Positions 1 to 64,000 of a DNA stretch of 64,000 nucleotides are shown here, piece by piece. How positions within the stretch are numbered: the stretch's first letter is position 1; each line of letters opens with the position of its first letter. The translations under genes and the position numbers were made by a program. The notes below the pieces were generated by a model. That model worked only from the letters and a program-made list of their open reading frames with translations, was not told the DNA's origin and made no database searches. This stretch comes from Lama glama (lineage: Eukaryota), in contig CM052816.1 of assembly GCA_028534125.1 (NCBI GenBank), forward strand, positions 69,008,001-69,072,000, given 5' to 3'.

Positions 1-454
1 GCTTAGAGACATTAAACTAAGTTCCCGAAGGGAATAAGCTTCAGAGCAGAGATTCAGATCTAGCTCTGACAGAATCCAAAATTTATAGCAAGACCAAACT
101 AGTGTGCAGACTGGATCCAGTCCATAAGAAATGAAGGCACATATAATGTTTTTCTAATTCAAATGAGATACTGGCCAACATTTAAAACTTAGGGGATTAC
201 ATTCAAAAGTCTGGGTTCTATCTTCTATTTTAAAAAATTAAAAGATTGAGCACAGTGTGCTCATCTTCCTACAGCAGTCAGTTGTCCCTAAGGAGCTGCT
301 GCTTCCCTTATTTAAGGCATGTACACTCTGGTGGGTAAAATCCCCTCTTTCTCATTGCAGTGCACCTGGTTAGCTGACCACCTCACCCACTGGGGTTACC
401 TGTTTGGCACCTGCATGTGTTTAATTTTGCCATCTTTAGTCTCTGGACATGATT

Positions 455-672
455 GGTCTTAAGGTTGGCGTCCTGACTTTGTCGTTTGCTGACTGTGTGA
501 CCTTGGACAAATTACTTAATTCCTCTAGTCCTCAGTTTTGTCATCTCTAAGACGGAGATTAGAATAGTACCTAGCTGTTGAGGTTGTTTTGAAAGTTAAA
601 TGTGATAATCCACATCAAGTGCTTTGCATGGTCTCTGGCACTTAAGATTTCCACAATAGTTAGGTGTTGTTA
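455..672 (+). mobile_element. MIR SINE fragment
   Basis: CTGTGTGACCTTGGACAAATTACTTAAT...CCTCAGTTTTGTCATCT core; boundaries approximate. Confidence 0.7.
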
Positions 673-834
673 TTAACCACTTTTACAATTAACTACTCCC
701 GTCAGAAAGTAGAGTTCAACAAAATTGGAACAGGAAAACTTTCCCAGGGTCATCTTAAATTGCGAACTAGGCCATCAGAACCACTGGCCATGGAAGCATG
801 ATTATGTTGAAAAGGACAATAGAGTGTGTGGCTT

Positions 835-1040
835 TGACATTAGACTGACATGGTTCGAGTTCAACCTCTGATATTATGGGATCTTGGGCAAGTTATTTAA
901 TCTCTTTCTGACTCAGTTTCCTCATTCATAAAATGATAATAGCACCTACTTAATAAGGTTGTGGTGAGGATCAAGTGAGTTAATACACGTAAAATGCTTC
1001 AGAACAGTGCTTGGTACATACCATGCACTCAGTGGATGTT
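835..1040 (+). mobile_element. MIR SINE fragment
   Basis: TCTTGGGCAAGTTATTTAATCTCT...TCAGTTTCCTCATT...TTCAGAACAGTGCTTGGTACAT; boundaries approximate. Confidence 0.75.
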
Positions 1041-2610
1041 ACCCAGTATTGAAAACAATAAATCAGAGTGTCCTGTTTGTCAAGTATGTGTTTGCTTCTG
1101 GAGGTGAAGACAGGATATTTAAAAGTGGATTGTCATGAAAAATTTGGAAGCTAGGACTCTTGCCTTCATTTCCCATCTCCTCAAATCCCTGCAATATGGA
1201 TTCTGCACCCCCCAGTCCAGATTCTGTTCCCTCCAACCTCCTAAAATCGCACTTTTGAAGGCTAATCATCAAGTCACATCCAGTGACCTCAGGCTCACCT
1301 TCTAGAGGGGACAAAAACTTTAGAGATCAACCAGCCCAATGCTGTCAGCTCTCAAAAAAGTAGGCTGAGGCTGAGAGAAGTCCTGTGGCTTGCCCATAGT
1401 TAACTTGTGACAGACCCAGAGGTATCAGCTGTATTGGTTGTGCATTTACTAGATGACAATGGAATTATGTCTGTTTTGACAGGTGGGTGGGGCTTGGAAT
1501 CCAACATGTAGCTGGAGTAAGAACTCTCCTTTCTCCTCTTTTGACTTGCTCCTTCTGCCCCACAAACCTTGCTTAATGAGGCTTTGATCTAGTTAATGCT
1601 TTAAGAGGACCACTTTGTCTTCCCTGGTGGGACCTAGGCCCTGTGACCCCCCATAGCATGAAGACCTTGTTTCCAGATGGGTAATGTTTTCCCTTCCCTG
1701 TGACTAGCCTCTCTGGGCCATGGTCCGATTTCCCTGCTGGCTCATTTGTTTCCTTGGGCTGGCTGCCTTGTTTGGCAATTTTTAGTGAGGGTTCTGATCT
1801 ATGCCAGGAGGTGAGGGGAAGGGCTGCGAATGGGCTCCATCATTGGACAGGCAGTCTTGGTGATGGATGATCCCTCTCCCCAGTGAGTTTTGGGTCAGCA
1901 GGAGTCCAACTGATAAGTTTTTCCAGAATGGAGTAAGCCAGGAACAGTGCCAGCAGCATCTTACCTCTTTTGTGGTTTTTGTATTGATTTTAAAGGAAAT
2001 TCTCAGCGGCAGCCCCACATCTTACTAGAAATACAGCTACATCCATGATAAACTTAGATATATGTCATATGAATTGTTTTAGAAATAATATTTGAAGAAG
2101 GGTGGGAGGAAGGAAGAGGGGGTCTCTTAAAAAAATAACCCTTTCAAAATATTTTCTTTCTTCTAAGTATTGAAAAGGCACACTCTAACCCTTTCTTCTT
2201 CCAAATGAGCTCATGGCTGTTTATTGAGGGGAAATACCAAATGTTTATTTATTTTTTTAAAAGGAGCTTCTTCGGTCCTGATGATTCATGTTGATATAAT
2301 TTTCCTCCTGACTGCAGAGGCTCTGAGACAAAGCTACACCACAACTGATGTGCTGGTGTCAGAACAATTCCTGTCCTGGAGGAGGGCGTGCAACCTTCTT
2401 TATTCCCCCTTCACAGACGTCCTTGAGCCCCCGAGACGGATGTGAGCGAGTTTTTTAGTCCTCATGCAAAACAACCATCTAAACATAACAGATGACATCA
2501 GCTCGGGCTTTTCAATTCCTGGATGGCAGCAGCGTGTTAATCCAGCCTTCATCCTGGATTTCATAAACTAAAACAAGAGAGCCTGGCAGGAGGACAGCGC
2601 TGCTGCTGGG

Positions 2611-2659
2611 TTGAGGAAATTGATGACGGGGAAGCATGCGGGCAACCCAGTGTATAAAA
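2611..2659 (+). promoter_or_regulatory. ESM1: ESM1 core promoter: ETS-like GGAA cores, CRE-like TGATGACG and TATA box (TATAAAA 2653-2659)
   Basis: TTGAGGAAATTGATGACGGGGAAGCATGC followed by GTATAAAA about 100 nt upstream of the ESM1 ATG. Confidence 0.75.
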
Positions 2660-2758
2660 CTCATAAACGAGTAGGCAGAGGCTCAGCTACCACTTTGGAC
2701 GGCTGCTTCCCGCCAGCAAAGACCCCCGCCGCGGGAAGCGAGCCGAGCCGCGGGAAAC

Positions 2759-3059
2759 ATGAAGAGCCTCTTGCTGCTGGCCACGCTCCTGGTCCCTGCG
2801 CACCTGGCGGCGGCCTGGAGCACCAAGTACGCGGTGGACTGCCCCGAGCGCTGTGACAGTAACGAGTGCAAAAGCAGCCTGCGCTGTAAGAGGACAGTGC
2901 TGGACGACTGTGGCTGCTGCCGCGTGTGCGCCGCGGGGCTGGGAGAAACTTGCTACCGCACGGTCTCAGGCATGGATGGCGTCAAGTGTGGCCCCGGGCT
3001 GAGGTGTCAGTTTTACAGTGAGGAGGATGATTTTGGTGACGAGTTTGGTATCTGCAAAG
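2759..3059 (+). CDS. ESM1: Endothelial cell-specific molecule 1 (endocan), coding exon 1: signal peptide and Cys-rich IGFBP-like domain
   Basis: MKSLLLLATLLVPAHLAAAWS...CKRTVLDDCGCCRVCAAG...FGICK matches ESM1; AACATGA start context; donor AAAG/GTAAAG at 3059/3060 (phase 1, 301 nt). Confidence 0.98.
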
Positions 3060-5692
3060 GTAAAGAGTGGCCCCTTGTTTTCCCCCGCCCCGCCCAGGGC
3101 ATAGTGAGGGCTTTCAGCCAGCGTGGGAGGCAGGAGCCTTTCCTCCTACAGACAAAGAGGGAAAATGCAAGTGCGTTAGGTCCCCACAGGTGGTGTGGTG
3201 GGGAGAGAGAGAAAGAAAGATAACGCTGCACATTGTAGCTGAACCCAGTGTGCAGGAAAGCCCAGAAAGAAATACAGCATTTCACTCATTATATTTAGGA
3301 GATTAAAAAAAAAAGTTGCAATTGAAGATTGAGTTTCCTCCTTTCTGGAACACTTTAGGAACTTGACAGGTTATCTGTTACGGATGGTTTAGGTACTCTC
3401 TTCTGCAGACAGTGATTACAGAGGTCTGCACTCGGTAACCTGTTGGGAGAAGTGGCTAGCCCTGGGGTTTAGTGATTCTTTGATCTTAAAAGGGTCCACA
3501 GGTTGGAGGGCACCTCTCAAGACCAAATATTTCTGATGAACATTAATGCACTTTGTGAAATTGGGTGGCTTAAGTCATCTGGCAAAATGACCCACATTCT
3601 CAGAAGAGGTTGTCCTGGAGTATAAAACAAGCCTCATTCCACTTTATGAAAGGTTTGGATCATCTAGAAAAATAACAGATAGTGTAAGATAAGCAAAAAT
3701 AACAGTAAAGAAAAATAAAAATTGGAAGTCTGTAAAGAAAGAGGTTGGCAGTCTTACATACTTAAAGAAAAACCTTATTAGGTTGAAATGATAGATAAAC
3801 AATTTGGTTAAGCATTTGCAGAATTTATTTCAAACTTAGTGCTGTCGTTTAAAATCTTTAACATGTTTAGAATGGAAGGAATGGTGATTTAAAAATACTC
3901 TGTATGTGGATGCCTCATGATCTCATCCTTAAGAGTTAACTTTAAGATGCAACACATATATTATAGCCCTATTCATCAGTTTTATAATACAAATAAGCTT
4001 TTAAAATTAAAAGGACTGGAAAGTCTCTAAATCTTATTTTTATGGATTTAATATAAACTTTTTATGAATGATAATCATCCAGTATTGAGCTAATCTCAGT
4101 AACTTTTTTAGAAAAAATATTTTGTAAATCAATCACCTTTTAAGCCACAAAACATTCTAAAGTTTAGAAAATAAATTCTTGAACCATTGGGAAAATTTTA
4201 TTGTTTGCTTAGTTTATTTTTGTTTATAACCAATACAAACTAGAATATTGAGGAAACATTTTCTTTGATGGACTTTCATATACTGTTTCTTTCAGCTGAG
4301 TAGGATTTGCATTTTCTGTAAATTATAGGGCTTATCAGCCAAGAAAAAGTACTTCACATAAGGAAATTAGGGAGGAAGTGGTTAACACAGTCCTGTTTCT
4401 GATATAACAAGTATATGCCATGGATTGCTTTTTCTCTTGGCATAAAAATTGTCTCTGTAAGTGTGATTCTAAATGTTCAATTACATATGGAGAAAGAAAG
4501 AAGCTGTAAAGCATCCAGAGTCTTTAGCTCTCCAACATTCACTGAATGATTGAGGTAGCTGTTAATAAGATTTATTTTTTAAAGCTATTTAGGATAGCTC
4601 TTGGACATCCTTCAGACTGCAAGAGAGTCTAATTTCAAACATTTTTCTCTCTGCTGGAAATAGTGAGTCTGTGTGAACCTCGGCAGCTAGATAGAGACAT
4701 TATATTTTGCTCTAGGCAAACGCTCTCCTTCAGCTTTTCTACAGAACACTCCTAGGAAAACTGTATATTTTAGCTGCATATCCGGACGTTCTCTAAATAT
4801 TCAGATGTTTGGCATTGTGTTGCCCAGATAACAATCAGCCAGCCCACACATCATTATTGAACACCTACTATCTGCCCAGCAGTATTCAGTACATTCAGGA
4901 ATACAGTAGGAGCATAACTGAGAATTTGGCTAAAGTTTAAGTTTTCAGCATCACTGGAGACAGAATCCTATCCTGTGTGCTTTTCTGCTAGAGGCTTTTT
5001 CAGGATCGCTTTTCAGGACTGTTCTTCCCAGCAGAGTGGCCAGTGTTGAAAACCTGGTGCTTCTCTAATCTGAAGGATGCACGGTAGAGAAACTTTAAAT
5101 CTCTTTTCAAAATATATTTCATTAATACCTGTCTTGAGGAAGATTAGTTTGCTGAAGGCTCAGATGCCTCACATGTTGTTTCTTCACCCATATGTGATTG
5201 TACATTTACAAGGATAGTCTCCTGCCAAGAAAATATTCTACATCTATTCTCCTTGGCTGTTGAGGACTGGCTACTCTATTGAGATGCCGTTTACATTACA
5301 AAAAGCATGCATTTTAAATAAAGGAGTTTGTTCTCTTTTTCTCAATATGATATGTTTTAATCTAAGTATGAAAACATCGAAGCTCTAAAAGCTTTTGGAT
5401 TTTGGCAGGTATACAAATAAATTCTGAGCTTTCTTCATGTTTATCATATTGCATCTTAGCTCTGCAGAGGGTTTCATTAGTGCATCTTCTTAACGTCTGG
5501 AGAAGTTAGGTTAATTTGTCCTGCTCTTTTAATAAATAAGGAAGTTGCTAAGAGTTGGAGCAGACTGAGGATTGATCGCTTTATAAAGAGCGGAGATAGC
5601 AGCTTTCTTAGCCCCTGGTTAGTTTAAGCCAGTTTAGTTTCTATATATTTAGAACAGTAAATTGTCTGTGAGTACAGGGGATTGATTCAAAG

Positions 5693-5769
5693 ACCTTTTA
5701 AACTCTGTGAGGAGCTGACACACATGTCATCATACCTTTTAAACTCTGTGAGGAGCTGACACACATGTC
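5693..5769. repeat. 36-bp perfect direct duplication with 5-bp spacer in ESM1 intron 1
   Basis: ACCTTTTAAACTCTGTGAGGAGCTGACACACATGTC at 5693-5728 and 5734-5769, spacer ATCAT. Confidence 0.95.
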
Positions 5770-6140
5770 TGTTCAACTGCCCACGTTCACTGAGCTGTCA
5801 CAGAGGTAGCCCATGAGACCCTGTCTTTTGGTGTCTAAGCAGAAAGTAAATAGAATTAAAACTGGTTCAAGGATATTGATTATATGTATCTGTCTTCAGC
5901 TCAACTTCACAGCAAGATACTATAACTGGGGCGTTCATCATTATCTGGTCTTAGTGGGTGATTTCACGTATGTGATTTGAAGTTTTAATTTTCAAAGCCT
6001 GGGATTTTTTGAGAATTGGGTTTTATCTGATGGTCAGGATTCATGAGGTTTGTCAGTTCCTGAGTGCACCCAGGGGCTGTGAGGGTGGGCACTTCCACAC
6101 ATCCAGCAGCTCCCTCTCTCACCCTTCCCTTTGTCCTCAG

Positions 6141-6293
6141 ACTGCCCATACGGCACCTTCGGGATGGAATGCAAACAGACTTGCGACTGTCAGTCGGGCA
6201 TATGTGACAGGGTGACTGGCAAATGTCTGAAGTTTCCCTTCTTCCAATATTCAGTTGCCAAAGCGTCCAACCAGAGATTTGTTTCTCACACAG
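6141..6293 (+). CDS. ESM1: ESM1 coding exon 2: EGF-like Cys-rich segment and Phe-rich FPFFQY motif
   Basis: Pyrimidine tract plus CCTCAG acceptor at 6140; encodes (D)CPYGTFGMECKQTCDCQSGICDRVTGKCLKFPFFQYSVAKASNQRFVSHT; donor CAG/GTAAGA; 153 nt, phase 1-1. Confidence 0.97.
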
Positions 6294-6404
6294 GTAAGAA
6301 CCGATTCCCGGATAAATATTGAAACAATAATATTGTTTTCAGTTTGAATAACTTAAAAAATATGGCTAATAGAATAAGATGTTGATATAAGTGATTTTCT
6401 TGTT

Positions 6405-6549
6405 GGGGGAGGGTGTAGCTCAGTGGTAGAATGCGTGCTTAGCATGCACAAGGTCCTGGGTTCAATCCCCAGTACCTCTATTAAAAAAATAAGAAAATAA
6501 CCCTAATTACCTCCCCCCATACAAAAAAGGTAATAAAGTAAAAAAAAAA
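6405..6549 (+). mobile_element. tRNA-Ala-derived SINE (camelid vic-1-like) in ESM1 intron 2
   Basis: GGGGAGGGTGTAGCTCAGTGGTAGA (A box)...TTAGCAT...GGTTCAATCCC (B box), then CCTAATTACCTCCCC and an A-rich tail. Confidence 0.88.
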
Positions 6550-7620
6550 GGTTAAATAATTTTGTTTCTTTTATTTTACTTAGGGAATGGTGGGTGGTTG
6601 TTAAATCTTGTTGCTATTTTTCAGAGACCTCATTAATAATGTTGAAGATTATATTATTTTTCATACAGTTTACCCAATTTAGATGGGGGAAAAATATGAT
6701 TGAGTCCCAAAAAACGTGTAATAAAAATGAGCCAAGCTATGCAAAGTTCTTTAAGTTTTTCGGGGATCTGTTTTACTTACGAACCAGACAAAGCTGCTTG
6801 TCTCCCAATTCACACAGGAAAAGTACTCTGAGGAATTTATTGGATAAGACTTCAGAGAAGCCTCTTTACATAGAAAATATAAAACTTTTTTTAACCAAAT
6901 GGAAGTGTATAAATGGAATAATTCCAAGCATGTCTTTTTGTGGATTTGGGAGAGAATAAAAGTATCTGTGATTGGAATTTTGGAATTACCTCTAAACCTT
7001 TGAGTCAAAGTGTAGTAATACTCACACGCTGCTTGTTAGTGCTCGTGTAGTTCTCGTACAGGTTGTCAGAACGTGAGAAACAGTTGTAAGGTGTAAACTG
7101 TAAGATGATAGTAGGCACGTGTTCGGATATCTTGTTGACTAAATGGTTAGTAAAGCTTTATTAAATTGAAAATAGCTCATTTAAAACAACATGTAGCCGC
7201 AGCAACTAATAGTATCAGAAGAACTATATATGTTTCCTCCTTAGATAGAAATAGTTGACAATCCAAATCTATCTTAGTTTTTGATTCTGGTTCTTTGCAC
7301 TTCAAATTAATCAAGATTTGAAATATTTGGCAAATGTGCTTATTTCCAAGCTTTACCTCTTTCTTACACATGGGTACAGTTAAATACATCAGGATAAAGT
7401 GGGAAACACTGCATTTTTAAGTGATTATTATTTTTAAGTTCGACTATGCCCTTAAACATAAAAAATGGAAACTTTTTTTAACCATTAGGTGAATATCTTG
7501 GTGCATATTTGATCTGGAAATTGAGATCAGTATTAATATTTTAAATACTTATTATGACTTGTCCCTATAGTCTTTGAAAAGCAAAGTGGAAGAAAACTGA
7601 GTTTTAAGTTGTGAAAAAAA

Positions 7621-7821
7621 ATTTTTGAGGTGAAATTCACATGACATAAAATTGACCATTTTAAGATGTACAATTCAGTGGTATTTAGTACATTCACAGT
7701 GTTGCGTAGCCACCACCTCTGTCTAGTTCCAGAATACTTTTCTCAGCCCCAAATAAAACCAGTACCCATTAAGCAGTTACCCCCATTTCTCAGCCCCTAG
7801 CAACCACCAGATCTACTTTCT
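7621..7821 (-). mobile_element. Old L1 (L1MB-like) 3' UTR fragment
   Basis: TTTTGAGGTGAAATTCACAT...GTACAATTCAGTGGTATTTAGTACATTCACAGTGTTG...CCCTAGCAACCAC is typical antisense L1M 3' end sequence. Confidence 0.75.
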
Positions 7822-8288
7822 AAGACCAGAAAATTTTTTGAATGGCTTGATTGCTTTCAGTACAGCTTTGAGACCTATTGAATTCTCAGCATAACTAGCT
7901 ATCTCAAATACTTGCAACTTCTTTTGTCTTATTTTGCTTTCTTAAGGCCGTAGGCTAAAAAGAACATTAAGGGAACAACTTTCCAATTCCTCTTCACTCG
8001 TTTAAGATTGTACCTTAACCTTTTCCACCAAGAGAGAATTGAATCCCTGGTGAACCTTTATTGCTGTTTGGGATGTCTGGGGAGCCTCGAGAGTGCCTTT
8101 GAAATAATCCTCAATGATGCAACTTTCATGTCACCTCCATCCTTCTTGCTGCACACACAGTAGCATCCTTTCTCTTCTCCGCTGGACCACTGTGCCGTCC
8201 CTTTCCCTTGGCCCTGTCACCCGTCTCTCATTTGCTTGCAGATTCTGCAAAAATCTTGACCACTATATAGATGCCTTGGAAACAGATA

Positions 8289-8613
8289 CCGTTGACTCTT
8301 AAACGACATGGGTTTGAACTATGTGAGTCCACTTATATGTGTATTTTTTCCCCAATAAATATAGTATTTGTATTTTCATTTTACAGATCTTTAACTAGGT
8401 GTGGGGAAAAGGGTTTTTTCGATTAGAGATCACAATCTGTGGAGTCAAAAGAACTAGGGTTTGAGTCCTGATTCTATCCACACTGTTTCAGCTTCCTGCC
8501 CTTGAGTGAGTCATTCACCAGTTTCTTTGTTTTGGGGGCAGACAGCAGTAGGTGGATTTTCGACTGTGCAGAGGTCGGCACCCCCAATACCAGTGTTGTT
8601 CAAGGGGCAACTG
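8289..8613. mobile_element. Non-autonomous Tigger2/MER8-family (TcMar-Tigger) DNA transposon
   Basis: Terminal inverted repeats CCGTTGACTCTTAAACGACA ... TGTTGTTCAAGGGGCAACTG flanked by TA on both sides. Confidence 0.85.
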
Positions 8614-9888
8614 TATTTTGCTGGATGAAAGTTACACTAAAGGTGACACAAAAAATATTTCTATACCCAAATTAAGTATCAAGATTCTTATTAGAAATTT
8701 GTGGAAAAAGCATTTTCTGACCTAAGGTGTTTCCCTTTATGAGCTAAAGGAGCAACTGAGAGTGGCTATTGGTGTAATCTCGGTAAACCTGAGTCAGGTT
8801 CAGGATGGAAGGCAGAATATCCTAAAGACCTCTTGGAAAGTCTTTCCGGGAGCCCTTCTGTTCAGCTGTGCATTGTTCACGTGTGACTTCCTGGGCTTCA
8901 AGCACTACTGTTTACAGGAAGGGGCTTGGGGCCCTTGTCCTGCCATGGGCTTCACATCACCTCTGCACAAGTCCCTTTGGGCCCAGCCTTTGTAAATGGC
9001 ACCAAGGTTCCTCAGCACAGGGATTTCTGGTGGTGCCTTTTATGCTTTGATTGCATGAGGTGGTTTTTTTTTCTGACTGTCTATCTATTGGTTGCAACAT
9101 TCTTGACACGTGGGCTTCCTGGTTTCCCGTCTCCATTTGTTGTTGTTGTTGAGTAGTGGGCTCTCCAACTTTCCAAGAATGGGAATTTACAACCAACTCT
9201 TTTTTGGGGGAATGGGTAGTGGTAAGGTCTGGAAAGTTTCATGAATTTACATACATTTATCTGGTGGGCCATGCCAGTCTTCTCACAGCCTACCATTTCA
9301 GGAGGTGCACTGCTGAAGCAAACACACTTCCCTACTCTTAGAAGCAGAAAATTTCTTTTAAAAAAATATAACAGTGTTCTTTCTTATGTAGAGCAAGAAC
9401 TATCTTTATAAGTTCTGCCCTTTGGTCTGCCTTCTGCATTCTGAAGCCACATCAATAAGCTAATCCCTCTTCCATACCAGATAGGATAAGAATCTTACTT
9501 CGAGACCTATACTTACAGCACTTGCTCATTCTGTATTAATTAAGCACCTACTCTGTTCCAGGGTACTGTTGTACCAGTGCAGAAAACAAAGTCCCTGCTT
9601 TCATGGAGCTGATATTTTAGTGGTGGAGTGAGAAAATACAGGGGAAAAAAAGACAAATGCATGTATAGAATAATATCAGGTGATGACAGGTGAATGAAGA
9701 GAAATAATTCAAGGGGGTGCTAACTTAGATGGGAGGTCTCTCTAACAAGAGCAGGTGAGCACAGCATAGACTCTGAATCTGTTAGAGATTTCATTGTAGA
9801 TCTGTCATAATACAGAAATAAGACAAAAGTGTACTGGGTCTTGGAGTTATAAACATTTGGACAAGATGTGTATTCCTTCTAATTTCAG

Positions 9889-9989
9889 AGCATGATGTGG
9901 CCTCTGGAGATGGCAACGCTGTGAGAGAAGAACTCATGAAGGAGAATGCTGCCCGGTCTCCTGTAATGAAGTGGTTAAATCCACGCTGA
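9889..9989 (+). CDS. ESM1: ESM1 coding exon 3 with the glycosaminoglycan-attachment SGDG motif and stop codon
   Basis: TTTCAG acceptor at 9888; encodes (E)HDVASGDGNAVREELMKENAARSPVMKWLNPR-TGA; total CDS 555 nt = 184 aa. Confidence 0.97.
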
Positions 9990-11425
9990 TTCTGGGTGGG
10001 ATTTCCAAGAGAAGACTCTACTTTAATGATCATTCAACACACAGCCAACATTTTAGGGACTGTCTATGTTATAGCATATGGACATGTAATTTTGGAGACC
10101 AAGAGTGATTCAGGGTGGGTCCAGGAAAAAAAAAGTAGGCTACTAACAATCCATAAAATGCATATGACTGAACGTTTTTAGATATTTGTTAAATATTTGA
10201 ATGCATATAGATTTGTTAAATATGTGTTTATAGTAATAGCAAAGAGCTAAAAATGCAATTTAGATAATCTTAACTTGGAGGGAGATCAGCCAAAGAGAAA
10301 ACTAGCCAAAGCTGAGGACCACAGTGAGTCCACAGTTCTTTGACTCGATATATATTAATGTTGGGGATATGGGACAGGGGACGAGTTAGCAGCAAGAGAA
10401 GGTGGGGGTGGGGTGGGAGAGTATGATGTTTAGGTCTTCCTTGAGGTAGCCTCAATAGAATTTAATTTTGCTTTTTTTTTTTAACTTTGGAAAAAGTCAA
10501 AACACAATAATCCCTGAAGGAAGTGGGCTGTTTGAAGCTTGTGAGAGTTTGAGTAGCAGCCTTGAACAGAGACAGATTTCAAAGGGCTGCTCATGGCATT
10601 CCCAGATTACTGCATCTGAAGGGGGTTCTGGAGCAGAGGACAAACATACACTTCCATAAATGGTTTTAAAGAATGCCACCTCAGATCGCGAGAGCAAGGA
10701 AGTATTTTGTCCGCTTGGGGGAAGTGTGAAGGTAAATATTTATATATTATTGTAAACAATTGTTAGTACAAGTCATCCTCCGTACCCGTATTTATCACCT
10801 TCTTGAGAAAATAAACATAATATTGTTTGTTTAAAATGGTTAGAATAAAGGTATAACTGTATAAGGTTTTCAAACATCCAAGGCATGGTAAATTTATTAT
10901 TAATAATTATAATAATAGTAATAAGGCATAAGGGAAACCTAGAAAAATTTAGTTACTATGGATTTATAAAATGTCCAAACATTAGCAACAGGAAATTTAT
11001 TTAAAAGTAAGTGCAGTGACTTAAATGACTTCTAAATTTAAAGTAGAAAATGCTTTTTAGGATGTTTGGAAAAGAGTCAATTTCAGCAGGAAATGTCAAC
11101 TTTAAAATATAGTTCATTTTTATGTTTTTTTTCTTTAAACTTGGTTAATAAGTGGAATTATGAGTATACTTGGAAGGATCTTAGCACAAACAGGACTGTT
11201 GTACTAGATTTTGTTAGGAAACATTTGCAGAAGTATTTTATTTGGAGTGAAGAATTATTTAAGAATTATTTCACTATTTACCTATGTTTTATTCTCGAAG
11301 TTTGCCAACAGAGTTGTGAATGTGTGTGTGGGAGGGTCTTTGAACGTAAGCTAAATAAGCTGTTTGGATTTGTTTTAAAAGGACACGTTTATGATTGATC
11401 AATAAAAAAGCAAGACAGCTGCTCT
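9990..11425 (+). other. ESM1: ESM1 3' UTR: AU-rich, multiple ATTTA motifs, candidate proximal AATAAA at 10810 and 10844
   Basis: Follows the stop codon; ATTTA pentamers cluster at 10.7-11.3 kb; the end coordinate is approximate. Confidence 0.7.
11401..11406 (+). terminator. ESM1: Likely main ESM1 polyadenylation signal AATAAA
   Basis: AATAAA about 1.4 kb after the stop, consistent with a ~2 kb ESM1 mRNA. Confidence 0.7.
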
Positions 11426-12699
11426 GAGTCCATTCATGACTTTGTTAATCATTAAAATATTTAAATGATTCATTGAATGAATAGAAATCTTTAATGCATA
11501 TTAAAAGACAGGCTGCTCAATTAAATTTTCTGTCACAGATAAGCATCTTCTATCAAAACACGAGGCCAGAATATTTATTTCTTTGCCTCTGATTTTTGTT
11601 GCCTTAGAGCTTCCTAAGAAGTTGGTCCTTATGTATTAGCCCATTCTACAGAGGCCAAAAAAATTTTTTTTCTATTGGTATTTGAAAGTAGTTACACTTT
11701 AGAAGATATGGGTGAAAACAAACCTTTCAGTGCCTATAAAAGAATAGAGTAACATACAGCCTTGAAGCTTGAGTGTATGGTATTCAAGAATAGTATATGT
11801 TCACTCAGCCTTATGTGCAAATTACAGAAACATTTTAACTAAATTGATACAGTGCTGAAAAAAATTATGCCCATATTAGAAAAAACAGTTTGCCTGAAAT
11901 ATTTTTTTTAAGAAGGGAGAAACTAGATGCAAATAATATAAAAATTAGTAAAAATAAATGCAAAAACTTAATGCAAGATGTAAGTATTATTATTAAATAA
12001 AACCAGAAAGCACTGAAAATCTTTACTTTCAGTAGTGTGCAATGAAGTGTCAGGGTATGCTCTCAGGGAGTGGGGTTACTTCAGGATCTGCCATCTTGGC
12101 CTGAAGCCTGGGACAGAGTTCATTTACTCCTTTGGGGTAATGTGGACAGTGGAACAAGAGCTAGACTAAGGCAGGGCTTGCCTCTGCTCCTGGCTCTGCG
12201 GCAACCAGCTGTGTGACCATGGATGATAAAATCAAACAAAGGTGGGCTCTTAGTTACTGACATGTTTTCCAGCTGCCCAGCTTCAGGCTCCTGGGGTCTT
12301 TTTGTGCTCTTCACTCCAAACGCTAGTACCTGTCTTCTGGAATTGCTCTGTCATCTTCTGACTCTGTTCTTCATAGTCATCGTCTCCAAAATCTTTGGAT
12401 GTTGCACTTTTTGATTGCAATTTTTTTGAGCATGCAGTTTTAAACTATATACATAGTATAGTATTAGTACCTTATATTCATTATAAAATGTACACTCAAA
12501 CTAGAAATTTTTTAAAGGATAAGAAATAAATTGAAATAGAAGTTCTAAAATTTTCTTCCTACACCTCGATGGGCCATCTTGGGAAACACTTAAGAAGCAA
12601 AAGAAAATGCCATGGGTCAGTGGTCTCAAATGAAGCCCAACCTCATTTGATATTGAAGAGAACCCAAGCTGGCACATACTCCATACAATAAATATTTCT

Positions 12700-12820
12700 G
12701 GAATGAATGGATGGATGGATGAGTGGAAGGGTAGATGGATAGATAGGTGGATAGGAGGATAGGTGGTTAGAAGGATGGACGGGGATAGAGATGGATGGTG
12801 GATGGATGAATGAATGGATG
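12700..12820. repeat. Degenerate (GGAT)n/(TGAA)n simple repeat
   Basis: GAATGAATGGATGGATGGAT...GATGGATGAATGAATGGATG. Confidence 0.85.
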
Positions 12821-13286
12821 AAGCAGGTGCGAGGCCTCCTGTTTCCAGCAGAGTTGCAGCTACTGAGGGAGTAGATGGCCTCTCCTTTCCTTTCATCTGC
12901 TGGCTTCCCTGTCCCTTTAATGTCTAACTTATTCTGCCTATTGGGACATAAGGTGATTGAAAAAATTGGAGGCGTTCATTAGAGTCAATGAATATGACAA
13001 ATAGGGTTGCCCAGGGCAACAGAGACAGAGCGTGCCTCTTTTCAGGAATCGGGGATATCACTGTGTAGCAAAAAGTATAAGGTAATTTAAATGGTAGCCA
13101 GATTGGGTTGTCGTTTTCTGTGAGAGGTAATTCAGGAGGACTCTTGTTTCCATTCTACACTTTATTCCTTTCCTTTACTGTGAGCTCCCTTGGAGAAAAG
13201 AATCCACAGATGTAATTCAGCATCACACAGATATTTAGAGGGTGAATTGATTAAGGCTTGGCTTTAAAAGGGTGTATAATATAGAA

Positions 13287-13428
13287 CAGTGGTTCCCAAA
13301 CTTTAGTATGCATCAAAATTACCTGGAAGCCTTGATAAAACAGAAATTGCTGATTCCCAAGGATTTTCCATTTTAACAAGTTGCCAGGTAATGCAGCTGC
13401 TGCTGGTCCTGGGACTTTGAGACGCCCT
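13287..13428. mobile_element. MER5-like (hAT-Charlie) relic
   Basis: CAGTGGTTCCCAAACTTTAGTATGCATCAAAATTACCTGGA...TTTTAACAAG...GCTGCTGGTCC. Confidence 0.7.
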
Positions 13429-16400
13429 GATATAGTGAAATCTAGACTTGCCTAGAAGGGAGATAAGCGGTGATCAGAAGTGATTATTGCTGGGCTTATG
13501 AAAGAATGCACTGTAATATTTCTTAACCACTTGGTTCATTTAATTTTTTGTTTGAAGATACTTAACTATTTAAGTAGCAGAGAGTGTTGAAATGCCAGAG
13601 AAACTTTAAAGCTAAACTGTGGAAACTTGTGAGGGACAAGTGGAAGCAGACCATAGAAGGAGGATAGACGTGGAAGAACCAAAGACATAGGAAGTAATCA
13701 AGGAGCCTGTGGCCTCAAGGAGAGTGGTGCCATGTGTCATGGAGTGATCAGGTGGACCTGAAGACTCCCTGGTGACCAGTCCAGCAGTGTCCATGAAGAG
13801 GTCAGGGTGGAAGTGTGAGTGAAGGGCACTGAAAACTGCAGGGCAAGTGAGCACTTTTCCAGAAGATCTTCAGGAAGGACAGAAGGGCAGTTAGCCTGCA
13901 ACAAGAGAGAAGGGACCCTAGTTACTAGCAGAGGACCTCTTTCTTTCTGTCACCCTCCCCCCACAAAATTAGAGACATCATTCTAAGCTAAGGGTTATCA
14001 GTTAGAAATGGAGATAAAGACCTTCTGAAGCAATGATATAGTTTGATGTGATTACATGAAACCAGTGGAAAATTCCACTTATATAGCTTTTTGAGCCATA
14101 ACTCTTACAAAGTAAATATATTTATACACTTTTCAGACGCCTAGAAAATATAGCAGTGCGTGGAAATCTGAGACAGTGGGGTTGAGAAGAGGGGCGTAAA
14201 GAATTAGTCTAAACCTTTAATTTTACAGATAAAAACACCTATGTGTAAATAATTTCAGTGATAAAATGTTATGCTTAGTGGTAAAAACTATGACTTACCT
14301 TTGTACCACTTTTAGCCGTTGATTTTTAGAAATTAAAATATTAAAATCTTTAGTTTACCTACCCAATATTTAAAAATATGCACGTACACACATAAACATA
14401 TATATGAAGGCTTTAAAAGTATACATCCTTTTGTGCAAAAATTCTACTTTTATGAATTTATTCTAAGGAAATAATTTTGTTAAGTGTTCAAAGTGCTTTT
14501 ACAACTAATGTTGCAGTGGTTTTACAATATTGAAAAATTGTGAATAATCTGAAAATGTTGTTGCTAAGGTATTGGTTAAAGAAATGACAGTGGAGCCAAG
14601 AACAGACTCTGATTTAAACATTGAGAATGATGAGGTGCATAGAATGATTGACGTGTTCACTGCAAAGCAGAGGGCGGCAGCATATCCGGTGCTGGGACTT
14701 GGTCAGATTGTGTGGCTGGTAATGAAGCCATGCGGTCTTCTGTGCCTAAACCACAGTCAGGGTGCAAACTCCTTCTAGATTTTCATGACTCCCTCTCCCC
14801 AGTTTGAAAGCAGTTTTTTTTTAAAGTAATACTTTATCAGATTTCCCCAAAACATTCACCTTGGCTTTTATAGAAACAATAATCCTCTTTTTGTGCTGCT
14901 AGCTTATTGAATTTTTTAATATCTAAATTATGTATCAGTGATAACTGGCACAAACAGGTTTGAGAAAAATGCAACAGGTTCTTGGTATGTTTTCATTCCA
15001 ACTAGTGGAAATGCAAGTGTGCAGGTGCATACCAGAGGGAGTCCTGCCTGCCTGCATCTGTCAGTGGACACCTTGCATGTCAGTAGTCATATGTTATCCA
15101 GAGAGAATGGAGATGCATGGTGATTTCAGTGAGACTATTAAGTGAAGGTTGCCTAAGAGCATTTCTACTGTATAGTAAGTGAAAAAAGCATGCTAGCATG
15201 CCATATGAACTATCTTATTTTTGTGAAAAAATAGAAATGGATTAAAAATTGAGATGTTAACAGTGATGCTTATTTTATTCTTTACATCTTTAGCTATTTT
15301 CTAAAATTTTGCAGTGAGTTTTATAATTGAGAAAATGAATAAATCTCTTTCCATTTTTGAAAATTTAAACTGCAGCAAATTTAAACAAATGAAAACAAAT
15401 TAGTAGTTTACATAAATGGTGAATTAAGAACATCATTGTACATTGCAGTTGTTTGAGATGTACTTTGTCATCCTGGTGCTTTGTTAGCTATGAAGTTAAG
15501 ATTTCAGACCAAGTGAATGTAGAGAATTATAGTTTTCTTGTAAATACTAGAAAGGCTACAATGCTCATTAGCATACACTGCAACTTTCTTGTGAAACAAA
15601 TCTTGACCCAATAGAAGCAAAGCCAGTGAATCCTTAGAAAGTAAAGATAAAGGTCTGTGGATTATAAGTGCACAATGTAAAGTAAAATATACCTTCTGCA
15701 TCTATGCACAGAAATGCTATGTGCTAAAGTGGGTGGTCACCAGGGTTTTTAAAGTATTTCCTGACACCTGTGAAGTTAGTAAATATTTCCTGTTTTTGTT
15801 GTGTCTAGAGAAAACAGGAATTAACAACTTGGAAGTGATTATTAAACAAATGTTGTGAATGACTTCTCCACAGGCAGTTCCCAGTATGAGATTTCATTTT
15901 CTTAAAATCTATCATAACATATTTCTCTTAAGGGAAAGGGTAGTTGTCATAATAATGTGACAGCTGATTGAATGGTGGAAGATAAACCTTATGTTCAGGA
16001 GGAATGGCCTATTAGTTGTGGGATGTGCACTATGCATTTTCAGAATTTAAATATACATCCAATTTTAAGTCTTCAAAAATAAGCAAAACTAAGAAAGTAA
16101 GCAACGAATAGCCTATCAATGGTTCTGTGCTAACTATATGTCATTAGCCTTTTTGAAAAATATTTTTGACTATTTTAAACACTGTGGGAGGACCCTAGAG
16201 TTTTTGACCAGAGGGAGCCAGGATTAACTCACTGCAATAATCAGGTGTGTTATTTAACCACCCTGTTCCTTCGTGTCCTCTGTGCAAAGTGTAGGCAATG
16301 GCTTCTGTGCAGTTTTAAGGACCTTTGCACATGTTCTATGTATGCCATTTTATCCTATCCCTGTGTCTGCATATATTAAGCTTTTCAATTATTAATTGTA

Positions 16401-19070
16401 TTATATAAGCCACCCTCATTTTGGGGGCATTTCAGATGCCCATTCATTGCAGCAAGACTGAAGTATTTAAAATATTTTACATGTTCTGTTAAAGATGAAT
16501 AAATAAAGAGACTGAAGAAAATCAACTGACTCCTTAACAAACTTGAGGGTGTCTATAAAAGGTGAACAGCAACGAGTGAAATTCAGTTAGTATCGTTTGA
16601 AACTCTCTCACAATTCTACAAAAGAAGTGGCTATTTTTAAAGGACGAATAATAGCATTCTATTTAAATCTCCAAACAATTATTAGCATGCTCCTGGAAAA
16701 AAAAGGTACAATGCTTCAGGAGAATGCAAGGGAGTCCTACAGATGTGGTACACTTCCCTGTGTTTTATTTTTAGTTTTCTATTCCTGCCTTTTATTTTGG
16801 GACATGGCCCGCTTCCTTTGTAGTTTCCCCTTAACTTGTTCATACTTTTCTTTCTTATATAATGCATTCTAAGCTGCCTTTTTTCCTACCTCTCAAAGGA
16901 AACTTAAGGAATGTTGACCTGTTCAGAAACCCCCACTAATCTTGGCAACAGCAGAGTTCTTCGTTTGAAAACAACCTTGGAAATGCAGGATTATGGCTGA
17001 CTTTCTAGTTACTTAATGAGTAACTTTCTAGTTATTTAATGAACTACAGAAAGACCTGAGGACAGAGATTGGTAGATTTTCAATACTGTTTTCACAAAAT
17101 TATTTCATGGCTTGTAGAAACTGAAGGAATTTGAAAATGGACTGTTTTCTATAGATTTATACAAAAGCCAAATCCAGTTTACAAAATGAGAAAGTGCAAT
17201 AAGCCTAATTTAGGGCTATTTCAACTTTTATTGATGAGCAGTTAGGCAACGTGGCTGGAAGAGTGTTCATCCTGCACAGTGTTAACAGAAGCAGAGTGAG
17301 GAGATGGAAAGTTCTGGTGCTTGCCTTTAAAGAGCCCTATAGAGAAACTGGAGATGAGACAAACAAAACTGAAACCAACAGGTGCACAATCTAATCATGC
17401 GTGGTAGTTTATGGTTCTTTAGTGGTGAACAAAACAGTGAAAACACTGACTTAGGCCAACTTCAACAAAGGTGTAATTCATTGGTAGGATATGGAGTGTC
17501 CCACAAGATGGAAAAACAAGACAACTCCTGAGTAATTGGTTTGGAGGATGCAGCGCAGCTTGGAGGTGCAGGTGACAGGAGCAAGCAGACATTCTTACTG
17601 GAGCGCTACTTCTAGGACAAAGAACTGCAATTTCTTAGTTTCTATTCTAGGGCCACTTCTCTTTGAAACTCCTTTTTTGGGGATATTACCCTCAGACTGT
17701 GTGGCCCATTTAAATGAAGAGCTTAGTTGTGACACACCTTCTTCCTTTGTAGGTGGATTTCATTTTTGGATGGAGCCAAAGCCATTCAAAGCCCAGTCTG
17801 GCCAATGAAATGTTGATTAATTTGGGCAGAACAATTTTGGTAAAAAACCCACTTGTGTAAGATAACAGGATAAGATAATGCATAGGAATAGGATTTGGAC
17901 AAGAAAGGAAAGGGTTTGGTGCCTTGGGGAACCAAGAAACTCACCTTGTGGTCTTGTGGTATCAGGAAGTAGGGACCCACTGTAGGTCATTTGTGCTTTT
18001 GATGCTTCGGGGAGAAGCACCAGATGTGATATTTAAGTGTCTCTGTGGGTTGATTGCAGCTTCTCAGTGAATGGAGTGGAGGTAGGACCAGGTTCAGATG
18101 GGACCAGCATTGGGGCAAGGGCTGGGGTGTTGGTGGCAGGAAGCAGTCACCATTTAACCTGTCTCATAGTCTGCCCATTGATTTCTCTTTTTTTCTTAAA
18201 TGATTTTATTTGCTGTCAAAGACAAAAACATTGTTACAATGGCATTAAGGCAAAATTGTCTTTTAAAAAAACCTAATTATTTAACATCAATGACTTTTTG
18301 TTCTTCATCTTAAAATGTGTTTTTAGAAACCTCTTCCTTTCAATCCTACCTAAATAGCTGCAACTTATGTTCAAACAGGAGAAGACTATAAAGTGCATAC
18401 ATATTGAGAGAGGGAATGATAAAGGAAGTGTGATAAAATCTTAACCCTTGGGGAATCTGGATGAAAGATATATGAGAAATTTTTTTCTATTTTTGAAACT
18501 TTTCTATAAATCTGAAATTAGGTCAAAGTAAATGTTAAAAAAAGTCATCACTGATATTTTGATCAGCCCTCCATGCTGCTTCCTTCAGTGTCTTTTCCTC
18601 ATTATCTTTACAACAATTAGGTCAGCATAACACCTATTAAAAACCTTGAAAAGCTGCTACTCTTAAGAAATGTGCTCAGGATGGTGACCACCGCCTTGCT
18701 TCTGAAGCCCCAAAAAGCACTACTTCTCTATTTCTGAGCCTGCATAGGGTCCTTGACACCCAGAAGTAACAGGAAAAGCCAAGACTGCATCATCAAGGGA
18801 CCAGAACATCTTTTTGCAAGTAGAAGTGCATCAGGTCTGGAAGGGTCAAATCAAGGCTGACTCTGATACCTGCATCAAGTAAAGGCAATGATTGGAGGGA
18901 GGTGTCCACGCCCAAGGGAGATGGTATGTCTGAGGCTGAGGAAGGGTTTCCCAGGGCAGATGCAAGTTTCCTCTTAACTCTATAATTATTGTCACTCATT
19001 GTAAAGTACCACATCTGGTCAACATTGTCTTCTTTTGTGTAATAATTTTTCAGGCAATAAAGAAATAATG

Positions 19071-19742
19071 GATCCAGCTATTCCACTTGGGTATTTATCT
19101 GCAGAATACGAAAACAGTAACTTGAAAAAATATCTGCACCTCTAAGTTCATTGCAGCATTATTTACAATAGTCAGGATGTGAAAGCAACCTAAGTGTCCA
19201 TCAATGAATGAATGTGGTATGTACACAATGGAATATTATTCATCCATAAAAAGAAAGAAATATTGCCACTGACAACGTGGAGTAACCTTGACGGCATTAT
19301 ACTAAGTGAAATAACTCAGACAGAGAAATACTGTATGAGCTCACTTAGATGTGGAATCTAAAAAGCAACAAGAAGAAAAACGCAAGCTCATAGATACAAA
19401 GAACAGATTAGTGATTGCCAGAGGCAAAGGTGGGTGGGGAGGTGGCAAAATAGGTGAAGGGGGTCAAAAGGTACAAACTTCCCAATTATAAAACAAACAA
19501 ATGACGGGGATTGATGTACAGCATGGTGACTATAGTTAGTGACACCGTACTGCATACTTGAAAGTTGCTAAAAGAGCCAACCATAAAACATCTCATCGCA
19601 TGAAAAATAAGTGTAACTATGTATGGTGATGGATATTAACTAGACTTGTGATCGTTTCTCAATGTATAAAAATATTGAATCATTATGTTGTACACCTGCA
19701 ACTAGTCTAATGTTATATGTCAATTATGCCTCAATAAAAAAG
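19071..19742 (+). mobile_element. 5'-truncated L1: ORF2 tail and 3' UTR
   Basis: GATCCAGCTATTCCACTT...TTCATTGCAGCATTATTTACAATAG...AACCTAAGTGTCCATCAA...TGTACACCTG...TCAATAAAAA. Confidence 0.9.
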
Positions 19743-19936
19743 AATTAATAACTATGGTTAGCTGTTTCTATTCAATCAAGATTAATATTCCATTTTCAGA
19801 GAAACACTCAAATTGATGGGGATATTATTAATATATTTATATATTTCCATCTTTATAGGTTGGTGGCAATCACTGAGACTGCGCTGGTATATCAGGGTTG
19901 TAATTCTGAAATTCTGACATTCAGGATAAACATGAA

Positions 19937-20200
19937 TTTTTTTCTTTTCTTTTTCATTGAAGTGTAGTTGATTTACAATGTTAGTTTCAGGTGTACAGCA
20001 AAGAGATTCAGTTATACATATACATATTTTTTTTTCAGATTCTTTTCCATTATAGCTTATTACAAGAAATCGAATATACTTCCCTGTGCTATACAGTAAG
20101 TCCTTGTTGTTTATCTGTTTTGTATATAGTAGTGTGTGTCTGTTAATCCCAAACTCCTAATCTGTCCCTCCGCTGCCCTTTCCCTTTTGGTAACCATAGA
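19937..20200 (-). mobile_element. Short L1 3' end (artiodactyl type)
   Basis: T-tract then TTGAAGTGTAGTTGATTTACAATGTTAGTTTCAGGTGTACAGC...TTCCCTGTGCTATACAGTA; possible TSD TGAATTTT. Confidence 0.85.
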
Positions 20201-21309
20201 CTTGTGAATTTTGACAGCTTGATGAGTGAAAACTCAGATGGGAAGAACTGGGCCAGATGTTTTCACCTCTTCCAGTGCCTGTTTTCTTTCCTTTGAGTGC
20301 TTGCCTGGTTGCCCTCATTTAGTTTTCTATGTGTTTTGAAGTAACAAGAAAACGTATGAGAGGGAGTGGGTTTCCTGGGGAAGACTGCATGTGAGGGCAT
20401 CTGAGTAAATCTTCTCAGACACGTTGTTTACTGACTGATGAGGGAGCTGGAATGTGTGTGGCTTTGCGAGACATTTTATTTGTGTCTTTTGAAATGACAC
20501 ACCTTGGGGGTGTTAAAGTGAACTTTACTCATTATGCCGTGGGAAAAGTTTTTTCCTTAATGACTCGAAAACATGGGCTTGTTATTCTGAAAAAGCAGAG
20601 CACATCCTCATTCCACACAAACAATGTGACACGGACCTGGAGCCCGGCCAAGGTTTTCTATGAATAGAACTTGGCAAAGAGAGTGTTAGAAACACTTTGG
20701 ATTCGCCTGGCTATCCTAGATGCCTGATCCCAACAAAGGAAACGATTTACTTGCTCTTCAAAGGTAAAAATGAAGAGGATTCCCTCTTGTCCTCCTACAC
20801 AGCACCAGTCCTGGGTAGCACAGCACACTGTCCATACAGCTGAGATAATGCTGGTGCCTGCCACCCAAGAGGCATTTGCTTCTGAATTGTTTTTCCAGAA
20901 GTAAGATGATTTCAATGGAGAGAGTACACATAAACGATGTGCCCGGGGAGCAGGGGATGGTTGAACAGGGAAGTGCCGTCTGGTCTGGCCTGCTCTGTGC
21001 TCTGCAAACACCATGCTTTTGTCTAGGCTTGTTTGATGACAAGGAACAGAAATCCAATCAACAGGGTTTAAGTTTTAAAAAACGGTGGGAGAGTGGGTGG
21101 CTATTTTAAGGATACAGAAATCTAAAGTCTGGCTGGCCCTACGGGGACTGGAGAGGCATCTGGAATAGAGATAACTCCTCTCTTTCCCTCTGTGGTCAGT
21201 CATCTTGTGAATTTGTTCCTCCTCTTGTTTGATTGTTTATGCTTGGTCCCATCTCCTCTCTGTCATATGGCTTCTTCTGCTTCACCATAATATTAATAAT
21301 AATGATACA

Positions 21310-21530
21310 AATGTTAGCTAACACTTATTGAGTGTTTACTCTGCACAAGCTTTGTTTTGAGAACTTTACGTGTACTAATTTGTTGAGTCCTCACAATAAC
21401 CCCACGAGGGAGGTACTATTTTTATACCCATTTTTCAGATGAATATACTGAGGCATACCAAGGTAGGGTAGCTTGCCCAGAGTCAACAGCTATTATGTGA
21501 CAGAGCTGGGTCTTGAACTCAGGCAGCTTA
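21310..21530 (-). mobile_element. MIR SINE
   Basis: TCCTCACAATAACCC...CCCATTTTTCAGATGAATATACTGAGGC...CTTGCCCAG...CTTGAACTCAGGCAG. Confidence 0.75.
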
Positions 21531-21789
21531 GCTTTGTGTTGGCTCCTCCATTACCTTGGCTTGCACAATGTATTGCCATGTTTTGGCAGTCATTTTTTCC
21601 TCAACCCTACATAACCTTTTTATTCTTAGAGCTCAGACTCATTGGTTGACTACAGGACAGTCTCTAGGTATATAAGTACACATTTTTGAGAGAAAAATTC
21701 TGCTTGGTCACAAATCAATAAGTTCATCTTTTTTAAAAAAAAGCTGAAAAGGGTGAACACAGTTGTGCGGGTCTATGCTGGAAACTCCA

Positions 21790-22264
21790 GACACTGCCCA
21801 TAGACTCCGTCAGGAATGAAGGGCTTCCTCATCCATTTGCTGGGAGTGCTGCTAGCAGGCAGATGCCCTCAGCTGTCAGCTTCCTTTCAGAAACGCCTCT
21901 GAAGAGAGGTCTTTAAGGAGAGTCTTTCTGGGGGTGGGGTGCTGTGCTGTCTGCATCTACAAACTAACCAACATGGGTGTCTAAGGAGTGAGTCCCCTTG
22001 CCACAACTTGGGAAAACTCTGAATAGTCTTCTCAGCTTTAAAACTCCCAGCAGGCTCCCCTGAGGTTTCACAGCTCAGCTTCTCCTTCTGTCTAATCCTG
22101 TTCACTTCCCCTTCCTTCTCTCCTGCTCCCCTTCCCTCCGCTTCCCTTCCCTTCCCTGCTCCCCCTGCCTTCATAGGTGTTGCTCCAAGAGTACTCCCTA
22201 AAAAACCACCTGCCCGTTCATCTCCATCTCAGAGTTGGCTTCCCAGGGAACTCAACCTGTGACA
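21790..22264 (+). mobile_element. ERVL LTR relic (LTR16/LTR33-like)
   Basis: Ends with ...CTCCATCTCAGAGTTGGCTTCCCAGGGAACTCAACCTGTGACA, typical of LTR16-type 3' ends; 5' boundary uncertain. Confidence 0.6.
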
Positions 22265-23381
22265 AGCACCCAGCCTAGGGGGATAGTGGGGGTTTCCATA
22301 CAACCCACCTTTGCTCACCAAGTTGTAGCCAGTGGGGTATAACAGCTGCTTTTTTGTGATCGTTGGCCTTGTGTGGGCGCCCTTTTAACTCCTCTGCCTG
22401 GAGGGGGCGCCTTTGTGTAATTCATCTGCTGGGAGGAACCACTTTTGTAATTTGTTTGCCTAGTGGGTGTTCTTTTGCAATCTGTATTGCAAACCCAACC
22501 AACCCAAGATCCATATCGCCAGGGTGCAGACCTATTACTCAAGTTTGGATAAACTACAAAAAAAGATAAAAATATTTCTGGGAAAAAAATCGAGGAGGAA
22601 GTGAAATACAGTGTCTTGAATTTGAGGGAAAAAAATAAACTGAAAGGAAATTCCATAGGTAGTTCATCAGAGCTCAGGTCCTTGGGATTTTATTAATCTG
22701 AAGGGGAAAAATGCAAAACGGAAATCGCTCTTTAGAATTAAAGGCAACTTCTGAGGTGGCAGGAAAATGGCCGAGGAGTCCATGGCTGTTTGCTATTTAG
22801 GCACAATCAAGAAATATTTTCAGTGTTGTGTGGCATCTCCTGGGTATTGCGATAGCTCACCGCAATACCCGTGGGCTCTTGGCAAACAATAGACAGGAAC
22901 CAGAGAAAAGGCACCACAATTCTATCAGGACTACTTATGTTTAATTTTAGGCCAAGTAAAAGAAACTCTAGATGGGACATCCAAAGTGTTCACACAGTAA
23001 AAATAGAAAAATTCCTTTGTAAAGGGGACTTGGGATAGTGAGATAGGTTTGAAGGTTTGCCACCCTGAATAGAACAGAAGCTCCTTAAAGACAGGGGAAG
23101 TCATTTTGTATCTTCGATAGACTTTGATAAACATTTCACACATATTAGAAGAGTAGTGAGTACAATGAGAGCAATAGTTATGAATGAATGAATGAATGAA
23201 TGAATGAGTGAAAGAATGAATCCAGCTCCTATGATCAACCTTGGTCTTTTAAAAAGATGACTTTTCACTGATCTATTCATTCAACTAATTTCCTTCCTTC
23301 TGGTGTCTTCCAGGAACCAGATCCTGGATCTACAAAGAGAGAGGACAGACTCTTATACAGAGAGGATAATACAGAATACAG

Positions 23382-23452
23382 AGCTTCTACTAGGATAATG
23401 GGGACAAAAAAGCATTTTGATAGACAGGGACAGGAATCAGACCCCCTGGAAA
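23382..23452 (+). repeat. 71-bp dispersed direct repeat, copy 1
   Basis: 70 of 71 nt identical to 25709-25779. Confidence 0.93.
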
Positions 23453-24149
23453 GCTCTGAAGTGAGGTGTGTCCAGGTCTACTAGGGACTCAGGAGCATCT
23501 CAGAGAAGGTGAACTGATATTTGTAGGAGTTTGATCAGGAACAATGTTGGTCAAGGAAGTTTAAGGTGGAGGGAACAGCATGTGCAAAGGCATGGAGATT
23601 TGCGATCATGGCACATCTGGAGAATTTTAAGTAATTCTATATGGCTAATGGGTCTGGGGAGGGTGATGGAATTTAGGATGAAGTTGTAGAGGCAGGCTCA
23701 AGACAGATTGTGCAAGGTCTTTAGTGCTGTACACAGGAGGTTGCTTTCTCTCTTGTAACAAACAAATAGCAGCTGCTCACATTTCTGTGCACAATTGTAC
23801 AGTGATAAATTCAATTGTGCTTTGGTGTGATGGGCACAGAATGAAGATGAAGAAGTGTTCTTTTGGCCCCGTCAAGGTAGATATAGTCCAGCAATGAAAC
23901 AATGAGGATGATGGATGCAGGGGGCAGGAAATTCGAGCTGTCAGGCTGTTTATTATGTGGCAGGATGACCTCATATCCAGACCTGGATAAACACAAATAA
24001 TACCCTTACAAGTATAGAGACTTTCAATCTTCAAAGCTCTTCTAAATATAACACCATTTCAATCTTTCCACAAGGCTATGAGATGAAAAGGACAGAGCTA
24101 TTCCAGACTCTCCAGTGGGGAGTTAAACAGCACATCTACAATCACACAA

Positions 24150-24362
24150 CGGCAGGGACATAGTAGGGGTAGGGGATTATGAGCTACAAACTACTTACTA
24201 TGTGTGAAATAGACAAGCAACAAGAGTATATTGTATAGCACAGGAACTTAGAGCCATTACCTTGGAATAACTTTCATAATCTATAAAAATATCGAATCAC
24301 TATCTTGTACACCTGAAACTAATATAATATTATAAATCAACTGTATTTCAATAAAAAATAAA
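24150..24362 (+). mobile_element. Short L1 3' end
   Basis: ATATTGTATAGCACAGG...GAATCACTATCTTGTACACCTGAAACTAATATAATATTATAAATCAACTGTATTTCAATAAAAAA. Confidence 0.85.
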
Positions 24363-25708
24363 GTCCCACAACAATTTATGGCAAATACCTACTTTCTGTA
24401 GAAATTTATGGTTGCCGGAAGTGACCCATCTACTGGGAAGGCAGAGGTCTGCAGGTGGGCCTTTTCACGCTATTAGTTACTCCTCTCTGTGGAAACGTGG
24501 CCCTGGCCTAGCAGACACCCTGAGGAGCAGACCCAGACAGGAGATGTGTCGGGATAAGGTGACCTGACTTTCAGAGTGTTGAAGAGGGGTGGATTGGGGG
24601 TGCTTCTTGACCCCAGATTTGCCTATTAACGATACTCTAGTCACTTAGCCCATGTTAAATTTTATTGGATCTGAGCCAAGTAGTTCAGACTCTTCTTGAG
24701 CAAGATTCCAGAATAGGGAGGCGGATGGTGTACAGGCAGCTATAGTAAAGAAAGCAGTAATTCTGGGAAATAATTTTTGAAAAATTCTGAATTTTTGGCT
24801 CCAAATTGTGCTATTAGATTTAGAGTTTGTTTGCTTGTTTGTTTTAGTGCTTTGCACAAATGTGAAGGTTAGCAAGTTTAAAAAGGTAAAAAATTTAAAT
24901 ATGTTTGGGATCAAATATTAAAATGAAGACTTTTGCATTACTTTTGAGTGCTTTTTATTTTAGCTTATATAATTTTTTTGAATGGAGTCTTTGCCAAAGA
25001 AATGATTGCATTTTAAAAAGTCTGAGCCAAAAATCCATACATAGGCATATTTTGAATTTCCTATGTTACAGTTTAGAATCTTGGCATGTGTTTTTGTGGT
25101 TCTTCAAACCAGTCATTAACTTTACACTTAATATGTTCAACCTAGTATTTAGTCCATACAGAGTGTATTGCCAGGACAGTTTTTATTTTATATTGAATGT
25201 TTGTTTTTTTTGAAAATGGAATATACTTACAACTTAATAGTCAAGAACCAAAATTACTGTAAAACCACATTGCCACCAACATCTTAAAAATGTCTCCAGA
25301 GATAACAAAAATTTTAACAGAATAAAAACACATTAAAATTTTTTAAATTACAGTTCTCTTTCACAATTTAAAATGAGTTTCCACTTCATATTTGTTTTTT
25401 CAACAGAGGTAGGTTTAAAAGGAATATATTACTTTAAAAAAAGTAATGTTTTCTTTTTGTTGTTGTTGTTGTTGTTCTTGAACATAAAATTAATAAAACA
25501 CTTCTGTCAAAATGGCTCAATAAGTTCCTGTTTGAGTAAACCCTTCTGGGCCAAACACATATATTGAAAACATAAAAAAGGCATAGTCAGATTGAACAAT
25601 AAGATAAACACCCTCATGAACCAGCCTTGTGAAATAGAAGATACTTGAATGTGGTATGCACGGCGAAAGCTGTGCGCTTGCTGAGCTCTCGGTTGGAGCT
25701 GGAGGTTT

Positions 25709-25779
25709 AGCTTCTACAAGGATAATGGGGACAAAAAAGCATTTTGATAGACAGGGACAGGAATCAGACCCCCTGGAAA
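25709..25779 (+). repeat. 71-bp dispersed direct repeat, copy 2
   Basis: AGCTTCTACAAGGATAATGGGGACAAAAAAGCATTTTGATAGACAGGGACAGGAATCAGACCCCCTGGAAA. Confidence 0.93.
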
Positions 25780-26108
25780 TGAAAAGAGAGGGTGGGCTTT
25801 TGCAGACATGGAAGGAGGTTGAAACCTCTGCCAGAAACTGGCTTAAGCAAGTTTCTGAACTAGGGAAATCCCGCTGATGCAGCCCTACGAACCAAGATGC
25901 CCTTTCGCTGAATGGATGGATGGATCTGCAGTCTCTCCTAAAACTCTTCCGGTGCAAGCTCAGTGCCTGGCTGGGTTCTGTGCAGTGGCACCTGAGGAAG
26001 TCAACTACAAAACCGCTGAATAGGGAAGGGAGCGCACAGAAGAGAGAGAGAGAAGACCCACAAAAACAAATTCCTATAACATTCCACTCAAAAATATGCC
26101 TGGATAAA

Positions 26109-26235
26109 TCACAGAGAGAAAAATGTGACAATGAGTGTGTATATGTCCATGAATGACTGAAAAATTGTGCTGAACACTGGAATTTGACACAACATTGTAA
26201 AATGATTATAAATCAATAAAAAATGTTAAAAAAAA
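26109..26235 (+). mobile_element. Young ~125-nt L1 3'-tail insertion
   Basis: TCACAGAGAGAAAAATGTGACA...CTGAAAAATTGTGCT...CAATAAAAAATGTTAAAAAAAA; TSD-like AAA(T)ATGCCTG on both flanks. Confidence 0.8.
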
Positions 26236-26304
26236 TGCCTGCACACCAGAATCCAAAAATGCAGGCTAAGAAAGACATCTAATAAAATCAACAATTGGAA
26301 CATG

Positions 26305-26409
26305 AATTTTCTAAAAATGAAGTTAATATTGTAAAACCTGAGGACCTAATTTTAGGTCCTAATTTTAGGTCCTCAGGTTTTATAAAATTAACTTCATTTT
26401 TAGAAAATT
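26305..26409. repeat. Near-perfect inverted repeat: 45-bp arms, 15-nt loop
   Basis: Left arm 26305-26349 is the reverse complement of 26365-26409 with 2 mismatches. Confidence 0.95.
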
Positions 26410-27059
26410 TTTACACAGAAATACATTCATGCAGGCAAATAGAACAGAAAGAAATGTGTTAAGAGTAGGTGGTTAAAAGAATCGATTAGAAATCTTGGAA
26501 CTATAAAATATTGTTATTAGATAAAATATTAGGTAAATGCAGTAGTATTAAGCAGTCCTGGATTACTGGATTCAGAGATAGAATTATGAATTAGTAGGTG
26601 ATACTGAGAAATTCAGCCAATGAAACATATGGAGACAATAGAAATCTTAATGACTATACTTAAATTTAAAAAAAGACACAATTGTGAACACAAAAACCAT
26701 TTTTTTAAGATTAGTAAAAATCATCATTGTATGTGTGCACATGTGTAAGCATGTACATGTTTAAAATAGATAAGACTGAATTTTGACAATATTACAATAG
26801 GAAATAATGTTGAAAGAGTAGTTGAAGTATGTATAGATCTTTCATTTGTTCAGAAGGAGGATAGAATAACTTCAGTAAGGGATATTCAATTAGTTTTAAA
26901 AACGCACATACTTAAGAGTAATCACAAAAATAAAAAATACAGCCAATAACTTCAAAACTTACTGAGGAAAAAAGAGAATGAATAAAGGAAATTTTACCAT
27001 CCTTTAAAAAAAATTTTTGCTTTCTGTTGAATTTATGAACAGAAAAAAATTTAAAGATA

Positions 27060-27395
27060 ATGGAAGAAATAAATTCAAATGGATCAGTAAGCTTAATAAA
27101 TGTAAGTTGATTCCATCCCCCTTCATTAAAAAAAATAGACTCACAGAGAAAAAAATGTGACAACAAATATATACATGTTCATGTATAACTGAAAAATTGT
27201 GCTCTACACTGGAATTTGATACAACATTGTAAAATGATTATAAATCAATAAAAAATGTTAAAAAAAATAGAGGTTATTAGTTTGGATAACAGAACCCCCA
27301 AATCTATCTGTTTTCAAAAGTCATACTGTAAAATAAAGTGATAAAAAAGGTTGAAAATAAAGGAATGGAAAAAATATCTTGGGAAAATATGGATA
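27060..27395 (+). mobile_element. Ancient degraded L1 ORF2 (endonuclease N-terminus) relic, interrupted by a younger L1 tail
   Basis: TAAATGTAAGTTGATT...CCCAAATCTATCTGTTTTCAAAAGTCATAC...GTTGAAAATAAAGGAATGGAAAAAATAT resembles the LNVNGLN...ICCLQETH...LKIKGWKKI region. Confidence 0.55.
27141..27267 (+). mobile_element. Young ~125-nt L1 3'-tail insertion, second copy
   Basis: Highly similar to 26109-26235; TSD TTAAAAAAAATAGA on both flanks. Confidence 0.82.
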
Positions 27396-30300
27396 GTAAT
27401 AATTGTATATTCATTTACTTTAGGATCATTTTAAAACTTCAAGGTGAAAATGGAAGTATTCCTGTAATCCCCTCTCTCCATATCACCAACAATAGTTTTA
27501 TGTATAAAATAATATGTTCTTCAATTCACCAAAAAAACCATACATACAATGCCATACATGAAGATGCAATTTATTCATATTTTCTCTGAATTATTTAGCT
27601 TTTAATGGTCTGTAACCTCATGACTCAGATTTTGAGGTCTAAGCTGGCAGCAGCAGTACTGGGTTCTGGGGACCTGTCAGTGCATCACAATACATCCATT
27701 TACTGAGGAGCACATCATACATGTGAAATCATATTAGTGAAGACAAAATTCTAATCCTAAAAACAAATAGTTATTGGGTGTATTGTTTTGCCTTACAGCA
27801 AATATGTTTCACCCAAAGTAGAGCCTGAGATAAAGTCTTGCATGTAGATATTTTAAAGTATTCTCAGGGAGCAGGAGAGAGGGGTAGAGAAAAAAACAGG
27901 GAAGCAGGAAAAAGCGTAATTAGAATGTGTTGTCAAGTTGACCCGTTTGGGGCAATTGGTTCTCCATCCATGGGTCTTGTTAGGAACTTTATGAACTGTA
28001 TCTCAGAACAATACTGTCGTGAGGGTGAAGCATGGATTCATTAGCGCCCATTCTCCGTTAGTCATGGCAAACCCTTGAGGGTATCAACTGCTACATTTCT
28101 AGGCTGTTCTTGCTCCCGTCTATATGCAACTTCACAGTGATGGAGAAGCCTTCAGCCACGAAGTGAGAGGTCCTTGGCATGGATCTGAGGGGAAGTACTG
28201 AAAGTTACACCTCAGAAGCTTATCAAAGCCCCAGTGGAACTGGTTGCATCTTCAGTGGCTGAAATAAAGGAGGATGAAGAGGATCTGAGATCACATACAA
28301 GGTCTTGGGTACAGATTTCAACTTTTCATTTTCAGAGAAAAATACATTCAAATAGTCTATGCAGCAGATGCAGGTTAACTGAGTTAAAATAGAGGACCAC
28401 TCTGATAGATTTTATCTCCAGATTATCCCCTCAGTTTATATACTTAGACCTGGTTGCCCTCTATTTGAATAATGAGAGCCTATGCTACTCTATGCCATTT
28501 CAGTAAACAGAAAAACAATTTAGGAGGAGGATGGAAGATTCAAGTTGGAGGTTAGAAAGGAAGGCAATGAGTATGGATAGAAACTGCCAAAATTAATTTA
28601 AAACCACTTTGGAATGTTCACTTTCTCTTGGTTGATTCTAGCATTTGATTGCCTGAAGAATGGCTTTGACTGGGGTGGCATGCCACCACTCAGTGCTCCT
28701 TGTACGTCAGCCCCAGGAGACTGGCTTTCTCCTTGCCAGCCCATTCAGCCTTGCTTTTCATGTAGCTCAGGCACTGAACTCTGGCCAAACAGGCTGTGGT
28801 GACAATAACTGGCTTGGTTTCACTCAGTGGCAGTGGTAAAAATTATAGCAACTTGGACAGAAAAATGCCCTTTGGAGCCTCGCCTCCTAAAAGAGACAAT
28901 GTAATTGATAGGCATGTAAAGGTTGTGTGACGTTTCTAGTACAATCTGGCTTCTCTCTCTAGTTCTTGATGTGCCCAGAGTGCCTGATCGTCCATACTGT
29001 AGGACTGCCCCCGGCTAACCCTTAAGTACACCTGGCTAGGATGGAAGAGGTAAGAGGCAGTAAGTCAGAGTGATGACGTAGGAAAGAATATTACTACTGC
29101 AATATCTGATGCCAGAATTTCCCTTGGAGAAAAATCAGTCGATGGAAAAAGCCTGGAAGGGCTGATAGCTTTAGAGAAGAGAGAAGAATTCCTCTGCATG
29201 AAGAAGAAAAGGCATTTACTGTGTCTCTAGATGGGGAGAGAGGGTCATCTGATTTTGGCTCCATGATACTGGACTCTGACCACAACACAAAATTCTGTGT
29301 TGCTGGAATACATACCGTGCTTTGCCACCTCCTCGTCACTGCTTTCTTGTTTTCCTGATACTGAAGCCTCTTTTCTTATAGCCTCTTAGCTGTTCTTATG
29401 CTACTTAATCTTCAAATCACATATATGCCTATGTGTATAAATATACATATATACACATATTTTTGTGCATAAATACATGCATATGCATAAACACTCAATA
29501 TATACTGATCAACGTTTAATAACAAGCTTTCTGCGGGGAAAGCCTCAATTTGTAGTGTTTTCTGATATTCATGATATAAATATTTCACCATAGCTGATTC
29601 CATGCTCTGAATTTGGTATCACGGGACTAGGGGTTGAGAGGAGAGACATACTCTGAGCTTTTCTTCAGCCAGTGGGGACTGCCTCCAGCACAGCACTGAT
29701 ATATACACTTATATGTACGGATATGTACATACACACGTGCATGTTTGTGTCTTTGTATTTTTATTGTGTGTATTAGTATAATTGTTTAAATACCCTGGCA
29801 ACTCATATTAACTCTTTTTTAGGACCTACCTAAAATTGTCTTTGACCTCTGAGATAAAATAATGTAAGATAGCATCATCTAAGTAGAAATTTAACATCCT
29901 TTCCCTAAAATGAAAGTGAGAGCAATAGTGAGCGAGAGAAGAGATTATCGTATATATTATTCATCTTCCTGCATTAAAATATTTTAATTTTATTTTCATC
30001 ATCTTCATTAAAGGTGATGTATAGACAAAAATAAAATATGACTGCCTGCTTTAATTTGGGGGTTCAACTTTGTTTTCCATCTTTGATTCATTAGATTTAT
30101 GTATGTCAGGGCTTCTATAAGATGCCAGTGGAGACAACTTAAAAGAAAGGTGAAATGACTGAATATTCACAGGAATTCTGGGCAACCTTCCAATAGCTAC
30201 CCAGACACAAGAGTTATTTAACACTTAAATAGTTCTAAAAAAGCAAAGCTTGGATAGCTCTTTCAGGCTTGATACAAAGTTCTTTTTCCCTTATAGCTTT

Positions 30301-32605
30301 ATGTACATATTTAAAGTTTCTCTAAGGAGAAATGTCAGAAAAATCAAGAATATATGTTACAGCCAAAGAACCAAATTTAAACACAGGTTTGCAGTTAGGA
30401 AAAACAATTACCAAGTTTATTTCTGTAATCTTCCTAGTTTGGAAGGCTGGTGTGTTCATTTAGGCCATTTAGACATGAACACATTTTAATTTCATAAGGC
30501 TTGCATTTCCCATCAGGAAGCTGGATGTAAGTGGTATGTCTAAGCATTAAGATATTTATTAAGTCAAGTATCCTTATTTAAGCAATTAGCTTTGCAAATA
30601 GAAGGTTAAACAGAAGTCCAGTGTAGAATGATTTCTTTTCCCCTGCAGGCAATCACCATTTTCTGGACTTCAGCCATGACATATGTACCTATGACTTGGA
30701 ATGAGGACTGTTCATTGGAAGCTCTGGTGCTGTGGCATCCCTGTTCAGAAAACCTCCCTCGTTCCCACTGACTAGAGCAGAGATCCCCTACCCCCCTTCC
30801 CACCCATGTGCCGTGGGATCCAGCTGTGCACAGGAAATGATAGATGTGCTGAGATGTTGATCCCCTTGGCCTTTGGGGAGCTCCAGGCTATGGCCTCCAG
30901 CCAAAGGCAGTCTCACCCACTTATTCCAGTGTGCTGTGCAAACATGACTCTTTTCTATGTGTGCCATGACAGGGAAAGGGCGGAGGCCCTGGCCCTGGTC
31001 ACAAGATCTAACTCTTTGCATGGCATTAAAGGTCTTATGATCTTGTTTTCCCGGTGAGCCTGACGTCTCTAAGTTCTCATTTACAGCCCTTTCCATATTC
31101 CCTGGGCTCCCATCTTTTCCTAAAACCCTTCACTTTTGCCTCCCATGCTTTGCTCTTTCCATTTCCTCCACTTAGAAAGCCCTTCCTCCTCTTCTGCAGA
31201 GTGGATCTCTTATGAGCCTTTAAAAGACAGAGCCCATGCTGTCTCCTTCGTGAAATCATAAGTAATCTCTCAGTCTGAATTGTTTCTCCTTCCTCTGCGC
31301 TTCCTTTTAAGTTTGCTTGTTCCCCTCTTACGCACTTGTCATGTTTTCCCTTGTGTTAGTTATTTGCACTCTTATTTTATCACCCCTTCTAGAGTGTAAA
31401 CGACTCAAGAGTGAAAGCCATTTTATTTGTCATCACTTCCCTCCTGGTGCCAGCTGGGTCTTGCACATTCAGTAAACGCTGGTTAAACTGAATCGACTCT
31501 GCAAATACAAGAGGGAGAAGATCCATTCGTATTTATTGTGTGTCTGCCTCGTGCCAAGTCCTGTGCTGGCATGTGAAATGGGATAATGTGTGCAGTCTCC
31601 ACAATACCCCTTGTAAGATAGGCAATTTGTAGATGCAGAAACGGAGGAACAGCAAGGTTAATTACCCCCAAATAATCGTTTTCATACTGGAAAAGAGAAC
31701 CTGTAGAAACTGCGCCATTCAAGTGTCCAACAGAGAACTTGGCTCTGTGATGGTTTCAGGGCTTTAATATCAATCACTCTGACCCTGCAAATCCCCAAAG
31801 AGCCAGGGGGAACAGCAGAGGCTTGCTGGAAGCCTGCTCAGAGGTTTGTCTGAGCTGGTAGAGTCCTGGCAAGAGTTCCATTTCATGAACTGAAAAAATC
31901 AATCATTCTTTCGTCAGAAAAGAACCCTTTCTCCCTAGAAGCAAATCTGAGATGACTAGGAATAAAAGGGATAGAACAAAAGTGATTTTCTTCTTGGCTT
32001 GGAAATAATTTTCCAGTGAAGCTTAAGTGGAAAAATAGAACCAACTGTGTGCAAATTATAGATACTCTGTTTGGATAGATGTTTCTCCTCTGTTCTTTTT
32101 CATTTGTTACACTGTGATTTTACTTATTCTGTTAAGCTTTCATTAATATTACTTCTTAAGGAATAGAGTTTTGAAAACAATACCTAAATTAGATGACTTA
32201 AAAATTAGATTATATAGATTCAATTACATTCTTTTCCGATAAGGAGCTTCAGTGTACAAGGTCCAGTGGCTTTGACTGGCCGAGACATGTTGGACAAGCA
32301 TTTTAACGCTGAGTGTTGGCTACCTCATCTCTAAAGCAAGATGAAAACTGGTGATGGAGGATCCTAGAGTTGACAATGAGTCGACAAGTCTAGTTTCCCT
32401 GGGGCTTTCCATACACCGATTGTCCTTCCGTGTGACTTTCAGGTGCTGTGGCCTCCAGAGCCTCGCGCAGGGCCAATAATGTCAAATAACTGGTGGGAAT
32501 AGCCACTGGCTCTACTACTTTCGTGGTGCCGTCACATCACATGGGGCCTTCACAGCAACCTTGTGGAGTGGAGATTCTCAGCAGCATCCCTCATTTTATA
32601 GGCGT

Positions 32606-33105
32606 NNNNNNNNNNNNNNNNNNNNNNNNNNNNNNNNNNNNNNNNNNNNNNNNNNNNNNNNNNNNNNNNNNNNNNNNNNNNNNNNNNNNNNNNNNNNNNN
32701 NNNNNNNNNNNNNNNNNNNNNNNNNNNNNNNNNNNNNNNNNNNNNNNNNNNNNNNNNNNNNNNNNNNNNNNNNNNNNNNNNNNNNNNNNNNNNNNNNNNN
32801 NNNNNNNNNNNNNNNNNNNNNNNNNNNNNNNNNNNNNNNNNNNNNNNNNNNNNNNNNNNNNNNNNNNNNNNNNNNNNNNNNNNNNNNNNNNNNNNNNNNN
32901 NNNNNNNNNNNNNNNNNNNNNNNNNNNNNNNNNNNNNNNNNNNNNNNNNNNNNNNNNNNNNNNNNNNNNNNNNNNNNNNNNNNNNNNNNNNNNNNNNNNN
33001 NNNNNNNNNNNNNNNNNNNNNNNNNNNNNNNNNNNNNNNNNNNNNNNNNNNNNNNNNNNNNNNNNNNNNNNNNNNNNNNNNNNNNNNNNNNNNNNNNNNN
33101 NNNNN
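32606..33105. other. Assembly gap (500 N)
   Basis: Run of exactly 500 N. Confidence 0.99.
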
Positions 33106-33129
33106 TTGAGACTTACTTTGAGCCATAGA

Positions 33130-33512
33130 TGGCCAGAACTGACACTGAGCCAGTGCTAGGCCAGCCCTTCGAGAAGCTAGGCCGCCCTTCCCTCCCTTGG
33201 AGAAGCTGGAGGCCATGCTGTAGAGAAGCAGAGCCTGGACTCCCGAAGAAGCAGTGACCAGGTGGAAAGAGAGAAACCATGTGGAGGGGCACCGAGGGAC
33301 AGGACATGTGAGGGAGGCCTCCTTGGACCTTCCAGCCCAGTCACCTGCCAGCGGAAGGCAGCTGAGTCAGGGACCCCAGCCAATGCCTGGTGGAGCAGAA
33401 CTGCCCACCGAAGTCCAGACTCACTGTCTGACCCATGGAACTGTGAGAAAGAACAGATCGTGGTTGTTCTAGCCAGTAGGTGTTGCGGCGGTTTGTTACT
33501 GAGCAATAGATC
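33130..33512 (+). mobile_element. MLT1 (ERVL-MaLR) LTR fragment
   Basis: GGAGCAGAACTGCCCA...CTGACCCATGGAACTGTGAGA...GTTTGTTACTGAGCAATAGA resembles an MLT1 3' end. Confidence 0.7.
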
Positions 33513-36500
33513 TTCCTGAAACACGACGTATCCCTCGGTAGCTCCTGTGAAGGGAAGTCAACCTTGTCTGTATTCTTGACGTTAATTCCACAAAGATGAT
33601 GACAGTGGAAAGTTAACCAGAGCAAGTAGGGTTGAAAAGGGTAGTAGCAATTTAAAAGATGGAGCCCTTAGACTTATAGCCTCTTTCCATTTTTCTCTTC
33701 AGAAATAGCTTCTTCTGCTCATTGGAAAATGGCATCTGCTGGGTCCATTCAAGTGAATCTCAAATCTTCATTCAATTCCATTAAAAAATTACTTCCTGAG
33801 CCCCTTCTTTGTACCAGGTTCTGTCCTGGTTGCTGGAGGCACAGCACTGGACGGGAGGGACAGGACCTCTGTTCCAATGGAGCCAGCACGGAAATGACGA
33901 ATATGAAGGATGTCACAAAGGGAGGCCAGGGAATGTTTCTCAGGGGAAGCAACCTTTAGGTTGAGACTGGATGAGGAGTAGAACTCAGCCAGGTGAAAGG
34001 GCAAAGGGAGGCGGAGGTGCTGGGGAGAGCCAGGCCGAGGCAGTGGGAGGAGCAGCAGAGATGTCCTCGGGTGACGGCCCCCCTCAACCCCCCCACCCCC
34101 TGCTCAGCTGAGGGTCTGACATCACACTGTCCAGCCCCGCGCGCCATTTCCAGCACCCCTTGTTTTCACTCTCCTTCCAGAATCAAGGCCCACACTGGAG
34201 CTTGAAATGATCGTGTGGGTGTTTCTTTCCGCCCAGTCCTCTTTCCCTTTCAGATGTGGGTTCCGCTCTGATTTCTCGGCTCCCCAGGTGGCGATGTTCC
34301 CATCAGTCAGAGTCCCCTGGGCTCTGCTTTCAGGGATCCTATGACGAGAGTTTTCTTTGCTTCTGGGCACTGGGGCTTTTATTGTTTCCCTGAGCTCAGT
34401 CTCCTTTTCCAATCAGCACACGTGAACTCATTCTCTCTCTGCCTGTTTCTCTCTCATTCGATTTAATACACACAGGCACACACATTGGTTCCATGATATC
34501 TTTTCAAGTCAAGAGTTCATGCTCTCTCTTTCTCTTTTCAGACCACTACGGTCATCCTTTGAAAAGGTCATGGCTCTCTGAGATTTTTTTTCCTCTGTAG
34601 TCATCAAACATGGACTGTACCACTTATCCAAGATTATGAATCAATGAGACACATACCTTATTTGAGAATGTTTCATGATTTATAAGCTGGGAAAAATAAT
34701 ACCTGCCTCTTCAAAGAGTTATTGTGAGGAATAAATTGATTGATATTCATGAAAATAGTATTCAAATGGTTACTTATTACTCTTCCTGGTCAGGGAATCC
34801 CAAGTAGACTGTGTCTGATAAAAGCATGAATCATGATATTGAAAAGGTTAAAACAAAAATTGCAAGAACATCTATCAGCCGGGTGGAAGCTGCTGTGTCA
34901 GCCTTGGACAACAATCATAGATTATTTGGTGAACATCTAAAGGCTGGAGCCCCTGGACAATACGCTCGGTGAGTGGTCAGAACAGCACTACACAGATGGT
35001 GGGAACATAATGGACACATTCTGCCTCTGTGGATGTTGATGGTGGTGGTGATGGTGATGATCACATCAGAGGCCTTTGCACATGTGAAGGCTGGTGCATA
35101 AAAGTGCTGCTGGCGGTTGCAAAGATGGAGCCATTTTCCTAATGATGCTCTCCGGAGGTCTTCTCATGTCTGGATTCACTGATGTACAGACAATTATTTT
35201 CCACTGATCTGGTTCTACTCTTTGGCTGTCCAATTTACTGCCTGACTGCAGAGGTAATCAGCAGGTGTTTACAGTGGAATTTTGCTTGTTGGCTGAGCAC
35301 CAAGCCTCAGAGCTGCGTCTGGAGGGTCCTGGGTGATTAACCACACAGCTCTCTTTCAATGAACCAGTTTTCAAGGGACTCAGTGATGATGGGCTGATGT
35401 CTTATGAAATATTCTTGTGGATCTGAATAGAGAATAATGGGCCACTTTTCATGATTCAGGACACATGACCACCTTGACTGTACAGTCAAATTTTCAGGGA
35501 AAAAAAAAAAGATGAGTTTTAGGAGAAAGCCAGGTGAAACAGGATAGTCACCACTTCATCAAGCAATACTAACCTGCCATCTTTTAGACATCTCTGGTGG
35601 CAGTTAAAGCTCTTGGAGAAAGTACACTGAGATTGCTGTGTTACCAAGGTTCAATTTAGATTACTAACACGGTTCAATAAATTAACGTTTGGGTGACAAT
35701 TCCCATCTGGGGACTAGTTTGATTCCTGCCTTATGTTAAAGTACACATTGTTTCTCTAGGAGATACAACAAGGCTACAGTGTGATAAGATAATCCCTGGT
35801 TCAGCTTCCACAAGCAAAAGCACTAGATCCTTACCATTGCCACAGACTGCTCATTGCTCATTGCTCATTGCCTCAGACTGGAAAATAAAAGAAGGCGCTG
35901 TGGAAACCCCTGAGGACCAAGGATTGAATAGATCGGGCTAGGGGGAAGGCAGGGGGAGGAAATTCCAGTTCGGATCAATGGTGCTCTGCTCTGTTACCTA
36001 ACTCTCTGCTGTGGTCTATTTGCCTACTAAATGTCTTATGCTGAAAATTCTGCATGAACACTGATACACTCTATTGAATTGGAAAATTCACTTTGGAGCC
36101 TTTCTCATCCCATCCTGCAGGAACCCTCCGCAGCACCAAGTTTGGGAATTTCAGTCTTCCTTGTCATTTTCTATTGTCCCCCACTGAAAGCAGGACCTGC
36201 ATCAGGCAGACAAAGCCTGGTAAGGAAGCTGGGGTCACATATCAGCTTTTCTTCTCTCTGGGAGTTTTCAAACACCCAAGTAAAGCAAAGTTTCCCCTAT
36301 GGAGCCCAAACAGCTTAAGTTTCCAGTTTAAAGCCAGAAGATTCCTATTATGCAAGTTGTCCCCACTATTTTTCTCACTTCCCATTGGAATGTTGATCTT
36401 AAGCAACTGTCTCTTCTACAAAAATATACAGGGCATCTTTTAGCACAATATCCCTTTTTATTTCATTTGGCTGGGTAAAGGCAGCTTTGTAAAAGGGAAT

Positions 36501-36675
36501 TGGGAACTTGTCAACTGAATTTTGGTTAATTTCTCTTGAGTTTAAAGAGACTAGATTACTGTTCCCTTCCTCTTCCTAGAAGTGAGACCGAAATTCAGTC
36601 ATATTTCACAGAACTTGTTGGACATAGATCTGGGCACATTAAAGTAGCAGAAAGCTCTTTTCTTAAAACCTAATG

Positions 36676-36690
36676 GCGCCCTCAAGCGGC
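36676..36690 (-). promoter_or_regulatory. CTCF-like motif, reverse orientation
   Basis: GCGCCCTCAAGCGGC versus reverse consensus GCGCCC(C/T)CT(A/G)GTGG; both CpGs retained in CpG-poor surroundings. Confidence 0.45.
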
Positions 36691-38216
36691 ATGTTCCATT
36701 TCAAGACTCTAAACCTGATGACAAGACTTGGAGAAGCTTTGCTTCTTAGAAATGTAAGAAATTATTTTTTCAGTAATCAAAGCTGTCAGTTCAGTTTATT
36801 ATCTTTTAAGATGACTGCCCAAATTCTCCCTTGCTAGCCTTCGGTTCCTGGGGAACTTGAGATGTGTCTCGCTAGCTGCTTCACTGAGAACAGAACTTAG
36901 ATAAATGCACTGATGCTATGGGTGGGCTCTAAGAACATTCTCACAGGAAGGGTGAGGTCACGCTTAGAATCAGTTACTATGCTGAGCTGAGGTTTGAGCA
37001 AGGGAGGAAACTTGGGAAAATCGATACAGGCTTTGAAACAGCACGCCCTTGGCCTTCTTCCCCCTACACGTGCAGTTTCAAGAAAGCACAGTGATTTATA
37101 CTTCACAAGGTAGTAAATATAGCTGAATTCTTTGGTTTCCTCTCAAGTGTCAGTGGTCAGGTTACTGGTGGGATGAACAAACCATTTCAGTCATTATTTT
37201 TCAAAGCTGAATTAGAACACAAAACCTTTGAAGCATTCTAAGTAGATGGATTCAGAGCTTCCTATAGGCTGGCAAACATTCACCAGACCTACTCACACTC
37301 CCCAGTACCATGGGAGTGAGGCCAGCAAAGAGATGTGGCTGGACAGTCCAGTCTTTGTTGCATGGGGTTTTTTGGTTTTGTTTTGTTTTGCTACTTGACC
37401 CAAAGAATTAGCTCCCTAAGAGCTGAGAAGCACTGAAACTCCCCTTACTCCACCAGGATGAGTGGTTTGATCAACAGTCAGCCCAGACCTAGCTTGGCAC
37501 ATGCAGACATGGTCTGTGGTCTGGGAGATGCAAATTGCTTCACTCAACATCTGTCAGGGGACTTTCCTGATAATTCTGGCCATTTATACAGGCCCAAAGT
37601 AAGAGTCATAGCAAGTCTCTGAAAGCTTAAAAACTACAGGAGTAATAAAGAAAAGCTTTACTGATGTCCCTTCATTGCTTGGAGAATGGAGGATCAATTT
37701 CAGGAGGGTGTCCTGGAGATTTATGCACAAGCAAGGAGGTTCTTCGGCTTCAGAGACACCAGGATTGAGCTGTTGTTGCTACACTCATTGGTATTTCCAG
37801 GAGAGCAATGAAGATACCACTCTGCTAATTCTGGGAGCACAAGTCGCCACACTGACTTGGGAGACTGAAGGAGTGGAGAAAGAGAAAACATAAATATAGG
37901 TGTGTTTAGTTGACACAAGGGAAAAGAGTTCCCTGGTTCTCTTGCTCCCTCTTCTGGGAAGGGAACTGTGTACTCTTGCCACACAAAGCTGTTTCTGTAA
38001 AGTTCTAAAACTTTACAGAAGGTTGGAGGGGTTTCATCATGAGGGGAAAAGCCTCATGCTCCGTGCTTTCTCATAAATTCGTGTGTGAGGGAGGAGGGCA
38101 CAGCCCCGTAAAGGATAAGACATCCCTTCTAGCTCTTTCCAAGAAAGCTGAGCAGGCAGTGGGGAGAGGATTGAGACCTGGAGATGCTCACTGGGATTTA
38201 GGCTTCTGATTCACAC

Positions 38217-38234
38217 TGGCCACTGGAGGGCGCT
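38217..38234 (+). promoter_or_regulatory. CTCF-like motif, forward orientation
   Basis: TGGCCACTGGAGGGCGCT versus consensus TGGCCAC(C/T)AG(A/G)(G/T)GGCGC. Confidence 0.55.
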
Positions 38235-38296
38235 CGTTAGTTGTCACTGCCCAGAAGCTCTGACAGGCCTTCTCAGATGCAGGTCCAGATGAACTG

Positions 38297-38523
38297 CAGG
38301 GTTTCTCAGCCTCAGCACTGGTTATATTTTGAACTAGATAATCTTTGTGGTGAGGGGGCTGCCTTGTGCACTGTAGCGTGTATAATAGCATATCTGGCCT
38401 TTAACCACTAAATACAGTAGCCCCTGAGATCCCCCCATGCCCCCCAATCAGTCATGACAAAAAATATCCCCCGAATTGCAAAATGTCTGGGGGCACAAAA
38501 TCGTCTTCCACTGACAATCATTT
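38297..38523. mobile_element. MER20-like hAT-Charlie element
   Basis: CAGGGTTTCTCAGCCTCAGCACTG...ATAATCTTTGTGGTGAGGGG...GTGCACTGTAG...TGACAAAAAATAT...TTGCAAAATGTC. Confidence 0.8.
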
Positions 38524-39952
38524 GTGTATTGAATGTTGGGTTCTAAGGCTCAAATTCTCTTTCCCTAAACTCTTGTTTAGCCCAGGGTCAAAGGACAACT
38601 GCATAGACATGAGTGGCTCTGGCCAATATCTGCAGTCATACCCCAGTTAAACCGCAAACACGGGGCTCCCAGTCGGATACAATACAGGTGCACACCCTGC
38701 CTTCTCCGCACTTGTCTTTGCCCTCTCTTTAAAACCTCTTCCTCCAGCTCCACCCAAGAGGGCAGACTACTAGGAAGTGAGGCATTTTGTCAATTAATTT
38801 ACACAAAGTTTTCTTTTTCATCTGGAATATTTCTGGGCATCATCACGCTGAGGGATATGCACATTTAAAATGAGAGAACTTCCTGAAAGAGGATGTGGTC
38901 TCAATCTAGTAAATGAGTCTCTAACAACAGAATTCCAGGTACCATGGGATCTGTAGAATGGGGATATTAATATTTATCTCATGAAGTTATAATGTGGATT
39001 AAATAAGTAGAGCACTTAGAACAGTGCCTTACAAAAAGTAAACACTCTAAAAATACTAGTTGTTTTTGTTGTTACTATTACTTTAATTATCTATCCAAGA
39101 GATGTGTTTGGGAAGAGGTAGGCTAGCTTCTGGCCTGAACCAGCTTCCTATAAAACTACCCTTGTCTGGAACATCTGACCTTCATGCAGTGTCAGGATCC
39201 CTGGAACAGACGTGCCGGTGGAACAGAGCTCAATGCTGAAAACTAATCCACCTTAAAACTCCCCTTGGAAGTCACCTTTGAATATTCTACCCTGAGTTTA
39301 AACCTCATTGAATAAATGAATGAATGAGCTATAGAGAAAATGGAAATAAATATTTGTGAAGCATCTATTCCATGCAAGGTGCCATGAGGCTATCTAGAAT
39401 ATTAGACATAATTGCAATGAGTAACAAAGACGCTGGCACTCAAATCACCAGGATGCAGCAGGGCTAATGAGAGTATAGTGAAAGGTGTACGGGGGTGACC
39501 AGGTGACGGAGAGGGAGGATGACTCCCCACACTGCAGTGTGGTGGTGGGTCTGGGCCGGGGGGAAGCACTGTGCACCTTTATTTTGGACCTGGTATTATT
39601 GTGTTACTAGGAAGCGGTAGCCCCTTGATCTCTGAGTCTCAGACTCAACGCAGGGCATGTCTCACCTGCGCCATTTTCACAGCAACACCTGGAGACTCTG
39701 ACACCTCAAACTCACACAAGGACCTAATCATCTTTTCTGAACCCTCCCGTCATGTCCCGGCATTCAGGTTCTCAATGGTTTCTGAGAAATGCTTCATGGA
39801 GAGTAAATGATCTAAATTGCAAGTTTTGCTGAGCCAGGGAAATAAGAGCCTTGGTGAAAGTGCACAGCTGTTGCCTAATTTCCTCAGTTCTTCCAATGCA
39901 AGCAGAGAAGTACATTGAAGATATGTGGGAGGAGTATGCCGTGTGTGTCTGC

Positions 39953-39980
<28 letters not shown>
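39953..39980. repeat. (TG)14 microsatellite
   Basis: Direct reading. Confidence 0.95.
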
Positions 39981-39983
<3 letters not shown>

Positions 39984-42921
39984 GGGGGAATGGGGTGGGG
40001 GTGGAGAAGGGGAGAGAGAGAGGGAGGGAGGGAGGGAATAGGGGGAGAGAGGGAGAGAGCTAGCAAGCCAATTGTTGTATATTGGAAGGAAGATCTGGGC
40101 TGCCCTTGAGTGAAAGCATTAGGATTTACTTGTATTTTAGCAGCAGAGAGTCAATGCAATATTGTCTTTGGATTAATTTACTTTAAAATAATTTGTATAA
40201 ACAGTGTGCTCCAATCTTTATCCCAGAGGTGATTAACAATCTTTGAAACTCAAATTAGTCATGGAGAATACTAAACAGCAGTCTAAACCCCGAGTTGATT
40301 TCTTGGCTCTTAAAGTATTCTTACTGAAGTAAGACCTAAGAGGGCCTGTGAATTAGCATAAGGAATGTCAGATAATTTACATGGTGACACTCATGGTGTG
40401 AGCTAGAGTTTGATTGGGAGTATTGGGCAGGACTGGATGTCCTTGAATGAATGGTATTTAAGAATCTGGCAAGCCCAGGACATTAATAACTGCTTTCCTG
40501 ACCTAAAATCCCCTTGTCCCTGCTTCTGCTAGCTACAAGGACTTGGTCAGTGGACTTGACCACAAAGATGGGTGTTCAAGCATCTTGGACTGGGCCTTTC
40601 ATGTAAGGGTGATCATGTGGCCAGAGCAGAGACTGGGGCTTCTGCCAAACACAGGCTGTGAGACAGAATTGTGACTTTGGGTGGGATTTGCCTCTTTCTC
40701 TGGTACCACCTTGTAGAGCAGGTAGTGGGTAGAGTCTAACCCCACCAACTTAGAACCACCAGAGTCAGCTTCTGGTATTTACCCCGAAAGAATCAGACAT
40801 TTGCTGAACAGCCAAATGGACTTAGGCCTGTTTGCAACAGGGCAAGTAGCCCTCTAATGGCAGCCCTGGGGACAGGGAGCTGCTCAAGATATGTTGTTCA
40901 AAAGTCTCATTTGGGAATACAGGCTTCCCGAGGAGCAAGGACCCTGGCCCCCCATAAATGTGAAGTGAGTGATGGAGTGAGCCACTCTCGGGAGGCTCTC
41001 CTGAAGCCTAAGAAAGGATCTGTAAGGAGCCACAGAGCAGCAGCCTCCCTGAACAGACTCTGCGGGTATGTCATGCTATCTCTAGGCTGTGCTTCATCAG
41101 ATGACAATTTCCAAGCAGCTGAAGATGGCGGATGCCTTGCAGATGCTCTAGCCAAGTACCCAGCCCAGTGCTGTGGATACAGGAGGCAATGCAGCCTAGG
41201 GCCTGGGGGCTTTGGCTTCACAGAGACTTGGCTTGTAGCTCAGACTCTCTTACTAGTAGAAGAGGAAGAGAAACAGGAAGGAGAGTCACTCCTCAGCTCA
41301 TAGGTTCTCACATCTGATTTCCCTCTAGATCGGTGTCCTCCTTTCTCATGATGTAAAAATAGAAGCTGTCACTCAGTTGCTGACTAGGAAGGAGATATGA
41401 TGGGGTTACAGGGCTAGAGGAATGAGAAAAGAGAAGGTATATTTTCATGGCGTCAATTGGCCAACTTCTACAGTGTTAGCAACTGGTCCTGTAATTCTGT
41501 GGCCTACAGAGGATTTCTGTGTGGCTCGTGTGGATAGACTAATCCTGAATTTAATCTTGGCTAAAGTAAGTGCCTTACACGGCCCTGAGTCTCCAGAGCT
41601 GTCTCTTAGAGGAAATAGAAGAAAATCCCCACTGGCTCATATCTGCTTTAATACTTTCTTTCTTCAATTTAAGGCCTTGCTTCCAAATGCTCTGGGAGAA
41701 CAGTCCTTAAAATGACCATCACTGATCTGCATTTCTCTATAGGCAATTTCATCTACTTCCTTCGGAGTAGGTTTTCATGATGAGAAATTATGAAGACAGC
41801 AGAGGAATAGAAAGAAGGGTCCCACGGGAGCAAGAGCAGGCCTGGCATTGGGGGTATTGGAGGGTACACTTAACTGACTTCTAAATTTTTCTGTCTCTGA
41901 GTTTTGCTGTGAAAGTGAGAGAGGTGATTAGGCAGGCTTACCGACCCTGGCTGATTAACAAGGGAAAGAAAGTACGAGGCCTTTAAAAAACAGGTTGTTT
42001 CTTTTATCCTGCAGCTGGCTCCTTGGTTCCAAGGACACAGGCATACAACAAGGCATTTAATGTCCCACAGCTGCTGCACTGAGCTCAAGGACGTGCCCCA
42101 GTATCTCTTTGTTTGTTCTTTTTTTCCCCACTGAAGTTTCTGCCTTGGGCTGAGCTCCAAGGGAGGAAAGAGCCAGACTGAAGGTGACTGGCACCATCGG
42201 AATGGGGATCATGGTGGCAGAACCTTCCAGTGAAAGACCCCGTGGCCCGATCAGGGCTGGCGCTGTCCTGACCGGCCGCCTGGCTGACGCTCCCCACTTG
42301 AGTGTCTTCTTTTTTTGCTTCTTTTCCTTTCTCTTTCTGGGCAATAAGGAAGCTTTTTTTTTTTTTTTCCACTTTGTCCTTCGGCCTCTTCTGAGAATTC
42401 TTTTTCAATCAGCAGGAGAGGACCCACATGTTTTGGGGGGACTTGCCCACCCATTTGGTGGGCTTTCCAATTTGGAGTGTCTCTATCTGCTAACAAAAGA
42501 ATTTTTGGACTTCAAGTATTCTCCAATACACAGATAACTCCAAATTGGAAAAAAAAAGTTCAAATTCATTTTTTCATCAAATACTTATTGAGTGTCAGCC
42601 ACTGTTCCAGACTCTGGGGGTATAAGACAGAGGTGATGGTGAGGTGGACTAGGGTAGCAGTAGAAACATGGAGAAACAGGTTAATTCAGGTCATGTTTAG
42701 AGGTAGAGACATGGAATTTTGGATGTGAGGAAAAGAGATGAATGAAGATTGATGGTTAAGGTTTGGACATGAATCATTGAGTAGCTGGTAGTGTTATTTA
42801 TAGAGATGAGGGATATGGGAGGAGGACCAGGCTTGGGAGGGCAGAAATAAATGCGTTCTGGTTTTGTCATATAATTTTGAGATGTCTATTTGGACATCCA
42901 GGAGAAGATCACAGGTAGGTT

Positions 42922-43278
42922 TGTCTTAGCTTGGGCAGCTATAAGAAAATACCACAAAGTGGGTGGTTTATATAACAAACATTTATTTCTTACAGTTCCG
43001 GAAGCTGGGAAGTCCAAGATCAGGGCACTGGCAGATCCAGTGTCTGGTGAGAGTTCCCTTTCTGGTTTGTAGATAGTCAGCTTCCCGTTGCATCCTTGCA
43101 CGGCAGAGAGCAGAGAGGAGGACAAGCTCTCCTGTCTCTTCTCATAAGAGCACTAATCCCATTGATGGGGACTCCAGCCTCCAGCACTAATCACCCACCT
43201 CCAAATACCATCACACTAGGGGTTAGGACTTTAACACAGGAATTTGGAGGGCGGAGGCGGACATATTTAACCCATAAG
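42922..43278 (-). mobile_element. MLT1A-like MaLR LTR
   Basis: TGTCTTAG...CAGCTATAAGAAAATACCACAAAGTGGGTGG...CAGTTCCGGAAGCTGGGAAGTCCAAGATC...CACCTCCAAATACCATCACA. Confidence 0.85.
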
Positions 43279-43659
43279 AAGGCTTTTGGAAGCAAAAGTA
43301 AGGCTGAAATCCTGGGGCAGGCTGAAGGTGGGCACAGGTTACATGGGCCTTTTGGGCAGTGGGAGGATGTTGGCTTTTCCTCTGAGAGATGCCTAAAATT
43401 GCAGACTTTCCTGTCTTCTTCTTCACAGAAGCAGCATTGTTGGATGTCTTTATCTCCATGCTACTCAATTATCAGAACTTTCAAATCTCTTGAATTCCCA
43501 GCCTTCCACTTCACCAACCTAGAGAAATCCCAATCCTGGGTCAATACCATATTTTGCCTCCTCCATGTCTGGATGCAGGGGTCTGCACCATAGGAGAAAA
43601 GTTACAATTGTGCAGGTTGATAAAACACCAGTCTCACTGTCTCTCTCTCTCTCTCATTT

Positions 43660-43771
43660 ATTGTTCCAACTGGGACACTGTTGAGAGTGAATGGATACTG
43701 CAAATAATTACACCAGGACAACAGGCATAAACCAGGACTGTCTTGGACACACCAGGTATCATGGTCAACCT
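43660..43771. mobile_element. MER81/MER94-like hAT-Blackjack relic
   Basis: CAGGACAACAGGCATAAACCAGGACTGTC...ATGGTCAACCT terminal motif. Confidence 0.5.
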
Positions 43772-45847
43772 TCTTATAGAGAATTTTACATAATCAAAGA
43801 AAAGGGAAGGAAGATCAGATCAAGGATAATTCTAAACCTTCCAGGCCCGAGTTGTACTTAGTAGACACCTTTCATCCCATTTCACAGAGAAAATTGAGGC
43901 TACCAAGCTCAATTCCCTGGGCTCTGACCTATGAACTTGCCATATATTCAAGTTCACGACCCGCCTCCTCTCCTCTTTTTCAGGGCAAACCTCCACTTGC
44001 ATCTGAACCCCATTCCTTCCTGCCTCTTCCAGGACCCAAAGCCAGCAGCCCCTCTCTTTCCTGTAATCTTTGCTCTCTTTCTCTATTTTTTCCCACCCAA
44101 AGGCAAACTCTAATTCTGAAAGTCCCTTTCCTGCTATTATGATCCCCTCACCCTAGAGTCTCACTTCATTCCTGTCTCCCGTCCGAACCCTCTGAAGCCT
44201 CTCTGCCCGTGATGTCTCCTTTTCGGGTCCCATCCACTCAGTCCTGTATAATTTCTGTCTCCCACTGAGTTATTAAAGCTACTCTCGTCATGTTCGCTTT
44301 ATCCAAGTGGCCAAAATCGCTGGATGATCTTTATCTTCCTTGACTTCTCTGCTGAGCCTGCCTGATGAATACTCTCCACCCCCTCAGCCTCCAGGAAACT
44401 AGACCTCCCTGGGTCTCTTGGTGCCTCTTAGGCTGTTCCCCTGCCATCTCCTGTATGCGCAGTTGTCACTGGTACATGATGTGGCCTAATACCACACAAA
44501 GATACAAAACATTTGGCTGTTTCTACTTCCCGCAGATGGCACCAGACACACAGGGTCATGAGTGGGCCGAGAAGGGGCTCTGGAAAAGCTGGTGATGCTC
44601 TTTATTTCTGAAAATCCTCGGTGCTCTGGATCTGGAGGAGTCATGTGGCCGAGGGGTCTTTTTAGCATACATTTTTATTTCAAGTGTCACCCAACTGTGG
44701 GGTAAAGGCAGGAGCGAGTCACGTGTGTGGCATGCACAAGAGGGGGAGGCCAAACGCAGCACTAAATGGTTCTCTGGGAAGACGAGTTCAACAATTTTAC
44801 ATCAATGTTCTCGTTCTAAGATAGCCAAAAATAGTTTCCTGTGGCTTCTTCTATTTCTCTAACTGGGATTACCAGAATGCGGCTTTGTGCTAGAAATGCA
44901 AGTTCAGCAGAAATGTGTCTTCCCCTAATGAGGCCTGGTGCCTGTTGGTACTGTCTGAGCCCCTGGGGCTGTTCAGTGGGGGGTGGCGACAAGCTCTGAT
45001 TTTCCAGTTGCAGAGAAGTCCATTGCATCCTGCAGACATATTAAATAGCCATAAACTACCCTGAATTTTTGGGCTTCCGTGTGGGGCCTAATGCTAATGG
45101 GGAGCAGCCTACCACTCAGAACTGGCTGTCTGGACCCCTGTCACTTGGTGGGTGGCTTTACATTGAAGCCTGTGGCCTGGTGGAGCCTTGACTCTGAGTG
45201 AGGCTAAGCAGGAGACAGGGCCGTTGGAAGCAGAGGGTTCACCAGTCGTGGGAAATCTGCAAGAATTCCCGTTGTGACTACAGACAAGAGTCACCTTTAT
45301 GTGTTCTGGGTTACTGGAAGGCCTCCGTAAAAGTGCGTTTGTTCAGGGCCTCACGGAAAGTCAGTGCTGACGGGACCTCAGAGACCTGCTAGCCCAGGCC
45401 TCTCCTTCTTCTTTATATAAATTTCAAAACACAGACGGTGGTTTGACTCCATAATTGCATCCAGTCGTGTGATTTCAAAATGGTTTACATTCCTTCAATG
45501 TTAAGCTCTTTGTTGCTGACAGTGAAATGAGAAATGAGAACCAAGTGAAACCTGAGGGTTTTTAAAGTTAAATTCTTTATACTGCGAGCATCCCTACATT
45601 TTATTAACCTGCTGCCAACTACCTTCTGTTCTCACCCTCTGCAGAAACAGACCTCAAGGCCTTTATGTCCGCCTTCCTCTAGGGCTCTTAGGCCATCTTC
45701 ACTGACCATTTCTTCAAAGTCTGGTTTGAATACCAAAAAGGGCTCTTGTTTCCCTCATGTTCATCATAAAATCCCATTTTTGTTCTACTTAAAGCCCTTT
45801 TAGTGGGATTCTGTTCCTTGCAAACAGACTAGTATGGCAGAGTAATA

Positions 45848-46713
45848 TTTTGTATTTTTTATTATTTATTTTGAGGAAGTCTTTCTTTTCTTTTTTTTAT
45901 TGAAATGAAGTTAATGTATAATCATATAAATTACAGATGTACAATACAGTGATTCACAATTTTTAAAGGTTATACTTCACTTATAGTTATTATAAAATAT
46001 TGGTCGTGTTCCCTGTGCTGCACCATATATCCTTGTAGCTTATTTATTTTATAATTTGTACCTCTTAGTTCCCTCCCTCTCTTGCCCCTCCCCACTTGTA
46101 ACCACTAGATGGTTCTCTGTATCTGGGAGTCTATTTCTGTTTTGTTATGTCCATTTTTATATACATATATATATTTTTAGATTCTACATATACAATGGTA
46201 ATTTGTCTTTCTCTGTCTGACTGGTTTTACTAAGCATAATACCCTTTAGGTCCATCCAAGTTGTTGCAAATGGAAAAATGTCATTCATTTTAAAAGGCTG
46301 TGTAATATTCCATTGTGTGTGTGCGTGCGTGCGTGTGCGTGTGTGTGTGTATGCCACATCTTCTTTATCCGTTCATCAGCTGATGGACACTTAGTTTGCT
46401 TCCATATATGGCTATTGTAAATAATGCTGTTGTGAACATTGGGGTGCATGTATTTTTTTTGAATTAGTGTTTTCGTTTTCTGGTATATATACCCAGGACT
46501 GAAATTTCTGGATCATATGGTAGTTCTATTTTAGTGTTTTAAAGAACCTCCATACTGTTGTCCATAGTGGATTTACCAACTTACATTCCTATCAACAGCA
46601 TACAGGGGTTCCCTTTCCTCCACATCCTCGCCAACATTTGTTACTGGTGGTCTTTTTGATGATAGCCATTCTGACAGGTGTGAGGTGAAATCTGACTGTG
46701 GTTTTGATTTGCA
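45848..46713 (-). mobile_element. 5'-truncated L1 (ORF2 C-terminus and 3' UTR) with target-site duplication
   Basis: Antisense L1 3' end; TSD CAGAGTAATA at 45838-45847 and 46714-46723; contains a (TG/CG)n tract at about 46314-46350. Confidence 0.92.
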
Positions 46714-49700
46714 CAGAGTAATACATTTTACATGAAACAAATCTTCACATCCTTCCACACGTAGCTATTTCCTTTTCCCCTTGGTCTTTGCACAGCTTTG
46801 AACAGAATTCTTCAAAGAAAGGATATCTCACGTTGCTTAAAGGCAACAGGAACAGCCGGCTGTCCAAAACACCGCCTACTATCATGGGCCGAACACATTA
46901 TGTGGACAATCTCAATTAACCTTGCCACTTCCCGTGGTGGCATAGTACTTCCTCAGACGATAATATTGAGGCACAAAGGTTAAGTAACTTACTTTGCTGA
47001 GTGGTGAAGCTGGGATTTGAACCTCTCACCACTCACCCAGTCAGGGGTTAGAGAGCCTACATGAAAAGCTGCCTCTTAAATGTTGGGGCTGTTACCCAAA
47101 CTGCTCTAGTAGCTGAATTATTCCTCCCTCCTGTCCTTATAATTACTATTTAAACTTGGGCCTTTGGGTGGTTCTTTGACCTCCTGGGGACAGAGGGCCT
47201 GAATGAGCCTAGGTTCCACAGAGGCACACTGGCCCCACCCCAGTCTTCTGGCTTCCAAGCCTTCTACCCACAACACTCTCCAGCCCCCACCAAATATGCC
47301 TCAGCTTCCACATTTTTAGCTGTGGGTTCTCTTTTGGGGTAGAATCTTCTCTAAAATGTTTACCTTCCTACAAGTCGAGGAAGAGCAGAAAACATTTGCA
47401 CTTTCCCACTTGAAGAACATTTCCCCTTTTCTACCCAGAGCAGCTATCTTGAAATAGTCCCCCTGGGGTAGGCAGAGCTGGCCTCTGGCCTGGATACTGA
47501 GTCCCTGCATGTGCTCCAGGCCCTGCATGTCAGTGTGGCATGAGCTGTGTGAGTTTTGCAGGGGAACAAGGATCCCCTGAGTGCTGGAGGTACTTGGTGC
47601 AGCTGGAATTGCTTTGCTGCCCCCAGAAAGAGGTTCTGTTTTTTGAGAAGTTCAGAATCCTTGACAGAGGCCCTAAAGTGTTCCTTGACTTTCCTCAGGT
47701 GGCTTCCTAGAACTCGCAGAATTTAATCTCTGCAGCAAACTCTAACAGGGCTTCACTTGTCTTTTCTCCCTTCCTTCTGTTGACTTCCCAGGAGACTTAA
47801 AGCATCCTGAAATATTCTTTTAAAGACTGGTAATTCTGAAGCTAGCAGTGACTTCGAGAGCCCACCTCATTTTTCACACTGACTCCTGCTGAGGTCACAG
47901 CCACTGCCTCCAATAAATCAGCTCAAACATCTGTAAACTAGTCTGGGTGTGGGGTAGGTTCCATGAGACTTCTTAGCGCTCGTAGGTCAGCTCCTTAATG
48001 TGACAAATACAAACCCCAGTCTGTATTTCCAATTTGCAAGAATGATAACTTTATTTTCAATAATCATACTCGGGATTTCATATCCATTGTGCTGAGTGGC
48101 TAAAACTCTATGTTGGTCTCTTTAGAGTTGCCCCTCTTACCACCCAGCAGGCTGAGAGGAAAAGGATTTCCTGTTTTAGGGGACAGGACAGTTAGGGGGG
48201 AGTAGTCAGAGCGATGAGACTGGTGGATCCTAAAGAAAGGCAGAGCCCCCATGGAAGCAGCAAAACCCCACTGCTAGATATATGCACTGAAGGAAGACAG
48301 TAAGTCTTTGTGGTGAGTCTTGGCAGCCAAGGCCTTGCCCAGCCTCATGGAGAGGATCTACAGCAGGGTGGGCAAAGAAAGTTCAAGGTGGCTTGAGAGA
48401 AGCAGAAAAGGTTGCTGGCACCTGACAGAGTCATTCAGGTGGGAATGAGGCTGTCTCTATAGAGCCTACATTGGACTGACACCCCAAGACCACATGGGAT
48501 GAGGGATGTCTCAGTGGGTGCCTGCACAGGGCATCCAGGAGCAGCAAAGTGCCTCACCTCTTCTCCCAGTCACCCCTGTCCTGGTACCACGTAAGTCCCA
48601 TGGAACATCAATACAGCCCAACACAGGGAGATGCTGGAGAGAAAACTTCAATGGACTGAGATACAGTTTTTCACCCACAGGAAACTGGGAGGTCAAAACA
48701 GAAATCAAATTGAGTTTTGGAAAAATATAGAAAATTATCATGTATGCATGATATTTGTGAAGCTTGAGTGGTAAACTAGCTCAGTAAAGTGTGGATTTAT
48801 CAGAAGAACCCAGAAGAATCTCACAGAAACAAAATTCAGGAAGTACATCTGGGCTTCACAGGAACAAGAATGCCCAAAGGCAGCTACTGTCTGTGGCTCT
48901 GACTGTCCCTTATAATCAGCTTTTCTCTGGGACACGGTGCCGATCGCCTCTCTGCAAGGACCAAGACAGAGGCAGGTGGCTTCCTCTCCTGACTCATGAT
49001 CCCTCCACAACCTTTGTGAACACGGGTCTTTGGCTGGTGCTCACTAAGGCGCCATCTCCACAAGACTGTCTGGTCTGTGATCTCCACCAAATCATTGCAT
49101 TCTTAATGCCTCTTGGTTGAAAGGCTTGAGAGGGAATCAGCTTGGACACTCTTTTGCCCTGGGTCATCTCCTTAGACCAGGAACCCACCCTGGCCCAGTC
49201 ATGTAGGGTCAGAGGGTGAGAAGTCATGTGAGTGGGACATGGTGCTCAAGCCAGTCATATCATCAAAGATGTGTGGATTGGACAGTTCCAGAGAAAGGTC
49301 TTGGGCCCAGTTTCTATTTAACTTTTATTTAAATTACTGCTGTACCTTAGACTCCTCTCTATATTGCCACTTCCTTGAAAGCAGGGGCTCTAATTCATCT
49401 CTGTATGCACCATCACATCTTTCGTGTGCCTTTTGCATTTGGAAGAGTTCAATGAATATTTGTTGAATGAATGCACATCCCTATATTCATTCTCTGTTCT
49501 CTCTACCTTCATTTCTGAGTGAACAGTGTTCAGGTTAATATCTGAATAGAATAATTCCTGTTGCTGGGGCATAGCAGGTGAGTGGCAGTCAAAATGACTA
49601 GATGACTCGATTTAAATGACTGTTATATGGGCGGATTTCCTGATCACACACAATCAACATCCCCAGAGTCACTATATTTACCATTGGGTTTTCCTAACAA

Positions 49701-50389
49701 CTGAATATGCTAATTTCTTGTTATTCTAGAGCCACCTTAACTGCTATGGACATTGGCTGGAGACCTCATCTATTCTTTGAAGCATTTATGTGATAGGTTG
49801 GAACTAATTTAAAGAAGAGGAGCAAGTGATACTCTACAGGGAAATAATTCCTAGTCTCTTTTTGACACTTAGACTAATTTTTCTAAATTAAAAGCTTAGA
49901 GTTATCAGCCATCACCACTTTGAGTAAAGAAATTCAAACATTTCATGTTTCTCTGTGCACTAATTAAACGGGCTCTATTTAATTGAAAGAGCTTCCCTGA
50001 TGCCAGCAATGACAATTTAGAATCGTACAGTTTTGAACCTAGAGGGAACTTACAGATCATTTAATCTAACCCTTCTATTTTATACGGGAGGAAATGAAAG
50101 CTGTAATACATCTAGAGGCAGAGCTACCTCCCCCACCCACCTGGTCCAGGGTTCTTCAGCCCCAAGAAAATCTGCACTATTACCAGCAGAGGTCGGGGGA
50201 TGCTGGAGATCACTAACATGGGTAACATAAGTAGTCCTACGCAGTAAATATGGCTAAGCCCACAGAAGGAAAATAAGACAGCCCTCCATCCTGAAGGAAA
50301 GATAAAAGATGGCTCATTCTTAGGAATGTGTGTCTAGCCAGGGTTGCTCAGAGACTGGCCAGTGAGTTCTTACCATGAACTGGATACCA

Positions 50390-50600
50390 TGTTCAACACT
50401 CAGTCCTCAGGAGCTGGATGAGCCACATAACCTACCTATGGGATCAGCATTATTATCTTCATTCTACAGATGAGGAGACTGAAGTTGGGACAATTAAGAG
50501 ATTCGCCCAAAGCCACATACCAAGCTCACTTACTAATAATATCTGAGCTGGGATTTACACTCAAGTTTCTCAAGGTACTAAGCCTGCGTTCTTAACCCAG
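50390..50600 (-). mobile_element. MIR SINE
   Basis: ATTATCTTCATTCTACAGATGAGGAGACTGAAG...TTAAGAGATTCGCCCAAAGCCACA...GAGCTGGGATTT. Confidence 0.7.
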
Positions 50601-51191
50601 GGTGATATTTGAGTAGAGGCTCCCTGGGGACATGGGTGACAGTCTGGGGCCTCTCTGGGGAATCCTGCTTTGCACTATTTATGCTTTTATATTTATGTGG
50701 ATACCTGCGCCTGCCAGGAGGTATTCTGTCTGCCTGGATCAGCCTGAGCTGAACTGGTCTAGCTCCGGGCAGACTTTTATCACAAACTATACCTCCAGCT
50801 CTTTGCTAGGACAGAGCCAGCCCAGGGTGGGGCCAGTCTCTGTGCTGGTTAATTCACATTCCTTGTGGAGAGACTTGCCATTTGTTGAGAATTTGAATGT
50901 GAGACTGATAAACCTGGAAGGACCATTGAGATTTGGTGCAATCTCCATGTTTTAAAAAGGAAGAAACAGAGGCCCAGTTTGTTTCGTTGATGCTGACCTG
51001 TAAATGCTAAGAGAGCCAGAGTGGCTCGGAGAAACAAGTTTATGCAGAGCCTGGAAAATCAGCCCTTTTATGACTAGTTCCCCTTTTAGCTGCTTGTCAG
51101 CCCAGCTGATGGTTCCCTTCTTGCTTGCCAGTCAGACAACACTGAGAAGGTACAAATCTTCTCTTTGCTCTCTCTCTTTTTTTTTTTTAAT

Positions 51192-51857
51192 TGTAGGCTA
51201 GCTGTTTTGGGACACAAAGGCAGCTTGTCGGTGACACGGTGACATGCAGGTTGGTAAAAGAATTTACTGGAGATAAAGTATGAGAATAGAAAAGGAGTTT
51301 ATTATGTTCCACTGTCATAGACAACAGTGGGCCACACAGATAAGGGGTGCCTGTGTGAGCGCCGAGGGCTGGTTGGTGGGGTCTTTTATAAAATTGGGTC
51401 TCAAGGTGCCTGATTGGCTAGTGCACAAGTCTCTGAGGTTGTAGGTGAGGTGAGAGGTTTAGGGCCTATGAAGGGCGGTGGGGTTTATGGCTCTGATAAG
51501 GTGGGCTGAAACAAGCCAGCCTGAGCTACTGTGAGATTAGGCATTAACTAGGGCTATTAGTTTGTTAGGGCAAACATGCCCAGTAAAGAATGTCCTTTGT
51601 TGAGGGATCATGGGCAGACATCCGAGATCCCAGAAATTGGGGTTGTTGGACTTCGAAGGATGTCAATTGACCTAACACTAGCTTCTCTGAAAAAGCAGAG
51701 GACTTGGCTACCTATAGCTTCCTTGCTTCTCTTCCAGAGAAGAGCAGATCCTCTTCCCTTAGAAGTCTCCCAGAAAGTTTCAAAATGGAAGTGACTGGCC
51801 CCATTTTTGGTCAAGTGCCCACCAGCCCGACCAACTACTGTGAGCTGGAAAGGTTAC
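51192..51857 (-). mobile_element. Solo ERV LTR-like element, antisense, upstream of CSPG4B
   Basis: On the minus strand: CCAAT (51417-51413), TATAAAA (51390-51384) and AATAAA (51303-51298) in U3-R-U5 order; TG...CA ends plausible, TSD not resolved. Confidence 0.55.
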
Positions 51858-52175
51858 AAAAGTTGGCGCTAGCTCCCATTTTCAACAAGGGGGTGGAGAG
51901 GCAGGGAGTGGGGAGCATTTCCCCTAGAGAAGTCGGGTGAGTCTCCCAGGAGAATGTAGGGTCTGGACAGATGAAACTTGTCTGCTCAGGGGTAAAACAA
52001 ATTACAGATCATCTGATAAAGGAAAGGTCAAAATTGGATTCTATGCTTAAACAGTACTTTATTACAGAACTAAAAAAGGAAAGGAAGGTGAAATAAAGTC
52101 ATCTCTAATTTGATTAGGAACAAAATATCACTAGCATTGATTGCACAAGCATCAGCATTTGGTCAAACACCGGTG

Positions 52176-52675
52176 NNNNNNNNNNNNNNNNNNNNNNNNN
52201 NNNNNNNNNNNNNNNNNNNNNNNNNNNNNNNNNNNNNNNNNNNNNNNNNNNNNNNNNNNNNNNNNNNNNNNNNNNNNNNNNNNNNNNNNNNNNNNNNNNN
52301 NNNNNNNNNNNNNNNNNNNNNNNNNNNNNNNNNNNNNNNNNNNNNNNNNNNNNNNNNNNNNNNNNNNNNNNNNNNNNNNNNNNNNNNNNNNNNNNNNNNN
52401 NNNNNNNNNNNNNNNNNNNNNNNNNNNNNNNNNNNNNNNNNNNNNNNNNNNNNNNNNNNNNNNNNNNNNNNNNNNNNNNNNNNNNNNNNNNNNNNNNNNN
52501 NNNNNNNNNNNNNNNNNNNNNNNNNNNNNNNNNNNNNNNNNNNNNNNNNNNNNNNNNNNNNNNNNNNNNNNNNNNNNNNNNNNNNNNNNNNNNNNNNNNN
52601 NNNNNNNNNNNNNNNNNNNNNNNNNNNNNNNNNNNNNNNNNNNNNNNNNNNNNNNNNNNNNNNNNNNNNNNNNNN
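52176..52675. other. Assembly gap (500 N) flanked by a ~347-bp duplicated overlap
   Basis: 51829-52175 reappears at 52676-53023 with three small differences. Confidence 0.97.
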
Positions 52676-53539
52676 GACCAACTACTGTGAGCTGGAAAGG
52701 TTACAAAAGTTGGCGCTAGCTCCCATTTTCAACAAGGGGGTGGAGAGGCAGGGAGTGGGGAGCATTTCCCCTAGAGAAGTCGGGTGAGTCTCCCAGGAGA
52801 ATGGAGGGGTCTGGACAGATGAAACTTGTCTGCTCAGGGGTAAAACAAATTACAGATCATCTGATAAAGAAAAGGTCAAAATTGGATTCTATGCTTAAAC
52901 AGTACTTTATTACAGAACTAAAAAAGGAAAGGAAGGTGAAATAAAGTCATCTCTAATTTGATTAGGAACAAAATATCACTAGCATTGATTGCACAAGCAT
53001 CAGCATTTGGTCAAACACCGGTGATGCACAGAACACGGCAGGGGAAACTGGCACACAGGGCTGATCTACAAGGCCTGTGGCTCTTGTCCCTCAAACCTGG
53101 TCCTTGTCAAGCTCCACTCAAGCCCATTTTCCCCAGAAGCCTCAGGCGTGGGTGGAGGCTTTCCCTCTCCATGAGTAAGTGCCCCGAATCAGGAGGTGAG
53201 TGTTCCTGCACAGGACTCTTGGGCTTTGATTAACGCATCGGATAGGCAGTTTTTCCAAAAAGTCGGTTAAATGATTTGAGGGACCGTCTTTTAAAATACA
53301 TAAAAATAAGGCTCACATTTGAGAAGGAATGATATCATCGTTTTTCTCCTCCCATTCATACTCATTCATCAAAACAATTGCTGGTGCCTATGCACCAGGT
53401 ATGCGTTGGGGATACAGCAGTAAGTTGGCGCTCACTCTGGCTCCTTAAAGCCGTGTTGGGTCCTACCTCCAGGAATGCTTCTCCCTCCAGCCTCCATTTC
53501 TCAACAGCGCCTGCTCACACACAACTCCATCACAGAACT

Positions 53540-54545
53540 CGCGGGGCAGGGCGGGGTACACGTACTCTCTCCCTACGGAGCCTGCCTGGGCGCTGGGCCC
53601 CCGGAAAAGGCCGTGCCCACGCCGCGGATCCCCGAGCGAGGCCGCGAGCGTGATGCGGCGCAACAGCTGCAGGGCGCCAGCCGCTCTGCCCGCCCCGGCT
53701 CAGCCCCCGCGCTGGTTGGGGGCGGTGCCCCCCGGCCCGGCTCCCGCTCTCGGCCGCGGGCGGGGAGGGGCCGGAGCAGGTAGCTGGGCCGCCGCCCGGG
53801 AGCGAGCACGGGGCGCGGGGCCGCCGCGGCGGGATGGGGCGGCTCGGGGCCCGCCGCCTCGTCCTGTTCGCCGCCTGCCTGGGGCTCTGCGGGGCGCTCG
53901 GAGGTACGCGCCCCCAACTTCCCTCTGCCCGTCCCTTCCCGGGAGGGCTGCGCGCGGAGCCCGCTAGGAGAGGGGCGCGAGCGGGGCGAGCGGGGAGGAG
54001 GCGCGGGCGGGGAGCGCCCTGTGTTCTGGGGGCCCCAGAAGTCGCCGCGGCCGGGCTGGTTCCGCGGCGACCGCGACTTGAACTCTCAGGCCGGGCCTTC
54101 GCAGGCGGGCAGCCGGGCAGCCGGGGGAGGAGACCAGTCGGCCCTGCGCGGTGGCTGCAGCGCCTCCGCGGGAACCTTCCAGCTCCCCTCCCCGCGCGGC
54201 CCGGCCCCTCCGACCCCGGCCAGTTCGCGAGCCCCCGGGGCGGGCCCGGCCCTGCCCTGCCCTGCCCTTCGCGCGGACTTCGCCACGAATTTGGGTTTCA
54301 GGGCCGGACGCTTGGTGGCACTCGGACGAGCAGAAGGAAGGCGTCCTGCTGTCCTCCCTTCTCAATCTTTTCAGCTCTGCTCCTTCCCTGGCCCCGGCCC
54401 CGGCCCGGGAGAGCTACTCGCCTGCATGTGACCCTCAGGGCTTTGAGGGCCTTAAACTCCTCGCCGAAACTCTTCGGTCGCTGGCGTATTATTCCTTAAG
54501 TCCTTCCACAGTCCGCTTGCATTTTCTGGACCCGATTCGCTGGAA
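53540..54545. promoter_or_regulatory. CSPG4B: CpG island / TATA-less promoter of CSPG4B with GC boxes
   Basis: Very GC- and CpG-rich; GGGCGGGG at about 53549 and 53758; spans exon 1. Confidence 0.88.
53834..53903 (+). CDS. CSPG4B: CSPG4-like (CSPG4B) coding exon 1: signal peptide
   Basis: Strong Kozak GGGATGG; MGRLGARRLVLFAACLGLCGALG with basic n-region and hydrophobic h-region; donor GAG/GTACGC is phase 1 and joins exon 2 in frame (..LG-A-SFYGES). Confidence 0.8.
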
Positions 54546-54891
54546 GTGCTTTACATTTTCATGGCGCTTTTCCGAAGTCAAAGATTATTAATAAAAGCAT
54601 AGTTGTTGAGACTTTTCACATAACTGAGCTCAACACTTGGTCTTTTCTGCTCTCCATGGCTCTTTGAAATTTAATTCAGCTTAACAAGACTTTCTTCTAG
54701 ACTCTTTAGAGAGCACGTTGTAGACCAAAGGCCTTGTAAATCTTTGTGGTGTTGGGATTAAATTCTGAACGCTTATTTACTTCATGTTAGGCGATTTCAC
54801 TAGAAGTTTTGGCGTAGTAGCCACACCTCACCTTCTCTCACCCCTGCGCCTGCCTCCTTCCAGCTCCTCCAGCTCTGAGTCAATCCTGCTG

Positions 54892-55030
54892 GGTTTTTGT
54901 TTTTGTTTTTGCAGCGGGGAGGTAACTAGGTTTATTTATTCGGTTCTTCAGTGGAGGTACTGGGGATTGAACCCAGGACCTCATGCACACTGATCATGCA
55001 CTCTACCGCTTGAGGTATACCCTCCTCCCC
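54892..55030 (-). mobile_element. tRNA-Ala-derived SINE (vic-1-like) with 12-bp TSD
   Basis: Reverse complement of the 6405 element; TSD TCAATCCTGCTG at 54880-54891 and 55031-55042. Confidence 0.9.
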
Positions 55031-55639
55031 TCAATCCTGCTGTTTTGAGGCCTTTCCAGGCTCCTCCGTCTTCGTCCTTCCTTCCTGATTCTTCCTTTGC
55101 CTGCCTCCACCGCCCCTTCTGGCCTGGCATGCAGGGTGGAACCGGCCAGGTCTAGGGGCCCAGGTGTGGGGCCGCTGTGATTGTGGCAGTGGTGTGGCTT
55201 TGAGAGAGGAGTTGCTAGCTGCAGGCCAGGGAGATTTGAGAGGGCAGAGAATGGCGCTGGGGGGCAGACTGGGTGGTGATGGGGCCTGAGCCAGTGACCC
55301 AAGTGGTCAGTGTAGGGTGATGGAAAGCCCATGGCTTTGGAGTCAGGTGGACTTGGGCTTCAATCTGGGTGCCACCGTATATATTCAGTGACTGGGACAA
55401 TTACTTCTCTTGGTCTTGATGTTGCACTTGTAAAACTGGGATGATAATTGTTTCTTCAGAGAAATTTGACTAAAATAGGTGTAAGACCTCCTAACAGCCT
55501 GACAACTACTCAGTGAATGCCCATTCCTCTCCTTTCCTCATCATCTGTGCAGTTAACCTGGCTATGAGGCAAAGAGCCAGTGGGTTAGATATCCATTTAG
55601 GGGTACAGAATGTGGATAAAGGAGATTTATTAAATAAAG

Positions 55640-55800
55640 AATTCTCCTAGAGCCTCCAGCAGGAATGCAGCCCTGCAGACACCTTGATTTTAACTCAGGG
55701 AGACCTATTTTGGACTTCTAACCTCTGGAACAGTGAGACAATAAATCTGTGTTATTTTAAGACATTACATTAGTGGCAATTGGTTATAGCAACGGGAAAT
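55640..55800 (+). mobile_element. MLT1B/C/D-like LTR 3' fragment
   Basis: ATTCTCCTAGAGCCTCCAG...CAGACACCTTGATTTT...GGACTTCTAACCTC...GTGAGACAATAAATCTGTGTT. Confidence 0.8.
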
Positions 55801-56383
55801 TTATAGAGGGAGTTTCTGTCCTAGTAAAAGAGATCATACAAAGGGCCATATAATTCTGACAGAAGATGACACATGTCGCCAGAGAGGGATGAGGGGCTGG
55901 GAGCCTTAGGGAAGTTTCTGTCTCTGTGCAGAGTGAGCCTGGCTCCAGCACCTACTCCAAAGGCTGTGGCTGGGACCTGGAAAGCTCCCAGCCAGTGGTG
56001 GAGAAAGCATAGACCTGTATAAATGTCACATGTGGCACATTCAGATTAGGACAGAGGCTCTGCTGTCACTAAGGAGGTAGTTGTCAGCTCAGCTGGGGCT
56101 GGCCAGGGACCAGGACGGCCTCACTGCTTCATTCCAGGGGGCACTACAGGAATCTACAGCGTCTGCAGGAGTAGTTCCCCCTGGAGTTGTGCGGGACACA
56201 GTCTGCACAACTGTTGGCAGCAGGCTTACAGCATGCCCTATTGAGAGGGGGTTCGGGCAGGGCAATGCTGGCGTTGTCTTTGCAACCTGAGCAGTTGGCC
56301 TGGAGACTGATGTTTTTCTTATTAGGTCACTAATCCACCTCCTGATACTACCTGGCACACTGGAGGTGCTCCATCTAGTGAAT

Positions 56384-56432
56384 CAAACAAAACAAAACAA
56401 AACAAACAAACAAACAAAAAAAAAACAAAAAA
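56384..56432. repeat. (CAAA/CAAAA)n A-rich simple repeat
   Basis: Direct reading. Confidence 0.85.
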
Positions 56433-57639
56433 ACTCTAATACAAACCAAAATCAAACAAGAACCCAAAATAATATAGGTTGGAAGAAGGAATGGAAACTA
56501 GTTCTAAGGTAGATAAAACCAATAATATAATCACCTACCTGGGAGATATTATAGAGAAATGGAAATTCTTACCTTCCATGAAGAGCATTTTACCCACTTC
56601 ACTGTCAAGCTATGGCTTCTATTCAAACATTTCACCTTTTTCTTAAGCATACAGAACCAGGAAGTCGCTCTGATTTTTGTTCAGCTTGATTTGCTACACG
56701 CATATAGTACCAAAACATGCCTTGTCCTTCACTGCAGGTGGAGATCACCTTTCTTTTCCTATGAACCAGTTTTACTTGTGCTTCTGTTTGCTTTTTCTTA
56801 CTATTTTGAGGTGTTTACCATGGGCCACAAAAGTTAGGGTCAATTCGGAGGTGAGGACAAAAACCAGCTTCAATCTGGCAAACCATAAGTTTTAAACCTG
56901 CTTCCTTGTTTTTCCCCTGAGGTGATGGAAATTTCTAGCTACCAGCTGAAACTGGAATTGATGTAGTGCCAGAGGTGAAATGTGGGAAAATAGAAGGATG
57001 TTGTTTATTAAGGTTACTTAGCCATTCTCGGCAGTAGATTTTATGATTTAGAAAACATTTCCTGGTTTTGAAAACTTAACAATATAGCCTGTCAAAAATT
57101 GGAGCGGGGGATTCAGTAATGGGAAGGCCAGGAGGATAAACTAAGATAGTGGGTTTGTAATTGTTTGTTTCAACTTTATGACCACATCCCTACATTATAA
57201 TTTTATTGAGTTTAATCATCAATGGCTGTTTTTAAATAGAGAAGAGGGTGCTTATGCATATCTGAGAAAATCTGTAACAGATCATATTCATCTCTCTATC
57301 AGCTTCGCATCTTGGTAAAAACACTGCCTTGGTGATTGGGAATGCTTAATTTTTGTCTTAGTTCTGTTTCTGAGTAACTGTTGACTTGACATAAGTCCAG
57401 AAGCTTCTTTAGGCTTGAGTTTACTCAACTATAAATTGAGGGTCCACTAGGTTAGTTCAGTTTGGTTCAATAAATGACTGCTCACTACCTATCCATCTTA
57501 CCTAGACTGGACTCCCTAGAGAGAGAGGCCTAAGGAGGGATTCTTCTGCAAGAAACTCCTGATCTACCCCTGTTCTCAGACCCATAGATTATGATTCCTG
57601 GAGACACAACAGGAGGTGTGTGAAGAGCTATAACTTAAA

Positions 57640-59760
57640 GACCATGTAAAGATCTTTCACTTAAAGTGTCGATAATGCCTGGAGGATGGAACCCACCCTG
57701 ATAGAGCACTGCTTCTGAGCTGGTGATCCAACCATTCCTTCATTAGGCTTTTCAGCAATCTCCCAGGCCTGCAGCTTCAGGGGTGTAGTACATGATAGGA
57801 CCAGAGGGTCCCGTGGTCTTCGGCTCATTACCATACCTCCTTGGGAGTGAAAAGGGTGTGCCTTGGATTGAGGTGATGTTATTTGGCATCCCATGTTAGT
57901 GGATTAAACACTCCATGATCTCTCAGATCATGGTGCTAGTAGCGCCCTGCAAGCAAGAAAGGCAAATATATACCTAGAATTTGTGTCTATTTTTGTTGAA
58001 ATGAATCATGGCTATTCCAAGGAGAAAGGGTTTCACTGATGTCAACTTGCCACCCCTCTTGAAGGGATGGGAACCTACTAGATTCTCTTAGAGGCATGTT
58101 GGGCATTCAGTAGGAGCATAGCTAAGAAAGCCTTGGTAAGAGCGAGCCCAGGCCATTGGGTATATGCACAGACTCGTCCTTCACCACCATGGCTACTTCA
58201 TCATGCACCCATTGTGGCAATTATAGGGGTGGCCAATGACGGAAGCTAGCTGATGGCAACTAGCCAACTCATTTTGTCAGCCTGATGGTTTAGTGTCTCT
58301 TGTGTGGTAGATGTTTTCTGGTGGGCATTAACATGCAATATAAAGATTTTCTCACTTCACACTGATACTCAGGCGTCCATCCCAGACCTTCTTGTCCCTG
58401 CTCTTTCAATCTTTCTCATTCTAGGCTCCTGACCATCTGACTGGGCCATTTGCCGCTATTTATAAGTCTTTATTTATTCTAACCGCAAGCCACTTCTCTC
58501 TCCTTATAAAGTGGGTGATTAGGTGTACCACCCAAAGTTCTTCCCTGTGGAGGATTTTCCCTCACTATTGTTTTTCACGGCTACCCCTAGGGGGAGCTGT
58601 AGTGCAGCTGGAGTCCATTTTCAACTTGCACACTTACGATGATGCTCACTCATCCATGCACCAAGCTCAGGTGTTTTACTCTTCTATCAGCTGGTAATAA
58701 GGGATTTCCTGGTGCAGCCGCATGTGTGAGCTGAGGAAAAGGTGCTGGCTCGAGAATGGTGCTGACATGGAGCCCTGGGCCATCATCTCTTGTAGCTTGC
58801 TTGTGCCTTCTGGTCCTATTCATGTTCCATCCTGGACGTACCACCTCCACCCCTTCAATCTCTGCTTCCACCATCTGTCATGGCGACTCTGTCATGTGTG
58901 TCTTACCTAGAGTGGGTCATTACACTTTCTGTGCTTCTAGGAGCCACCTTAGCAGTGAGTTCACAGCATTTCCAGCAGTCTTTGCCAGCAAGCTATATCC
59001 TGAATCCCTGGAGAGTGCCCCCCCATCTATTATGAACTCTTTCTGATTCAACTTTATGTCCCTGCCCCTTTGATCAGTTACCCACAGTCCCCTGTGCATT
59101 CTCCCAGCTGCTGGCACTACATTCCGGGTAGGTCCTCCAGCAACATTAGAGTCTAGTCCTTTCCTTCCCATATCAAGCCCAACGTGTCCCTACACAGGTT
59201 ATGTGGCTTAAGTTTTTGGTCTAGTGGCCAGGAAGAGAGATGGGGCGTATCTTCAGGGGTTCCATGTTACCTGTGGGGAGAGGTCTCCACATCCTCTTTA
59301 AGCGAGGGGAGTGCTACCCTTAACAGGGGAATAGGTCACTTTTTCAGGCTCAGAGGGCTCAGAGGGATCTAGGGACCCAAGATATTTGAATGCACCAATC
59401 CACATGTTCCCATTCCATATGTCAAGTTTACGTTCTTTCCCAAACAAGGCCTTAGACTCGTCAGAGCCAGCCTGTCATGGTTGGGACTTTAACCTTATTT
59501 GGAGCTATTTACTCTGATGATTAATTCCTGGATGGGAGTTTCAACTTCTTCTGCCTACTTGCTTAGGAGATAAGAAAGATACATGCTACCAGGGAAGCTC
59601 TTTGACTTTCACACTTGGCTTGTAATTGTCGACTAATCTCTCTTCGTTTTTCCTTATCTTTTCCAAAGCTTCATTTCAAACTTAGCGATAAACACCCAAT
59701 TCCATTGTCCTCATCGTTACTATTTGCCCTGTATTTTTCATAGCTTGATATTCCACAGCT
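57640..59760 (-). mobile_element. Degraded ERVL/MaLR internal region (gag, RNase H and integrase remnants) in CSPG4B intron 1
   Basis: Minus ORF 58920-59171 DQRGRDIKLNQKEFIIDGGALSRDSGYSLLAK resembles ERVL gag; RNase H-like sequence near 58530-58620 and integrase-like sequence near 57760-57890; many frame breaks. Confidence 0.75.
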
Positions 59761-60125
59761 GTCTAACGTGTTACACAAGCTCAACACCAGTGACTTCAGA
59801 TTAACCCCTGTGGAATAAAAGGAAGCAGTACTGGGTGGAGGGAGAAGTAGTTTTGCAATTCAGTTTTAGTAGAAACCTCTGCCACCCACCTTGAGAGTTC
59901 TGAAGGGGGACTGACCGATCAGAGGTGTCCTGACTTGGGGCAAGAGAACACTGAGCCTTTATGCTCCCAGGACAGATTGGTGGGCTACCCCAGGAAGCAA
60001 ATATGGCCTTGGGCAAGGCAGCTGTCTTCAGCAGGGTCAGTCCCTGAAGGAAAATGAAAATATAAAGTGGAACAGTCATTTTGGAATAAATTGACTAACT
60101 TTAATACTTCTGTTTTTTCCCCTAG

Positions 60126-60289
60126 CATCTTTTTATGGTGAAAGCTACGTGGAGCTCAACATCATAGAAGTTTCCTCTGAGTTATCTCTTCACTTAAAAT
60201 TTCAAACCAGCAAACCACAGGGATTACTTTTTCTTGCAGCTGGGAAAAATGACTACTGCATAATAGAACTTCTATCAGGAAACTTACGG
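60126..60289 (+). CDS. CSPG4B: CSPG4B coding exon 2: start of laminin G domain 1
   Basis: TTTTTTCCCCTAG acceptor; (A)SFYGESYVELNIIEVSSELSLHLKFQTSKPQGLLFLAAGKNDYCIIELLSGNLR aligns with CSPG4 ASFFGENHLEV...LLLLAAG...LYSGRLQ; donor CGG/GTAAGG; 164 nt. Confidence 0.93.
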
Positions 60290-60611
60290 GTAAGGTTTTT
60301 AAAAATCTTTAAAAACGTATAAGCATTCAGTTACTGGAGGGAAGAACAGTGAAAGAAAAGAGAATAAATACAGCTATCCATTTGATTACTACTATTTCAC
60401 TCAAATAAAACCATGTAAGGGTTAAGATCTTCTCCAGTTTTACCAGCATGTCTAAATACTCTGACTCTGAAATTTTTTAACCTCAACATGTAGCCCATAG
60501 ACGTGGGAAGAGCTTCCATGTCCAAGTTTCTCTTTTATTTGTGAATGGCCTTGTTTTCTCAATAAAACACTATGAGATGAGATTGATTAATTATGATTCT
60601 TTCTCTTTCAG

Positions 60612-63600
60612 GTGAGAGTGAATTTGGGTACAGGTGAACAAGTGTTCCTCTCTGAGCAAAGACTTCGTGTGGATGACTTGGTTTGGCATTTAGTGGAACT
60701 GCACTGTGTTAAGGGTAATATCTCTCTGGTTATTGACAAACGCTATGAGACAACTGGCCAGGTCATCAGTGGGATGCACAATTTGCACTTTCAGCATGGA
60801 ATCTACATCGCAGGCCATGGTGGCCTTGAGGTCCCTTACCTCGATGGAGAGCTCCCCAATTTCCGTGGGTGTATGGAGGATGTGATATTTAACCAGAGGG
60901 AGATCCTCACATCCCTTAGATCTTACCCTGGTTTCAAGAAAGTTTATGAGGTGTCACTAGGATGCAGTGATGAATTTTTTGCAGGGGAGGATGAAGCCAT
61001 CAATTTCTTTAGCTCCAGATCCTACGTCACCTTCCCAGAATGGAGGGTGCAAGGGGACGGGCTGTTGGAATTTGCTTTGCAGACTGGAACTCATCAAGCC
61101 TTGCTGTTATTTCAGTCTGGTAGAGAAGGAGATTTTGTTGCTTTGGAAATAGTTAAAGGTTTATTGAAGGCTCATGTAGGAAGAAATAAGAATGATACTC
61201 AGCTCTCTTCTTATAGCTTAGTTAGTGACAACAAGTGGCACATTGTTCAACTCAAGTTCACTGAAAGGTATCTGGGCCTGATGGTGGATGAACAAGGAGT
61301 AAGGACTTTGCTGCCTCTTCAAAGCAAACCATTTGTGTCTGAAGGCCACCTCTTCCTAGGAGGTCTTGATAACCACAAGGAAGAAGAAGTTAAGAGGTTA
61401 GAGCTTGCCTCTGTGCCTAGGAAATCTGCTCGAGCAATCTCTTTCAAAGGGTGCCTAAGAGGCTTGGAAGCCAACTCAGAAAAGAGAGCATTAAAGGGCG
61501 CACTTGTTTCCAAAGATATATCTGCTGGCTGTAAAATGAAGAGTAGTGATGAAGAGACTCGTTCTGTAACAGCAACGGAAAACCTGCTTGAGGCACAAGT
61601 TCCCCTGTCCACTGCCGTCCCTGAGGCAGGCAAGCCTTTTCTGCAAGATGTGAGTAGCTATTTCTTGGTTCTGAATAACTTGGAGGTTCAAGAAGGTGGG
61701 CAAGCCTTACTGGAACAAAGGCATATGAAGGTGGATGTGGAGTTGAAGGATTTGGGTATCCATCAGATACTATTTAAAATAAAGGAAATGCCTATTCATG
61801 GATTCCTTCGATTAGATGTTTGCCCTGAGCAAAAAATGGAGAAGGCTTTTACTCTGTTAGATTTGAGCCAAGGAAAAGTTTGGTACATCCATGATGGTTC
61901 AGAAGACCCGAGGGATTATTTCACATTTTCAGTCTCTTCCAGCAGCGAGAAGGAAGTGCCATTGTATCTTCAAGGACATGGTTCATTTGTGTTCAACATC
62001 ATCATCGTTCCAGTAAATGATCCCCCAAACCTTACGCTCCCTGAAGGAAACTTGCTTCTCGTGTTTGAGAACTCTAAGAAACGACTGACTCCAAATATCA
62101 TACATGTGTCAGACCCAGACACAGATTCTTCAAGTCTTAGTTTTTCAGTTCTTGGCAACTTCCATTCAGATGCTGGGTTTTTAGAAAACACCAATGACCC
62201 TGGGAGAGCCATTAGTGGTTTTACACATGGGGATTTAAGAGGTGGCAACATTTTCTGTGTGCACCGGGGCCATCGGAACTCCCGGATTCTCCTAAGAGCA
62301 AGTGATGGAGAGCTGGTTAGCAATACGGTGGTGTTACGGGTCATTGCTGTTCCTTGGGACTTTGAAGTGGCCAACAGAACCGGTGTGGTCGTACAGCAGG
62401 GTGGCACGGTTCTGATTACGCAGAGCAACTTGTCAGTGGAGGTTAATGGTGAACGCCCGGAGGTGGAGACCCGCTATGTTGTCACTCATGCACCTCAGTT
62501 TGGCCAGATTCAGCGGCAGGGGTCAAGTGGAGAGTGGAAACAAGTGAGTATCTTTTCTCAGCGTTCAATTGATCAGGGTCGGGTCCGGTACTCCAGTATA
62601 TTCCAGGAATTGCAGCTAAAAAACATTACTGATCACTTTAAATTTAAAGTTAATATAGAAGGAAAAAGCAGTGAAGAGCTGATGTTTCCCATTACCATAC
62701 AATGGCTAACATTTACCCTTCTGAAAAATGTTCCTCTTGAGATCAGTGAAATAAACAGGCACGTACTGAATTCAGATCATTTGCAGGCTGTGACAGAGGG
62801 TGTGGACATAGCCGAAGCGGAACTACATTTTAAGTTACTCACCACACCTAAGAAAGGAAAATTGCTACTTGACACAAAAGTTCTAAAAACAAACTCAGTC
62901 TTCAGCCAACAAAACATTACAGACTTCAAGATAAATTATGAACTACAGGAGAGACCCAGGAAAGATTCACAAGATACTTTCAGGTTCTTGATGATTGCAA
63001 AACACATAGAATCAAATAATTATACTTTCAGAATAAACATTAATGCAGATAAGATGCACATTATTTTAACAAACAGGGGATTGTTTGTAAAAGAAGGGGA
63101 AGGGAAATTAATTACAAGATCAGAATTATTTGCTGAAACATTGGACAATCAGACCTTCCAATATAAAATCACCAAGAGTCCTCAACACGGGAAGCTGAAA
63201 CTGATTAGCTCTTCAGAGTCTCTGGGAAGTCATGACAATATTTCCACATTCACCGATCAGGACATCCTGGATGAGCGGCTGATGTATGTGCATGATGACT
63301 CTGAGACCCAGTGTGATGAATTCCTCCTTGTGGCCTCCCCTACAGGACCAGGCCAGGAGGGAGTGGCCAGGGATCTCCGTAGGGAGCATCTGTCCGCAGA
63401 GATCAAGGTCACTGTTTCTGTGGAGTTAAAGAATGATGAGAAACCGGTGCGCGTGGTGGATAAAGTCTTTCACATTGTGCGGAACAGCCAGCGCTTACTA
63501 ACCCTAGCAGATCTCTGTTACCATGACCCGGATTCCGATTTTGACGATGGGCAGTTGCTCTACACCCGGCGGGGCATCCCGAATGGGGACTTGGTGCGAG

Positions 63601-64000
63601 CCAGTGACCCGACTCAGAAACTGTACCAGTTCAGGCAGGACGACCTGCGGGCGGGGCACGTGCTCTTCAGGCATCGAGGTGCGGACTTCGCCCGCTTTGT
63701 GCTGTTTGTGACAGACGGTGTCCACACTACATCGTCCCTTCTCGAGGTCAGTGTGTCAGACCCCTACGTGCGTATAGCCAACAACACGGGGCTGCTCGTG
63801 CAGAGAGGAAAGGACAGCAGCCTAACGACTGCCAATCTCAGTGTCACCACAAACCAAGATGTCAGAACAGATGGCGAGATCAGATTCCACATTGCGTGGC
63901 CTCCAGAGCATGGCAGAGTGCTGGTCAGCAGCTCAAGGGCTGGCTCATTCTCTCTACATGACTTGAAGCAAGGACATGTGATTTATAGGCATGACGGCAG
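60612..64000 (+). CDS. CSPG4B: CSPG4B giant exon 3 (partial, runs off window): remainder of LamG1, LamG2 and several CSPG/cadherin-like repeats
   Basis: TTCTCTTTCAG acceptor; hand translation shows about 1129 codons without a stop: VRVNLGTGE...NFRGCMEDV...LGCSDEF...SFKGCLR...LEVQEGG...YIHDGSE...PVNDPP...YVHDDSE...YRHDG. Confidence 0.95.
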   Translation, partial: MRVNLGTGEQVFLSEQRLRVDDLVWHLVELHCVKGNISLVIDKRYETTGQVISGMHNLHFQHGIYIAGHGGLEVPYLDGELPNFRGCMEDVIFNQREILTSLRSYPGFKKVYEVSLGCSDEFFAGEDEAINFFSSRSYVTFPEWRVQGDGLLEFALQTGTHQALLLFQSGREGDFVALEIVKGLLKAHVGRNKNDTQLSSYSLVSDNKWHIVQLKFTERYLGLMVDEQGVRTLLPLQSKPFVSEGHLFLGGLDNHKEEEVKRLELASVPRKSARAISFKGCLRGLEANSEKRALKGALVSKDISAGCKMKSSDEETRSVTATENLLEAQVPLSTAVPEAGKPFLQDVSSYFLVLNNLEVQEGGQALLEQRHMKVDVELKDLGIHQILFKIKEMPIHGFLRLDVCPEQKMEKAFTLLDLSQGKVWYIHDGSEDPRDYFTFSVSSSSEKEVPLYLQGHGSFVFNIIIVPVNDPPNLTLPEGNLLLVFENSKKRLTPNIIHVSDPDTDSSSLSFSVLGNFHSDAGFLENTNDPGRAISGFTHGDLRGGNIFCVHRGHRNSRILLRASDGELVSNTVVLRVIAVPWDFEVANRTGVVVQQGGTVLITQSNLSVEVNGERPEVETRYVVTHAPQFGQIQRQGSSGEWKQVSIFSQRSIDQGRVRYSSIFQELQLKNITDHFKFKVNIEGKSSEELMFPITIQWLTFTLLKNVPLEISEINRHVLNSDHLQAVTEGVDIAEAELHFKLLTTPKKGKLLLDTKVLKTNSVFSQQNITDFKINYELQERPRKDSQDTFRFLMIAKHIESNNYTFRININADKMHIILTNRGLFVKEGEGKLITRSELFAETLDNQTFQYKITKSPQHGKLKLISSSESLGSHDNISTFTDQDILDERLMYVHDDSETQCDEFLLVASPTGPGQEGVARDLRREHLSAEIKVTVSVELKNDEKPVRVVDKVFHIVRNSQRLLTLADLCYHDPDSDFDDGQLLYTRRGIPNGDLVRASDPTQKLYQFRQDDLRAGHVLFRHRGADFARFVLFVTDGVHTTSSLLEVSVSDPYVRIANNTGLLVQRGKDSSLTTANLSVTTNQDVRTDGEIRFHIAWPPEHGRVLVSSSRAGSFSLHDLKQGHVIYRHDG

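Follow-up and report, generated by a model that had tools for sequence, protein, structure and literature searches.

The stretch of DNA analyzed here (hereafter "the window") comprises 64,000 nucleotides of Lama glama (contig CM052816.1, positions 69,008,001 to 69,072,000), and carries on its forward strand an intact ESM1 (endocan) gene followed, 44 kb behind it and on the same strand, by exons that we assign to CSPG4B. Evidence for ESM1 (2759-9989, +; coding exons 2759-3059, 6141-6293 and 9889-9989; 184 aa) includes an IGFBP domain, a spliced frame, and 96% identity to the corresponding segment of P0167. This model, from a carnivore cluster, joins ESM1 and CSPG4B exon 2 in one protein and so has the same gene order. 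The initial annotation of this DNA had placed the CSPG4-like gene beside ESM1, as the intact neighbor bears out, and human CSPG4BP presumably adjoins ESM1 as well.

Three exons of CSPG4B lie on the plus strand before the window ends. Exon 1 (53834-53903, 70 nt) begins with an ATG at 53834, encodes the signal peptide and ends at the donor GTACGC; intron 1 (53904-60125, GT-AG, phase 1) leads to exon 2 (60126-60289, 164 nt; acceptor ...CCCCTAG, donor GTAAGG), where LamG domain 1 begins and whose peptide is 100% identical to an alpaca model across 57 aa; and intron 2 (60290-60611, GT-AG, phase 0) is followed by a giant exon 3 (60612-64000, acceptor ...CTTTCAG) that runs stop-free for 3389 nt to the window end, with a remainder of about 58 codons expected from a camel model. 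Joined by scripted splicing, these exons gave 3623 coding bases, or 1207 codons, with zero stops, reproducing the coordinates and the codon count that had been claimed for three in-phase exons with canonical splice sites. Among 12 combinations of alternative starts, GTs and AGs near the exons, only 2 were stop-free, and the exon set first proposed is the combination that fits orthologues (97.5% identity to P0002 over 1209 columns). At local base composition, 1129 codons would run on without a stop by chance with a probability of about 1e-29, and once frames may have open ends and lack a start codon, the exon 3 frame (60597-63998) is the longest ORF of the window. Its absence from the ORF track, as had been suspected, is an effect of ORF listing because there is no stop inside the window. 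The exons are real.

The start of the gene lies within a CpG island (53520-54400; GC 0.767, CpG observed/expected 0.87), which we infer to be the probable promoter. The exon 1 peptide fits the N-terminus in 31 of the 57 mammalian models examined, and has a basic start and a hydrophobic core (11-residue hydropathy of 2.76) typed as a signal peptide by hydropathy. Three models (P0172, P0418, P0130) replace the GC-rich exon 1 by a start of 215-264 residues stitched from upstream and intron 1 sequence (51785-51937, 53474-53675, 54232-54546, 59016-59237), and these substitute N-termini look spurious. A 348-base stretch some 0.8 kb ahead of exon 1 occurs twice at 99% identity (51829-52175 and 52676-53023) on either side of a 500-N gap (52176-52675), which suggests a spurious duplication where contigs were joined; another 500-N gap lies at 32606-33105. 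Between ESM1 and CSPG4B we also observed short direct repeats, at 26109-26236 and 27141-27268 (90% over 128 bases) and at 23382-23452 and 25709-25779 (99% over 71 bases).

Evaluating the encoded domains, we found two LamG stretches (PF02210, 108.8 bits) and seven Cadherin_3/CSPG stretches (PF16184) by Pfam in exon 3, the latter number being that reached before the window end as against 14 in camel P0122. LamG domain 2 lies at 61083-61478 (+; PF02210, residues 163-294 of P0001) and CSPG repeat 1 at 61641-62012 (+), for which an AlphaFold model (mean pLDDT 80.7) matched human CSPG4 repeat 1 (7ML7) with a Z of 15.0 and an rmsd of 2.2 Å over 122 residues. Repeat 1 is also, going by the titles of entries 7ML7 and 7N8X, the part of human CSPG4 that was solved with C. 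difficile toxin B. The proposed CSPG4-type architecture of signal peptide, two LamG domains, CSPG repeats and giant third exon was thus found, and it is that of complete CSPG4B (camels, cattle, rodents, birds, fish), a type I membrane protein of about 2400 aa that consists of a signal peptide, two LamG domains, roughly 14-15 CSPG repeats, one transmembrane helix (residues 2268-2295 in camel P0122) and a tail of about 100 aa ending in QYWV. Among the 120 long orthologues listed of 482 matches, 118 possess the membrane helix and 116 the YWV end. A crude scan for Ser-Gly pairs returned five in the window part, none of them in acidic context, and two pairs with acidic context in the C-terminal part of the camel protein. 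In NG2, according to the available portions of PMC5767725, matrix and growth factors are ligands of the LamG domains and repeats, the region next to the membrane can be released by shedding, and the tail binds PDZ scaffolds; by analogy with NG2, complete CSPG4B would link extracellular matrix ligands to intracellular PDZ scaffolds. As a separate observation, camel and hippo models occur in 2338- and 2396-aa forms (P0002 and P0004 versus P0122) that differ by 58 residues directly after exon 3, possibly a skipped exon 4.

To place this gene among its relatives, a search of long proteins returned 482 matches, of which the 120 listed range over mammals, birds, reptiles and amphibians and include a sturgeon. 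A quick maximum-likelihood tree (IQ-TREE; 38 rows trimmed to the exon 3 part) placed the window with the Cspg4b proteins of mouse and rat and with killifish cspg4ba (SH-aLRT 99), and shark, fish, newt and amniote CSPG4 formed a separate clade (SH-aLRT 100), from which the split between CSPG4B and CSPG4 dates to before the bony-vertebrate radiation. Human CSPG4 was not itself a tree row, so that the CSPG4 clade was anchored by bit scores: against human CSPG4 (7ML7) the window scored 334 and mouse Cspg4b 343, versus 743 and 672 for CSPG4-clade rows. A croaker row named CSPG4 fell inside the B clade on a long branch from a partial match, and database names are unreliable here. An identical architecture and QYWV end, together with several database entries named just "chondroitin sulfate proteoglycan 4", might suggest CSPG4 (NG2) itself or a copy recently duplicated from it, but the tree, the scores and the adjoining ESM1 refute that reading, which we regard as next to impossible. 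From these comparisons the llama stretch is assigned to exons 1-3 of CSPG4B, an ancient vertebrate paralogue of NG2/CSPG4; this agrees with the identity first put forward, as does the coding status then claimed for mouse (NP_001365627.1), and the protein did not group with CSPG4 proper.

The cluster nearest to the window carries Camelus dromedarius names, with full-length members P0122 and P0124 (2396 aa). These Camelus-type models share the same three exons and are 97.5% identical, differing by 28 or 33 substitutions per 1207 residues, by the absence of a 2-codon deletion, and by being full length. The Vicugna pacos model XP_031529350.1 (P0172) matches the window at 872 of 876 residues and has the same 2-residue deletion, and P0131 is identical to the window at all 239 shared residues; by this comparison the window is of the South American camelid type. 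The deletion (6 bp, in-frame; site 61761-61766, +) falls in repeat 1 between H462 and Q463, with its junction at 61763/61764, and is common to the window and the alpaca model but absent from Camelus-type models. One of the lost residues is a Ser that is kept in 49 of 49 therian rows and aligned to Ser in human CSPG4. In the repeat 1 model the gap follows a short helix and precedes the next strand, and the repeat is predicted still to fold despite it, although such models are insensitive to two-residue losses and this one gives no sign that the loss is harmful.

Beyond this shared deletion, XP_031529350.1 differs from the window by a frameshift: two bases present in the window (63075-63076, +) are lost there, such that P0172 is out of frame from residue 899 and meets a stop 19 codons on, a C-terminus that among the small indels tried was reproduced only by this 2-base loss. 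P0418 splices round the exon 3 frameshift. All three models (P0172, P0131, P0418) end before the membrane helix, and their best 19-residue hydropathy is 1.29-1.45, versus 3.06 in camel P0122. P0131 and P0418 end in ...QTR, directly before camel W2219 and 49 residues ahead of the helix. Since W2219 (Trp in 83 of 108 full-length orthologues by alignment count) lies inside the last exon, which covers approximately residues 1713-2396 judging by unspliced Logan ORFs P0484-P0489 from other mammals, this end is not an exon edge. A Trp codon is one base from a stop, and a nonsense change is the simplest reading of these protein models. P0418 is identical to P0172 across 914 aa and to P0131 across 951 aa, so the three share one haplotype and count once. 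No full-length protein of the window's haplotype was found among the 12 members of the nearest cluster or the 2 of the P0172 cluster; a short-protein search with the camel tail gave 57 matches (best 82%), none of them a camelid fragment across W2219; and two metagenome-contig scans for host DNA yielded 52 and 267 pattern matches, none of which was confirmed. Published alpaca references, as described in the available part of PMC6598621, come from a single animal and include 454 reads, and errors or private alleles are therefore possible. For the dromedary, a "chondroitin sulfate proteoglycan 4-like" gene (LOC105087163) appears in a low-heterozygosity candidate sweep region in Table 5 of PMC6761857.

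We then compared the pace of change in the two camelid lineages. With 49 therian outgroups, derived substitutions numbered 29 in the window lineage versus 14 in Camelus (p = 0.03); with 9 close outgroups the counts were 13 versus 12 in the window part and 17 versus 8 in P0131. Conserved sites took 8 of the 29 changes versus 6 of the 14 (p = 0.49), revealing no enrichment. As for expression, 20 of the 24 sequencing runs listed held at least half of the exon 3 words (14 at 0.54-0.56 and 6 at 0.89-0.91). Four runs, all from one study, are recorded as RNA and hold 0.56 of exon 3 words each, as expected from related species. The rat and mouse clusters contain Logan proteins roughly 2190 aa long that span exons (P0138, P0164), which points to spliced CSPG4B transcripts there, and differential expression of CSPG4B is given for bovine fetal testis and hamster hypothalamus in the portions available of PMC12863962 and PMC8804604, respectively.

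Among primates, the mouse lemur has a 2402-aa model and the sifaka an intact tail. The simian entries found are last-exon fragments of 147-259 aa, from marmoset and from 15 listed members of an Old World monkey cluster of 21, and no simian occurred among the 120 long matches listed of 482 or among 105 mid-length matches. All 16 simian fragments carry an altered stretch before the helix, 15 with the exact motif and one with a substitution, and 8 of 8 positions of this stretch agree with the lemur peptide read in the +1 frame. Because marmoset and Old World monkeys share the lesion, the simian loss predates the split between New and Old World monkeys. The claim that humans lost the gene stands as to a pseudogene in human (symbol CSPG4BP, a table row in the available part of PMC13192780), and was too narrow in its scope. 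Outside primates, the blue, Rice's and right whale models are either cut short or split and that of the humpback is flagged low quality with one-residue gaps, such that all four named baleen-whale species inspected have split or corrected models; reindeer yielded pieces of 120 and 177 aa. These gene models suggest further losses of CSPG4B. Horse and toothed whales, absent among the matches listed, were not counted as losses.

How to read the llama gene depends on weighing its open 5' half against the broken models nearest to it. We give an even chance, more than to any other reading, to CSPG4B decaying in the llama lineage, such that selection would have relaxed recently, a last-exon stop just before the membrane helix would have removed anchor and tail, and further lesions, for example the frameshift of the alpaca haplotype, would then have followed. 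The stop in the llama's own genome, which we infer, would lie beyond the window; a gene early in decay would still keep an open 5' half, and decay, if occurring, would therefore have begun recently. Such decay would account for three of three nearest-haplotype models (P0172, P0131, P0418) ending without a membrane helix, for the P0172 frameshift and the invariant Ser lost in both that model and the window, and for the lean of derived changes, and it would add to the losses seen in simians and in baleen-whale models. Set against it, the window shows neither stop nor frameshift in 1207 codons and keeps canonical splice sites, lacks that haplotype's frameshift and differs from it at 4 of 876 residues; the three broken models amount to one haplotype, and gene models may also end at assembly gaps; the rate excess is fragile (13 versus 12 with close outgroups, and p = 0.49 at conserved sites); and repeat 1 is predicted to fold.

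Much of this would be expected if CSPG4B were fully intact and membrane-anchored and the alpaca lesions were assembly errors or private alleles, a reading that falls short of an even chance and that we nonetheless take seriously. Zero disabling changes in 3623 coding bases, a CpG-island start, complete Camelus-type models (P0122, P0124), the near-constant helix and YWV end of the long orthologues listed, and four RNA runs from one study at the related-species level all fit it; two separate lesions in the nearest haplotype, the invariant Ser lost in window and alpaca alike, and the failure to find a full-length model of the window's haplotype among nearest-cluster members do not. Accordingly, of the earlier statement that the gene is intact and functional, the 1207 open codons stand, but the nearest-haplotype models lack the helix, which would refute it if their stop is shared, and "intact and functional" in the llama is more likely wrong than right. 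A pre-helix stop fixed in South American camelids could instead leave a working, secreted, ectodomain-only CSPG4B resembling shed NG2. Last-exon stops escape nonsense-mediated decay, and a stop placed here would therefore let the ectodomain be secreted, sparing the signal peptide, both LamG domains and the repeats, in keeping with the open 5' half of the window. Soluble CSPG4 from shedding is described in the available portions of PMC5767725. We nevertheless hold a working secreted product to be very unlikely: the exon 3 frameshift of the same haplotype would destroy it, and the helix and QYWV tail are conserved from fish to camels, so that the anchored form is the one maintained by selection. 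Returning to decay, its widest form would make CSPG4B a 400-million-year-old gene repeatedly lost (in simians, baleen whales and perhaps deer) and South American camelids mid-loss, with open and frameshifted alleles coexisting and an anchor-less open allele constitutively secreting an NG2-like ectodomain; this full scenario we consider rather unlikely.

As a gene find, the locus carries little weight. CSPG4B is already annotated in mouse, rat, cattle, pig and camels and is present across bony vertebrates, and the novelty implied at the outset was overstated, with full-length orthologues in all 120 listed rows. The description of the protein as poorly characterized holds up: literature mentions, as far as the available text goes, are a gene-list entry or a one-line guess, and CSPG4B function is not studied in the portions available of PMC12863962, PMC8804604, PMC13192780, PMC6761857 and PMC9791103. 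Searches of largely open-access literature for CSPG4B loss in primates, mammals or camelids found nothing relevant, the papers listed dealing with antibodies, cancer or C. difficile or with the Y chromosome, although supplementary gene-loss tables may list the gene; the text of a camelid-wide comparison (PMC12127551) contains neither CSPG nor chondroitin, with CSPG4 and ESM1 only as list rows across six supplements. Because the helix and PDZ end have been retained from fish through mammals, CSPG4B could mask NG2-knockout phenotypes in mouse and zebrafish, and phenotypes masked in this way would not translate to people. The value of the locus rests on a possible repeated and ongoing loss of CSPG4B, as read from gene models. 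If the repeated losses are true, intact camels versus broken alpaca-type haplotypes would provide a close lineage pair for probing the purpose of the protein.

Compared with known systems, close named counterparts are mouse Cspg4b (NP_001365627.1, UniProt F6RXI4) and rat Cspg4b (NP_001127982.2), which fall in the same clade with the same N-terminus and domain order and 67% identity over exon 3; the rodent proteins extend in full through the QYWV tail, whereas the llama lineage possesses the 2-residue repeat 1 deletion and its nearest models lack the membrane helix. Human CSPG4BP, at chr5:54.80-54.85 Mb in the available part of PMC13192780, is the orthologous locus, but the simian gene is long dead, with only the frameshifted last-exon fragments found. 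Human CSPG4/NG2 (7ML7, 7N8X) shares the two LamG domains and CSPG repeats of the same fold, and, going by the available portions of PMC5767725, has a helix and PDZ-binding end as complete CSPG4B orthologues do, whereas it belongs to a separate clade whose rows are 32-36% identical to the window.
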